This document shows positions 1-64,000 of a stretch of 64,000 nt of DNA, in pieces. Where the stretch lies: assembly GCA_965240325.2 (NCBI GenBank), contig OZ251241.1, forward strand, positions 1,302,001 through 1,366,000. The letters are read 5' to 3'. Origin of the DNA: Rebecca billardiae RCC1528 (taxonomy: Eukaryota > Protista > Haptophyta). Numbering within the stretch: position 1 is the stretch's first letter; the number at the start of each line of letters is the position of its first letter. A program made the translations under genes and the position numbers. A model generated the notes under the pieces. The model saw only the letters and a program-made list of their open reading frames with translations, did no database searches and had not been told where the DNA came from.

Positions 1-1598
1 GCACGTCCACGCGCACCACCTTGACGACCTCGGGCAGGACTGCGTTGGCCAGCAGGATGTAGAACGCCTGGGAGATGGCGCCGCCGTCCTCGTGCCACTC
101 GCGGAGGCCGCCGGTGATCGCGCCGACGATGAGCACGAGGAGCGACTGGTTGATGATGTACGCCCACGTCAGCTTGAAGTACACCGACTCCTCGTACTGC
201 CGCCCGGCACGGCGGCGCGCGTGGCGGCGGCGGCGGCGGCGGCGGCGCGCGGGCGGGCGGGCGCGGCGCGGCTCAGTCTGGCGAGTGCGCCGCGCGCTCG
301 CCGGCCGATGGGGCGGCGGTGCGGTGCCGCGGCGGCGCGGCGCGGGCGGCGCGGCGACTCACCTCCGTCCGCGTGTCGCGCCGCTCGATGTCCGTCAGCC
401 GGATCACCGCGTACTTGAGCACCGCGTTCACGGCCGTCACGGCGCCCGCGGCCGCGGCCGAGACGGCGCGCGCCGTGTTGAGTCGCTCGTCGCCCTCGAA
501 CCGAGTGACCTGCTGGTCCTTGATGAGGTTGAAGCCGATGAGCGCGCCCGCCGAGGCGGCGATCAGCGCGAGGGAGAACACGGTCGTCCGCACCGAGAGC
601 TTGCGCACCTGCTCCGGCCCCACCTCCAGGTTCTCCCAGTACACGTCGGACGGCTCGGGCGCGGGGCCGACCTTGAGACGATACCGGTCGAGGTAGCGCG
701 GCCGGCTGCGCGTGACGCCGCAGCCCTCGAAGAGCTCCTCGTACCACTCGAGCGAGTGCGCGCGGAGGCAGGCGCGCCGCCCCGCCTCGGTCTCGAAGAT
801 CAGGAACGCCGCGCCCGTCGGGTGCAGCGCCTCCGACTGCACGCGCCGCATCTCCGCCTCGTACCGAACCATCTCCGCCTCGAGCTCGGCCGCCTTGCGC
901 TCCTCCGCCGCGCGCGCCTCGGTCGAGCGCGCGGAGTACGCGCCGTTGGCGGCGGCGGCGCTCGCGGCGGTGCGCGCGCGCGCGAGCGCGTCGTTCCGCC
1001 GCAGGTCGAGCGCCTTCCACTTGCGCTCGAGCCGGACGAAGTCGCCGCACGCGTAGCCGACGCTCACCATGTGCACCTTGCCAAACTGCTCAAAGAAGCC
1101 GACCAGGTCGGCCTCGGACGAGGCGTGCTCGGGGAGGTCGCGCACCTCGACGGCGTAGTCGCCGGCGGTGATGTACCGCCGGTCCACCTCCTTCGCGACG
1201 GTGCGCTGCAGGTAGCGGATGTGGTACATGAACAGGATGATGATCAGCGTGATCAGGAACCACGGCACGACCTGCGTCCACATGCGCGGGCACTGGCGCG
1301 CGCCGCCGCACAGGTTGGTGCGCCAGCCGATCGTCGTGGCGAGGATGAGGCTGTCGCTCTCCTCCTTCGGCGTGCGCATGTTCTGCGCGAGCGCCGGGAT
1401 CGCGATCAGGAAGAGCAGCGTGAAGACGCCGATCGAGAGCCGGATCGTGCGGAAGAAGAGCTCGACGCCGACGCCGCCGCGGCCAAGCTGCTTGAGCGGG
1501 CCGTGCAGGGGCAGCGGCTGGCCCGCCTCGTCCTTGAACCCCTCCTTCTCCTTCGCGCGCTGCCGCGCGGCCGCCAGGCTCGGACGCTCGGTGCTCAT
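1..1598 (-). CDS. OSCA/TMEM63(CSC1)-TMC-like multi-pass membrane channel, 3' part outside the window
   Basis: ATG at 1598. Motifs ITAGDYAVEVRDLP, an RRM-like FFEQFGKVHMVSV segment, PTGAAFLIFET and APEPSDVYWENL, plus hydrophobic helices. A GT-AG intron (~362-198) leads into YEESVYFKLTWAYIINQSLLVLIV, which runs off the window. Confidence 0.75.
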
Positions 1599-2185
1599 CG
1601 CGCGCGCCCGCTTGGGGACCAACCACCACAGATGGGCGGCGCCGCGGCGGTTCAGCCTCTCCTTTGGTGTTTTTGTGCAGCTGCCGGCCTGCCTGCCGCC
1701 CCAGGCCGGGGCGGCGGCGGGCGGCTGCGCGGCGCTTGTGATTGCCGCGAATGTTCACTTTGCTTTACAGTAGCTAGTGAACCCGGGTACGATGCGAATG
1801 TACAAGTCCGACGTGGTGGCTGGGCGGTACAGGCGGCGCCGCTCGGGCTGACGCGGCGACGCCGGACGGGCCCCCGCCAGGCGTCGATGCGTCGACGCCT
1901 CGGCACGCATCGTGCCTGGTGGGGCCATCGCACCATGTGCCATGCAGCGTGCGCAGCGGTCTCCACCGCTGCAGACGCGGTATTCTCCGGGTAGCAGCCA
2001 CCGTCAACACGTCGGCTGCGGACGCCCCGAGGCGGTGCGGCGCTGTGCCAGAGGCCTCCGCGTGAATTGAGTCAAGGGAAGCGTGATTCAGGCTGACTGC
2101 GCGGCGCACGGGCTGCCGCCGAGCTGCGCGGTCCGAGGCACGAGGGACGGCGCAGCGAGGGGACAGGACGCGGGCCTGGAGAGCG

Positions 2186-2845
2186 TCAGCCCGTCTTCTT
2201 CACGCTTTCGTGCAACGCGTCGCGCAGCCTCTCGACCGTGCCCTCGCCGCCGCCGCGCAGCTCGGCCACGGGCTTTGCCCGGCCGCCCGTGAGAACGTGG
2301 AAGGTGGGCAGCACGAGCACGCCGCACGCCGATTGCAGGTCGGGGTGCGCGTCGACGTCGACGAGGGCGAAGAGGTGCTCTGCCTCGGCGGCGGCGAGCT
2401 CGGCCACCTGCGGCTTGATGCGCTGGCACGGGCCGCACCACGGCGCGGTGAAGTCGAGGACGAGCGCGCAGCCGCGCGCGGCCGACACCTGCTGTGCGGC
2501 CGCGAGCTCCTCGGGCGACGTGAGCTCGAGCAGCGCGCCCTTGCGCGCGTCAAGCGCGGCGGTCAATCTCGCGACGCACGCCTCGTCTGGTGCCGCGCTG
2601 TGCCCGTTGCCCCCCGCCGCGCCAGCGGAGCGCGCGAGCTTGCTCGGCGCCGCCGCCTTGCCGCTGCCGCGCAGCACGCTCAGCACGTTCTCGTCGAGCC
2701 ACGCGACGATCGGCTTCACCGCGGCGGTGATGCGTACGCGCACGGCCTCGGGGAGGGCCTCCCATAGCGGGCGCAGCGCCCAGAGCAGGATGGGCAGCAC
2801 CGCCGTCACGGGCACGCAGAAGGGGCCTATGCAGATGAGCGGCAT
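2186..2845 (-). CDS. Thioredoxin-domain protein with N-terminal hydrophobic anchor
   Basis: LVLDFTAPWCGPCQRIKP active site, FALVDVD and VLPTFHV. N-terminus MPLICIGPFCVPVTAVLPILLWAL. Confidence 0.9.
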   Translation of the reverse strand: MPLICIGPFCVPVTAVLPILLWALRPLWEALPEAVRVRITAAVKPIVAWLDENVLSVLRGSGKAAAPSKLARSAGAAGGNGHSAAPDEACVARLTAALDARKGALLELTSPEELAAAQQVSAARGCALVLDFTAPWCGPCQRIKPQVAELAAAEAEHLFALVDVDAHPDLQSACGVLVLPTFHVLTGGRAKPVAELRGGGEGTVERLRDALHESVKKTG

Positions 2846-2949
2846 CGCCAGCGCCTCAGTGCAGGCGCTTTGCTTGCTGAGATCCGCAGGCACCGCGACA
2901 CTGCCACTGGTACCGCCCTTGCTGCTGGCAAGGGTGGTCTTGCTGCGGT

Positions 2950-4079
2950 CAAGGGCGGTAAGGGCTGTCAACTCCCAGTGGCGCCGAGTGGCGGAGGTTG
3001 GTTGCCCCTCAACTCGTGCGGCCTCGCGGCGCAGCGGCTAAGTCTCCTGGGGCGCCGCCCAGGAGGGCGCGTGGGGTGCGCACGCCGCGTGCTCCTGCGG
3101 CCGCGGCAGCGGCCGCGGACACGGCGCGCGTGGTTGGTCGCATGCTAGACAGTATGTAGTACCCTCCCACGCCGCGCGCCGTGCTCGCCGGTGCCCTCGC
3201 CGTGCCTCAGGCCAGCCGCGCACGCGCGCCGCACCAATGGCCAGCCGTGGCCACGCGCCAGCCGCCGGCGCGCGCGCGGTGCGCGGTGCGGTCGGCGCGG
3301 GTCGGGCGCGCGCCCGGGGCGAGGCTTGTGTATGTTGGGCGCGCGTCATGCCGCCTCGCGCCGCCGCGCTGGAGCCCGCATGGGTCGGCGCGCACGCGTT
3401 CTCATGCTGTCGAGTGTGCATTGCCATGTTTGAAAATGCTCATGTTGAGACGATCATGGGAAGGCAGCGACGCGTGATAGACAAGCGCAGACCACTGATA
3501 TGAGCACGACTAGCATCATACTATGGCACGCGAGCCCCCAAGTGCTCGCGTTCCTCGCACTCAGTGCGCTCACAGCCGCTTGTCCAAGCTCATTTCTGAT
3601 GGCCGAGGAATGCTCGACGAGCACCCTTCAGCAGCCGCGTGGAACGTGATCAAGCTCGTGTGCGGCGGCGCGAGGCGGCATGACGCGCGCCCATCATACA
3701 CAAGCCTCGCCCCGGGCGCGCGCCCGACCCGCGCCGACCGCACCGCGCACCGCGCGCGCGCCGGCGGCTGGCGCGTGGCCACGGCTGGCCATTGGTGCGG
3801 CGCGCGTGCGCGGCTGGCCTGAGGCACGGCGAGGGCACCGGCGAGCACGGCGCGCGGCGTGGGAGGGTACTACATACTGTCTAGCATGCGACCAACCACG
3901 CGCGCCGTGTCCGCGGCCGCTGCCGCGGCCGCAGGAGCCCGCGGCGTGCGCACCCCACGCGCCCTCCTGGGCGGCGCCCCAGGAGACTTAGCCGCTGCGC
4001 CGCGAGGCCGCACGAGTTGAGGGGCACGGAACCTCCGCCACTCGGCGCCACTGGGAGTTGACAGCCCTTACCGCCCTTG
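2950..4079. mobile_element. Fold-back (long inverted repeat) non-autonomous DNA element, 418-bp arms, 294-bp spacer, 7-bp TSD CTGCGGT
   Basis: 2950-3367 is the reverse complement of 3662-4079, with about 5 mismatches and equal arm length. CTGCGGT lies at 2943-2949 and 4080-4086. Confidence 0.85.
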
Positions 4080-4274
4080 CTGCGGTGGTGCCTTTCGCCT
4101 CGCCCGCCGCCGGCCGGGAGTCCACGCCGGATTTTTGGGGGTCCGGCTCCGCAAAGAAGGTGCAGGACAACGGACTGACGGGTTGTCGCACGCGGGTTCC
4201 GGGCGCGAAAAAACAGCCGCTTCCAAAAAAGTCGTTTCAAGGCGCAGTCTCCGATACTTGTCTTGCCGCCGTCG

Positions 4275-7200
4275 ATGGCGTCGCAGGACGACGGCGCCGA
4301 GCCGCCCGTGGCGGCGGCGGCGCCCGCAGCCACGGAGTCGGCTGCTGGCACTGCCGAGGCGAGTGCAGCCGATGCACAGCCCCCGGACGCGACTGGCGGC
4401 ACCAAGCCCACGCGCACGAAAAGCACGCCCAAGAAGGCGGCCGCGGGCGCGGGCGCGCCGGCCGCCGAAGCGACCACCACCGTCCTGCTTACCAGCTCGA
4501 AGGCGAGCGAAGCGTCGCTCGCCGCCGTGCAGGCGTGCATCGACGAGGGCGAGCTCGATGCTCGCACCGCCGAGGTCGCCGCGCGCAACGGCATCATCCT
4601 CGAGCAGCTCCAGCCCAAGGAGCTCGACGACTTCCTCGCCGGCGGCTCGCGCTTCAAGGCGGGCGAGCTCGAGGCGCACGCCAAGCTGCGCTGGGAGGCG
4701 TACGAGGAGCGGCGCAGGGCGAAGGTGGAGCTGCTCGCGGCCGGTCTCGACGCGCTCCCCGCCGCCGCGCCTGCCGCCGAGGCCGACGCCGAGGCCGGCG
4801 GCGAGAAGGCCGAGGGCAGCACGGCCAAGCTGTCCACCATGATACTGATTGCTCAGGCGCGCGCCGCCAAGTCCGCGGCCGCGGCGGCGCGGTACAACGA
4901 GCAGGTGGAGCTGGCGCGGCTGAAGCAGGAGGCGGCGCGCGCCGCGATGCTCGCGCAGCAGGAGGAGGAGGCGCGGAGGCAGGTGTGTGCGCGCGCGCGT
5001 GCACGGGCCACGGGGCTGCGCTTGTCACCGCCGCGTGCGCGCCCGCTCGCCCGCCCGCCGACGCCGCCCGCCGCCCGACCCTCTCGCGCGCGCTGGCTGG
5101 TGGCGGTGCCCCCCTTGCCCTGCCCTGCCCCGCCCTACCGCCCTACCGCAGGAGGAGGCCAAGGCGGAGGCGGAGCGCGAGCGCACGAAGCGGCTGCAGA
5201 CACAGAAGGAGCGGGAGCAGCAGCGCGCGGCCGAGGCGGCCGCCAAGCTCGAGGCCGACCGCGCGGCGGCGAAGGCGCTCGCTGACCAGCTCGACCGCAC
5301 GCTGGAGGAGCGTGCTGCCGCGGTCGAGCGCGCGCGCGCGGAGGAGCAGGCGGAGCGCCGGCGGAAGGGGCAGGAGGTCGAGGCGAAGATCGAGGCGGCG
5401 AAGCGTCTCAAGGCGCAGAAGCTCGCCGAGACGTGGGCGCGCGGCGACCAGTCCAAGCGAACCTTCGACGAGAAGATCGCAGCGCAGCAGAAGGCCGTGC
5501 AGCGCTTTGTGCAGGTGCGTGTGTGTGGGTGCGTGTGTGTGGGTGGGTGCGTGTGTGTGTGTGGGTGCGTGTGTGTGGGTGGGTGCGTGTGTGCGTGGGT
5601 GCGTGTGTGCGTGTGCGCGCGCGTGTGTGCGTGTGCGCGCGCGCGTGTGTGTGCGCGCGCCCGCCCCTGCTGCCGCGCACCCACCTGCTGTGTGCGCCTG
5701 TGGTGGAGGCAGCAGCAGCTGCTGCGCTGTGCACCGCCCTGCTCGTTGGCGCGTGTCACGCGCGCGCGGGCGCTCTGAACGCAGCTGTGTGTGTGCGCGC
5801 GCCGTGTGTGCGCCGTGCCGATGGGTGGCGGGTGCGCGGTGGGTGGGGGCAAAGGGGCGGCGGGGTGCCGGGCCCGCGCCCGCGCCATGCGGGCCGCGCC
5901 GCCATCGGCCACCACGGGCGCGCGGCGCGGAGGCCGCGCGCTCACGCCCGCCGCTGTGCCGCGCGCCCGCGCTGCCCCCGCGCCCCGCTCCCCGCTCGAC
6001 GCCCGCGGCGCGGCGGCGCGCGCAGGAGCACCAGGCGCGCAGGCTGGAGCGAGACGACAAACAGAAGGCGCACAACGCGGACAACACGGCGGACAAGGAC
6101 CAGCGCCTCGCCGAGGTGGTCGCGCGGCTGCAGGCGGCGGAGCAGCGCACCCGGCGCGCGGAGCTCGAGCGGCAGCAGCGCTCGGAGGCCGCCGCCGCGG
6201 GCAAGTCCGAGTCGGAGGCCGCGCGCAGGCACAAGCTGGACGAGGCAGAGAAGGCGTTTAGCGAGCAGATGCGGCGGAGGGTCGACGCGCAGCGCGCGGC
6301 CGAGGAGCGCAAGGCGGCGCACGACGCCGCCACCGAGGCCGAGCGCGCGGAGAAGGCCGTGCGCAAGGAGGTGCGCCTCGCCGCCACCGAGGACCGGCAG
6401 CAGACGGCCGCGCGCCGCCGCGAGTTCGAGAAGGGCCGCGTGAAGGAGCGCATCCGCGCGGAGGAGGCGCGGCTCGACGAGCAGAGGCGCGTGCAGGCGC
6501 AGATGGCGGAGCAGCGGAGGCGGCAGCGCTCGGAGGAGCTGCGCCACGCCGAGCGGCGCAAGCAGCCGCCGCCCGGCCCGGGCCCGGCCGACGTGGACAA
6601 CCGCTTCTTCTCCCTCGGCGCCTCCACCTACTCCACCACCGGGCTGCGGCCCAAGGCGAACGGGCCGGCGTACTCGATCGGCATCCGCAAGGAGGCGCTC
6701 AGCGCCACGCCCTCGATCGCGCCGGGGCCGCAGCGGTACAGCCCGCAGTACGAGCTGCTGGAGAAGAAGCCGCAGGTCAGCTTCGGCCGCAAGTTCACCA
6801 CGCCCTCCTCGCAGAACCCCGCCGAGACGCCCGGGCCCGCGGATGTGCGCGCGCCGCGCACGCGCTCGATGCGTGCGCGATGCGTGCGCGATGCGTGCGC
6901 GCGCGCGCGCGCGATGGCGCGCGGATGTGCGCCCGCACGCGGATATGCGCCGCGCGGCCGCTCACCTGCCCTCGCCGCCCCGACGCCACTCGCCACCGCC
7001 CGCCGCGCAGTACGCGCCGAGCACGTGGTCGCTCGAGCACACGAAGATGCGCCGCTCGCCCGTCGCCGTGTTTGACGACGCGCTCGAGGCGCAGCGCCGG
7101 TCCGCGCCCGTGCTCGGCTCCAAGCTGGGCACGCGCTGGAAGGACCCGCTGCACCACAAGCACGAGTTCACAGGGCCGCAGGTGCCGGGGCCGGGGAGCT

Positions 7201-7361
7201 ACGACGTCACGCGCTGGCGCACCGACCACACGCCCGCCTACTCCTTCGGCGGCAAGGGCGTGCGCACCAAGGCGGACGTGGCGAAGCGCGCCGAGCGCGC
7301 GCCCGGCCCCGCCGACTACAACCCGTCGCTCAAGTTTGTCTCGACCGGGCTGTCCTTTTGA
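4275..7361 (+). CDS. Coiled-coil protein with C-terminal PGP (SHIPPO/ODF3-like) repeats, probably axonemal; 4 exons
   Basis: Exons ~4275-4982, 5152-5514, 6026-6844 and 7011-7361 with GT-AG introns. E/R/K/A-rich coiled coil followed by PGPADV, APGPQRY, TPGPADY, VPGPGSY and APGPADY repeats. Confidence 0.75.
5515..5660. repeat. Intronic (GT)/(GTGC)/(GGGT) compound microsatellite
   Basis: Directly visible gtgtgtgggtgcgtgtgt runs starting at the intron donor. Confidence 0.9.
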
Positions 7362-7603
7362 TATGCTGACGAGCAATAGTTCTGCGCTGCCGCCAGTGAC
7401 GATGATATATGATATGACGACGCGAGTGCGCACGCGCGCTGTCTGAGACTGCGCTGCTGCTGATGCCCAATGATGCAGCAGCATCGTCGTCAATGTCATA
7501 TCGTCAGCATCTTAGTTAGGAGCTTATTGGCAGCAGTAGCCGTCGCGCCGGCAAAGTAGTAGTCCCGGGGCTCGGCCGGCGACTCTATATGCTGATGAAG
7601 ATG

Positions 7604-7604
<1 letters not shown>

Positions 7605-7639
<35 letters not shown>

Positions 7640-7673
7640 CACATATATATATCGCATATATATATATATATAT
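7605..7673. repeat. (TA)n microsatellite interrupted by TCGC
   Basis: Directly visible. Confidence 0.95.
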
Positions 7674-9413
7674 CGCTAGTAGAGATAATGTCAGCTGTAT
7701 TGCCGTTTTGGAAAGTGTGGTCAGGTGTATTGCCAAACGCACGTTTTGACTACCGTGGTCAGTTGTATTGCCGTTTTCTATGTTTGGGAATCACGTGACC
7801 GTGTCAATCTTGTTGCCAACGTCGAACACTTGTGTCAGGTGTATTGCCGTGGATGATGGCCCAATACTTTGTCCAGCTGATTGCCGTCGCGTAGTGTTGT
7901 GGGTCAGTTGTGTTGCCGTTTGCGCATCTTTGATTCAGGTTTGTTGCCGCGAAGCCCGCGATCGCCCACGCGCTGATGATGGCGCTGGCGCCCATGCGCC
8001 GCCAGCGTGCGCGGCGTGCCCTTGAGCAGGCCTAGCTGATCCCAGGCCAGAAGAGTGACGTTCAACGACGACGATCTCTGCCGGGGTAGCGCCGTGTTCC
8101 TCGACATCATCAAGCCGAACGACGAGCTGAACCGTGGACCGGAATCTGCACAAACGCTGCCGCATGCGCGCGCAGTGCAACACGCGCGTGCACCTCGGGC
8201 TACTCGCCGTCTACGCGGAGACGGGCGAGAATCCGTCGCGACTTCTATCGAATCGGCGTTGCTCCGTGCTCACTTCGACTCCGGGACCGTCAAGCGCGCA
8301 GTCGATGACATTGCGACGGCAGCGCATGCAGGTGCATGCGTGAAGCAGGGTGAGCGTGTGTTGCTGCGCCCCGATTCGCGGGAGTCGAACGTGCACGACG
8401 GGCGTGTGCTCTTCAACGGCCTCAAGGAGCTTGACCAACGCGACGCGCGTCCCCCTCACTGCCTGCCATCGACTGTCATTCACACCGTGGCGATCAACCA
8501 ACGCGCGTCGCTCTCGCTCGTGCAACACTGCTGGCGCGTGCCTTTTTGCGATTGTCATCACTCCAACAGCAGACTGCCCTGTGGCCAACCGTGTGCAGGT
8601 GGCTGACCGTGCGCCAGTCGCACTCGTCAACGCAGGCTGATTGGCCCGTGGAGGAGGAAGTCCAAGGCGTACTGCCAGCTGGGACACAACGCACCGACCG
8701 GCGGGCGGTGCGCCGCGCGTGCCTCGACGAGCCAACAAGCAGGAGGGGCAGGCGACGCTTCCTGCTGCTGCTGGAACCCGAGTGGCAGGCTTGGCGAGCG
8801 CGGTCGCAGCTTGAGGCGGCGCGTGCAGCGGCATGGGACGCGATGCGGCTCACGTGGCCGCTGAAGTAGCAGCAGTCCCGATGGCGCTGGCGGCCGGCCG
8901 CCGGCGGGCGGCAAGCGCGACGGCGACGGGAAGCGCCGACTGCTACTGGAAGTCAAGATGAGCTACGCAGGCCGCATGATGATGGCATGTCGGTTGGTTG
9001 CAGGCGCGTATCCTGCATGCCGCGCGCAGGCAGTCGCAGCTCTGCACGCACGCGCACACGGGCTGCGCGAGTCTCTTGTCTGAGTGCGAGTCGTGCCCCA
9101 GCCACCAGCTGCTGGCGGCAATACAACTGACACATAGTTATGGAAAGGGCAATATTTCTGAGCAGACTATGTTCAAGCTCGAAAACGGCAATATATTCGT
9201 GAACCAAGTAGTGTGAAAGGGTATCATTGGTTTGAAACCAGTATTTGAGGGGCAATATTGTTGACACACTATCCAAAAGCGGCAATATTATTCTTGACCC
9301 ATACTACTGAAAACGGCAATACAACTGACCACGGTAGTCATAAAGTGCTTTTGGCAATACACCTGACCACACTATCCAACGCGGCAATACAACTGACGTC
9401 GGCTCATGTAGCG
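7674..9413. mobile_element. Non-autonomous CACTA/EnSpm-like element (CGCTA...TAGCG termini, ~105-bp imperfect TIRs, subterminal repeats)
   Basis: 7690-7778 pairs with 9309-9397, and CGCTA (7674) pairs colinearly with TAGCG (9413). Many GTCAGNTGTATTGCCG-like motifs lie on the left and inverted CGGCAATA copies on the right. Flanks TAT/TAC. No recognisable transposase. Confidence 0.7.
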
Positions 9414-9509
9414 TACTATAGAGAGAGAGAGAGAGAGATCATCACGCGCCATCATCAGCAGCAGCAGTACAGGCAATCGCGGGCAATAAGAAGTCAGAGA
9501 TCTCACGGC

Positions 9510-9945
9510 TAGCCTCAGTTTCTTAGCCGTTCGGTAGCCCGAGCGCCTACGGAGTCTCAGTTTCTTAGCTAGGTCCGCCCGCCGCGCAGGCGCGGGGGGC
9601 GCAGGAGGGGGGCAGAGCCCCCCGCTGAGTCTTTAGGCCCGGCCGGCGAGGCCGACGAAAATTTTGGGCCTTTTTGGAGCAAATCTGGCATGATGTTGCA
9701 TGGATGCTGCGGTGCACTGGCCAGGAGTCAGTCATCAGGAGAAGTCGGGACTTGGCCTGTACTCGTAGTCGGGCCGCGCGCCGCGTCCCCGACGGGCCGA
9801 CTGCGCCTCGCCCCTCGGCGGACCACTCGTCAGCCGGGACGACGTAGTCCCGGTTTCTTAGTGTGACTATGCGTATAGCGAACCAGCCAATCGCTAGCCT
9901 CAGTTTCTAGGCCAGATCCGCAGATAGCAAGCCCCAGTTTCTTAA
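9510..9945 (+). repeat. Cluster of five (CT)CAGTTTCTTA-like direct motifs, probable remnant of a transposon end
   Basis: Copies near 9514, 9556, 9851, 9899 and 9934, around a GGGGGCAGAGCCCCCC hairpin and a CGAAAATTTTGG segment. Confidence 0.45.
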
Positions 9946-10916
9946 CGTGACAGCTCCTTATTGCCCGCGATGGCCTGTATATCGTCCGACGACGGCCTGA
10001 TAGTACAGTCCCCTCAACAATTGGTTATTATTACCCTATACTTGTGTAATAATGTGTTTGGCTGTCTATACCAGCTCAGTCACTGTTTGAGGCCCACAGC
10101 AGTGCTGCATGCTATCTGTTACTGCGCACCTATAGCCCTCACAGACAAGGTGGGTATGAGCTGGGCGGGTGTGTGGGCTGAGTCAGTCAGAGAAATTGAG
10201 TGCAGGTGCACAACCGGCTGACAGGTGCTGCGCGGGGGTGCTGGACCACCACGAGGTCGAGGGCAGGCAGGGATGGAAATTCAGCCCCTGCCGCCTGCGA
10301 GCAGGCTGTGGGCTGGCTGGCTGGGAGTGTAGCAGCTGTATAGTGGGCCCTGGCGCTGCAGCTGGATGGCCTTTGATACTGCCTAGCAGCCAGCCTAGCA
10401 GCACAGCCTGGCGTGAGCAGTGCCGGTTTCAGTGCGCAGGGCCACGTCTCTGCGGGTCGTGGTCGGGGAATGGCCACCACGGTGCACCAGATGCACCTAT
10501 AGCCTGCCAGCAGCCCACCTGCTGATTGGGTATGCCCTGTAGCACAGCACACGAGGCTGAAAATCAGCGGCGCGCTGTGCTACAAGCTGGGCTGAAAGGG
10601 GTGTGGGACACCGGGAGCCAGTCGAGAGCCTGTCGGCCACGGTCACGTCCGAGCTGGCCGGCTTCACGTGCTGCCCAGAGGAGTCCTCCAATTGTCACCC
10701 ACCCGGCTGAAGTCATGATGGGTGGGTGCAGCTCGACCGAATGGAGAGTGCTGGGGCCGCCGCAGGTGCCCGTCATGCAAGCCTAGGCGGCCAGGAGAAG
10801 GTGTGATGTGCAGGTGTGCTCTCCATACGGTCGTACGTACTCCGAATTGTTGTGAGAGGACTGTACGACGTATAGTAGTATACTGAATGCGCTACTACTT
10901 ACTACGCTGCTTATTT

Positions 10917-11130
10917 ATGGCCCGCGGTGCAGGGCGGAGCGCGCAGCGTGGAGCCCGCACCAGCGGGCCCGAACCACGTTTCAAAAAGATCTTTGATCAG
11001 CAAGAAAAAAGGGACGGGGGGCGGCGGAAAAAAAGGGACGGGGGGCGATTTTTAGGGCTGGCGGAGACCGAGTTTCGAGTTTTTGAGATCGCATTGAGAG
11101 GTCTATCAGGCCAAAAAAAACCGCGCCCAG
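10917..11130 (+). repeat. Dispersed ~200-bp repeat, inverted partner at 36968-37156
   Basis: ATGGCCCGCGGTGCAGGGCGGAGCGCGCAGCGTGGAGCCCGC...AACCACGTTTCAAAAAGATCTTTGATCA...GGAGACCGAGTTTCGA is shared in opposite orientation. Confidence 0.85.
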
Positions 11131-11803
11131 CTGATTCCCTTAAGTAAAGTGCGATCTGGACGTCAGCTGGACGTGACATTAGTGTAACGGTTCGTTACGA
11201 GCGAATCGTACTCGTCTTCCCGGATCGCGTGACGTCCGGACTGGGCCACATCCGGATCGTCGGAGGTGACGTGCCCCGGCACGATGGGCGATGGCGGATA
11301 TGCGGGACGGCGCCTGCACGTGCCTCCGGACCCGCCTCCCGCTTGCTGCTCACGCAGTCAGCTGCGACCGTGGCGCATGATCGCAGAAGCAGTGCCGGCA
11401 GTACGGCCTGCATCAGCTAGTGCCGCGCCGTCGTGGCGCGCGCGGTACGGTTGCGCGTTTGCAGCGCTCGCCGGTCGGCGACGGCACGCGCGTGCGGCTC
11501 AGGTGTGTCAAATGCGGTCTCGTCGGCGCGCTTTCGCCTGCCACCTCGTGCACCCGTGCCGCCAGTTTCATCGTCTTCATGAGGACTGCTGCTGCTGTCG
11601 CCATCCGCTCTCCATCACCCCGAGTCGCCGGTCGCGCGGCGCGCGCGGTAGGCACTAGGCAGGGCGTACGGTCACTCACCCGTGCAACGGGTCAAGTGGC
11701 CAGAGTACGTCTGGTCGTTGGCTGGCACGGGCCGCAGCGCTAAAGCACCCTGCTGTCACACCCGACTCCTTCAGTACTCCGAGCTCCGCGGCACGACTCA
11801 CTC

Positions 11804-11952
11804 GGCACGATCGCGGACGGGTCGGATCCGAGCTGATCAGCCAGAGTTGGACACGACAGTTTGGCAGCTACTAGTAGTAATTCCGATGCCAATGGCACGA
11901 TCGCGGACGGGTCGGATCCGAGCTGATCAGCCAGTTGGACATTTGGCAGCTA
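11804..11952 (+). repeat. Direct duplication of ~45-60 bp at 90-bp spacing
   Basis: GGCACGATCGCGGACGGGTCGGATCCGAGCTGATCAGCCAG at 11804 and 11894. Confidence 0.85.
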
Positions 11953-12278
11953 GTTGTCAGACGGACGTCCGATTTGACGACCGGTGCCGGGTGCGGTCTC
12001 AGGTCCGCTGCTGTGATTGTGTGAATAAGTGTGAATGAGTCTCGCGGTCGCGCAGGCAGGGCGACGGTCGGACTATAATATAGCTTCAGTCATCTCAGAA
12101 CCGACTTCAACTGGCGAACTGCCACTACGGCGGAGAGCCGCGATTGCACGGCCACCGCGGGCCCCCAACTGCGTTGATTCTATGCAGAAAAGGACCGCGG
12201 AACGCGGTCATAATATATATACTAATTTCAGTGGTTCGTCATGCATCATCATCATTAATCGTCGCGTAGTTATTATTA

Positions 12279-12413
<135 letters not shown>

Positions 12414-12424
12414 CCGCCGCGTCA

Positions 12425-15400
12425 TCAGCTCGGGTGGTGGTGGTGGCGCCGGAAGCTGTCGCCGCAGTGATGGTGCCACCCGCCGTGCGCAGCGCCGAGC
12501 AGCGCGCCGGCGCCGTGCGCCTCGGCCGCGTCGCCGCGCGGGCCAGGCGCGCGCGGCGATCCTGCGCGCGGGCTCCCGGCGCGCGGGCTCCCCGAGCGGA
12601 ACATGCCGCCGAGCGCGCCGCCCCCGCCCTGCGCGCGCAGTGCCGCCACCACCTCCTGCTGCGCGCCGACCAGCTCCGCCAGCCCCTCCCTCAGCTCGCG
12701 CACCTCGTGGCCCAGGCTCTCCATCTCGGTCGTGAGCGCGCGCGTGCGCTCGCCAATGTCCTCCTGGCGGAGGCGGGGCGGGGGCGGGGCGGGGGGCGGG
12801 CGGGCGAAGCGTGAGGTGCTGCGCGGCCGTCGAGAGGCGCGCGCGCGCGCACCTTGAGCGAGTTGAGCTGGCCCGGCCACGCGGACGCGGACGAGCGATT
12901 GCGCGCGACCGTGCGCAGCACGTGTGTCCACGCCGTGCGCTCGGCGGTGCGCGCTCTGTAGAAGGGCGTCATCAAGTTGTAGTAGCCGAGGGTGAGCCGG
13001 CCGCGCAGCCGCATCTCCGCCACCAGCCGCTGCTCCTGGATCATCGCGTAGCTGCGCGCGCGCGCGCGGCGGCGGGCGGCGGCGACGTCGGCAGGTGGCA
13101 GGTGGCTCACGGCGGCGCGTGCCGCGGCGCACGAGCGCTCGCGCGCGCGCGCGTGGCGCAGCGGGCGGCTGCGCGCGCGGCGCACGCCGCGCGGCCGCGC
13201 GCACGAGTCGCCGAGCAGCGCGATGAGCGCGTTGAGCATGATCACGCCGATGGCGATCATGAACATGACCCACACCAACTTGGCCAGCCGCGCGGCGTAC
13301 GCGTCGTCCAGCACCGTGATCTCGAACTCGCCTGCGGCGGCGCGCGGCGGCGGCGGTGGTGCGCGGCCGCGGCAGCAACGCGCGTGCGCCGGGCATGCTC
13401 GTTTGGTGGCGCGCGGCGCGGCGGGGGAAGCGCGCGGCGGCGCACGCCCGGCGGCGGCCTCGGCGCGCGCGCGCGCGAGAGAGAGAGCGCGCGCACCGAA
13501 CAGCCCCATGCCGAACGTCGAGAGGAAGGCGGAGGGCAGGTCTCGGAACAGCGCCTGGCCGTCCACGTCGTCCGCGCCCGCCGCCGCGTCTCGCGCGAGC
13601 ACGGCGCGCAGCAGCCGGCGCTCGGCCGGCGTCGCGGCGGGGTCGTCGGCGGTGGGCCTGGCGTCGGCGGCGGCGGGCGCGCTCGCGCCGAGCCCGCCGA
13701 TGAGCAGCATGAAGGCCTGGCCGAACGAGTAGAGCGCGAGCGTGACGATGAGGAAGAAGCCGCGCATGTCCTCGACGTTCTGAAGCAGCACCATCACCAG
13801 CCAGCCGGTCAGCTCAAACCCCTGCATGCGCTGCAGCATCTGCACGCCGAGGCAGAGGCTGCCGCCCGCGAGGAGGACGCGCGCCCAGAGCAGCGGCGCG
13901 CCCTCGTACGCGCACGCCTCGTCGGGCCCCGCCCCGCCCGCGGGCAGCGCCGCGTACGGCAGCGCGCGCGCGCACGAGCGCTCGAGCAGCACCGCGGCCG
14001 CGGGCAGCACGGCGCCGCACACGTCCAGCCAGTTGAACGGGTTGAGCACGTACGAGGCGAAGCCGCGCTCGTACCAGAAGGAGGCGCCAAACTGCATGGC
14101 CTCGCCGAGGAGCGCGAGAGCGGACATGAAGAGCAGGCCCCAGCCGCCGAGCGACGCCGCCGCGTCCAGGTCCCACTCGAGCACGTCCGCGCGCGCGAGC
14201 GCGGCCAGCTCGGCCGCCGCGTCGTCCTCCGCCGCGGCCGACTCGAGCGCGCCCTCGCCCGCCCACACGCGCGCGAGCGCCGCCCAGGGCGAGGCGCCGC
14301 TGGGCGCGTCGGTGCGGTGGCCGCCGACGACGAGCGAGGCGTACGCAGTGAGCGTGCCGCAGTGCACCAGCGTGATCGCCGCGTTGCGCATGTGCACGCG
14401 CCAGAACATCGAGCTCCACTGCGTCGCGATCACCGCGCGCATCGTCGGGTTGTCCAGCGCCGCGCGCGAGTCGAGGGACAGCAGGGCGGCGAGCGGGCGC
14501 GGCGAGCCGAGGTAGGGCACGGCGACGCGCAGCGGGAGCACGTCGACGCCGATGCGCAGCGGCGCCTCGCCGCTCGTCGGCGCGGGCATGCACTGCGCGA
14601 ACGGCGCGATCACGCGCCGCTCCAGCCAGCCGCGCACGCCGCCGGCCGCTCGGTACGAAGCGGACGTCGACACGATCTCCGCCTGCACGCGCGCGTACGT
14701 GGCCGGCGCGATGCGGCCGGCGGTCTGCAGCGCCGAGCGGCCGGTGTCGGCGATGGAGAGGCGGCGGCGGGGCTTGGCGGCGGGGGGCGAGCCGGCGCGC
14801 CTGAGCCCGCCGCCGAGCGCCTCGCCCGCGTGCCCGTCCCCGCGCGGCGAGCCCTGCTCCGAGCCCATGCCGCCGGCTGTGAGCAGTGCGTTGTCGGAGT
14901 CGCGCGCCGGGTCGTCCGCGAGCGCGAGCGCGCGCGCCTCCTCCGCCGCCGCGTCCGCGTCGGCGCGGCTCCAGCGCGCGGCGCGCGCGCGGCGCGCGCG
15001 GCGGTACTTGGAGAGGTCCGGGTCGTACTCGAGCCAGATCGTCGTGCCCGCCCCGCCCGGCGTCGCGTGCTGCGTGCTCAGCTCGTCCTGCGTGAGCGCG
15101 CTCCCGTCGGCGTTGCACGCGACCGCGACGGCCGCGCCCGAGCGCTCGAGCGGCAGCGCCTCGAGGAAAGAGACGACCGCGCCGCCCATCTTGAGGTGGA
15201 TGATGCGCGGGACGAGCGAGCGCGCGATCACGGCGCGGAGGGAGAGCGGCGCGCGCGCGCCCGCGAGCAGCAGCACGTGCAGCGTGCGCGTGTCGCGCAG
15301 CCGCATCGCCACGTCGAAGGTGGGGTGCAGCCCGCGCGCGCTCGGCAGCACGGACAGCGCGGGCGCGCGCTCGCACACGGCCGCGACCGCGGCGCGCTCG

Positions 15401-15780
15401 GCGCGCGCGGCGAGCACGTCGAGCGGGCGCGCGGTGGTCTCGCCGCGCGGGAGGACCTGCAGCTCGGACTCGCCCGCCGGCAGCACGTTCAGCCCGATGC
15501 GCGGGTGCGCGCCCACCAGCGCCGCCATCGCCGCCGCGCGCGCCGCCCACGCCTCCGCCGCGCCCAGGCCGGCCGACGGCGCGAGCGGCGCGCCGCGGCG
15601 CGCGCCCGCGCCGCCCGCGCCGCCCGCCGATGCGGACGGCTCGGCGCCGCCCGCGCCGCCCGCGTCGCGGCGCGTGCGCAGCGCGCGGAACGCGCCCGAC
15701 GTGTGCTGCCGCCCGCGCGCCGCCGCCGTGAGCATGGAGCGCGAGCTCGAGTGCCGCCCCATGCCGCCATGCGACTCGGA

Positions 15781-15816
<36 letters not shown>

Positions 15817-18800
15817 GCCGCCGCCACCGCCGCCCGCGCCACCGCCGCCCGCGCCACCGCCGCCCGCGCCCACCGCCGCGCCGAGCGCGACGGGCGGCGT
15901 GACGCGCAGCATCGGCGCCGCGTCGATGGGCTCGAGCAGCCCCGAGCGCGAGCCGTCCACCACGTGCACGAACACGCGGTCCGACGCGTCCGCCAGTGTC
16001 GAGCCGTCGGCCGAGAGCGAGAGATGCGCGGGCGCGCGCGCGCGCGCGCCGCCCGCGCGCGAGAGGACGAGCCCAGACTCGGCGTGGAGGACGAGGATGG
16101 CGCCGCCGCGCGTGCCGACGGCGAGGGTGACGTCGTCCGGCGCCCAGCACACCGCCGTCGCCCAGCCGTCCAGCGGCACCACCAGCGTCGCCTCGAGGCT
16201 GTCAGGGTCGACGAGCGCGAGTGTGCGCGCGCCGCCGGCCGCGAGGAGGTGGCCGCGGTGCGAGAGCGCCGCCACGCTCGCGCGCCGCGCGCCGAGGGCG
16301 TGCATCAGGTCGGCGGTGCAGACGCGCAGCCGGTCGTGCCGCGCGATGGCAGACGGGCCGAACGGCCGCCACGCGTGCCGCGGGAACGCGCGGTGCAGCC
16401 GCAGCAGCCAGCCCTCGCCGCGCGGCCGCTCGGCCAGGATGCTCACGCGCACGTCCGACGACGACGCGTCCGCGGCCGGAGGGCGCGTCACGCGCGCGTT
16501 GGCGGGCAGGCCGCCGATTGACATGGCGCGCGCGCGCGCGGAGAAGCCGCGCGCGCTGGGCGGCGTCTCCGGCGTGCGCGGCCGCGCGCCGAGCGAGATG
16601 CCCGGCACGCCGCTCTCCCTGCCGTCGGAGCGGGCAAGTGCCGCCCCGAGCAGACCGAGCCGCTGCTCGTCGCCCGAGCCGCCGCCGCCGAGGCCGGCGC
16701 GTGCGCCGAGGACGCTGCCCGCGCGCTCGGCGGAGGCGGGGAGCACCGAGCAGATGGCGACGCGCTCGGCGAACGCGATCGCGAGCCGCGAGCCGTCGGC
16801 GGACCAGCGCAGCCCGCCGTCGTCCACCTCGCCGGACTCGGGTGTGCCGTGCACGTCCGCCACCGAGCTGAACGCGTCCGGCACGAACGGCGCGGACGCG
16901 CGCCTGAACGCGCCGCTGCCGTGCGCGGAGGAGGCCGGCTGGTGGGAGTGGGAGTGGCCGCCGTGGTGGAACGACGCGCTCTGCTGCTGCGCGGAGCTGA
17001 ACGAGGCGGCCAGCCCGAGCACGGGCGGCAGCGCGAGCATCGCCCGCGCCGTCGGCGACGCGGACGCGCGCGTCGTCCGGCGCGTGGCGCTGCGCGCGCC
17101 CGCCGCGCCGTGCCCGGTGGCCGGGACGCGCCGGACGATACTCACGTGGGTACCGTTCCCTATCGCCAGCATCGTGCCGTCGGGCGACCACGCGAGCGCC
17201 GTGACCACCAAGCCGCGCTCGATCGTGGTCTGCGCGGTGGGCGGCGCAAGCGGCTGCGCCGCGCCGCCGTCGCGCCCGGCGCCGTCCGCGCCTGCTGCCG
17301 CGGCCGCGCGCTGCTCTGCCCCAGCCCCCGCCGCGCCGCCGTCGGTGGCAGCGGCGCCCGTGGCACCGGCGGCGCCCTGCCCGGCGGCCGCCCCGTCCGC
17401 CGCCGGGCCGAAGAGGATGTGCACCTTGTCCTCCGCCGCGTACGCGAGCGCGCGGCCGTCGGGCGAGAGCGCGAGCGCGCCGACCATCCCGCGCACCGCG
17501 CTGCTGCCGTGCAGCGAGGACACCCACAGCCGCTCGCGCGCGGGCTGCAGCTCGTGCAGGCGCACCCTGCGGGCACGCGGGCGCGCGGCGCGCGCAAGAG
17601 CGCGCGGGCGCGGCGCGGCGGCGCGGCGGCGCGCGGCCGTCAGCACGCGCCGCGCGGCAACGGGGCGGGAGCGAGTGCGAGCGCGCGCGCGCGCTCCTCC
17701 GCCCGGCGCGCAGCCGCGCGTGCCGCGGCGCGGCGCTCCGCGCGCGCACTCGAACGCGCTCTTGACGAGTAGCCACCGCCCGTCCGGCGTGAACGCCGCG
17801 CGGAGCCTCGGCGTGGCCGACTCCGAGTCTGTGAGGTCGGAGACGATCGCGCCGTCCGGCCACGACAGCAGGAGCAGCCGCGCGCCGGTGCTCACGGCGA
17901 GGTGCGAGCCGTCGGGCGCCCACGTGACCGTCGCGCTCCCCGGCGGCAGCGGCACCTCCGCGTGCACGCCCCAGTGCGGGTGCCCGTCCAGCACCATCAG
18001 CGTGTGCTCGCCCACGCCCACGCACGCCAGCTGCGCGTCGGTGGGCGAGAAGGCGAGGGACGCGACGATGCCCGCGCGCTCGAGGGAGGCGAGGGGCTCG
18101 AGGTGGCGCGAGCCGGCGGAGGTGGGCGGCGCGTGCGACGCGGACGGCTCCGCGCCGTCCGCCGGCAGCGCGCCGCCGCCCCGCGCCGCCGCCGCCGAGC
18201 CGGGCAGCAGCGCGTACACGGCGACGCGATGCCCCGCGCCCATCGCGAGCATGTGCCCGGCGTGCGACCACGCGAGCGCGGACGGGCTGAGGCGGCCGAG
18301 GGCGGTGAGGTCGTGCAGCGCGAGGAGGCGGCGGGAGGCGTCGAACACCGCGATCGAGTGGTCCGCCGCGCCGACCGCGAGCCGCGCGCCGTCGTCGGAG
18401 AGCGCGAGGCAGAGCACGGCCGAGCTGCGCTGCAGGTGGCCGCGCAGCCGCCTCAGCGTCTTGTCGTAGAGCCACACGTCGACGGTGCCGGGCACGAAGG
18501 CGACGACGAGCTCGCCGCCGCCCGAGATGGCCACGCGCGTCGGCCCGGTCACGGGGAGCGACGTCACCTTGATCGCCGGCTGCGCGTGCCGCAGCGTCTC
18601 GACGGCGATGACCGCTAGCTTGCCCCCGCGAGAGCCGAGCACGACGTGCGTGCCCCTGGCGGAGAGGTCCATCGAGAAGAGCATGCCGATGGACGGGTCG
18701 ACGGCCGCGGCGAGCGTGCTGCTCTCGTCCCGCTCGGTGCGCTCCGCGCGGCGCACGATCGGCGCGTTGAGCGCGTCGAGCTCGTCGTCCTCGTCCTCGT

Positions 18801-18948
18801 CGATCGGCCGGCGCGGCGTCAGCTCGTAGTGCAAGCCGGGCTGCGAGCCGATTTGGTCGGGTAGCGACGGGGTGCGCCGACGCGACATGCGAAAGCGCAC
18901 GCGCGGCGACATCGACGACGTGCCCGACGGGAGGCTCGACGCCCGCAT
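12425..18948 (-). CDS. WD40-repeat + TRP-type cation channel fusion protein; ~5 exons
   Basis: N-terminal WD-like repeats ([58 protein letters not shown]). C-terminal channel: [48 protein letters not shown], pore [18 protein letters not shown]|EFE, S6 [13 protein letters not shown]|Y, then a coiled coil. GT-AG introns near 17749-17567, 13496-13332, 13205-13052 and 12852-12766. Confidence 0.85.
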
Positions 18949-19217
18949 CACTGCGCTCTGAAATCAAGGCGGCGACTGCCCACGCTGGTCACGCCGGCAT
19001 CGCCCGGCCTGCTCGCGCGCGCAGAGCCGCAGAATACGAGCACTGGCGAGTGGGCAAGAGGAGCACTGCTGTGCCAAGGCTGTGCATGCCTCCCGTGCGT
19101 CCACCGGCTGGAATCTTGGCGTCAATCACGCCTTAACCAAGTGTGCACGTTAAAACATAGTAAACTGTAGCGCTCACCCCCTCGCCCGACGGCAGCGCTA
19201 AATCAGCCCGGGCCGAT

Positions 19218-21358
19218 TTAAGCTTATCTCAGCCCGGGCCGATTTAAGCGCTTAAATCGGCCCGGGCTGAGATAAGCTCGCGCGGAGCTTATCTCAGCCC
19301 GGGCTGAGATAAGCGCTTATCTCAGCCCAGCGGCTCGATCGACTTGGCCACCGTCGACTCGGAGCGCACGCCGTGCGGTGCAGCCCGCCCCCTTCATGGC
19401 TGCGCGCGCTGCTGTGTCTTCGGTGGCCACAGGGTGAAGTGGAAGTGCGCTGAGCCTGGTAACGGACGCCCAGCTCCGCCCACCCCCTTCTCCCTGGGCC
19501 GCCCCGCCTGCCCTTGCCCGCATCGGATACTTTGCTCGCGCAGGCCGTTCGCGCGTTGCGGCGTGTGCATGCCCACCTTGGCTTACTTGCCGGTAACGCT
19601 CGAAGCTGGATCAATCAATCATCGCGATCCCGTCAGATCGAAACGATCCCTTCGTGCGGCGCACTACTCTGCGCGTGGCTACTGGTTCAAGACCGAGCCC
19701 AGACCATGACAGGCTGACAGCCGTGGCGTGCCGGGCTCGCTGCGTCTGAAGTCTGGCACTCCGGCAGAGTAATACTCTGTCGACGGTCGTGGCGCCGCAG
19801 TTGGTGGGCTCACTGGCGCCGTCGCGCTCGCAGCTGTCGGCGCGCTTGGCGAGCACGCCAAGGTCGCCGCGCGCACCGTGGTCCGCGTGCACACAACGGC
19901 CGCCGCCCGCGCCGCAGCCGTCTTGCGCGCCGCGGCCGGCGAGCGCGCTGCGGCTGCCACGCGCGCTGCGGCCGGTAAGTGTATTACGGCGGCAGACCAG
20001 CGCGCCGCGTCCATCTCGCGCACCGCAGCCGTCTCGCGCGCCCGGCCGACCAGCGCGCTGCGCCCGTCGCGACCGTCGCAACCGAAGGCGAGTCGGCCTG
20101 GCGGTCGTGGCGGATCGAGCGTGCCGCCGCGGCTAGTGAGCGCGCCGCGGCCGTCGCGGATGGCGCGGCCGTGGCTTGCGCCGCCGCGACCGGTGAGCAG
20201 GCCGTGGCCAGCGAGCGCGCTTGGCGGTAGTGCTTGGGCACTTGGCGGCAACAGGCTGCAGGACAAGGGACAGCAGGCCGGCGCAGCGCGCCCCGGCGGC
20301 GCGCGCCGGCATGCCCGGCATCATATTCCGATATACTGTATACCACCGCCAACTATACCGTATACGACGACCAGACGATGACGAATCCTATACGACTACT
20401 GTCGTCCGGCGCCACTCAAGAGTCTCTCTGTCTCTATAATCTACTATACGTGAGCGCATGATCAGCCACGACCGCCAGGCCGACTCGCCTTCGGTTGCGA
20501 CGGTCGCGACGGGCGCAGCGCGCTGGTCGGCCGGGCGCGCGAGACGGCTGCGGTGCGCGAGATGGACGCGGCGCGCTGGTCTGCCGCCGTAATACACTTA
20601 CCGGCCGCAGCGCGCGTGGCAGCCGCAGCGCGCTCGCCGGCCGCGGCGCGCAAGACGGCTGCGGCGCGGGCGGCGGCCGTTGTGTGCACGCGGACCGCAG
20701 CGCGCGCGGCGACCTTGGCGTGCTCGCCAAGCGCGCCGACAGCTGCGAGCGCGACGGCGCCAGTGAGCCCACCAACTGCGGCGCCACGACCGTCGACAGA
20801 GTATTACTCTGCCGGAGTGCCAGACTTCAGACGCAGCGAGCCCGGCACGCCACGGCTGTCAGCCTGTCATGGTCTGGGCTCGGTCTTGAACCAGTAGCCA
20901 CGCGCAGAGTAGTGCGCCGCACGAAGGGATCGTTTCGATCTGACGGGATCGCGATGATTGATTGATCCAGCTTCGAGCGTTACCGGCAAGTAAGCCAAGG
21001 TGGGCATGCACACGCCGCAACGCGCGAACGGCCTGCGCGAGCAAAGTATCCGATGCGGGCAAGGGCAGGCGGGGCGGCCCAGGGAGAAGGGGGTGGGCGG
21101 AGCTGGGCGTCCGTTACCAGGCTCAGCGCACTTCCACTTCACCCTGTGGCCACCGAAGACACAGCAGCGCGCGCAGCCATGAAGGGGGCGGGCTGCACCG
21201 CACGGCGTGCGCTCCGAGTCGACGGTGGCCAAGTCGATCGAGCCGCTGGGCTGAGATAAGCGCTTATCTCAGCCCGGGCTGAGATAAGCTCCGCGCGAGC
21301 TTATCTCAGCCCGGGCCGATTTAAGCGCTTAAATCGGCCCGGGCTGAGATAAGCTTAA
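19218..21358. mobile_element. 2.1-kb near-perfect palindrome (894-bp arms, ~350-bp spacer) bounded by TTAA, nested in the left TIR of the 19190-24909 element
   Basis: 19218-20111 mirrors 20465-21358 with a constant coordinate sum (no net indel) and about 3 mismatches seen. Mirrored ORFs in the track confirm this. TTAA at 19218-19221 and 21355-21358. Confidence 0.9.
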
Positions 21359-22828
21359 CACAGCGCAGGATCGCCCGCCAGCCACGACCGTAAGCTAATT
21401 CGGCGAACCCATTAAAAAAATGCGATAACTGCCGACCCGGCTCCCTCGCCGGCAGTTGGACGCGGCCGGCGGACGGCCGGAGGCGAATTGGTCGAGCGCT
21501 TCGCGATGTCGTCGAAATCGCCCATCGCGCGACGAACGTCGCCAGCTGGCGTCGGCCTGGGACCGAGCGGCTTGGCTGGGCCGCGATGGTGCGTGCGCTT
21601 CAGCTGCGCAATACAGTTCCCCGCATTTGCGGCGCGGCGCAGGAATCGCTCCGCCGCATCCATCGTCCACCTGCACCCCGTTTGCACGCGCGGCCATGAT
21701 TTGAACATTCGCGCGCGCGAAGGCGCGCACAGCGCCGAGCCCCTTGGAGATGCGGGTCTGGCGAATAAGTGGCGATGGGCGGGATCGGAGTGTAGATGCC
21801 CAAAATGCGCATCACGTATCCTGCATCTGACGCGTTCACCATGCACGCGCGCCCTTTCTGCTGCTCGCCTGCATGTGGCCGCATCTGCCCGCCGCCGCGG
21901 ATCGCCGCGCGCGCAGACACTTGGCGTGAAAGAAGGGCGGGGAGAAGGACGTGCGAGGTCTAATGCCGCATACGAAGGGCCCCTCGATGCATTTTCACCG
22001 GTACACCAACCAGATCACACAGCAGAGCGTGCTCGCGCGGCAGAAGCGCACTGTTTGTGGAGCTCGCGCGAGGCGGTCGAGGCGGCATGGCAGGCGATGT
22101 GTGGGTCTGGTAGCGCTCTGGCGACGGCGATGAACGCGTTGCACGTCGCGCTCCTCGTTATCTGCATGTCCGCGTGCAGCGCCGCCCTCTTCGTCGCGCA
22201 GGTGCGCAAGATTCATGAGCGGCTGCGGCGTGACTCGGCGACGTGACCGGTCAGGGGCAAGCTGCTTACTGCTGTCGCCTGCAGTACCGTTCCTGAGAAC
22301 CCAGCCTTCCTCGGCCTCGACGCACGCGGCGAGCGCGCAGCCCTAGGCGGCGTGCCGAACAGACTTGGCCTGCTCGTTCAGCGCGGTCATCTCGCTCAAG
22401 TTCATGCACAACGGCGAGGTCGTACTTGCGCTCGTCAACCTCACCACGGCCGTGTCCGAGCCCAACGTGCAGCCCGTGACGACCGTTGCCGCTCGGCGGG
22501 ACGGTCCGGCATCCCGTGTCACAGCTCAGCCGCTCTGTGCCCGGACCGCGCGGGCCGCGCGGCTCGCCGCCGTTGAAGCTCCGCCGCCGCCGCAGCAGCC
22601 AGCGCAGCAGTCGGCGGCGCGACGGCTGCCGCCGCTGCCGCCGGCGCCGCGGCTCGCTCGCTGCACGAGACAGACAGAAGTCGGCGCGCGCCACCAGTCG
22701 TCGCAGCGGTCCGTACCGGCGCGATCCTCGCGTGAGGCCATCATGAGAGCTGACTACGGGGACTCTCACTCGCCGCCGGGTCACAATGGCCGAGCGGCCG
22801 CGGCCGCGGCAGGGCGGGTCACCGGTGG

Positions 22829-22918
22829 CGCGGGTGCCAGTAGCTACCGCCCGGGTGCCAGTAGCTACTGGCACCCGGGGCCTAGCTAGTATCTATAGTA
22901 TAGCTACTGGCACCCGCG
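22829..22918. repeat. Miniature fold-back with an internal 28-bp perfect palindrome
   Basis: CGCGGGTGCCAGTAGCTA ... TAGCTACTGGCACCCGCG, with CCGGGTGCCAGTAGCTACTGGCACCCGG at 22851-22878. Confidence 0.8.
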
Positions 22919-25120
22919 CGCCCGGGCCCGGCCGCGGCGTCACGCAGTCAGCACGGCTCACACTACGATGACCGGTTACTCAGCGGACTACCGGGAATCT
23001 GTCCGGTTGGACGTCGAGTTTCATTGCGGACTACGCGGCTGACCGCCCGACGATCGGCCGGCCCCGCGGCGGAGGCGGCAGCGGGCGCGGAGGCTGACCG
23101 GAGGCGCGGAGCGGGTCGGGCGCAGCTGACTCAGCAGCCTCCTCGATGACTCTCACGACGTACGGTCCTACTGGTCGATAACACGACTCTCACTTGGTCA
23201 GGCGACTGCTACTACAGTGAGCCGCGCGGGCCCGGGCTCGGACCGCGCGCACCGCCGGGCGCGGCTGCTGCCACAAGTCACGACTCAGCGCCGGACGATG
23301 ACCGGGACCGGGACTCAGTCCGACAGCTGCGTGGCAGGCCGTGACCGACGTGAACGGTGAATCCGACTCCGAGCTTTGAAGCACTTCATCACTGCTCGTC
23401 CGACTGGATGGCGCGGCTGCTCGCTGCTCGTGCGCCGCACCGCCGCCACCGCCTCCGCCGCGCTCTCGTGCGCGGAGGCTTGGCGCCGAGTCCTTCGCGC
23501 GCGAGCTCGAGCTTGCACGCGCCTGGGACGCGCGCCCACACCCCGCACGTGTCACCTCGTGCGCAGGAGCCAGGTCCGCTTCGAGCCGCCCAAGCTCCTC
23601 CGCGCCTTCCTCGCGCGCGGCAGCGCGCTCGGCCACGTGCGCGCGCGCCTCACGCCGAGCAGCAGCGGCAAGCGCGAACGCAGCGGTTTGCCGAGCAGGC
23701 TTGCTCGCGGCGGCATCGGCCGAGGCTGCGCGCCACTTGGCCTCGGCCACGCCGAGCAGCACCCTACGTGCAGCCATCGTCTCGGCGGCCGCCGCCGTCC
23801 GTTCGGCTGCTGCAGCGTGCTCCGCGTGCAGCTGCTTCTCGAGTCTCGGCACGGCGCTCAGCTCGCAGCTCTTGCGCACGTTCGCCTCCGACAGTTCGGC
23901 AACGTGGATCGCGAGCAGGTCGGCGCTGCCGTCCACGGCAGCAATGCTTGCCGCCGAGAGCTGCGTGCCGTGCGGCGGGCGCCGCGGCGCGGGCGGGCGG
24001 GTGGCGGGCGATGAGCGATGGGCCGGGCCAGCGATCGGCGTCTCGTCGACGAGTGCGGGCAGCTGGTGGCGAGCTCCGGCTTGCACGGGCAGCAGGGAGG
24101 TGGAAGGGTGAGGGCAGCGGGCAGTCGGCACGGCCAGGCGGCGGTAGTGACACGACGGCGGTCAACACGGAGGGGTCGAGCCGCGGGCACGTGGTCTCGG
24201 CAGCTGCCGCGCGGGCAGCTGGGTCATGCGGGGCGGCGCTGCAGGTTGCACCCGCCGTGTGAGGCGTCGAGCCGCATCCGCTCTGAGGGCTCGATCTGGG
24301 CGGTGGACACGAACGCCGTAAGCGGAGTGCTGCAGGCGGGGCCGCGAGAGGCGGGGCCGCAACAACTTCCGCCGTTATCGCCGGGCGGCGACGCCTAGTC
24401 GCCGCCCTCCTCGCGCGCCATCGCAGTGATCTGACCCCACACGCCTGGCATCATCGCCTCGGAGAAGTGCTAGTGCCGCGCAGCTCCAAACTCGAGCGGC
24501 GTGCGTGCTCGGAGCAGCAGCCGGCTGCGGATCAGGCTTCAGTCGAATGCATACGCACCTGTGGCTGCCGTGCATGGCCTCCTCACCGAGGAAGAAGGGT
24601 GTTCTGTGGCCATCCATAAAAAAAGGTGCGCACTGGCGCCCGAGCCGCCCGCGCGGCACGCGACCTCAACTGCACCTGTTCCGATCTCGAGCTGTGGGCA
24701 GGGCGGGGTGTCTTGGATCGATGGGGAGACGCTCGGGGAAATTCGTCGGGGTAGTCTGGGACTGCGCGCGCACGCTCCCCGCCCTTCAGCGCGCCGCGCG
24801 TCGCCATGCTGAATTTCCGCGAGCGGGCGGGTGCAGGGGGGGGCCCGTAACGACATCTTTTCCGAAATCTTGCGCTGTGAAATCGGCCCGGGCTGATTTA
24901 GCGCTGCCGCTCGCCCGACCGGTCCTTCAACCTCCTGGCCGGCGTCTCTCCTTTGGTCTTGATCAGCAGGCGGGCGGTCTCCGACCTAGTCAGCTGCTGA
25001 CCAGTCGGTCACCGTACGGTTGACGCAGACCGGATGACGGGATGAGAGTGATGAGACGGTGGGCGTGGCCCAGCGGTGCCGTCAGTTTGTCGTGCAGTGC
25101 CGCGAGAGGATCCGAAGCCG

Positions 25121-27139
25121 TCATGAAGTTGCGTCGTCGTCGTCGTCCAGCGCGGCCAGCCGACCCTCGGCGATGACGCCCCCGGGCAGCTCCTCGAGCT
25201 CAACCGCACCGCCGCCTCCCGCGCCGATGTGGGCGGCGGTGCTGCTGGCAGTCGCCCCGCCCTCCGCTTCACTGGGCGTCCCGGTCCCGGCGTCCGCCGC
25301 GAGACTCGGACGGCGGGCCAGCGACGCGCCGTCGAGCGCCGCGCGCGCGGCCGACCCTAGGGCACCCGCCGCCGCATCGCCGCCGCCAGCGCCGTTCGGC
25401 TGCACAGGAGGGTTGAGCTTGAGCAGCCTCACCGTGTACTTGGCCGCCTTCCAGTGCGACGGCTCGGCGAGCGCGCGCTTGCGCTCGGCCTCGGTCGGCG
25501 CACCCGCAAGCAGCAGCTTGCGCAAGCGCGCTCGCACGTCAGCCTCAGCCGCGCCGCCGCGCGCCGGCGGCGCTGCCTCGCCCGCCTCAGCCGAGCCCGC
25601 CGCCGCCTGCTGCGCGCTACCCTGCGACCCGCCTTCGTCGAGCTCGCCACAGCAGCGCAGCCGTGCGCGCGCGCGCAGCGGCAGCGGCGCGGCGCGCTGC
25701 AGCGCGCGCTCGAGCGCGCTGACCGCGCCAAAGTCGAGCACGTCATTCAGCTCGTGGGGCACGGAGGGCGCGGCGCCGGCTCGGCCGCTGTGCGCGCGCA
25801 GCTCTGACTCGGAGCGTGTCGCGTAGTGGTAGACGCTCACGGGGCCACTCATGCCTGTCGCATCCGCAGCCGATGACGCGTTGCCCACACCGCCGCCACG
25901 CACGCCAGGGTAGACAGCCTCCACGCCGGCGGGCTGTGCGCGGGCCGCCAAGGTCTCGGCCGCGCCCGAGCCGCGCAGCAGGCTCGCCCTCGGCGTGTGC
26001 CGCGTCAGGGCCGCGCCGCCTCCACCGCCTCCGCCGCCTCCACCGCCGTCCTCCAGCGGCTCGCACGCGAGCTCGCCGACCAGCGCCACGCAGGGCAGCG
26101 GCTCCAGCTGCGGGTGCGCGTACAGTGCGCACGAGCCGTCGGGCGCGAGCCGCGCGCATGCGTCTGCGAGCACGAGCGTGCGCGCGCCGCGCGCGTGCTC
26201 GCTCCGCACCCCGAGCGCGCCGCGCAGCGCGTAGCTGGCGATGGTCGAGCTCGCGGCGGGCGGGAGGCGGTGGTACGACGTCCCAAACGTGCGCACGCCG
26301 AGCACCACCTCCGTGTGCCCTCGGCGCGCGTGCTCGCCAAGCAGTGCGCCGAGCTCGGCGCGCTCCGCGCCGGACGCGGCCGGGGGCGCGGGCACAACGT
26401 ACTCGTCGACGCTCACAAGGCCGAGCCAGTGCGCGCGCTCGCGCGCACGCGCGAGCAGCTCGGCGCGCGCGCGCGGACGGCCGTGAAAGCGATCGGCCCA
26501 GTGGCAGCCCCCGCGCACGGCCGTGAGCACGCCGGCGGCCGCGAGCTCGGCCAGCGGGCACGGCGCGCGGCGGCGCGCACCGCGCCCGCGCCGAGCGCGA
26601 ACGGGCCAGAGCGTGCCGCCGATCGCGGCCGCCTCGTCCGAGCAGTTGGTGTGCAGCAGCAGGAAGGACTCGACGCCGACGACCCAGCGGTGGAACTGCA
26701 CCCACTCGCACAGGTGGCGCTCTTCGCCGCCGCGCACCCGCGCGGCGAGCACGACCTCTGACTGGTTGGGCGCGAGCTGCGCGCGCGCGCCCAGCAGCTG
26801 CGCGCGGTAGTGCTCAAAGCTGCGCAGGCCAAACGACGGCGCGAACGCCTCGTCCCAAGGTGCCCAGCCACCAGGTGGCGGCCCGTCGTCGTCGGCATCG
26901 GCGTCCACACCAGCGCGCGCGGTCGCCGGAAGTGCCAGCTCGTCGTACGGCCGATCCGGCCCAACGCCCACGACCGTCGACAGCACGCGCACGCTCGCGA
27001 GCGCCGCACCGCGCCCGATGCTCGCCGGCCGCTGGCGCGCCGCGTGCGCGCTCCAGAGGTACGCAGCCTGCAGCGCCACGCTGAGCGCGACGAGCGTGGC
27101 GATAGCGAGCGGTACGACCCGCCGGCCTCGCCCTGCCAT
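25121..27139 (-). CDS. Type II membrane glycosyltransferase, GT92/DUF23 (GT-A fold)-like
   Basis: N-terminal TM (VVPLAIATLVALSVALQAAYLW). Motifs EERHLCEWVQFHRWVVGVESFLL, WLGLVSVDEYVVP and VYHYATRSESE. Confidence 0.7.
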   Translation of the reverse strand: MAGRGRRVVPLAIATLVALSVALQAAYLWSAHAARQRPASIGRGAALASVRVLSTVVGVGPDRPYDELALPATARAGVDADADDDGPPPGGWAPWDEAFAPSFGLRSFEHYRAQLLGARAQLAPNQSEVVLAARVRGGEERHLCEWVQFHRWVVGVESFLLLHTNCSDEAAAIGGTLWPVRARRGRGARRRAPCPLAELAAAGVLTAVRGGCHWADRFHGRPRARAELLARARERAHWLGLVSVDEYVVPAPPAASGAERAELGALLGEHARRGHTEVVLGVRTFGTSYHRLPPAASSTIASYALRGALGVRSEHARGARTLVLADACARLAPDGSCALYAHPQLEPLPCVALVGELACEPLEDGGGGGGGGGGGAALTRHTPRASLLRGSGAAETLAARAQPAGVEAVYPGVRGGGVGNASSAADATGMSGPVSVYHYATRSESELRAHSGRAGAAPSVPHELNDVLDFGAVSALERALQRAAPLPLRARARLRCCGELDEGGSQGSAQQAAAGSAEAGEAAPPARGGAAEADVRARLRKLLLAGAPTEAERKRALAEPSHWKAAKYTVRLLKLNPPVQPNGAGGGDAAAGALGSAARAALDGASLARRPSLAADAGTGTPSEAEGGATASSTAAHIGAGGGGAVELEELPGGVIAEGRLAALDDDDDATS

Positions 27140-27334
27140 CAGCCCATCCTCCAACTCACACCTTCATTTGCTTGCACACACAGGCTTGCGTGTCAAGCCG
27201 CAGCGGCCGCCATTGAGCTCGACTCTTCCTGCTCATGAAGAGGCCAGGGCTGGCTCGTTCCAGCCCGGACCTGCAGCTAGCCCGGATTCTGCGGCCCGCC
27301 ATCGCCGGGTGAGCGTCGCCGGGTGAGCGGCGGG

Positions 27335-28837
27335 ATGAATCCGCTCGAGTTCATTCTGGGCAAGAAGGCGCCCAAGCCGGCGGAGCTCGTCGAGGTCACC
27401 GTCAACGCCCTCCGCGAGATCGAGCAGGCGCCCGACCCGAAAGCGTGCACAAAGGTGCACGCGCACCGAGCGAGCGGCGGCGGTCCGCCCTGCGGAGCGG
27501 CGGCCGCGCGCGCGCGCGACGCTGTTGTGGGCAACTGACGCGCCTGCGCGCCGCGGCCGCCGCGCAGGCGATCGAAGCGCTGAGCCGATCGGTGCAGTCC
27601 ATGAAGTACGTGCTGTACGGCGCCCCCGACGGCGGCGCCGTCGACGCGGACCAGGCGCACCAGCTCGCGGCGGCCATCTGGGAGACCGAGCTGATCCGGC
27701 TGCTGGTCTTCAACATGGAGCACCTCGAGTTCGAGGTGCGCGGCGCCCGCCGCGCGCGTGCGCACGCCGAGTGCGCCCCGCCGCGCGCCGCCCTGACCGT
27801 GGCTGCGTGCGCGTCCGCCGCGTGCCGCGCGGGCGCTCCCTTTGCGCGCGCAGTGCCGCAAGGACGTCACGCAGGTGGTGAGCAGCATGCTGCGCAAGAC
27901 GAGCGGCTCGCGGCAGCCGACGATGGAGCTCTTCGCCGCGGACGCGTCGCTGATGAGCGCCCTGCTCGGCGGGTACGACACGCCGCCCATCGCGCTCAAC
28001 TGCGGGCTGATGCTGCGCGAGGCGACGCGGCACGAGGGCCTGGCCCGGCAGCTGCTGCACCTCCCGGACTTCTTCCGGCTGTTCGAGCACATCGAGTCGC
28101 CGCTGTTCGAGGTGGCGTCGGACGCGTTCACGACGTTCAAGGACGTGCTGACCAAGCACAAGCAGCTCGTCGCCGAGTTCCTCGTCGCCGAGTACGAGCG
28201 CTTCTTTGGCGCGTACTCGAAGCTGGTGACCTCGTCCAACTACGTGACCAAGCGGCAGAGCCTCAAGCTGCTGAGCGAGCTGCTGCTCGACCGCGCCAAC
28301 TTCAAGGTGATGACGCAGTACATCTCGAGCGCGGAGGACTTCAAGCTGATCATGCTGCTGCTGCGCGACTCGTCCAAGATCGTGCAGTACGAGGCCTTCC
28401 ACGTCTTCAAGATCTTTGTCGCCAACCCGAACCGGCCCAAGGCGATCGTCGACATCATCGTGCGCAACGAGGAGAAGCTCGTCGCGTTCCTCACCAAGTT
28501 CCAGGCGGACAAGGAGGACGAGCAGTTCGCCGACGAGAAGAGCTTCCTGATCACGGAGGTTCAGAGCGTGTGCGCCGCGGCGGCCGCCGCGGCCGCCGCG
28601 GCGGCCGCCGCGAGCGGGGGCGGCGGCGCGAGCTCGGACGCCGGCGGCGCGCCGCCACCGGCCGGCCGCGCCGACGCGCCCGGGCAGGGCGGCGTGCCCG
28701 CGGCGTCAGGCAACGGGATCGGCGGTGGCGTCGGCACGGTAGGCAGCACGGCGGCGGGCGACCAGCCCGCGGGCGGCGCGGACGCCAGCGCGGCAGAGGC
28801 GGAGGTGCCTGCGCTCATCCCGCGCACAGGGAGATAG
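27335..28837 (+). CDS. MO25: MO25 / calcium-binding protein 39; 3 exons
   Basis: Exons 27335-27454, 27568-27735 and 27854-28837. Motifs FEVASDAFTTFKDVLTKHK, NYVTKRQSLKLLSELLLDRANF and YEAFHVFKIFVANP. Confidence 0.95.
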
Positions 28838-29196
28838 CAGTCTCAGTCAGTCCGCCGAGCATTCGGCGTGGCGCGTTGAACCGTCACCGTGAACGACTGC
28901 GTGAACCGGCGTGAATAACGACGCGCGTACGTCACTGAATGCGCCACTCGTATGATGATAATAAGCAGCGCAGCAGTGAGCACCGCTGTTCATCAGCTAT
29001 ATAGCCAGCCACCCGCGGCCTCGGGTCCCGGAGTCGGCGGGCGGTGCACTCCGTGCAGACTGCTCGTAGCAGAGCAGCTAGCAAAACCGCGGTGAGTCGG
29101 TGACGACGCGCGTCACGAATAAGCCGCTGCGTGCTCACGGAAGACACACGGGGACGACGACCTGAGAGGCCATCACTGCCAGCCCACACACGTATG

Positions 29197-31509
29197 TCAT
29201 CCCGTGCGCGGCCCGGTGTCGGAGTCCAGCAGAGGCTCGCTCAGGCTATCCGCGTCCCCGCGCCCGTTGCCCGAGCCGGCGGCGATGGGCACCGGCCGCG
29301 CGCTGCCGTCTGCGCGCGCGAGCCCGCGCTCGGCTGCCGTCGTGCCGACGGCCTCAAACGTTCGCCTCCGCCGGTATCCCTCGACCTCGTCCAGCGCGGC
29401 GCTGACGCTATTCGCGCGCGGCCCCAGGGAGCCGTGCCGGTCCGCACGCGACTTCCTACCCTCCATGATGATCGCCGAGCGCGCGCTGTCTTGCCGCGCG
29501 ATCGACTGCGGCTGCGACGGCAGCGTGCGCTCCACGTCCGGCGCCGCGGCCGCCTTTGCGGGGCTCGGCTTGGCCTCAGGCGGCGTGCTCATCCCGCGCT
29601 TGCGAGCGCGCGCAGAGAAGGAGTCGGCGATCATGTTGGCGATCGTCGGCCGCTTGTGGTGCACGCGGAACTGCTCGGCGAGGTGCTTCACCGCGGCGAC
29701 GCGCGAGCGCGTGCGCGCCGCCTCGGCCAGCACCTTGGACACGCCCTCGTCCGTCTCGTCCGCGATGCCCTCGGCGATGATCTGCGGCGCGCGCACGAGG
29801 CGCGGCAGCCGGGAGGCGGCGCGTGGCGCGCGGCGCAGCCGCCGGGCTCAGTCGGCGCAGCGCGGTGGCGGCGCGCGGTGCCGTGCGCGCGCGCGCCTGC
29901 TCCAGGATGTCCTCGAGCGTGACGATGCCGTCCATGTGCACGTGCGGCGGGATGTCGCGCCCGTTGCGCATGCACTCGGCCACCAGCTCGGGCTGGTTGG
30001 TCACGATCGCCATGTGCGACATGCCGCACTGGAACTCGTTGAGCAGCTCGAGCAGGGGCGTGTCCGGGGAGACGGGCAGCGGGTAGCGCAGGCCGAGGGA
30101 CGAGATCCTGCGCTTGTCCTCCGGCGAGAGCACGATCAGCTTCTTGACGAGGATGAGCCCACACACGTTGTGCGGCCAGCCGCGGTACACCTGCGGGCGC
30201 GCACCGCGCAGGCGCCACGCTCAGTGCGGCCGACGGTCTCGGCGCGCGCGAGCGGCGAGGGGGCACCGGCCCGGCGCTCCGCCGCCGCGCCCTCGCCCCG
30301 CGCGCGCCTCCGCGCGGGCCCCCGCGCGCCGCGCCGCGCCGCGCGCACCGGTATGCGCGAGTGCCCCTTGGAGAGGATGGTGGCCATCGTCTCCGAGTCG
30401 AGCACGTCCTCGGTCGAGAGCATGAACGTCTCGGCGAGGGAGATCATCGTGTCCGCCGCGACCTTGTTGCGGATGTCGAGCACGCCGTTGATGATGGCGA
30501 GCTCGTCGGTGGTGAGCGCCGAGCGCAGCGGGTCGGCCGCCGCCGCGCTGCTGCCCGCGCCCGCCGCCAGCGCGATCGCGGCGCCGCCCTCGGCCGCGGG
30601 CAGCGTGGCCGATCGGCGAGCAAAGCTGTCGCCCGCGTCCTGCGGGTTCAGCCGCTCGTGCTGCATCTTCATGATGGCGCGCAGCTCCTGCCGCTTGAAC
30701 GCGTTCGAGCTGTTCGACTCGCCCAGCATGCGGTCGAGCAGCAGCGAGATCGGGTACGACAGCGGCGCGGTGATCACGATCAGCGAGTAGACGACCGGCG
30801 AGAGCGCGGCCGCGATCCGCAGCTGGTTCGGCCCGGTGAAGATGGCCGACGGGATGATCTCGCCAAAGATGAGGACGAAGGTGACGGAGATGACGATGGC
30901 GGCCCACGAGGGGACGAGCGAGTCGAGGAAGATCGGCAGCGTCTCGTTCGCCCCGGCGTTCACCAGCAGCAGCGTCACCAGCAGCAGGTGGTGGTTCTCG
31001 ACGATCGGATACACGCGCTCGGCGCACGCCTGGTCGATCAGCAGCTGCTTGCACTCCTCGGCGGACTCGCAGTCCTGCGGGTCCATGTGCAGGATGATCT
31101 GCAGCTGCATCGGGTCGAGCGACACGAGCCCCATCGTCAGGCCCGCCGCGAAAGCCGCCGAGACCACGCAGCTCAGCGCGCAGCCAAGATAGAGCCACCA
31201 CATGAAGGTGAACGTGGGCAGCCGCTCCGCCGCCTCCGCGTCGGACATGAGGCCCCGCCGCCGCGGAGCCGAGGCCGCCGTCGGGCCGCCGCCGGGCGCA
31301 CCGAGCGCGACGTCCGCGCCGAGCGCGTCAACCGCGATGTACAGCCTGCCATCGTGCACGAGCCTGGCGCCGTCGATCGCGACGATCGGCTCGGCAGCTG
31401 CCGCCGTGCGCGCGTGCGCGCCGCGCACGCCGCCCAGTGGGCCGGCGAGGGCCGCGAGCGCGAGGCCCGCCGCTGCCACGACTCGTCTGCGTGCACGCGC
31501 CGGCGGCAT
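29197..31509 (-). CDS. CNNM/DUF21-CBS metal (Mg2+) transporter; 3 exons
   Basis: Signal-like N-terminus. Motifs FAAGLTMGLVSLD, HHLLLVTLLLVNAGANETLPIFLD, VLIFGEIIPSA and KGHSRIP|VY, plus a CBS pair (LLNEFQCGMSHMAIV, GIVTLEDILE). Confidence 0.93.
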
Positions 31510-31791
31510 GTGCCCGCCCTTGCCGACGGCGCTGCGCGCCACGCCGTCGGTGCACGCCGACCGCCAACGAATTCCGCGGCTTCCGGCGAGCGCGCGCCCT
31601 CGCGTTGCTCGTCGTCTCCTTATCCAATCGAGGGGGCCGCCAAGCTGGCTCCCGGACCCGGGGGAAAACCTGAAAGTCCGGGCTTCTGTTTCAGAAGTTT
31701 GTTGCACCAGGCAGTCGGTCATAGCGGCCATCGTTGAGGGCATCCACACAAGCCTGGCCGCGCTCCAGGGCGCTGGCGGCGCGTGCTTGCC

Positions 31792-32871
31792 ATGGCGACG
31801 CACAAGGAGCGCATGGCTCTGAAGAGCAAGGAGGAGGCCGAGAAGGCCCGGAGGTGTGCGCCGCATCGATTGCCCGCGCGGCTGCCGCCTGGGCGAGTCT
31901 GCGCGGGCGGGCGTGTCTGCGTGGCCACCGCCTGCGCACGCGCCTCGGCTGCCTGACGCCTCGCCTCGCGCGCGCATGCCACCGCAGGGAAAAGGAGAGG
32001 CGCGAGTTCAAGGAGGCGCAGGAGCTGGAGGGTCTCCGGTGCGCGCGCTCGCGCGCCGCTGCCGCTGCGCGCGCGCGCGCGCGCGCGCGCATGTGCTCAC
32101 GCGCCGTCGTCGCCCTGCGCTGCCACGCGCGTGCAGGCGCGTCTTCAAGCGGCTGGACAAGAACGGCGACGGCAAGATTGACGTCGAGGACTTGATGGAG
32201 GAGCTCGGATTCCTGCAGATGCCGTACACGCGCAAGGAGGTGCGCGCGCGCCCACCCCCCCCGTGCGCGGCCTCTCGCACTGGTTGGCGCTCCGCTGCGT
32301 CGAGGGTGCAGCGGAGCGGCTCATCGGGGGCGTGCGGCTTGCGACGCGTCGGCGGCGCAGGCGGCCATGATATTATGGGAGGTGGACGACGACAATGACC
32401 AGGTCGTCGACTGGGAAGAGTTCCGCACCACATTCTACCGCTCGGGCAACGACAAGACGGGGTGCGAGCCGCGCAAGCTCTTCCAGATCATCGAGTTCCT
32501 CATGTACGACAAGAACCACAACGGCGTGATCGACGTGGACGAGTGCATGGCGATCCTGCAGCGCCGCTTCGGCAAGGTGCGCGCGCGTGCGCTGGGTGTG
32601 AGCGCGCATGCCCATCGGCGCGCGGCCCACGCCGGCTCAACTCGCCGCGCGCCCGCGCCCGCGCTCGCCGCGCGCGCAGGAATCGGTCGACGCCAAGGTG
32701 CAGGACATGTTCAAGGACGAGGACGACAAGAACGTCCAGTTCCACAAGTTCATCGAGCTGCAGCGTGCGTCGAGCAAGGAGCTGATACGCAAGACGCCGT
32801 CGAATGTGCCGTCCGTGCGCGGCCTGTCGTACTCGAAAGACCCGAGCAAGGTCTTGCACGTGCCCTTCTGA
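31792..32871 (+). CDS. EF-hand calcium-binding protein, resembling outer dynein arm docking complex subunit DC3; 5 exons
   Basis: EF-hands DKNGDGKIDVEDL, DDDNDQVVDWEEF and DKNHNGVIDVDEC. The ILWEVDDD...DKTGCEPRKLF..IEF segment resembles DC3-type proteins as I recall them (not searched). Confidence 0.8.
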
Positions 32872-33515
32872 ATTAGTCTGTCCCGGACGTCATAAGTCCG
32901 GTCAGTCGTAGAGTGCGGACCGTCGGTCATCGGCACAGCGGCGGCGCCGGCGGTCCGGGCTCGACTGACAGTGACGACTGCGCGCGGGCCATGCGGAGAC
33001 GGAGTGCGAATATATATCGGATCGCCGCCAGTGCGGCGGCTGCGGCTCCGAGGCCGCGCCCAGCGGGCCCGCGAGGACGAGGTGCCGCACCGCCGCACGG
33101 GGCCGGTGACGCCGGGCGGCCCCGACGTGCCCCGTTACCCCCGTAGAGACCGAGAGTGGCGGCGCCGCCGGTCAGACCGCCCTGCCAGTGAGCCAGTCCG
33201 GTCATTAGTCGTAGCAGAAACCGGGCGTACCGCCTTCTCGGAATGATCTTCGCATTCTGCCCTGCGCGGCCCGGAAGTGAACGCCCGAACTCCGGCCGCC
33301 GGAACTCCGAAGTGTCCCACAGGGCCCCAAGTATATAGGGTTGCTATGGATGGCCAATAAGTGCCCACGCCCACGGGTCTGTTGAAATTTAGAATAGTGT
33401 GACTACTTCAGACATGACGACTATTTTTCAAGTATAGCTATTAATACCCAGTACGTCCGGTGACATATTTCCAGCCAATTTATGGATCGGCACGGATTTT
33501 ATCGAAAAAGTACAA

Positions 33516-34996
33516 TCCCGTATGATACGCGTATAATACCGTATGATACGATCGCCGCTGAGGGGCCTCGAATGATACAGCCGCCGGACCGGCCTTCCGG
33601 ACGGCACGGCCACGGCCACTCCGGGCACTACGCCACTAGTCCGCACCATGCGCGAGTTGGCGGCCATTCCTCGCTCGCGCGACCGAGGGCGAGCTTGGGC
33701 AATGCATCGAGGGCGTTCTTATTGCGGTGCGTCACATTGTATTGTGCCCCAAGGTACACCGCTGCCACGTCTTGTATTGGCTGTTCTGGCTCGTCGTCTC
33801 TGGTCGAGCGGTCGGACGAGCTCGCGGCCGGCTCGTGTCGGCTCCCTGCGGTCTGGGGAGACGACTCCGCAGAAGTGCGGATCGACGAATCGCGGCTGCG
33901 GTGCTCGGATAGGCACTGCTCTTCTGTGCCTGCCATCTCGACCCCGCTCCCGAGCCTTGCCAACGATTAGAAGCACGCGTACGTGCGCTTCCGACGCACG
34001 TGGCGGCGTCCGGGCGCCATCGTGTTACTTATCACCGCCTTCTAATGGCCCTGTAACGGCCGGCGGGTCGCTCTGCGACACCGCCAACAGAAACAACAGT
34101 GGAAACCCGGGGACTTTGTCCCCGCGCCCCTATCGCGGGCTCTGGCGCGCGAACGCTTTGTCACTACTGGATCCCCGAGGTGGAGAGCGGCGCTCCGTGC
34201 ACCAACAAAGACATCCCCAGCCGCATGTTGCCACTCGACACCTCGTCTCGCCTCGCGCGGAGCCAACTTGTGGTGTGCGGGAGCCACCCGTAGCACACTG
34301 GGCCGTGTAGCGACGCGTGTGGCGGGTCAACAGTGCATCGCGAAGGCGTCGCACGCGCAATCCGTTGAGTACATACTCATGTCTGTCCCATGGCACGTCA
34401 TGCACCGCCTGTCGACACCTCGTCTCGCTTCGCGTGGAGCCAACTTGAACTTGTGGTGTGCGGGAGCTACCCGAAGCACAGGCTGTGCTGCACGCGGCGC
34501 GTCGCGAGTCGGGAGTGCATCGGCGCACGCGGCGGCGCACGACGTGCCATGGGACAGACATGAGTATGTACTCAACGGATTGCGCGTGCGACGCCTTCGC
34601 GATGCACTGTTGACCCGCCACGCGCGTCGCTACACGGCCCAGTGTGCTACGGGTGGCTGGCCCGCACACCACAAGTTGGCTCCGCGCGAGGCGAGACGAG
34701 GTGTCGAGTGGCAACATGCGGCTGGGGATGTCTTTGTTGGTGCACGGAGCGCCGCTCTCCACCTCGGGGAGCCAGTAGTGACAAAGCGTTCGCGCGCCAG
34801 AGCCCGCGATAGGGGCGCGGGGACAAAGTCCCCGGGTTTCCACTGTCGTTTCCGCCGCACCCCTCGCCTAGCGAGGGGTGCTCGACCGTTACGGGAGATT
34901 AGATGCACCTGGTTACTTATGGTCCGGGAGGGGAGCGCAGAGGGTCATGTATCATACCAAAAATCCTATCATCCCGTATGATACGCGTATAATACG
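33516..34996. mobile_element. Possible outer element bounded by quasi-palindromic CCCGTATGATACGCGTATAATAC motifs
   Basis: The motif occurs at ~33516-33550 and ~34971-34996 and matches both directly and inverted. It encloses the 34090-34852 fold-back. Confidence 0.5.
34090..34852. repeat. Fold-back inverted repeat, ~320-bp arms, ~120-bp spacer
   Basis: 34090-~34409 mirrors ~34531-34852 at high identity. The spacer contains a diverged direct copy of 34236-34295. No convincing TSD. Confidence 0.88.
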
Positions 34997-35224
34997 GTTA
35001 ATACCGTAGCAGTATGACCGCGTTCCGCGGTCCTTTTCATCCGTAGAACGAACGTAGTTCAGGGCCCGCGGTGGCGGTGCACCCTCCATCGCAGTCGTCT
35101 ATTGACAGACCCGGAGTTGAGAGTTGCATGCCCGTACAACTAGACTCCAGCGGCGCGCCGCCGCCCGCCGCGCCGGGCGCGGGCCCATCGCACTTCGCAG
35201 CCGCCGGCGCGGCGCCGATTGTGT

Positions 35225-35550
35225 ACAGGCGGATGCGACGAGGCGTGATCGACGCATGAGCGCGACTCCACGTGCACGCCAGGCCACGCGAAGCTGACAG
35301 CCAGGGAGCACGGTGCGGGGCCGCGGATTCGTTCGGGCCGCTGCTGCTGACTGACCGCTGTCCCGCGGGTCACCGCGCACCGGCAGCGCCAGGATAGTTA
35401 GATGATTTGCACTGGTCCGAGTAGGGTTCGACCAGCGCCTGCGCGACGGCCGACAGGCGGGCGCGAGGCGTGATCGACGCATGAGCGCAACTCTACGTGC
35501 ACGCCAGGCCACGCGGTCGGCGGTGCTGTCAGCCCGAGGGAGCACGGTGC
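35225..35550 (+). repeat. Imperfect ~90-bp direct repeat
   Basis: GAGGCGTGATCGACGCATGAGCGC..CT..ACGTGCACGCCAGGCCACGCG at ~35240 and ~35465. Confidence 0.75.
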
Positions 35551-36507
35551 CGAGGTGCGAGGGCACCAGGCATGGCAAGGGCGGCGCGTGGTGAAGTCGG
35601 AGACTCAGAGATCGATCAGTCCGGCATCAGGCGCCGGCTGGCGCCGCTGCCCCCGAGCTTGCGAGAGCCCGAATACAGGGCGGCTGCCGCGGCGCAGGCG
35701 CCGGCCCGACGCGCGGCGGACGCGCAGGCAGTCGACACAGGGCGGGCGGGGGCGCGCGGAGTGAGCGGGGCACGAACTCGATGTCGCCCGTCAGTCGGGA
35801 CCCGCCGCAGCCGCGCGCACCAGGCGCCACTCGCCGCGCGTACCTCCCATCGCGGGGCCATCGCCGTCCTCACCCGTCCCCTCGCGAGTGCGACGAGTCG
35901 GTCGCTCGTCAGCGTGGCTCGCCCCCTCGTCTTGCCTCTCGCAACTGACTGGCGTACAAAACGCGGCGGACACGCCGCGCGCGATACGGATAGCTGCGGC
36001 GGATATTTTTCAATGTCTCGCACTATTGGAGTCGGTTGGACTATTATGTCAACGGTCGTTCTTGGCATCTTGCGGCGGCGCACTACATGAACGAGAGTCT
36101 ACCCACAATTACCCAGCCTGGCACACTTGGGCGTGGGTTTCGTTGATTCCTCTGACTAATTCTATGATTTAAAGACACAGGCACGAGGGCGCAGCTCTCC
36201 TGATTCGTCTGTAGTGGTACTGGTCGAAGCTTGCAGCAGTTGCAGTGGTGTGAGCGCGTTGATGTTGGTCCCCATGGCGGATGTCGTTGTTGTCGTCGTC
36301 CGGACGTCGTCAGGCCCACCAGGAAGTGCATGGGTACGAAATCAAAGGCGAGTGAGCATGTTGGCGTCGGCCAGGCCGTCCCCTACTTGGTCAGCAGCTG
36401 GTGCGGATGATGTCGTCGCCTACTTGGTCACTTGGCAGGTCATGGTGGACGATGGTGTAGCCTGTTCTTGGGCAGCAGCTGGTGAGTGGTGGATGATGTT
36501 GCATGTG

Positions 36508-36958
36508 GCCGAAGTTAGTAGTAGTTGGACTTGCCTGAGTTAGTAGTAGTTGGACTCGCCGCAGTTAGTAGTAGTTGGACTCGCCTGAGTTAGTAGTAGT
36601 TGGACTCGCCGAAGAGTTAGTAGTAGTTGGACTCGCCGAAGTTAGTAGTAGTTGGACTCGCCGAAGTTAGTAGTAGTTGGACTCGCCGAAGTTAGTAGTA
36701 GTTGGACTCGCCGAAGTTAGTAGTAGTTGGACTCGCCGAAGTTAGTAGTAGTAGTTGGACTCCCCGAAGTTAGTAGTAGTTGGACTCGCCGAAGTTAGTA
36801 GTAGTTGGACTCGCCGAAGTTAGTAGTAGTTGGACTCGCCGAAGTTAGTAGTAGTTGGACTCGCCGAAATTGGTAGTAGTAGTTGGACTCGCCGAAGTTA
36901 GTAGTAGTTGGACTCGCCGAAGTTAGTAGTAGTTGGACTCGCCGAAGTTAGTAGTAGT
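36508..36958 (+). repeat. 25-bp minisatellite (GCCGAAGTTAGTAGTAGTTGGACTC), ~18 copies
   Basis: Directly visible head-to-tail array with no spacers. Confidence 0.97.
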
Positions 36959-36967
36959 ATACAAAAG

Positions 36968-37156
36968 GGCCGGGCGCGACCGCTTTTTCGGCCGTGATGC
37001 GTGTTAGAGAGGGTCTCAAAATTCGAAACTCGGTCTCCTCCAGCCATGAAAATCGTCCCCCGTCCCTTTTTTCTTGATCAAAGATCTTTTTGAAACGTGG
37101 TTAGGGCCCACGGAGCGGGCTCCACGCTGCGCGCTCCGCCCTGCACCGCGGGCCAT
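36968..37156 (-). repeat. Dispersed ~190-bp repeat, inverted partner of 10917-11130
   Basis: The reverse complement aligns with 10917-11130. Confidence 0.85.
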
Positions 37157-37310
37157 CATTCAGCCCGCGAAAATAAAATCCCGGATGTTACGATCCATAT
37201 TATTGGAATCCAATAGCTACGGGTGCAACCGGATCGCTCCCGGACCGTGTTCTGACCAGAGTCTGAAATGGGTAAATACATAGTAAAATAGAGTATACGT
37301 CTGAACTATA

Positions 37311-38069
37311 GTTGCTTGCATGATAGCGTTCCGATGCCACGCGTGGCATCGGAACGCTATCATGCTCCGCTCTGCGCTGCGCGCGGCCTTCGGCTCCTCA
37401 TCGGCTTTGCCGCGCCTAGTGAGTGTGGCGCCTACGATCAGCGCGCATGCGAGCGTCACCTCAGAACGAGCTTCCCGCGCCGGCCTCAGCAGTGAGCGCC
37501 CGCCTGGGGCGCGATGCGATCAACTGGGGGGGCGAACTGCGGCTGAGCGAGGAAGCACGTATATGCGCGCAAGCCGCGCCGCCTTGAGCCACCGATTGCG
37601 CGTCTTGATGCAGCTCCAGAGGACGGCTGTTGATTGATGAGTGCCGATCATAAGCCCGCACGAGCCTTGCACGCAGTGGAGATGAAACAACCGACTGTGA
37701 GCGTCCTGAAAGCGTCCTGTTGAAGCGAGATCGGAGTCTTCGGTTTGTGCGTGGGCGCAGCATGACATATGCGCATTTGTATGCAACGCCTGCGCACGTG
37801 GCTGTTGCCATGCCATGCCTGCCGAGGCGTTGCTCTGATGAGTGGCCCTGCCATGGGCTCGCTCGGTCCATTCGCAAGGGCGAGAAGAAAAGATGCGTGC
37901 GAGGTGCACGCCATGCTCACGATCGTCGGGGCTCAAGGTGGCACGCATATACATGCTTCCCGAGGCTACGCTCGCATGCGCGCTGATCGTAGGCGCGGCA
38001 AAGCCGACGAGGAGCAAGCTGCGCGGCGCAGAGCGGAGCATGATAGTGTTCCGATGCCACGCAAGCAAC
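37311..38069. mobile_element. Degenerate fold-back/MITE-like element with a 48-bp perfect palindrome in its left arm
   Basis: 37311-~37457 mirrors ~37968-38069, with weaker pairing between ~37550-37590 and ~37930-37960. Palindrome at 37318-37365. Confidence 0.7.
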
Positions 38070-38537
38070 GCGCCGCCTTCGCACGGGCCGCGCCGCTCGC
38101 GCCACCCGCGCCGAGTGTGCCATCATATTTCCACACGCGCGTTTTCCCGCGCTGCTTTTTTTCGTGCGTGATGAGTTTTCTGATGGGTGCGAATTTACCG
38201 CAAGATTATGAATACTCATGATTAATACCGTTTGGTTATCGTCGCACCATTATGATATATATGATGACGCGGACTTCCCAATAATGTTTTAGTACATGCG
38301 GGTAGCCGGGTACGTACTATTGACGAGGCTGACGATATGAGCTCCAAATGAGATACATTGGAGATATGATCATCACGCTCTTTCCCGCGCGTGCGTACGA
38401 CAACATATCGTGACGCACAACACACTTTTACCTGATGCTCCCCCCCCCGACTCCTCTACCGTATTGGCAAATAGGACATTGTTCGCGCCCGCGATCTCGA
38501 TTGTTTGTATGTGGCGTGGGGATTACTTAATACTTTA

Positions 38538-40466
38538 CCAGGTCGTTCCCCCTGCACTGGGAATCCGCGGTTTCGCACTATTCAGAGCACGAGGCCGCGG
38601 CATAGCAACGCAGATTTATTCTTCCGCTTGCTCTATCAGACCACTTGAACGATCTAATCGAGGTTTCCAATTGAAAATGACGAAAGTACATCCATCCATT
38701 AGAGAACCCAAATCCCGAGCGCGGCAAAGCCGTGGAACGCAGTAATCAGCCTCGTCAGCGATAGTCCGCTCACGAAATCGAGGCGCTGGAAATGAGTTCT
38801 TCGCGTGCAACCGCGGAGGCGGGAGCCCTCCCGCGGGTGCGGAGCACCGATTCTGACCCGCCCCCTGCGCCTGCGGCCGGGCGGCGAGTGCGATGCAGCT
38901 GGCCCGGCGCTGGGGGGCGCGGATGTGCTTGCGGAGCCGGCGTGCGTGGACGGGCTGTTGCGGGAGAGTATCTGCCGCCCTCCTGCGCCGCGCGACTTGC
39001 GCCACGCCTCTTTCGCCTCGGCTCAGGGCAGCGCGCACGCGCGCGCCGCCTCCGGGGCCAGCCTTCGGCCTGCGCCGCAGCCGACCGCGCGCGCGCCGTG
39101 CGCGGCGTGGTCGGGAAGGAACGGGCGCGGCTGCCGGGCGAGATGGCGATATCATGTGCGCACGCCATGCCGCCCCGCCACGCCTTGCCGAGCGTGTCGC
39201 TGGTCCATTTGCACGCCTCTTCGAGTTGTCACAAATGGTGTGCACGCGGCCAATCGCGGTCGTGACCGCTGGGGGCCGCGCCCGGGCCAGGGCGCTGCGG
39301 GCGCGGATGTGCTTGCGGAGCCGGCGTGCGTGGACGGGCTGTTGTGGGAGAGTATCTGCCGCCCTCCTGCACCGCGCGACTTGCGCCACGCCTCTTTCGC
39401 CTCGGCTCAGGGCAGCGCGCACGCGGCGCGTCGCCTCAAGGCCAGCCTTGCCTGCGCCGCAGCCGACCGCGTGCGCGCCGTGCGCGGCGTGGTCGGGAAG
39501 GAACGGGCACGGCTGCCGGGCGAGATGGCGATATCATGTGCGCACGCCATGCCGCCCCGCCACGCCTTGCCGAGCGTGTCGCTGGTCCGTTTGCACGCCT
39601 CTTCGAGTTGTCACACTATGAATGGTGTGCCACGGCCTCGCGGTCGTGACCCTTGCCGGGACGATCATTGAGACACAGAACAGTGCCAAGCGGGCACGCG
39701 GGATACTCTTACATGAATGTTCATCACCACGTGGTCGTGTAGAAGTGCTGGGTGCGACGCTTTCCTCGCGCGGATGCACTTTCATCATCTTCTTCGAGCT
39801 CCGAGGTCTGGCTTCAGGCACGACAAGAAATCAGCACTCGTCAACAGCTGTGCGGATCCGTTATCGTGCCCTTTCGCGGCGCCGCGGGGCGGCATGGCGT
39901 GCGCACATGATGTCGTCATCTCGCCCGGCAGCACCCCCCGTTCCTTCCCGACCACGCCGCGCACGGCGCGCGCGCGGTTGCGGCTGCGGCGCGGGCACGG
40001 TGCGGCCCTGGCCTCCGAGGCGGCGCGCGCGTGCGCGCTGCCCTGAGCCGCGGCGAAAAGAGGCGTGGCGCGAGACGCGCGGCGCAGGAGGGCGCCATAT
40101 ACTCTCCCGCAACAGCCTGTCCACGCAAGCCGGCTCCGCGAGCACATCCGCGCCCGCAGCGCCGTGCCCCGGGCGCGCCGGCCGCCAACGGCGCTCGGCC
40201 GCCTTCGCCTGCCCGCCCTGCCGCCGAGGGCAAAGGTCAAGATTTGGTCGGCCCTCGCCTGCCGAGCCGCCACCGGCCGGGGGCTCCCTGCACCATCTAT
40301 CTCATTGCGGCTCAATTTTGGGATTGCGAGACCAGCTCATCGATTGACGCACATCCGCACCCGCGAGACCTGAAAATCTTATTCGCGGGTAGCGACGGGT
40401 GCGTCCTGCGGCTGTTTTTCTCGTATGTCCAAACCGCGGATTCCCAGTGCAGGGGGAACGACCTGG
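38538..40466. mobile_element. Non-autonomous TIR element with TA target duplication (Tc1/mariner-type signature)
   Basis: Perfect 36-bp TIR CCAGGTCGTTCCCCCTGCACTGGGAATCCGCGGTTT at 38538-38573 and 40431-40466, with TA on both sides. A ~330-bp internal unit is present twice directly (~38914, ~39299) and once inverted (~39883-40170). Confidence 0.88.
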
Positions 40467-40468
40467 TA

Positions 40469-40561
40469 TCATACAAACATTCCCCTTACTTTCATACAAA
40501 CATTCCCCCCACTTTCATACAAACGTGCCAAACATTCCCCCTATTTTCATACAAACGTGCC
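40469..40561 (+). repeat. Short degenerate tandem repeat (TTTCATACAAAC core, 4 copies)
   Basis: Directly visible. An inverted GTTTGTATG copy lies at ~38503 on the other side of the TA element. Confidence 0.75.
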
Positions 40562-41376
40562 TGAGGAGTACTCACTTCACAGTAGGGCGTCCGATCAAAA
40601 TCTTGGCATCCCTAGTCGTTTCGGTAACCACGCGATGACAAGCGCAGATGATCGAAAACCCGCGCGCGGGCGGAGAGAGGTGTCTCGGCTGCAGCCGGTT
40701 CGACTGCAGTTCGTGAGTTATGCCGCCGTGAACGGCGACGCACGAGTCCGCCGGCGCTGTGGCGGTGGTGCCAATGGGAGGGCCTCAACCTGCTCCCAGG
40801 GCTGCCCTCGCCGAGATGCGTCGCGTCTATGATTCCATCCCCGGGTGCAGATGGTCGACGAACGACTCCATGTTAAGCGCGCACGGGGCGATGTCCTGCG
40901 CCTCGCGATGCCTCGACCTCGGGGGCTGCACGAGACGCTCGGGCTGAGCATGCCGGGGGTGGACCCCCTCGACGCGTCGGCGACGCACATGGCCGTGCTC
41001 AAACGCGTCATGCGCTACGTTCCTGTACACATGCGCGACGAACATGGGTGCGTCAGACAGGCGCTGCGCGAGGCATCGCTCCGTAATGATCATATTGCCG
41101 TTGGCCAAATGAGTCGGCACAGCTCATTAGCGTGTCATTAAGCGATCTTTCCTCCCTGACCAGCCTGATTGAGGTACGATGTGGGTAGACAGCAGGCCGC
41201 GAACCTAATCGACATTTATCGACCTATCTCGTGAAGGCCTCTGAAGGGACGCGCTTGCGTGTGGGTCTGAATGAAGGAATCTCCGTATGGTCGACCCAAG
41301 CTTGCGAGCTCTCCAGCGCAGCGCTTCAGTGGTAGGGACTCGGTGTGCGGGCTCGTGGGAGCTCTGGCGGGCTCGC

Positions 41377-44300
41377 ATGGAGCTACTGGGCGCGCGCCAG
41401 CCGTCCACGAGCTTCGCGTGGCGCACATCCACGCCGCAGACGGGCCGACGGCGGCCGCGGCCAACAGCCGCCAGCAGCTGCGGCCTGGTGATCGTCACGG
41501 ACCCGGTGCGCGGCCGCGTGACTGCTGGGCACGGCTGCAGACCCGGCCCACCCGCCCGCGGCGCTGTCGATGCTGATACTCACGCGCGTGTGCGCGCGCG
41601 CGCGCGCGCGCGTCGCTCGCAGGGCCCGGACCCCGACGACGTGAAGGCCTTGCTGATCGCCGCGGTGCTGCACCGGCAGGGCGACCTCACGCTGCACGCG
41701 GTCGTGGCGAACGGCGGATGGCAGGCGCTCAACCGCGCGCGGCTTGCGCGCTGCGTCCTTGACCACGCGGGCGCGCGCGACGTGCCCGTCGGCGTCGGCA
41801 GCCAGGGCAGCAGGGATTACTCGCCCCAGCCGCACGAGTACCGCCTCGCCGGCTTCGACGAGGTGCGCGACGACCTGCTTGAGGACGGCGCCGCGCTGCT
41901 GCTGCGCGTCGTGCACGGCGCCGCGCGCAAGAGCCTCACCGTCGTGTGCATCTCGTCGCTGCGTGACCTCGCGGAGCTGATCGACGCGGAGGCGGAGCTC
42001 GTGCTCGCCAAGGTGCGCGAAATCTCCGTGATGGGTGGGCTCGAGCGGGACGACTCCTCGCCCTCGGGCTGGGTGCCCGACACGTCTGTCAACAACACGG
42101 TGCGCGCGCGCTCGGCGCTCGGCGCGCTCTTCACGTCTCGCGCGCGCTCGGCGCGCGCGCGGTGTGCGTGTGGCGCGAGGCTGCGCGCCGCGCGGCGTGT
42201 GCTCACGCGCGCCCTCGCGCGTGCGCGGCCCCGCTCGCCCGCCCCCTTCGCGCCGCCAGTTCGACATGGACGCGGCGCGCGCCGTGTACGACTTCTGCTT
42301 TGCGCGCGATCTGCCGCTGACCGTCGTCTCGCGGCACGCGGTGCCGATGCTGCCGATGCAGCTGGCGCGCTCGTTCGCGGTGCGCACGGGCGGCGACTGC
42401 CCCGTGATGAGCTACCTCGCCGACGCGCAGTTCCTCGGGCTCGAGGGCCTCTGGCAGAAGATGTGCGAGGGCAAGCTGCCGCCGCGCTGCACGAAGCAGT
42501 GGTACTTTGAGACCTTCTGCGGCGTGGACGCGGAGCGGTTCGGGGCGAGCGGCTTCGACGCGTTCGGCGCGGATGCGGACATCAAGGCGCATCTCAACGG
42601 CTTCGTCAAGCCGTGCGCGCACGCCGCCGAGCGCGCCGCGCGCCGCGCGCCTCGCGCCCCGAGCCCGCCCGGGGGCGCCCCGGCTCACTCGCGCGGCTGC
42701 CGCCCGCCGCGCTCCCGGCCGCGCGCCGTTCGCGCCCACGCGTGTGCGTGCCTGTTCTCGAGCCAGGTACGACGTGGTGGCGCTGATGGCGGTGCTGCCG
42801 CACACGCGCGCGTGCTTCCTGCGCGACGAGTCGTCGAGCTTCCGCACGGGCTCGCAGGGCGGCGCGTCCCACTCGCTCTTCCTCGACGGCGCGCACCAGA
42901 TCGACGTGCGGCACGTGCTGCAGCTGCTCAGGTGCGCGCCAAAGCCGCGGGCGCGGGGTTGCGCGGGCTCGGCGTGGGATTGCGGCTGGCGATGGCCGCG
43001 ACGGCGCGCTGACGCGCGCGTTCGCGTGCGCGCGTGCACAGGGACACGTACCACGAGGTGGTCCTCGCGTCGGCCGCGGAGCTCGTGAGCATGACGGCGA
43101 CCGCGGCCCCCTCGCCTCGGGGCGGGGCGGACGACTCGCAGCGCGGCGGCGGCGGCGCGCACCCCGCCTCGAGCTTCAGCCGTGCGGCGATGGACCCCGC
43201 GCGCGGAGTCGGCCCTGCGGCCTCGGCCGCGCCGGCGCAGGCGCTGCCGGCGGGCGCCACGCAGGGCAGCGCGCGCGCGCCGACCGGTCCGCCCACCGCG
43301 CCGAGCCCGGCGGGATCCGAGCGCGCCGCCGCGTGCGCCGCGCCGGCGCGGGGCGGCGCGGAGCCGCAGCCGCAGCGCGGCGCGGAGCTCGCGTCCGTCC
43401 AGCAGGGCGTGCACGGCGGCGCGCGCGTCGCGCGCGACTCGGAGCCCGGCCGGGCGCCGGGCCGAGCCGCACGGGACACCTCGTCCGGCACGTGGGCCTC
43501 CCAGATGCAGACGCCCGCCATGTCGCACCGCTCCGGCCGCTCGTCCGTGACGCGCAGCTCGGTGTCCTCGGCCTCCACCGGCTCCGCCTCCGCCTCGTTC
43601 AGCTGGCACCCGATGGGCTGGGCGGGCTGTGCGCAGGGCCCCGCCGGCGTGGGCGCGGGCGGCGCGGGCGGCGGTGCGGGCGGCACGCCGCAGCCCGCGT
43701 GCCCACGGCTGCGCGGCCAGGTCGGCTCGCAGCCAATCGCAACGCGGCAGCAGCTGCCGCTGGCGCTGCCCGTCATCGCCGGCTCGGCGCGGGCGAGCAA
43801 GGCGGACGGCGGCGCGGCGCGCCTGTCGTCGGCCAAGTCGTCGGCCAAGTCGACGCCCCCTCGCCGCTCGGACAGCGGCGCGGGCGCGGGCGCGCGCGGC
43901 GCGTCCCGCGCGTCCCGCGCGTCCCGCGCGCGCTCGGGCAGCGGCCTCGGCATGCCGCTCGGCGCGCCCCAGCGCGTCGACGACCTGCTCGACGTGGCCG
44001 CGCTCGAGCGAGAGCCGGGCGAGCCGCTGTCCGAGTCGGCGCTCGCACACGTGCTCGAGGAGGCGCTCTCCGAGGCGCGCTCGGCGCTGCGGCTGCTCTC
44101 GGGCGTGGCGGCGGGGGTCGGCATGGCCCTGCTCTGCGTCGCGCTCGCGCTCTACTCCGCCCACCTCCACCGCAGCGGCGGCGGCAGCCCGGCGGCGATC
44201 GAGTCGGACGAGCGCGCGCTGATCATGGTCGACGTGTCGGGCGCGCTCGGCACGTCTGGCTTTGCGCTGCTGCTCCTCGCCATCTCGCCCTCGCGCTCCT

Positions 44301-45814
44301 TCCTCAACATCGCGCGCTTCGCCACCGCCACGTTCCTCGTGCTGAACGGGGTGACGATGCTGCTGCACGCCCTCGACCTGGCGCGCTACTGGCTGGCCAG
44401 CGGCGCGATCTCGCCCGCGCTCGTCGCGTGGATCGCGGTGCGCGCCGCGGCGCAGCTGGCGATCGGGCACGCGGCGTGGGCGCACTGGCGGCGGTGCGCG
44501 CCGCTTGTGCGCCGGCTGCGGCACGCCACCGCGCTCATGTTCGTGGCCTTGGCCGTGCTCAGCATCTCGAACCGCGCCGCGCTCGGCTGGCTGCGCTCGG
44601 ACGCGGCGGTGGCGGTCAGCGTCGCCGCGCTCGTGTACAGGCTCGGCGTGGCGCTGCTGATGCTGTGGCCGAGCGCGCGCCGGGGCGCGTTTGCCGCGCT
44701 CGCGCGCTGCCTCGAGTCGCGCACCGCCGGCCGGCTTGGCGCCGCCGCGCCGCTCGCGCCGCTGATCGGCTTCGGCACCCGGCACGAGCGAGCGGCGGCG
44801 GAGGTGCTCGCCTCGGCGCGCCGCGCCTTCGCGCCCGTGCCGCTCGACGACGAGGCCATCGAGCAGCTCGTCAGCGCGCCCGCGGACGCGCTGGGCGATC
44901 GCAAGTCGTCCGCCGCGTCGTCGGCGCGCGGCTCCTTCAGCGCCGGCCGCCGAGGGCTGCGCGCCGGCCCGCCGTCGTCCGTCGCGCCGCTCGCGCTCGC
45001 GCTCGCGTTGCGCCGTGGCGACAGCCGCGGCACCACCGACTCGACGGGCGGCGAGAGCGGCGGACGGCCGAGCCTCGAGGACGCGGAGCTGGGCGGCGGC
45101 TCGGCGCGCGTCGCGGCCGCGGCCGCGCAGCCGCTGCCGGTGGCCGACTACTACATCGTGCACTCGGCCGACGACGACGCGGACGCGAAGCGCGCGGCGC
45201 TCGGCGCGTGGGCGCGCGCCAAGGCCGCCGAGACGGGCGTGCGGCCCACCGTGTGGTTCGCCGCGCTGCACGGCCGCTCGCCCACGCGCTCGCGGGAGGC
45301 CCTGCACCACCTGCCCGTGTGCCTCGGCCGCTCGCGCCGGCTGCTGCTCCTCTCGGGGCCGAGCGTCACCGACCAGCTCTGGTGCATCGCAGAGCTGTAC
45401 GCGTGGCGGCTGCTCGGCGGGAGCGACGCGGAGGTGGAGTCGCTGTGCGTCGCCACCTCGGCGGACGCGCGCGAGCGCACGCTCGCCTCGTTCGACGCGT
45501 TCGCGGTGATGTACGCGCACCGCGCGCCCTCGGCGGAGGACCGCGCGCGCATCGTGCGCGCGGTCGAGCTCGCGAGCGTGCGCCGCGTGAACGAGGCCGT
45601 GCGCTCGTACCTGCAGGTCGCGCGCCGCGCGCAAGACCGGCAGGCGCTGCAGCGCGCCGCGGGGCTCGAATCGGACGAGCCGCCGGCAGACGACGCGCCG
45701 GCCGGGACGCCGCCGCCGCCGCCGCGCGCGCCTCGCGCGCCGCAGGCCGGCGGCTCGACGCCGGCCGCCGGCGTCGTCGACGCCGGCGGCAGCGCTCCTG
45801 ACGAGCTGTGCTGA
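41377..45814 (+). CDS. Nucleoside hydrolase-like domain + low-complexity linker + ~6 TM helices + TIR-like domain; 5 exons
   Basis: Exons 41377-41505, 41623-42099, 42260-42612, 42767-42931 and 43042-45814, all GT-AG and frame-consistent. NH motifs VIVTDP|GPDPDD, VPVGVG, ISVMGG, NNT|FDMDAA and YDVVAL. TIR-like DYYIVHS...VWF...LPVCLGRSRRLLLLSGPSVTDQLWCIAEL. Confidence 0.75.
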
Positions 45815-46351
45815 CCTCCCGCCACGCCCACGACTCCTCTTCGGGCTACTGACACCGGTTTACCATGTGTGCCCGCCGCGTCACTACGTCTACAGTCTAC
45901 GGACTGACGACTCTGCTGGCTCACGGCGCCCACATCTTGGTTCGGACCGTTCGGAGGGTCGTGGACTCGTGGCTCGTGGCTTCGTGCATTCGTCACCGTC
46001 GTCACAGTGAGTGTCAGGCTGCTGCTGTATTAGAGTGTCGTAGTCAGGCTCAGTCCGCGACGGGCTTCGGCGCGCGGCGTGACAGCGCTAGTATCGATGA
46101 TCGTCATATCAATCCCATCGTCACCGAAATGACCGATGACGGACACTCATGACGCCTCCCACGGATCAGTACAGTAGCTGGCGCTGCGCCTGCTGCTGTC
46201 GCTGATATATTACGCCCTTAGACCGCTGACGACGACGGCGCCTGATGCGCTGACGATGGTCATCACTGCTCAGCCTGACCGCCTGACGGATACCGATCAG
46301 ATCGTCATTCAGATCCATCATCGGCATATATCTATATATATATATACATCA

Positions 46352-47329
46352 TCAGACGAAGATGCGGTTGAATTGGGTACAGACGGCACGACACACGGGA
46401 CACCTTGCCTCGCCGCTGGAGCCGATTCGCTTGCTGTCGGCTTCGCACAAACACCGATGGCCGCAGGGCAGGCATGCCACGACGGCGTCGGCGTCCAGGC
46501 ACACGATGCAGATGTGCGCGGGTGGTCTTTGGCCCTGCGCAGCAGGAAGGTCTGCAGGTGCGTGCAGCTCGGACCCGGCGCCTGTGCCAGGCTTGCATCC
46601 CTTGCCGTGGAGTCCGTATTTGGCGCGGATGCGCTCAGCATGGGACGGGACAGGCGCACTGTACGCTGAGGGCTGCTCGGCGCCTTGGCCGATCACAGCC
46701 GAGGCCGACGAGATCGCGTTGGCGAGCCAGCTCGAGGCGTCCAGCGCGGGCGAGGCCGAAGCTGGCAGCAGGGGCACCTGCTCTTTCGGTGCTGTGCACA
46801 GCTTGCACACGATGGTCGGCTCGAGGTACCCCAGCCCAGGGAGGGTGTCCGCAGTGCTCGAGCACATGCGGCACACACAGAACCCGCAGCGTCTGCAGTG
46901 GTGCCGCCGGAGCAGCACGTTGAATCGTCGCTGGCAGACGTTGCAGCCTGCCTGATCTGCCCAGCGCGGGCGTATTGCGTGTGTGAGAGCCACTTGCCAC
47001 GCGCGCAGTTCGGGCAGGCCACTGCGCGCGCGCATCCGCCATGCTACGCCAACGTGAGGTATTGCCAGCACAAGCACGTGCCCGTCCTCATCCGCACAGA
47101 TGTCCGCAGTGCAGTCGTTGGTGATGTCCACGGATTGGCGGGCAGCGTTGTCCTCTGCATCGAGCTCACGGTAGGCGAGCCGGCGGTCGTGCAGGACAAA
47201 GTGTCGTTCGACCCAGCGCCGACGACCACCGTCGCCCTGCTTGATGAGGATGCCCTCCTTCTTCACCGGCTCGCCAGCCTCCTCCTCGTGCGCCAGGCAC
47301 GGACAGCACTTGAGGAGCTCCGACGGCAT
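46352..47329 (-). CDS. PH + FYVE + RING(C3HC4-type) protein
   Basis: PH: KKEGILIKQG...WVERHFVL...ELRAWQVAL. FYVE: WADQAGCNVC..F....RRHHCRRCG..VC..CS...VCKLC. RING: CIVCLD...LPCGHRCLC...CPVCR. Confidence 0.9.
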   Translation of the reverse strand: MPSELLKCCPCLAHEEEAGEPVKKEGILIKQGDGGRRRWVERHFVLHDRRLAYRELDAEDNAARQSVDITNDCTADICADEDGHVLVLAIPHVGVAWRMRARSGLPELRAWQVALTHAIRPRWADQAGCNVCQRRFNVLLRRHHCRRCGFCVCRMCSSTADTLPGLGYLEPTIVCKLCTAPKEQVPLLPASASPALDASSWLANAISSASAVIGQGAEQPSAYSAPVPSHAERIRAKYGLHGKGCKPGTGAGSELHAPADLPAAQGQRPPAHICIVCLDADAVVACLPCGHRCLCEADSKRIGSSGEARCPVCRAVCTQFNRIFV

Positions 47330-47610
47330 TCCTGAAGAGGGAGCGCGTCCCAGCCAGCCCTTCGGCTTTCGAGGACCGGAGTCACGGGGGCCGGACCCAG
47401 CCGAGATGCGCACGAAACGGTAGTCACTATCAGCATGGCGGCGTGCTAAGGCGCTGCGGCTTTCTCTCTCAACTTTGACCTGTGGCATGTGCGAGAGACA
47501 GGATCGCGCACACCCATGGGCGCCGTGTGGTGCATCTGCTCTGCGCGCGCCGAGACGGACCAATCCTACAGTAGACGATTCCGCGCGTCAATCCGCGCTG
47601 AGACGCCCGT

Positions 47611-50600
47611 TCACCCGGCCCCGTGATGGCCGCTGCCAACGAGCGGCGCCACGGCCTTGAGCTTGCCCCACTGCTTTCCCGCAGGCGACGGGACGGACGG
47701 AGACCCCACGACTGCGCCCTGCTTAGTGCCCAAGCCCTGCAGCTGGCTGCGGCGCTGCTCCTTCTTCTCCTTCGCGCGCAACACCTGCAGCTTCTCCCAC
47801 TTTTTGTGCTTGCCGATCGCGCCGTCCGTCGGCTGATCCGCGGAGAAGATCTTCTCGAGAGTCTGGGCAGAAGTCCTCTTCTTCTGGTTGAGCTCCTCTT
47901 GGATCGCCTGCACACAACGCGCGCGCGCGGACGCGCGCGCGCGCTTGAGCGGCATCGGGAGCGGGCGCGTCTGTGCGGCCGCGCAGGGCGGCAATCGCGC
48001 GCGTTTGCACAGGCCTCATGCGGCGCGCGCACCTTGGCGCGCGCGAAGTGCTCGTCCACTCCGGGGAGCAGCCTGTTGAAGGCGGCGTAGTTCGAGCGCG
48101 GCAAGACGAGCAAGTGGCACGGCTCATCCGCGACGATGGACGCCGTGCGCACGGGCAGCTCCGACCGGTCCTTCGACGCGGCGATGAGGCCGGCCTCGCC
48201 GAAGTAGCGCGAGCCGCTCTCCTCGCGCCCGCCCTCGACTGCTTTGATCGAGCCCACGTGGATGGCCCGCCGGGGCTTGGTCGGCAGCCAGACGAGCGCC
48301 TGCCGCGTCCATCGGGTGGCAGACAGGCGCGCGGGGTTGACGGGCGTAGGGATCGACGGGTGAGGGCGCATGCGCAGCGGGACGCCGTGCGCGCACGATC
48401 CGCGCTGGAGGCTCCGGGCGTGCAGCCGGAGCCAGCCGCCGGACGCACGGGCGTGACGAGGGGCACGAGGCGTCAGCGCCGCGCGCGCACCCGAGCGGAT
48501 CCTCTGAGCATGATGAAGAAGGCGTCTGCGTCGTCTCCTTGCTTGCAGATCACCGCGTCCGTGTTGACGTGGCTGAACTGGAAGAGCCCGCCGACCGTCT
48601 CGAGCATGGACACGTCGTTCGACCCCATGCGGCCAACGAGCGTGCTGTAGATGATAGATGAGAACAGCTTGCCCGAGTGCTCCGCAAGAAGCCGAGCGGA
48701 GACTCGCCGGTGCACGCTCCACAGCAGAGGCTGCGGCACGGCCTGCGCACGCGCGTGCGGAGGGCGGTGTCGCAGCGCGGGGCGGGGGTTGGCGACGAGC
48801 TGAGGATGTATGCGGACGGGCACAGCAGCGCACAGCCGTGCCAGCGCGCAGCAGCAGCCAGCCTCACCAGCACGCGCGCGCGCGCGCACGCCGCCCGCAT
48901 CCGCACTCCGATGCACGGGCGGTGTGTGATCGGTGCGTTTGCGGTGTGCGCGCGCGTGCCATGCATGCGCACCTCGCGAGGGATGGCCAGGAGCGTCGCT
49001 CCGGAGGGCCCCGCCGTGGCGTCCGTGAGGCGCAGGAGCGGGTGGAACTTTGTCCGCACCGCGCTGACGGCGCCCGAGTGCAGATCGGTCGCCGACTGGT
49101 CGATCATGCACCAAAACGCCTCCTCGCCCAGGCACGCGCCGAGCCCGGCGTTGACGACGGTGCCTCCATCAAACGACTTGAGCGAGACCGAGCCGTGCAG
49201 GACGACGTACATGCACACGCCCACAGAGCCGTCGCGATAGAGCGTGGAGTACCGCTCCACCTTGCGGATGCAGAGCCCGGGGACGACTCGACGCGCCTGC
49301 TCGCGCGTGCAGTGCCCTCCAAAGAGGCCTGACTCCACGCAGAGGTGCACGCATCCTTCGACGACGGGGTCGTTTTCGTTCCCCGCGATGAGCTGCAGCG
49401 GTTGCTCCGCTTTGAGCGCCTGCGCCGCCGTCGCGTCGGGCCCGCCGCCGCCGCCGCCGTCCATTTTCTGCTTGAATGCGCGCGCGATCTCCTCGGACGT
49501 GCGCTCGTCGCGTGGCAACGACCCACTCGCAGCGCCCGGCACCGGCAGGTGCGCCATGGACGACGTCATCGGGCCACGCGTCCCCATGGAGGTGATGTCC
49601 GAGATGAGCATGGATGGCCGCCTCTTGATCATCGCCTGACTTCGGCGAGGCATCGGAGAGGTTGCTGACTGGGAGCCATCATCCACGGGGCTCGGGGGCG
49701 GCCACGCGCTGCCTTCAGCAGCCTGTGAGCCCGGCATGGGCGAGAAGATGCGCAGAGCGCCCTCGTCCGCAGCGGCGCGGCTTGCGCGCGACGAGAAGCT
49801 CACACTCTCGCTTCGCGACTCGGCGCGCTCCAAGAGCGCCGCCACCAGCTGCTCGCCCCGCAGGACGGAATCTGCCGCGCCGCCCAAGGTGGCCTTGCGT
49901 CGGCGCATGGGCGACGCTGCGATATGCTGCGCTCGTCGAACCTTCGACGGCGAGCCAAAGGCGACGTACAGCTCGGCGTTGGCGTTGCTTGGTCGGCCAG
50001 AGGCTGGTGATGCCGCAGTACCCACCCGCGAGCCGTCCGCGCCGAGATCTGCCTCGCCTTCCGCCGTCATGCGGCGGCGGCGACCGTGCGGTGATGGAGA
50101 GCCGAGGGCCGCGGCACCGCCGGCGCCTGCGTCGGTGCTCGCACCACCGTCTGCTTGCGTGGCCGACTTCCCCATCGACGCCCGCATCGCAAACACCGAG
50201 ATGGATGCGCCCGGCGCAAGGCTGCACCTGCGCTGCTCACCGGCACCCGTCGTCACCGACATCCGCATGCCGCTGCTCGTGCTTCGCCCTGCCGCGGCTG
50301 CGGCCATGGCGCCATCGTCCATGTCGTCCTCGCTCTCCGTCTCGTCGCTCGAGCATTCGACACTGCTGGAGTCGGCATCGCCATTGCTGCTGCTCGCGGC
50401 ATCGGCATCGGCACCAGCGCGTGGTTCGGTGCCGCCCCAGCCGGTGCCCGGTACGGCAAAGCGCACGCCGCCCATGCTCCCTCCGCGCGGCGGTTCGATC
50501 GAGAGGGTCGGCCCGTCCGAGAAGAGCGGGGCCTCGTCGTCCTCCTCGCCGCTCGAGCCGTCCTCCTCCAGCGCCGCAAGCCGGCTCGGGCCCAGCATGA

Positions 50601-52188
50601 AGAGGGGCGCCACGTCGTCGTCCTCGGAGCAGGCGTCGCTGCTCGTGTCGCCATCCCAGTTCCCGTCGAGCGTCGCGCTGCTCTCGTTCGGCGCCAGGCT
50701 GACCCGAAGCGACATCCGGTCGAACGGCTCCTCTGGCGCGCGTGCCTGTAGCGCGGCCATCGGATCCGATGCCGGTGCCGCGGCCAGCTCTGCTTCCGCC
50801 GTCGGAGCAGCCCCACCCCTCGCCGACGCCGCCGCCGGCTGCGCACCCTCGCGCTCATCTCCGTCATCGCACGCAGCGGTGGCGCCAGTCACGGCTGCGA
50901 CGGTGGTCTGTGCATCGCCAGCGCCGGATGGCCGGGCCTCCTGCGTCGGACGAATGGTGCGCCGGCCGCTCCATGGCGATTTCCGTGCCGCGCTCGCGGC
51001 TGCGCTCGCGGCCACCTCCGGCGTGCCGTGCGGTGCGCACGACCGTTTCGATGCGGTGGGCGTGCGCGCGCTTGCGCTGCGCCGCGCCGCCGACGGAGTC
51101 GCTGCCTGCGCTGCAACTGAGCGTCGGCCACCGCTCGGAGTTGTCGCCACCATCGAGCGCCGGGCACCGCTCGGGGTCATTGTGCTGGCGAGAGCTGGTT
51201 GCGCGCTCGTGCCGCCACCTACCGCGCCCGTCGAAAAGGTTGAGCCACCAACGTCGGCGAGCGACATCGAGGTGCGCGTGGGCGCGTTATGCCCAGTGCC
51301 TTGGCCATCGCCGCCGCCGACTGCTCCGCGCGACTCCTCGACGGACCAGCCAGGCGGCGGCGGCGCGCCAGCTGGGTGCGCATCTGCCGCGTTGAAGCTC
51401 GCTGCCGGTATCGGCGGGATCTGCGGCTGCTGCGAATAGAAGAGTGGCTTGGCCCCCGGCGCCATCCTCCTCGGCGGAGTGACTGGAGCCAGCGATGTCC
51501 CTGCCGCAGCATCAGCGGAGAGCAAGCCGCCCGTCGTCCTTGCGACCGTCGCATCGTAGTACTCGGAGGAGGAGACGAGGCCAGCCGCAGAGCCCGCCAA
51601 CGCGGAATGCGCCCCGAGTGCGCCGCCGGCAAGCTCATGGGGCGGCTGTGCTGGTGCCTGCCGTCTGCAGGTCGCCGGCGACATGTCGGAGATGGTCGAG
51701 GCCGGCAGCGCGGCCCTTGCACCGCCAGCTGCTCCACTCGGCTCGCCGTACGAGCCCCGTCTGCCTCCGGCAGTAGACAGCGGGCGCTCGCTGCCGTCCC
51801 GGCCTCGCGTGGATGGCCGCTTCGCAGGCTTGGGCACCTGGAACTGATGGATGGCGCCCTGGCTGGTCGCCGCGTCTGCGGCGGTGCGTGGCCGCAGGAT
51901 TGGCGGCATCTGTTTCCCCGGCCGCCACGGGCTCGTGGCCGAGGCGCCGCCTCCAGCACCCGCGCTGTGCGCGGGCAGGGCGCCAGGCTCCACGCCTGTG
52001 CGGCGGAGCACTGCCGCGAGCGCCTGCACTGTGACCGTCGAGTTCCCAGCGCTGTTGTGGGACGAAGACTTCGGCGGGGAGGGTATCGCCGGCATCTCCC
52101 CCTTGCCAGCAGCAGCATGGCCAGGGTGCCGCTTGCCCCGAGCAGGCGTCCCGACGGCGAAGCGTGTCCCACCGGCTCTGGTGGCCAT
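47611..52188 (-). CDS. Protein with long disordered N-terminus and two C-terminal cyclic nucleotide-binding domains; multi-exon
   Basis: CNB1: LYRDGSVGVCMYVVLHGSV...CLGEEAF. CNB2: ICKQGDDADAFFIMLRG...YFGEAGLI...VRTASIVADEPCHLLVL. GT-AG introns between ~47908 and ~48972. Start codon is uncertain. Confidence 0.8.
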
Positions 52189-52547
52189 AATGCCGCCACC
52201 CACAACCCCAGCAACGCTACCGCTCCGGCTGCTCACGCGAACGAGTTCAGAGTCGGTTGCAGCTGCGGCCCGGCCTGATTCCTGCAGAATGAGTACATCA
52301 GCGTAATGACGGCAGCATCAATCCTTCTGCGGGCAGCCCGTCGTCGGCGTGGTAAAGTATGTGGACGGACGAACCCAAGCCACTTCCGGGTATTCGTCTC
52401 CTTTCGGTAGCGTGACGTTACTTCTTAGTTGCGACAGTAAAAAAACGACGGGCGCCCAAAACTGAAACTGAACTCCAACTCGTCCCTGGCGACCAAGCAG
52501 TGCCGTTACGAGTACGTACGCAAAGGTCGCGCCCGCCCCGTTCCGCC

Positions 52548-55500
52548 ATGGTCATGGCGGCGTCGGGCGGGGAGCGCATCTCGCTCGCCGAGCCGGGCGC
52601 CAAGTCGGCGGCCGACCAGCTCGTGCGCGTGCGCTCGACATCCGTCCTGCTCCATGACTTCACCGACTCGGAGCTCAGCGCCCTCGCTGGATACGTCGAG
52701 GTGGTCACGGCACCGGAGGGCGAGCAAGTGCTGCTGCGTGGGCAGCGCGCGCTCTGGCTGGGCGTCGTGCTGAAGGGCAAGGTGCTCACGTCGCTCCACG
52801 GCGTGCCCCTGCGCACGCTCGGCCCAGGCGACTCCATCGGCGAGGCCGCCGCCCTGCGCGACGGGTTCCGCACCGCAGACGGCGTGAGCGAGGGCGAGAC
52901 GACACTGGCGGTGCTGATGCTCGACAAGCTCGCCAGCCTGCCGTCGGACATCTCGCTCAAGCTGCACGCGGCGTGCGCGCGCGTCGCGGTGGCGATGCAC
53001 GCCGCAAACGCCTCGCCGCGCGCCTCCGGCGCCGCCGCCGACGAGGCGGCGGGCGAGGAGGCCGTCGGCCCGCTGCTGCCGCGGCTGCAACAGCTGCTCG
53101 CCGAGGGGCAGGGCGTCTTTGCGCCGCGCGACGGCGGCAGCTTCTCCAAGTCGGAGGTGGTGACGCTCGCGCGGCACATGCACTTCTGCCGGTACCGCCG
53201 AGGCGACGAGGTGCGCGCCGGCGGCATCGTCCTCGACGGCGCCCTCTCCGTGCACGCGCCCGTCGTGGCGAGCGCCGCGCGCGCGGAGCCGTGGGAGGCG
53301 CGCGACGGCGCGCCGTTCGGCGAGCTCGGCCCGGGTACGGGCGGCGGCGCGCGGTGCGTCGTCGCGTCGGAGGACGCGGCGGTGGCGCTGATGCCGTACA
53401 CCGAGGTGCTCGCGCTCGCGCGCATCGACGCGCCCCTCGCGCTGCGCATCGCCAAGGCGCACGCGCTCGCGACGCTCGACGCTGTGCCGGGCGCGGACCC
53501 GTTTGCCGCCGCCGCCGCCGCCGCGGGCGCCGCGAGCGCGGCGGATGCGTCGACGACGGTGGCGCGCGCGGCGCGCGCTGGCGGCGGCGGCGGCGGCGGC
53601 TCCACGCCGTTCGCCCTCAGCTCGAGCGCACTCCTCTCCCGGCTGCGCGTCGGCGCCGCCGCGGGCGGCGGCGCCTCCCGCTGGGCTGCGTTGCTGTCGT
53701 TTGTGCACTCGCTCGGGCCGCTGGAGCTCTTCACCAGAGGGGCGGTGCTGCGCGCGCTGCTCGCGGACCCGGCGAGCCGCGCGGCGGACGCGGCGACGGC
53801 GGACCCGCTCGCGAACGTCTCCTCCATCGACGCCGCGATCGCCGCCGCGCGCGAGGAGCGCCGCCGCCACGAGGAGACGAAGGCGGAGCGCTCTCGGCTG
53901 GAGGAGGCCCTGTCCGTCACGCAGCGGCTGTCGCACGACAAGGAGGAGCTCTTGTCCAAGCTCACGCGCTGGGTGGACGAGTGGAAGCTCAAGGCGTCGA
54001 AGCTGGAGGACCGGCTCGCCGCGGCGGACGCGGAGAAGGAGGGCGCGATGCGCCAGCTCAAGAACGACCTGGACAAGCTCAAGGCCGCCGTCGGGCCCGA
54101 CTGGCAGGCGGTGCTGCGCGGCGAGCGCGCGGGCGAGTCGATTGGCGAGCAGATGCTCAAGCTGAGGGAAGACCTCGCGCGCACGCGCAACCAGCGGGAC
54201 ACGCTGAAGAAGGAGTTCGCGGCGAAGGAGCGCGAGCTGCGGCTGGCCGCGTCGCTCACCACGCACGTGCTCGAGGCGCGCGTCGCCGACCTCGGCCGCC
54301 GGCTGCGCGAGTCGAACGAGCGGCTCGACGCGACCACGCAGCGCGCGCTCGGCGCCGCGCACCTCGCGCGCGCGCTGCGCGTCGACGCAGAGGCGCTGGA
54401 GGGCGCGGCGACGCGGCGGATCGTCGGGCTGCAGGCCGAGCTGGAGGTGGCGCGACGCGACGGCCTCGCGCGCGCGCGCGAGAAGGACGCGCTCCGCCTC
54501 TCCGTCGCCAAGCTCGAGGCCGAGTCGCTCCGGCTCGCGCCCGCGTCCGTGGGCACGTCCGCGCTGGAGGCGGAGCTGCGCGAGGCGGACGGCGCGCTCT
54601 CCAAGATGCGCACGGCGGGGAAGGCGCTGGCGATGGTGTACTTCCGGCAGGTCGCGCTGGGCCGCCGCGCGACACGCGACGCGGACGAGCGCGCGCGCGC
54701 CCTCGGCGCGCAGCTGCTGCACGAGCGCCGGCTGCGGCGCGAGCTGGGCGTGCGGCTGCAGGGCACGGTCGAGGCGGCCAACGCGGGGCGGCAGACGCTG
54801 CTGCGCGCCATCCTCGCCGCCGAGGGGAAGAGCGAGTCGCAGCGCGCGCAGCTGGACGTGGTGCGCGCGCAGCTGGCGCAGCTGCGCAAGCAGTCCGACG
54901 CCGTCGAGTCCGAGCTGCAGCACGCGCGCGAGGACGCCTCGCGCGGCGCGGAGGAGCGCGACGTGCTGCGCACGCGCGCCGAGCACGCGCTGCACGAGCT
55001 GCGCCAGGCGGAGGGGCGGCGGCACAACCTGATGGCCTTCTTCCAGCTGGCGTTCCGGCGGATGCTCGAGCTGGAGCAGTCGTTCGGCTCGCTCGTGTAC
55101 TCGGACGCGGGCGAGCGCGCCGCCGCCTCGCTCGTCTCGCAGCCGCCCTCCGCCGCCGCGGGCGCGGGCGCGGGCGGCGTGGGCGCGCCGCCGCCGCCCG
55201 GCGCGGCCGGCGGCGCGGCCGGCGGCGCGGCCGGCGGCGCGGCCGGCGGCGGCGGCGGCGCGCTCGGCCGGCCGAGCACGGCCAAGAGCGACGAGGAGGC
55301 GATCGCCGAGGCGGCGGCGGCGGCGGCGGCCAGCGTGGCCGGGCTCAGCCCGCCGACCACCGCCGACGGGCAGCACTCGCGCGCTGGCGCCGACGGCGCG
55401 CACCCCGGCAGCCCGCCCGCCGGCGGCGCGCGCGTGCTGACCGCGCTGCCGCCCGCCGAGGCGGCGCGTCAGATCGAGCAGCAGCGGCAGATCGCGCAGG

Positions 55501-56617
55501 CGGCGCTGCAGGCGCTCTCCGAGTCGTGGTACATCCGCGCGATCCTGACGGAGCAGCACGAGGCGTTCACCACGAGCGGCGGCGACCTGGGCCGGCAGTG
55601 GGAGGCTGGGCGCAACGTCTCGCTGCACGGCGGCGGCGCGGGCGGCGGCGCGCGCCTCTCGCCGCAGCGCGCGCGCACGCTCTCGCCGCCGCTCCCGCGC
55701 CGGCCGCCGCGGCCGCGCTCCGCGGCGGACATGGGCGCGCCGGGGCTGCGCATGGAGGTGAGCCTGCCGCCCATCGACGCGCGCTCCGCCTCGGCCGCGC
55801 CCGCCGCCGGCGCGCGTGAGGACGGCGCCGGCGCGCAGCCGCCGCCGCCCACGCCACCGCGCCAGCCGGCGGCGGACGCGGGCGCGGGCGCGGCCGCGCG
55901 GCCGTCGGCCGCGTCGGCGTCCGCGTCCGGCCTGCGGCCGCCAGAGGGGGGCGCGCCGCTGATGCCGATCTCGGCGCTCACGCTCAGCGGCTCGCGGGAG
56001 GCGATCGCGTCGGGTGCGGCGCGCCGCGCCGCGCGCCGCGGGCGCGCGAGCACCGCCGTGCGCGCGCCCGGCGCTCACGCGCGCCGCCCGCCCGCCCCGC
56101 CACCCGCGTCCGCGCGCGCGCGCGCGCAGGGCGCGGCGCGATCCTGCCGCCCGCGCCCGGCGCGCGCGTGCGCCCGCCCGGCGTGCCCGTGCTCGAGCCC
56201 TCCGCCTCGGCGATGCCGCGCAAGCAGCAGCACATCCCGACCGACCGCAACACCAAGCGGCTGCTCGACTTCCAGCTCGTGCAGCGCGGGCTGCTCGGCA
56301 TGGACCTCGCGCACGCCGCAGCCGCGGGCGCGCCGGTCGCGCCGGACGGCGCGGCGCAGCGGCCGCGCAGCGGCAGCCACCAGAACATCTTCCGGCGCTC
56401 GGCGCTCGGCCGTTCGGCGGGCGTGCGCGGCGGCGCACTCGTGTCCTCGTCGGCGCCGCTGCACGCGAGCAGTCGCGCGCCCGTGCAGCAGGCCGACCCG
56501 AAGACGGCGGGGCTGCAGCTCGTCGTGCTCGACCGCCCGGCCGACGGCCCGGGGCCGGGCGCAGGCGCGCCCCGGCAGCACCAGTACTCGCAGCAGGCCT
56601 CGGCAGCCACACGCTGA
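52548..56617 (+). CDS. N-terminal cNMP-binding-like domains + long coiled coil; 2 exons
   Basis: LLHDFTDSELSALAGY...VLLRGQ...VVLKGKV...LGPGDSIGEAAAL....RTADGV, a second degenerate CNB (PFGEL), then a heptad-rich region. Intron ~56014-56129. Confidence 0.75.
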
Positions 56618-57497
56618 GGGTGCGGCGGGGCGGTATACTGGCTACGGTGGCTACCGTCATACTTATAGGCACCGGCGCGGGCGGCAATGCATTCACGCGA
56701 CGCCCTAGTGATTCCGACCATTCGCGAGGATACGTATCAATACTGACTGGGTCTCACGGAGGCCTGCTCAACTCGACCTAGTCATGCCTCATCAGGCGCC
56801 GCTGGCACGGCCACTGCACGAGCACTCCGGCACGGGGCCGGGCGGCCGCCCAGTGCCGACAGCGCGCCCGATCGGCGCCGGGATCCGGTCGTGAATCGTG
56901 ATACTGATCCGGCTGATCGCGGATGGCGGGCCCGCATCGGCCGAAGCAGAGTACTGGCGCGCTGAGCTGTCGTTTCCTTGGATATGTATTGGGCGAATGC
57001 TGTGCGACGAATGCTTGCCAGGTAACCTCGCCGGGGCCGCCTCGCGAGTCTTCCGCAGTACGCCAACTGTTTAAGGCACCGGCAGTCTAGACTGTCTAGG
57101 CTGGCGCCGTAAGTTACGCGGCAGCAACCGGCGGCTGGTTTCAGTGGCCGTCAGCGAGACGGCCGCCGCGACTTGAGGAGGCGCGCACGCGGGCAAGCGA
57201 TCCCATGGCACCGTCAGGGGCGGCGGTGGAGTCGAGCCCCGTGAGTTTCCTCGTCATCCTGACCGACTGGCGGAGGTAATGCGGTCGACGCCTGGCGCGC
57301 CGCCTTGCGCTCCTGGCGATCCTTGCCTGCTTTGTTGTCCGCGACGCTGAGGGACCGGTGGCCGCGCGGGCCGGGGCTGCATGCACGTGCAGCAGCCGCT
57401 CGGGCTGGGCAGGCCTGGGCGGGCACTCTCCCGGGACCGAAGGTCTCCTGGCGCAAGCGGTGGCCGCCGCGACCACGTCGATCCGATCGCTCGCACG

Positions 57498-58668
57498 ATG
57501 GCAGAGCTGCCGGCCCGGCTGGCCAACCAGCACGCGCACGTGTTCTGCGGGCGCGATGCTCCCACGTCGACGCACACGGTTGAATACGCCGGCGCGTACG
57601 CCTCGCTCGGCTTCGACAACAGCCTGGACCTCGACGTGTTCCGGCGCGAGCTGCGCATCGAGGTACAGAGCCTCTCTGATGAGGAGATGGTTTTCGACAT
57701 TGTCGGCATCGACGCGCCGATCGCAAACGCGCTGCGACGCATCCTGCTGGCCGAGGTGCCGACGATGGCGATCGAGAAGGTGTGGGTTCAGATCAACACT
57801 TCCATCATCCAGGACGAGGTGCGTGGCGCACGCGCTGGGCCGCCCTCGATCGGCCGCTGGCCTGCAGCGCGCTGAGCGCTGCGCGCCGCGCCTGCGTGCC
57901 GCTGCCCGCGCGCAGGTCCTCGCTCACCGCCTCGGGCTGGTGCCGATCAGGGCAGACCCGGCGGAATTTGAGGAGCGCGGGGACAGCGACTCCAACCCGA
58001 GCAACACGCTCTGCTTCCGCCTGCGCGCGGAGTGCAAGCGGCTCGCCGAGCCGGGCGCTGACGGGGAGCAGTACGCCGGCGCGCAGGTGCTCTCGGGGCA
58101 GCTCCGCTGGGTGCCGCACGGCGAGCAGGCGGAGCGCTTCTCGGCGCAGCCGCCGAGGCCTGTGCACGACGACATACTGATCGCGAAGATGCGTCCTGGG
58201 CAGGTCATCGAGGTCGAGTGCTGGTGCGAGAAGGGCATCGGGCGCACACATGCCAAGTGGTCGCCAGTCGCGACCGCTTCATACCGCCTGCTGCCGCACA
58301 TCACCTTCCGCGAGCCCGTCACCGGAGAGGCGGCGTCCGAGCTCAAGGCGCTGTGCCCGATGGACGTCTTCGACATCGAGGACGTGGACGGCGTCCCCAC
58401 CGCCCGTACCGCGCGGCCACGATCGTGCTCCGTCTGCCGCGAGTGCGTGCGCGAGCCGCAGTGGGCCGAGCGCGTGGAGCTCTCGCGCGTTAAGAACCAC
58501 TTCATCTTCTCCGTCGAGTCGACAGGCGCGCTGCCGGCAGAGCGGCTGGTGCGCGATGCGTTGGGAGTCCTCAAGCAGAAGACCCTCGACACGATCCAGC
58601 GCCTCAAGGACGTGCTGGCGCAAGATGAGGAGATGGCTGCCGGGGGCACGGGGGGGGCTGAGGAATAA
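57498..58668 (+). CDS. POLR1C: DNA-directed RNA polymerases I and III subunit RPAC1 (AC40); 2 exons
   Basis: FDIVGIDAPIANALRRILLAEVPTMAIEKV..NTSIIQDE|VLAHRLGLVP, DILIAKMRPGQ, HAKWSPVATASYRLLP and HFIFSVESTG. Intron 57819-57915. Confidence 0.96.
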
Positions 58669-59256
58669 TGCCGGCGAGTCAGACGTCTGACTCCGCCACT
58701 CGACACTCGTCACTCGTCAGTCGAGTAGCTGTACATCAGTGATAAGATATAGGACTTCGTCTGATGTGGTTATTACAATTTTAAATTTAAATATAATAAA
58801 TACTATATATATTTATTATATATATATGTTACAATATAATTTGCGCTTTAATTCATAAAGCTGCCGAAGTCGCGGCGTCGTCGACTCCGACGAGCGGCCA
58901 GTTCAAGTTGTCTTGCGACACAGCCGCACTCAGCACTCGCAGCCGTGAACGTCAGCCGCGTGCCACGTTGAACAGTGGCGTGCACCGACAGACGAGTATG
59001 CAGTGCGACGGAGCGACACTCGTACTGCCCCGACTCATGGGTCGAGCCGGCCGTGATGGGCGCATGCAGCTGCGTCCCAAATGGTCGCGGAGAAGCGAGG
59101 CCGAAGACGCCGGCATCCCCGACATATGGCCCGGATGTGGGCGGGAAGGGCCAGGGCAGATGGAGACGGTCGCGCCGCCGCGCCGCCGTGCGCTCAACCG
59201 CCTTTTGGCACGTATCCACACTGGGGGTGCAGCTGGGCCGCCTCCCGCAGGCGCCC

Positions 59257-60237
<981 letters not shown>

Positions 60238-60335
60238 CTAAGAGATTACGGGTCACCGGATCGACGGTTGGTCAAGTCAACCCGCGCTCGCTCGACGGAA
60301 AGGCTCGCCGGTGGCACTGGGCCAGGCGCGACGAG

Positions 60336-63300
60336 ATGTCGAAGCGCTACGCGGCCGCGGCGCAGGCTGACGCGGTGCCGAAGCGCGCGCGGGGGGGCGA
60401 CGAGGACGATGACGGCTACTTCGAGGACGACGAGATGCTGCATGACGAGCTCGAGGCGCACGAGGCGCACGACGCGGCGGCGCTCGCTGCGCTCGCCGAG
60501 GCGGAGCAGCCGAGCGCGTTCGTCACGCTCGGCGAGCAGTTCATGTCGCGCTCGCGGCGGTGGGCGCGGCCGCCCGTGCCGCAGCTGGACAGCGCGCAGC
60601 AAGCCCTTTCGATCCAGAACCTCGAGGCCGACTACCGCATCGACAAGCCCGTGCAGGGCCTCGGCGGTGGCTCGGCCGAGGCCAAGGTCGCGATCATGCG
60701 CCTCTTCGGCGTGACCGCGGATGGGCACTCGGTGCTGATGCACGTGCACGGATTCCTGCCGTACTTCTACGTGAAGGCGTGGTCGGGCTTTGACAAGTCG
60801 CAGATCCCCGCCTTCTTCCACGCCCTGAACGCGAAGGTGCGCGGCAGCCTGCAGGGTGTCTCGCGCGAGATCCAGAACCCGATCCTGCGCGTGCGCGACG
60901 TGCAGAAGCAGTCAATCATGAACTTCCGCCCCGGGATGTCGACGTTCCTGGAGATCACCACCGCGCTCCCGACGATCGTGCCCACAGCGCGGAAGTCGCT
61001 CGAGGTGCGAAGCCCGCGCGCGCCACCAGCGAGCGCGCTGCGCACGGGCGCGCGCGCTGCTGCGCACGGCACGCCACACCACCAATGCGCGCACCCCGTC
61101 CGCGCACGCGGCGCAGTCGGGCATGCCGTGCCCCGGGCACCCGCACGGCGTCCACTTCGAGACTTTCGAATCGAACTTCCCGTTCGTGCTCCGCTTCATG
61201 GTCGACAGCGGCCTGCAGGGCTGCTCGTGGCTCACCGCGCCCGCCGGCACCTACCGGCTGCGGCCGTCGAGTGCGCCCGGCGGCGGCGCGCCGCTCGGGC
61301 GCACCTCGACGTGCCAGATCGAGCTCGACGTGCACTGGTCCAAGCTGCAGGCGCACGCGCCCGAGGGCGAGTGGCTCAAGGTGGCGCCATTCTCGACGCT
61401 CTCGGTCGACATCGAGTGCGCCGGCCGGCCGGGCGTCTTCCCCGAGCCCGAGCACGACAGCGTGATCCAGATCGCCAACCACGTCACGCTGCAGGGCGAG
61501 TCGCAGCCCAAGCTGCGGTGCATCCTCACGCTCAACCGCTGCGCGCCCATCGCCGACGCCGAGGTGCTCTCGTTCGAGTCGGAGCGCGACATGCTCAGCG
61601 CCTGGCAGCAGCTCGTCGTCGCCGTCGACCCGGACATCGTCACGGGCTACAACACGCTCAACTTCGACCTGCCGTACCTGATCAGCCGCGCGAAGAAGCT
61701 CGACGTCAAGACCTTCCCGCTCCTGGGCCGGATCATCGGCTCGCCGTCGATCGTGCGCGACAAGAACTTCTCGTCCAAACAGGTCGGCACGCGCGAGTCG
61801 AAGGAGGTGACGATGGATGGCCGCGTCAACTTTGACGTGCTGCAGATCATCCAGACGAATTACAAGCTGCGCTCCTACTCGCTCAACGCTGTCTCGGCGC
61901 ACTTCCTCGGCGAGCAGAAGGAGGACGTCCACCACTCCATCATCTCGGAGCTGCAGGTAGGCCGTGCGCGCTGCGGCCGATATGGCCATGATGCGCACCG
62001 CGCGGTATAGCGCGCTGCCTCGGCACCATGCTGCACCGCCCACCACCGCGCGCTCTGACATGCGCCAACACACTCGCGTGGCCCGCCCTGCACAGAATGG
62101 AAACGAGGACACGCGCCGGCGGCTTGCCGTGTACTGCTTGAAGGACGCATACCTGCCGCAGCGCCTCATCGACAAGCTCATGCTACTGATCAACAGCATT
62201 GAGATGGCCCGCGTGACTGGCGTGCGCTTGCTCGACCTGACGCAGCGCGGGCAGCAGATCAAGGTGCTGACGCAGCTCTACCGCAAATCGCGCACGGTGA
62301 ACCTCGTCATCCCGGTTAAGCCGCAGAACGAAAAGGGCGGCGACGCCGGCAACAACGTCAACTTCGAGGGCGCGACAGTCATCGAGCCGATCAAGGGCTA
62401 CTACGACGTGCCCATCGCCACGCTCGATTTCGCCTCGCTGTACCCATCGATCATGATGGCGCACAACCTCTGCTACTCCACGCTGGTGCGACGCGAGGAC
62501 ATGTCGACGCTCGACCCGTCCAAGGTGCGCCGCTCGCCGACAGGCGACTGCTTCGTCACGTCGGACGCGAAGAAGGGCCTCCTCCCCGAGATCCTCGAGG
62601 AGCTGCTCTCGGCGCGCAAGCGTGCAAAGGCGGAGATGAAGAAGGAGAGCGATCCGTTGCGCTACGCGGTGCTTGACGGTCGCCAGCTCGCGTTGAAGAT
62701 CTCCGCAAACTCCGTGTACGGCTTCACCGGCGCAGTCGTCGGCCAGCTGCCGTGCATCGCGATCTCGTCCACGGTGACGGCGTACGGGCGCGAGATGATC
62801 GAGCAAACGAAGGCGGAGGTCGAGAAGACGTATACGACCGCGAACGGCTACGAGCACAACGCGCAGGTGATCTACGGCGACACGGACTCGGTGATGATCA
62901 AGTTCGGGACGTCGGACCTCGCAGAGGCGATGCGATTAGGCGAGGAGGCTGCGGGCAAAGTGACGAACGTCTTCATCAAGCCGATCAAGCTCGAGTTCGA
63001 GAAGGTGCATGCCGTCACGCGGTGTGCGTTCCCAGTGGTACGCTCGCTCATGGGAAAACACGTGCCCCACCCTCGCACCCGCCCGCTCTCACCTGCGGCA
63101 GTGCTACCACCCGTACCTGCTGATGAACAAGAAGCGGTACGCAGGGCTGCTCTGGACGAACACGATCAAGCACGACAAGATGGACTGCAAGGTAGGCTGC
63201 GACAGCGCGGGGTGCGCTCGCCACAGCCCACATCCCCACCTCTCCGAACCTTTTCGAGGTCCATGGGCAGCCGCGCCAGCAAAGTCAAGCGTGATCGGCG

Positions 63301-64000
63301 TTGCTTGCATCGAGATGTCACCGTTAAGCGTGCAAGTCCCCGCGCGGCGCGTTACGTGCGCAGGGCATCGAGACAGTGCGTCGTGACAACTGCGCGCTCG
63401 CCAAGGACGTCATCGACACATGCCTGCGGCTCATTCTCATCGAGCAGGTGATTCCTGAGCGATGCGCCGTGCGCGGTTTGCTGGCGTACGTACCGTACCG
63501 TACTGGCCCCACCAAAAAAAAGCGTTCATGTACGCGTCCTCCACCCCGCATGCGCACGCACCCATTACCCCAGGACGTGTCCGGTGCAGTGACGTACGTG
63601 AAGGGCGTCATCGCCGACTTGCTCATGAACCGGATCGACATCTCGAAGCTCGTCATCTCGAAAGCGCTGACGCGCTCCGCCGACAACTTCGACAACAAGC
63701 AGGCACACGTCGAGCTCGCTGCGCGCATCGCCAAGCGTGATCCCGGAATGGCCCCCAACATCGGCGATCGCATTCCCTATGTCATCATCAAGGGGCACAA
63801 GAGCCTCAAGGCGTACGAGAAGTCGGAAGACCCGATCTACGTGCTCGAGAACAACATCCCCATCGACACGCAACACTACCTCGACCACCAGCTCGCGGAA
63901 CCTCTCAAGCGGTGCGCAGAAGATGCGCCGCGCCGCGAGAACCGTCGTGGAGGAGGAGGCCAGCCTCTTTCCTCCATTGGCTGCCGCGCACGGAGGAAAG
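60336..64000 (+). CDS. POLD1: DNA polymerase delta catalytic subunit, multi-exon, truncated by the window end
   Basis: Exonuclease motifs ([34 protein letters not shown]) and polymerase motifs ([61 protein letters not shown]). Confidence 0.98.

Follow-up and report, generated by a model that had tools for sequence, protein, structure and literature searches.

A XopQ/HopQ1-like hydrolase fused to a membrane module and a TIR-like domain in an expanded gene family of the haptophyte Rebecca billardiae

Introduction

Xanthomonas and Pseudomonas syringae secrete the type III effectors XopQ and HopQ1, which were orphan enzymes for two decades, until XopQ was reported to convert 2'cADPR, a product of TIR domains, into ADPR by cutting its ribose-ribose O-glycosidic bond, with no nucleosidase activity (10.64898/2026.06.15.732069). 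No nucleosidase activity was observed for HopQ1 either. The reported activity of XopQ rests on that single preprint. Mutation of D120 or D399 inactivates XopQ, and ADPR is bound in one of its crystal structures (4p5f). Algal HopQ1-like proteins (HLPs, a clade within PF01156), those of haptophytes and heterokonts included, have already been recorded (PMC6019455).

Four further systems bear comparison with the locus described here. TIR domains that act as NADases or cyclases (plant RUN1/RPP1/RPS4, SARM1, bacterial ThsB, AbTir and the TIR-APAZ of SPARTA) carry a Glu within a WCxxEL-type motif, on the helix that follows the third strand (strand C). The fungal HET domain (PF06985) acts in cell death and is a remote relative of TIR, with a consensus of the W-I-D-x-x-C-I-x-Q type. 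Among haptophytes, multi-TM TIR genes of Gephyrocapsa huxleyi respond to EhV infection; their products place several N-terminal TM helices before a cytosolic TIR domain in which the Glu is retained, and no hydrolase domain is reported for them (PMC12489294). Finally, the phage and pathogen degraders of TIR signals, together with the 2'cADPR signalling of Thoeris type VI, follow a maker-plus-breaker logic for a cADPR-isomer signal, in which it is the attacker that encodes the breaker, in trans. In the algal protein studied here, by contrast, counterparts of both domains lie in one host polypeptide.

The protein is encoded on the forward strand at 41377-45814 of a 64,000-nucleotide window (contig OZ251241.1 of assembly GCA_965240325.2, positions 1,302,001 to 1,366,000) of Rebecca billardiae RCC1528. 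A first-pass annotation had read it as a nucleoside hydrolase, about six TM helices and a TIR-like domain in a single protein. Here, we examine this reading and what the protein may do.

Results

The gene has five exons and four introns (Table 1). As the first-pass annotation had proposed from the GT-AG introns, these join in consistent phases into 3897 nt, giving 1298 codons without an internal stop. GC3 is 0.96 across the spliced frame, the linker included (0.95), and all four introns begin with GTGCGC and end with CAG. A second in-frame ATG lies 90 nt upstream, at 41287, so the start codon may be at 41377 or at 41287. The N-terminal extension contains no hydrophobic signal peptide. The split of the Ca-binding motif by intron 1 was read correctly (TDP/GPDPDD, a slash marking the splice junction here and below): ITDPGPDPDD is continuous in intronless paralogues and in cDNA-derived homologues, and in several paralogues, too, an intron falls at this point of the HMM (~16/17).

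Table 1. Features of the gene at 41377-45814, in positions of the window
Feature	Position	Strand	Description
Exon 1	41377..41505	+	Start codon; 38-residue N-terminal extension; first half of the Ca-binding motif (..VIVTDP)
Intron 1	41506..41622	+	117 nt, phase 0; (GC)n run inside
Exon 2	41623..42099	+	N-terminal half of the XopQ/HopQ1-like hydrolase domain (GPDPDD...SVNNT)
Intron 2	42100..42259	+	160 nt, phase 0; junction NNT/FD equals NNxFD of homologues
Exon 3	42260..42612	+	C-terminal half of the hydrolase domain; common to XopQ, not to classical nucleoside hydrolases
Intron 3	42613..42766	+	154 nt, phase 2; spliced codon gives VKP/YD, as in all homologues
Exon 4	42767..42931	+	End of the hydrolase domain (YDVVALM...HVLQLL)
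Intron 4	42932..43041	+	110 nt, phase 2; if retained, stop after 52 codons
Exon 5	43042-45814	+	Stop codon TGA at 45812-45814
Exon 5, first part	43042..44092	+	Last hydrolase-domain helix (DTYHEVVL), then ~330-residue Ser/Ala/Gly/Arg/Pro-rich low-complexity linker
Membrane module	44093..44671	+	Six hydrophobic segments, exon-5 residues ~351-543
Juxtamembrane linker	44672..45142	+	Between TM6 and the C-terminal domain; no family match
TIR/HET-like C-terminal domain	45143..45640	+	Glu of LWCIAELY at 45392-45394; VWFAALHGR deviant
C-terminal tail	45641..45814	+	Pro/Ala-rich; includes stop codon TGA 45812-45814

The fusion of hydrolase, membrane module and TIR-like domain is real. Exons 2 to 4, together with the beginning of exon 5, tile on homologues without gap or overlap (NNx/FD, VKP/YD and LLR/xTYHEVV), the reference being P0001, a complete MMETSP transcript-derived protein of 1054 aa with the same architecture. 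In paralogues L023, L024, L025 and others, both domains lie in a single uninterrupted frame of 1042-1336 aa. The tiling and these frames bear out the single-protein reading given earlier. It is extremely improbable that we are dealing with an artefact, that is, with two adjacent genes or a pseudogene copy. In one variant of that explanation, the hydrolase gene would stop at 43088 with intron 4 retained and a membrane-TIR gene would start inside exon 5, where an ATG does occur at ~43091 in the exon-5 frame. However, the 42931/43042 junction that the first-pass annotation had singled out for confirmation yields LLR/DTYHEVVL, which matches LLRETYHEAVL of P0001 and the intronless paralogues and so rebuilds a conserved hydrolase-domain helix. 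Moreover, in all 39 loci analysed (39/39) the two domains are encoded together on the same strand, and the frame has no internal stop and a coding GC3 along its whole length.

The N-terminal domain is a member of the HopQ1/XopQ-like clade rather than a generic IU nucleoside hydrolase. The family profile matches XopQ (4kl0/4p5f/7jlu) at E 1e-37 over ~310 residues (profile positions 3-308), whereas classical nucleoside hydrolases (NHs) are matched at E 5e-9 or weaker, at positions 4-176 only, the N-terminal half. Exon 2 alone scores 43.1 bits (E 5.6e-11) with Pfam PF01156 (IU_nuc_hydro; gathering cut-off 34.2 bits), and its only PDB matches are XopQ structures (E 9e-7); XopQ is also the only match of exon 3 alone (7jlu_B residues 297-400, E 4e-6). 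The fold was compared on the AF2 model of paralogue L024 (the domain is split over four exons in the 41377-45814 copy), which matches XopQ 4p5f at E 6e-21 with a TM of 0.74-0.77, against E 6e-12 and TM ~0.6 for classical NHs. XopQ/HopQ1 is thus by far the best available whole-domain match in sequence and, judged on the L024 model, in fold. The IU-type label of the first-pass annotation holds insofar as exon 2 passes PF01156, but the clade is not that of the classical N-ribosidases.

The residues point the same way. The motif TDPGPDPDD aligns with TDPNKDPDD of XopQ, of the non-canonical D-x-x-x-D-x-D-D type. The classical IU motif D-x-D-x-x-x-D-D was also considered; the protein reads V-T-D-P-G-P-D-P-D-D, with another residue at the first Asp position and the spacing of XopQ. 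Mapped through the 7jlu_B alignment (tag offset 13), D120 corresponds to the Asp at 41629-41631 in exon 2 (D in 28/28 paralogues) and D399 to the Asp at 42771-42773 in exon 4 (D in 35/38); the NN..D motif is kept as well. Identity to XopQ is ~25%, so that the substrate specificity may differ. In contrast to the secreted effectors, the algal protein is endogenous to a eukaryote, is fused to six TM segments and a TIR-like domain, and has dozens of paralogues.

The linker varies in length between paralogues and has no Pfam match. Hydropathy scans place six segments in the membrane module, six being also the most frequent count among homologues (8/15), and, with N-in/C-in orientation, 12 K+R residues fall on the inner side and 4 on the outer. 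This charge bias favours a topology, drawn from crude hydropathy only, with both protein ends probably in the cytosol; together with the lack of a signal peptide, it agrees with the earlier proposal of six helices and two cytosolic soluble domains. The module resembles no known family, with generic membrane matches only (at most 0.81) in the Atlas.

The C-terminal domain has a TIR fold. Its AF2 model has a pLDDT of 93.3, and the top 50 entries in Foldseek against the PDB and in VIA are all TIR domains. In VIA, it aligns with solved TIR domains at Z 8.5-10.6 (rmsd ~3-3.7 A, 115-139 residues), with Z 10.6 over 137-139 residues to the plant RUN1/RPP1 TIRs. The three best PDB sequence matches of the C-domain profile are the TLR15/2 and SIGIRR TIRs, with WCxxEL in register. 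The TIR-like domain claimed at ~45140-45620 was therefore correctly recognised. The 41377-45814 copy itself matches no Pfam TIR model even at E up to 10, which sets it apart from the NADase TIRs, and no Pfam HET model. Since TIR_2 matches 17/65 family members (best E 8.9e-6), its remote homology is supported by transitivity. HET matches 11/65 at E up to 1 (best E 0.044), and judged by sequence the domain sits between Pfam TIR_2 and HET. The family motifs Y-V-V-H-S-W, W-L-D-x-x-C-x-D(Q) and L-W-C-x-x-E parallel HET, the nearest Atlas cluster is auto-named heterokaryon incompatibility domain, and both families show lineage-specific expansion to 50-150 copies. On the other hand, TIR_2 scores better than HET, the 41377-45814 copy lacks W-x-D-x-x-C, and HET is a fungal domain, whereas this organism is an alga.

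The first TIR strands had been called degenerate, which is only partly so. YYIVHS follows the family consensus D-x-Y-V-V-H-S, the strand-A motif of the algal family being, in distinction from animal and plant TIRs, D-x-Y-V-V-H-S-W-x-D-D. In contrast, the W-L-D-x-x-C-x-D present in most members is replaced by V-W-F-A-A-L-H-G-R in this copy, with A, H and R at the W-x-D-x-x-C-x-D triad, each found once among the 39 paralogues at its own position. A HET motif of the type given above was sought after strand B, where VWFAALHGR stands instead. The WCxxEL motif and the Glu equivalent to the TIR catalytic residue are present as the first-pass annotation described: the Glu of LWCIAELY is E90 of the domain, in helix 85-96, and aligns with TLR WCqyEL.

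This Glu is kept in 18/39 paralogues and 50/65 diverse family members, which speaks for catalysis in at least some members. It is absent in 21/39, over half, among them a well-supported clade of 10 whose frames are open and hydrolase residues kept; the TIR-like domain can therefore not be an NADase throughout the family, and its catalytic competence across the family looks doubtful from these sequences. The hydrolase residues, by comparison, are nearly invariant among paralogues, and mean pairwise identity is 57% for the NH domain against 42% for the C-domain.

The architecture is not singular. The genome holds ~56 loci (at least 50) with this layout, besides ~80 additional C-domain loci and ~10 canonical TIR_2 loci, and further members, without names, occur in Pavlovales databases. 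The paired loci, at least 56 in number, the further C-domain loci and the fast divergence suggest conflict-type family dynamics. Our literature search found no paper mentioning a hydrolase-TIR fusion.

Discussion

In this study, we have described a protein of ~1298 residues from a pavlovophyte-type haptophyte, in which a HopQ1/XopQ-clade glycohydrolase, predicted to be Ca-dependent, is followed by a disordered linker, a predicted six-helix anchor and a TIR/HET-like domain, with both ends probably cytosolic. We infer that it could be a membrane-bound module of NAD-derived nucleotide signalling. More specifically, we favour, with a confidence that falls a little short of even, a hydrolase that would be bound to the membrane, act on TIR signals of the cyclic-ADPR type and be coupled in cis with a TIR-like domain, which would make the signal or serve for docking. 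The TIR-like domain would self-associate or join other TIR-type proteins and, where the Glu is intact as in the 41377-45814 copy, may cleave NAD+ to a cyclic-ADPR isomer. Placed in cis at that membrane, the XopQ-like domain would hydrolyse the ribose-ribose bond of the signal (2'cADPR-like to ADPR), and could thereby set its lifetime or threshold, or convert it. The writer/eraser idea of the first-pass annotation thus gains an eraser of XopQ type, with a precedent in 2'cADPR hydrolysis, whereas its maker is in doubt, with the Glu in 18/39 paralogues and W-x-D-x-x-C-x-D lost in the 41377-45814 copy. A receptor or antiviral role is pure conjecture.

The alternatives differ mainly in which domain does the work. 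It may be, though we think it rather unlikely, that the XopQ-like domain is the sole enzyme and the TIR-like domain a non-catalytic module for docking or assembly, so that the hydrolase is recruited to active TIR assemblies of other proteins and the family acts as negative regulators or guards against autoimmunity. The near invariance of the hydrolase residues beside a TIR Glu in 18/39, the intact Glu-less clade of 10, the better conservation of the NH domain and the absence of W-x-D-x-x-C-x-D from the 41377-45814 copy all suit such a division of labour, and the ~10 canonical TIR_2 and ~80 other C-domain loci could supply the signal. Against this, the Glu lies in the right helix in the 41377-45814 copy, 17 other paralogues have it too, and so do 50 of the 65 diverse members.

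Two other readings are less probable still. The XopQ-like domain might mainly bind a nucleotide signal and, by binding, switch on a TIR/HET-like effector that kills the cell or depletes NAD at the membrane; the ADPR in the 4p5f structure and the resemblance of the C-domain consensus to W-I-D-x-x-C-I-x-Q of HET are in its favour, but the two catalytic aspartates and NN..D are strictly kept, which speaks for turnover rather than binding alone, and the effector would be the less conserved part, which makes this improbable. Housekeeping nucleoside salvage by a membrane-anchored IU-type hydrolase, with an unrelated structural role for the C-terminal domain, strikes us as very improbable. Although exon 2 exceeds the PF01156 threshold and some databases label homologues 'inosine/uridine-preferring nucleoside hydrolase domain-containing protein', classical NHs fall ~30 orders of magnitude behind XopQ in similarity, XopQ and HopQ1 are themselves without nucleosidase activity, and ~56 diverging paralogues, each with a TIR-like domain, are not a housekeeping pattern. 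The multi-TM TIR genes of G. huxleyi, with their response to virus infection, offer a haptophyte precedent for the coupled module that we favour.

Returning to the coupled hydrolase that we favour, we can tentatively entertain a wider proposal, which is possible but on balance unlikely: that pavlovophytes run an endogenous TIR-type signalling with a 2'cADPR-like messenger, in which maker and breaker share one membrane protein and at least 50 paralogues may form an immune or self/non-self repertoire. If this were true, an ancient eukaryotic enzyme that ends the signal would have its bacterial counterpart in the XopQ effectors of plant pathogens. A natural fusion of XopQ-type and TIR-like domains, found ~56 times in one algal genome, gives independent genomic evidence that the two activities share a pathway, and suggests that cADPR-isomer signalling extends beyond plants and bacteria into a major group of marine phytoplankton. 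The proteins of this family are suited to study how a host, and not a pathogen, switches off such a signal, and their Glu-bearing and Glu-less paralogues form a natural experiment in which catalytic TIR-like domains can be compared with scaffolding ones.

Results

Gene structure

The candidate gene lies in a region of 72-78% G+C, and its five exons were read directly from the sequence (see the table). The first-pass annotation had proposed that four GT-AG introns join one frame, and this was confirmed: the introns are short (110-160 nt) and rich in G+C (82%), and removing them leaves 3897 nt, or 1298 codons, with compatible phases and no internal stop. A script run on the joined exons gave a G+C of 0.75/0.60/0.96 at the three codon positions; the low-complexity linker has 0.95 at the third position, and since this bias equals that of the rest of the frame, the linker is coding. 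The short N-terminal extensions of homologues favour the start at 41377, without settling the choice against an in-frame ATG 90 nt (30 codons) upstream. A neighbouring open frame on the opposite strand, whose motifs were recognized by eye, appears unrelated to the fusion gene.

Coordinates of the features discussed (unprefixed positions refer to the window; C-numbers are contigs of the assembly of the same organism)
Feature	Position	Strand	Remark
Exons 1-5	41377-41505, 41623-42099, 42260-42612, 42767-42931, 43042-45814	+	direct reading of sequence
Introns 1-4	41506-41622, 42100-42259, 42613-42766, 42932-43041	+	GTGCGC donor and CAG acceptor in 4/4
(GC)n run	about 41590-41612		inside intron 1
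Alternative in-frame ATG	41287	+	
D120 equivalent	41629-41631	+	Asp
D399 equivalent	42771-42773	+	Asp
TIR-like C-terminal domain	about 45143-45640	+	exon 5
Glu of LWCIAELY	45392-45394	+	
Neighbouring open frame	46352-47563	-	403-aa open frame; FYVE-type zinc-finger motif (RRHHCRRCG...), C-terminal RING-like CxxC...CPVCR
Paralogues with intronless frame (examples)	C21:1048157-1051678; C18:947981-951397		
Small paralogue clusters, 10-22 kb apart	C15:1641299/1651401; C22:251912/274470; C17:1280453/1297256; C29:245473/261955		
Unpaired XopQ-like loci (examples)	C23:525088; C12:2177683; C15:880827; C27:158100; C16:1321116		
Canonical TIR_2 loci (examples)	C13:293189; C5:1949398; C34:1015527; C13:1545865		

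That the two domains belong to a single gene is indicated by its relatives. A word search with the membrane and C-terminal part returned two of them, a complete MMETSP transcript-derived protein of 1054 aa (P0001), which holds the entire architecture within one mRNA-derived ORF, and a Diacronema lutheri protein whose model is truncated N-terminally (P0002). Exons 2, 3 and 4, aligned to P0001, to further homologues and to paralogues, tile seamlessly, with conserved protein sequence running across the junctions (SVNNT/FDMDAA, GFVKP/YDVVALM and HVLQLLR/DTYHEVVL, the slash marking the exon boundary); by this tiling, all four predicted junctions recreate conserved protein sequence. The last of these motifs spans the 42931/43042 junction, for which the first-pass annotation had wanted confirmation. 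In several paralogues of the same genome, moreover, a single unbroken open frame (1042-1336 aa) covers both domains.

A XopQ-type hydrolase

The N-terminal domain had been taken for a nucleoside hydrolase. Exon 2 does match Pfam IU_nuc_hydro (E 5.6e-11), but the domain is not of the classical IU type: a profile search of the PDB retrieved the XopQ structures 4kl0, 4p5f and 7jlu at E 1e-37 over ~310 residues, whereas classical nucleoside hydrolases scored 5e-9 to 1e-4 and aligned over the N-terminal half only. Domain evidence for this copy was gathered exon by exon; exons 2 and 3, searched singly, each matched XopQ alone, in consecutive segments of its chain. The evidence on the fold comes from an intronless paralogue, L024, whose AF2 model (pLDDT 86) matched XopQ at E 6e-21 (TM 0.74-0.77), against a best E of 6e-12 and a TM of about 0.6 for classical enzymes. 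The motif split by intron 1, TDP/GPDPDD, corresponds to the non-canonical Ca motif of XopQ/HopQ1 (TDPNKDPDD), and an alignment to 7jlu_B (tag offset 13) shows the equivalents of the catalytic D120 and D399 to be kept.

A divergent TIR-like domain and a membrane block

Pfam scans of the C-terminal domain and of all of exon 5 gave no TIR or HET match; the sole match, to UreF (E 0.039), is at chance level. The fold is more informative. An AF2 model built on a 65-sequence alignment (pLDDT 93.3) retrieved TIR domains as all 50 of the 50 best Foldseek matches in the PDB, and VIA-align placed it closest to the TIR domains of RUN1 and RPP1 (Z 10.6, rmsd 3.6 A, 137-139 residues aligned), followed by SARM1, MyD88, AbTir, ThsB and SPARTA (Z 8.5-9.6). 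In sequence, the best three PDB matches of the profile were the TIR domains of TLR15/2 and SIGIRR (E 0.03-0.045), in register at strand A and at LLxLxGPxxxxxLWCxxELY. When the 65 members were scanned singly against Pfam, 17 matched TIR_2 (best E 8.9e-6), 11 HET (best 0.044), three TIR and one ThsB_TIR; its neighbours in the Atlas are clusters from haptophytes, to which automatic naming gave the label of TIR or heterokaryon-incompatibility domain proteins. Fold matches, member-wise Pfam matches and Atlas neighbours together place the domain within the TIR/HET superfamily, of which it is a divergent representative, in agreement with its earlier description as TIR-like. NADase TIRs (plant TIRs, SARM1) carry their catalytic Glu on the helix that follows strand three; the Glu of LWCIAELY occupies this helix (model residues 85-96), in line with the equivalence that had been suggested. 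Searched against 1.84 billion representatives, the profile yielded 1928 related clusters (E 1e-3 or better); a XopQ-like domain is present as well in at least 22 of the 150 best-ranked ones. The Atlas fold neighbours include haptophyte proteins in which the same domain is fused to HNOB (heme-NO-binding) domains, and oomycete proteins in which its partners are TPR arrays.

Between the two domains, a hydropathy scan found six hydrophobic segments (exon-5 residues about 351-543), bearing out the previous estimate of about six helices; six is also the commonest count among 15 homologues. The N-terminus has no signal peptide, and the loops carry 12 Lys and Arg on the side that is cytosolic under an N-in/C-in model, versus 4 on the other. 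Charge bias and hydropathy, a crude guide, thus support a cytosolic location of both soluble domains. The block matched no Pfam family and, in the Atlas, only generic bacterial membrane clusters (<=0.81). A Kv/TRP-type pore-loop channel was considered and dropped, as TM5 and TM6 are 7 residues apart.

A large family in the genome

Across the 72 Mb and 41 contigs of the assembly, the C-domain profile gave 149 matches and the exon 2 query 87. At 56 loci the two are paired, the C-domain lying 1.6-9 kb downstream of the hydrolase on the same strand (median gap 2.6 kb); about 80 C-domain and 23 hydrolase loci are unpaired. We compared residues in 39 of the about 56 paired loci (38 fetched loci and the window copy), and both domains are complete in every one. 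The D120 equivalent is Asp in 28/28 readable copies and the D399 equivalent in 35/38, and the NN motif keeps its first Asn in 39/39 and its second in 37/39. The TIR Glu is retained in 18 of the 39, the window copy included. The family motif W-x-D-x-x-C-x-D has its first Asp and its Cys in 31/39 copies each and its second Asp in 37/39; the window copy has A, H and R at these three positions, each unique (1/39). Paralogue L032, for example, bears both the Glu and W-x-D-x-x-C, whereas L024 is without the Glu. Compared in pairs, the copies are on average 57% identical in the hydrolase domain and 42% in the C-domain. The XopQ-type hydrolase is the conserved element of the family and the TIR-like domain the variable one.

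A tree from which the Glu columns were left out requires ~six changes to account for loss of the Glu. In one of its clades (10 paralogues, 99% support) every member is without the Glu, yet open frames and hydrolase residues are kept. This intact clade implies that the C-domain of some family members serves a function for which the Glu is dispensable. A multi-copy gene carried by a transposon was rejected on account of the 43-90% identity of the hydrolase domains, the long terminal branches, the partly shared intron positions and the dispersal of the loci. Some small clusters of paralogues occur, and the window copy lies >900 kb from its nearest paralogue. Three near-identical loci, L047, L050 and L055 (terminal branches 0.04-0.06), all have Gly for the TIR Glu, and two of them, reading KPYA, lack the D399-equivalent Asp; they have the look of a subgroup that was amplified recently and may be decaying. 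The 23 unpaired XopQ-like loci are 36-49% identical to exon 2; many lie in open frames of 1000-2400 aa, and those in very long frames probably represent fusions of a different architecture. The genome also has about 10 canonical loci that score above cut-off with Pfam TIR_2; they are distinct from the C-domain family, and some have two matches per frame.

Outside this genome, every named homologue either comes from Pavlovales (Diacronema lutheri, Pavlovales sp. CCMP2436) or is an MMETSP transcript; the annotations call them hypothetical proteins or proteins with an IU nucleoside hydrolase domain. Pattern scans of viral contigs with the C-domain and a paralogue hydrolase domain, an insensitive method, found no relatives.

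Discussion

HopQ1-like proteins of haptophytes and heterokonts were recorded in 2018, with no mention there of TIR or membrane fusions (PMC6019455), and our full-text literature search found no fusion that joins a XopQ/HopQ1-like domain with one of TIR or HET-like type. According to a single preprint, XopQ converts 2'cADPR, a TIR product, to ADPR by cleaving its ribose-ribose O-glycosidic bond, is inactive on nucleosides, and loses its activity with either D120N or D399N (2026 preprint 10.64898/2026.06.15.732069). Because of this reported activity, the most economical reading would be that the host itself encodes a hydrolase for a cADPR-isomer signal and couples this enzyme in cis to a TIR-type domain; the fixed domain arrangement would put the two at one membrane face. 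We propose that the XopQ-like domain hydrolyses the signal, that the TIR-like domain would make it in Glu-bearing copies, and that in Glu-less copies it would dock the hydrolase onto TIR assemblies. The window copy, being without W-x-D-x-x-C-x-D, may be of the docking type too, and the canonical TIR_2 loci are a potential source of the signal.

An immune or self/non-self role of this family is plausible, though unproven, given that it is large and divergent, that fungal HET expansions offer a parallel (PMC10197012) and that multi-TM TIR genes of another haptophyte respond to virus (PMC12489294).
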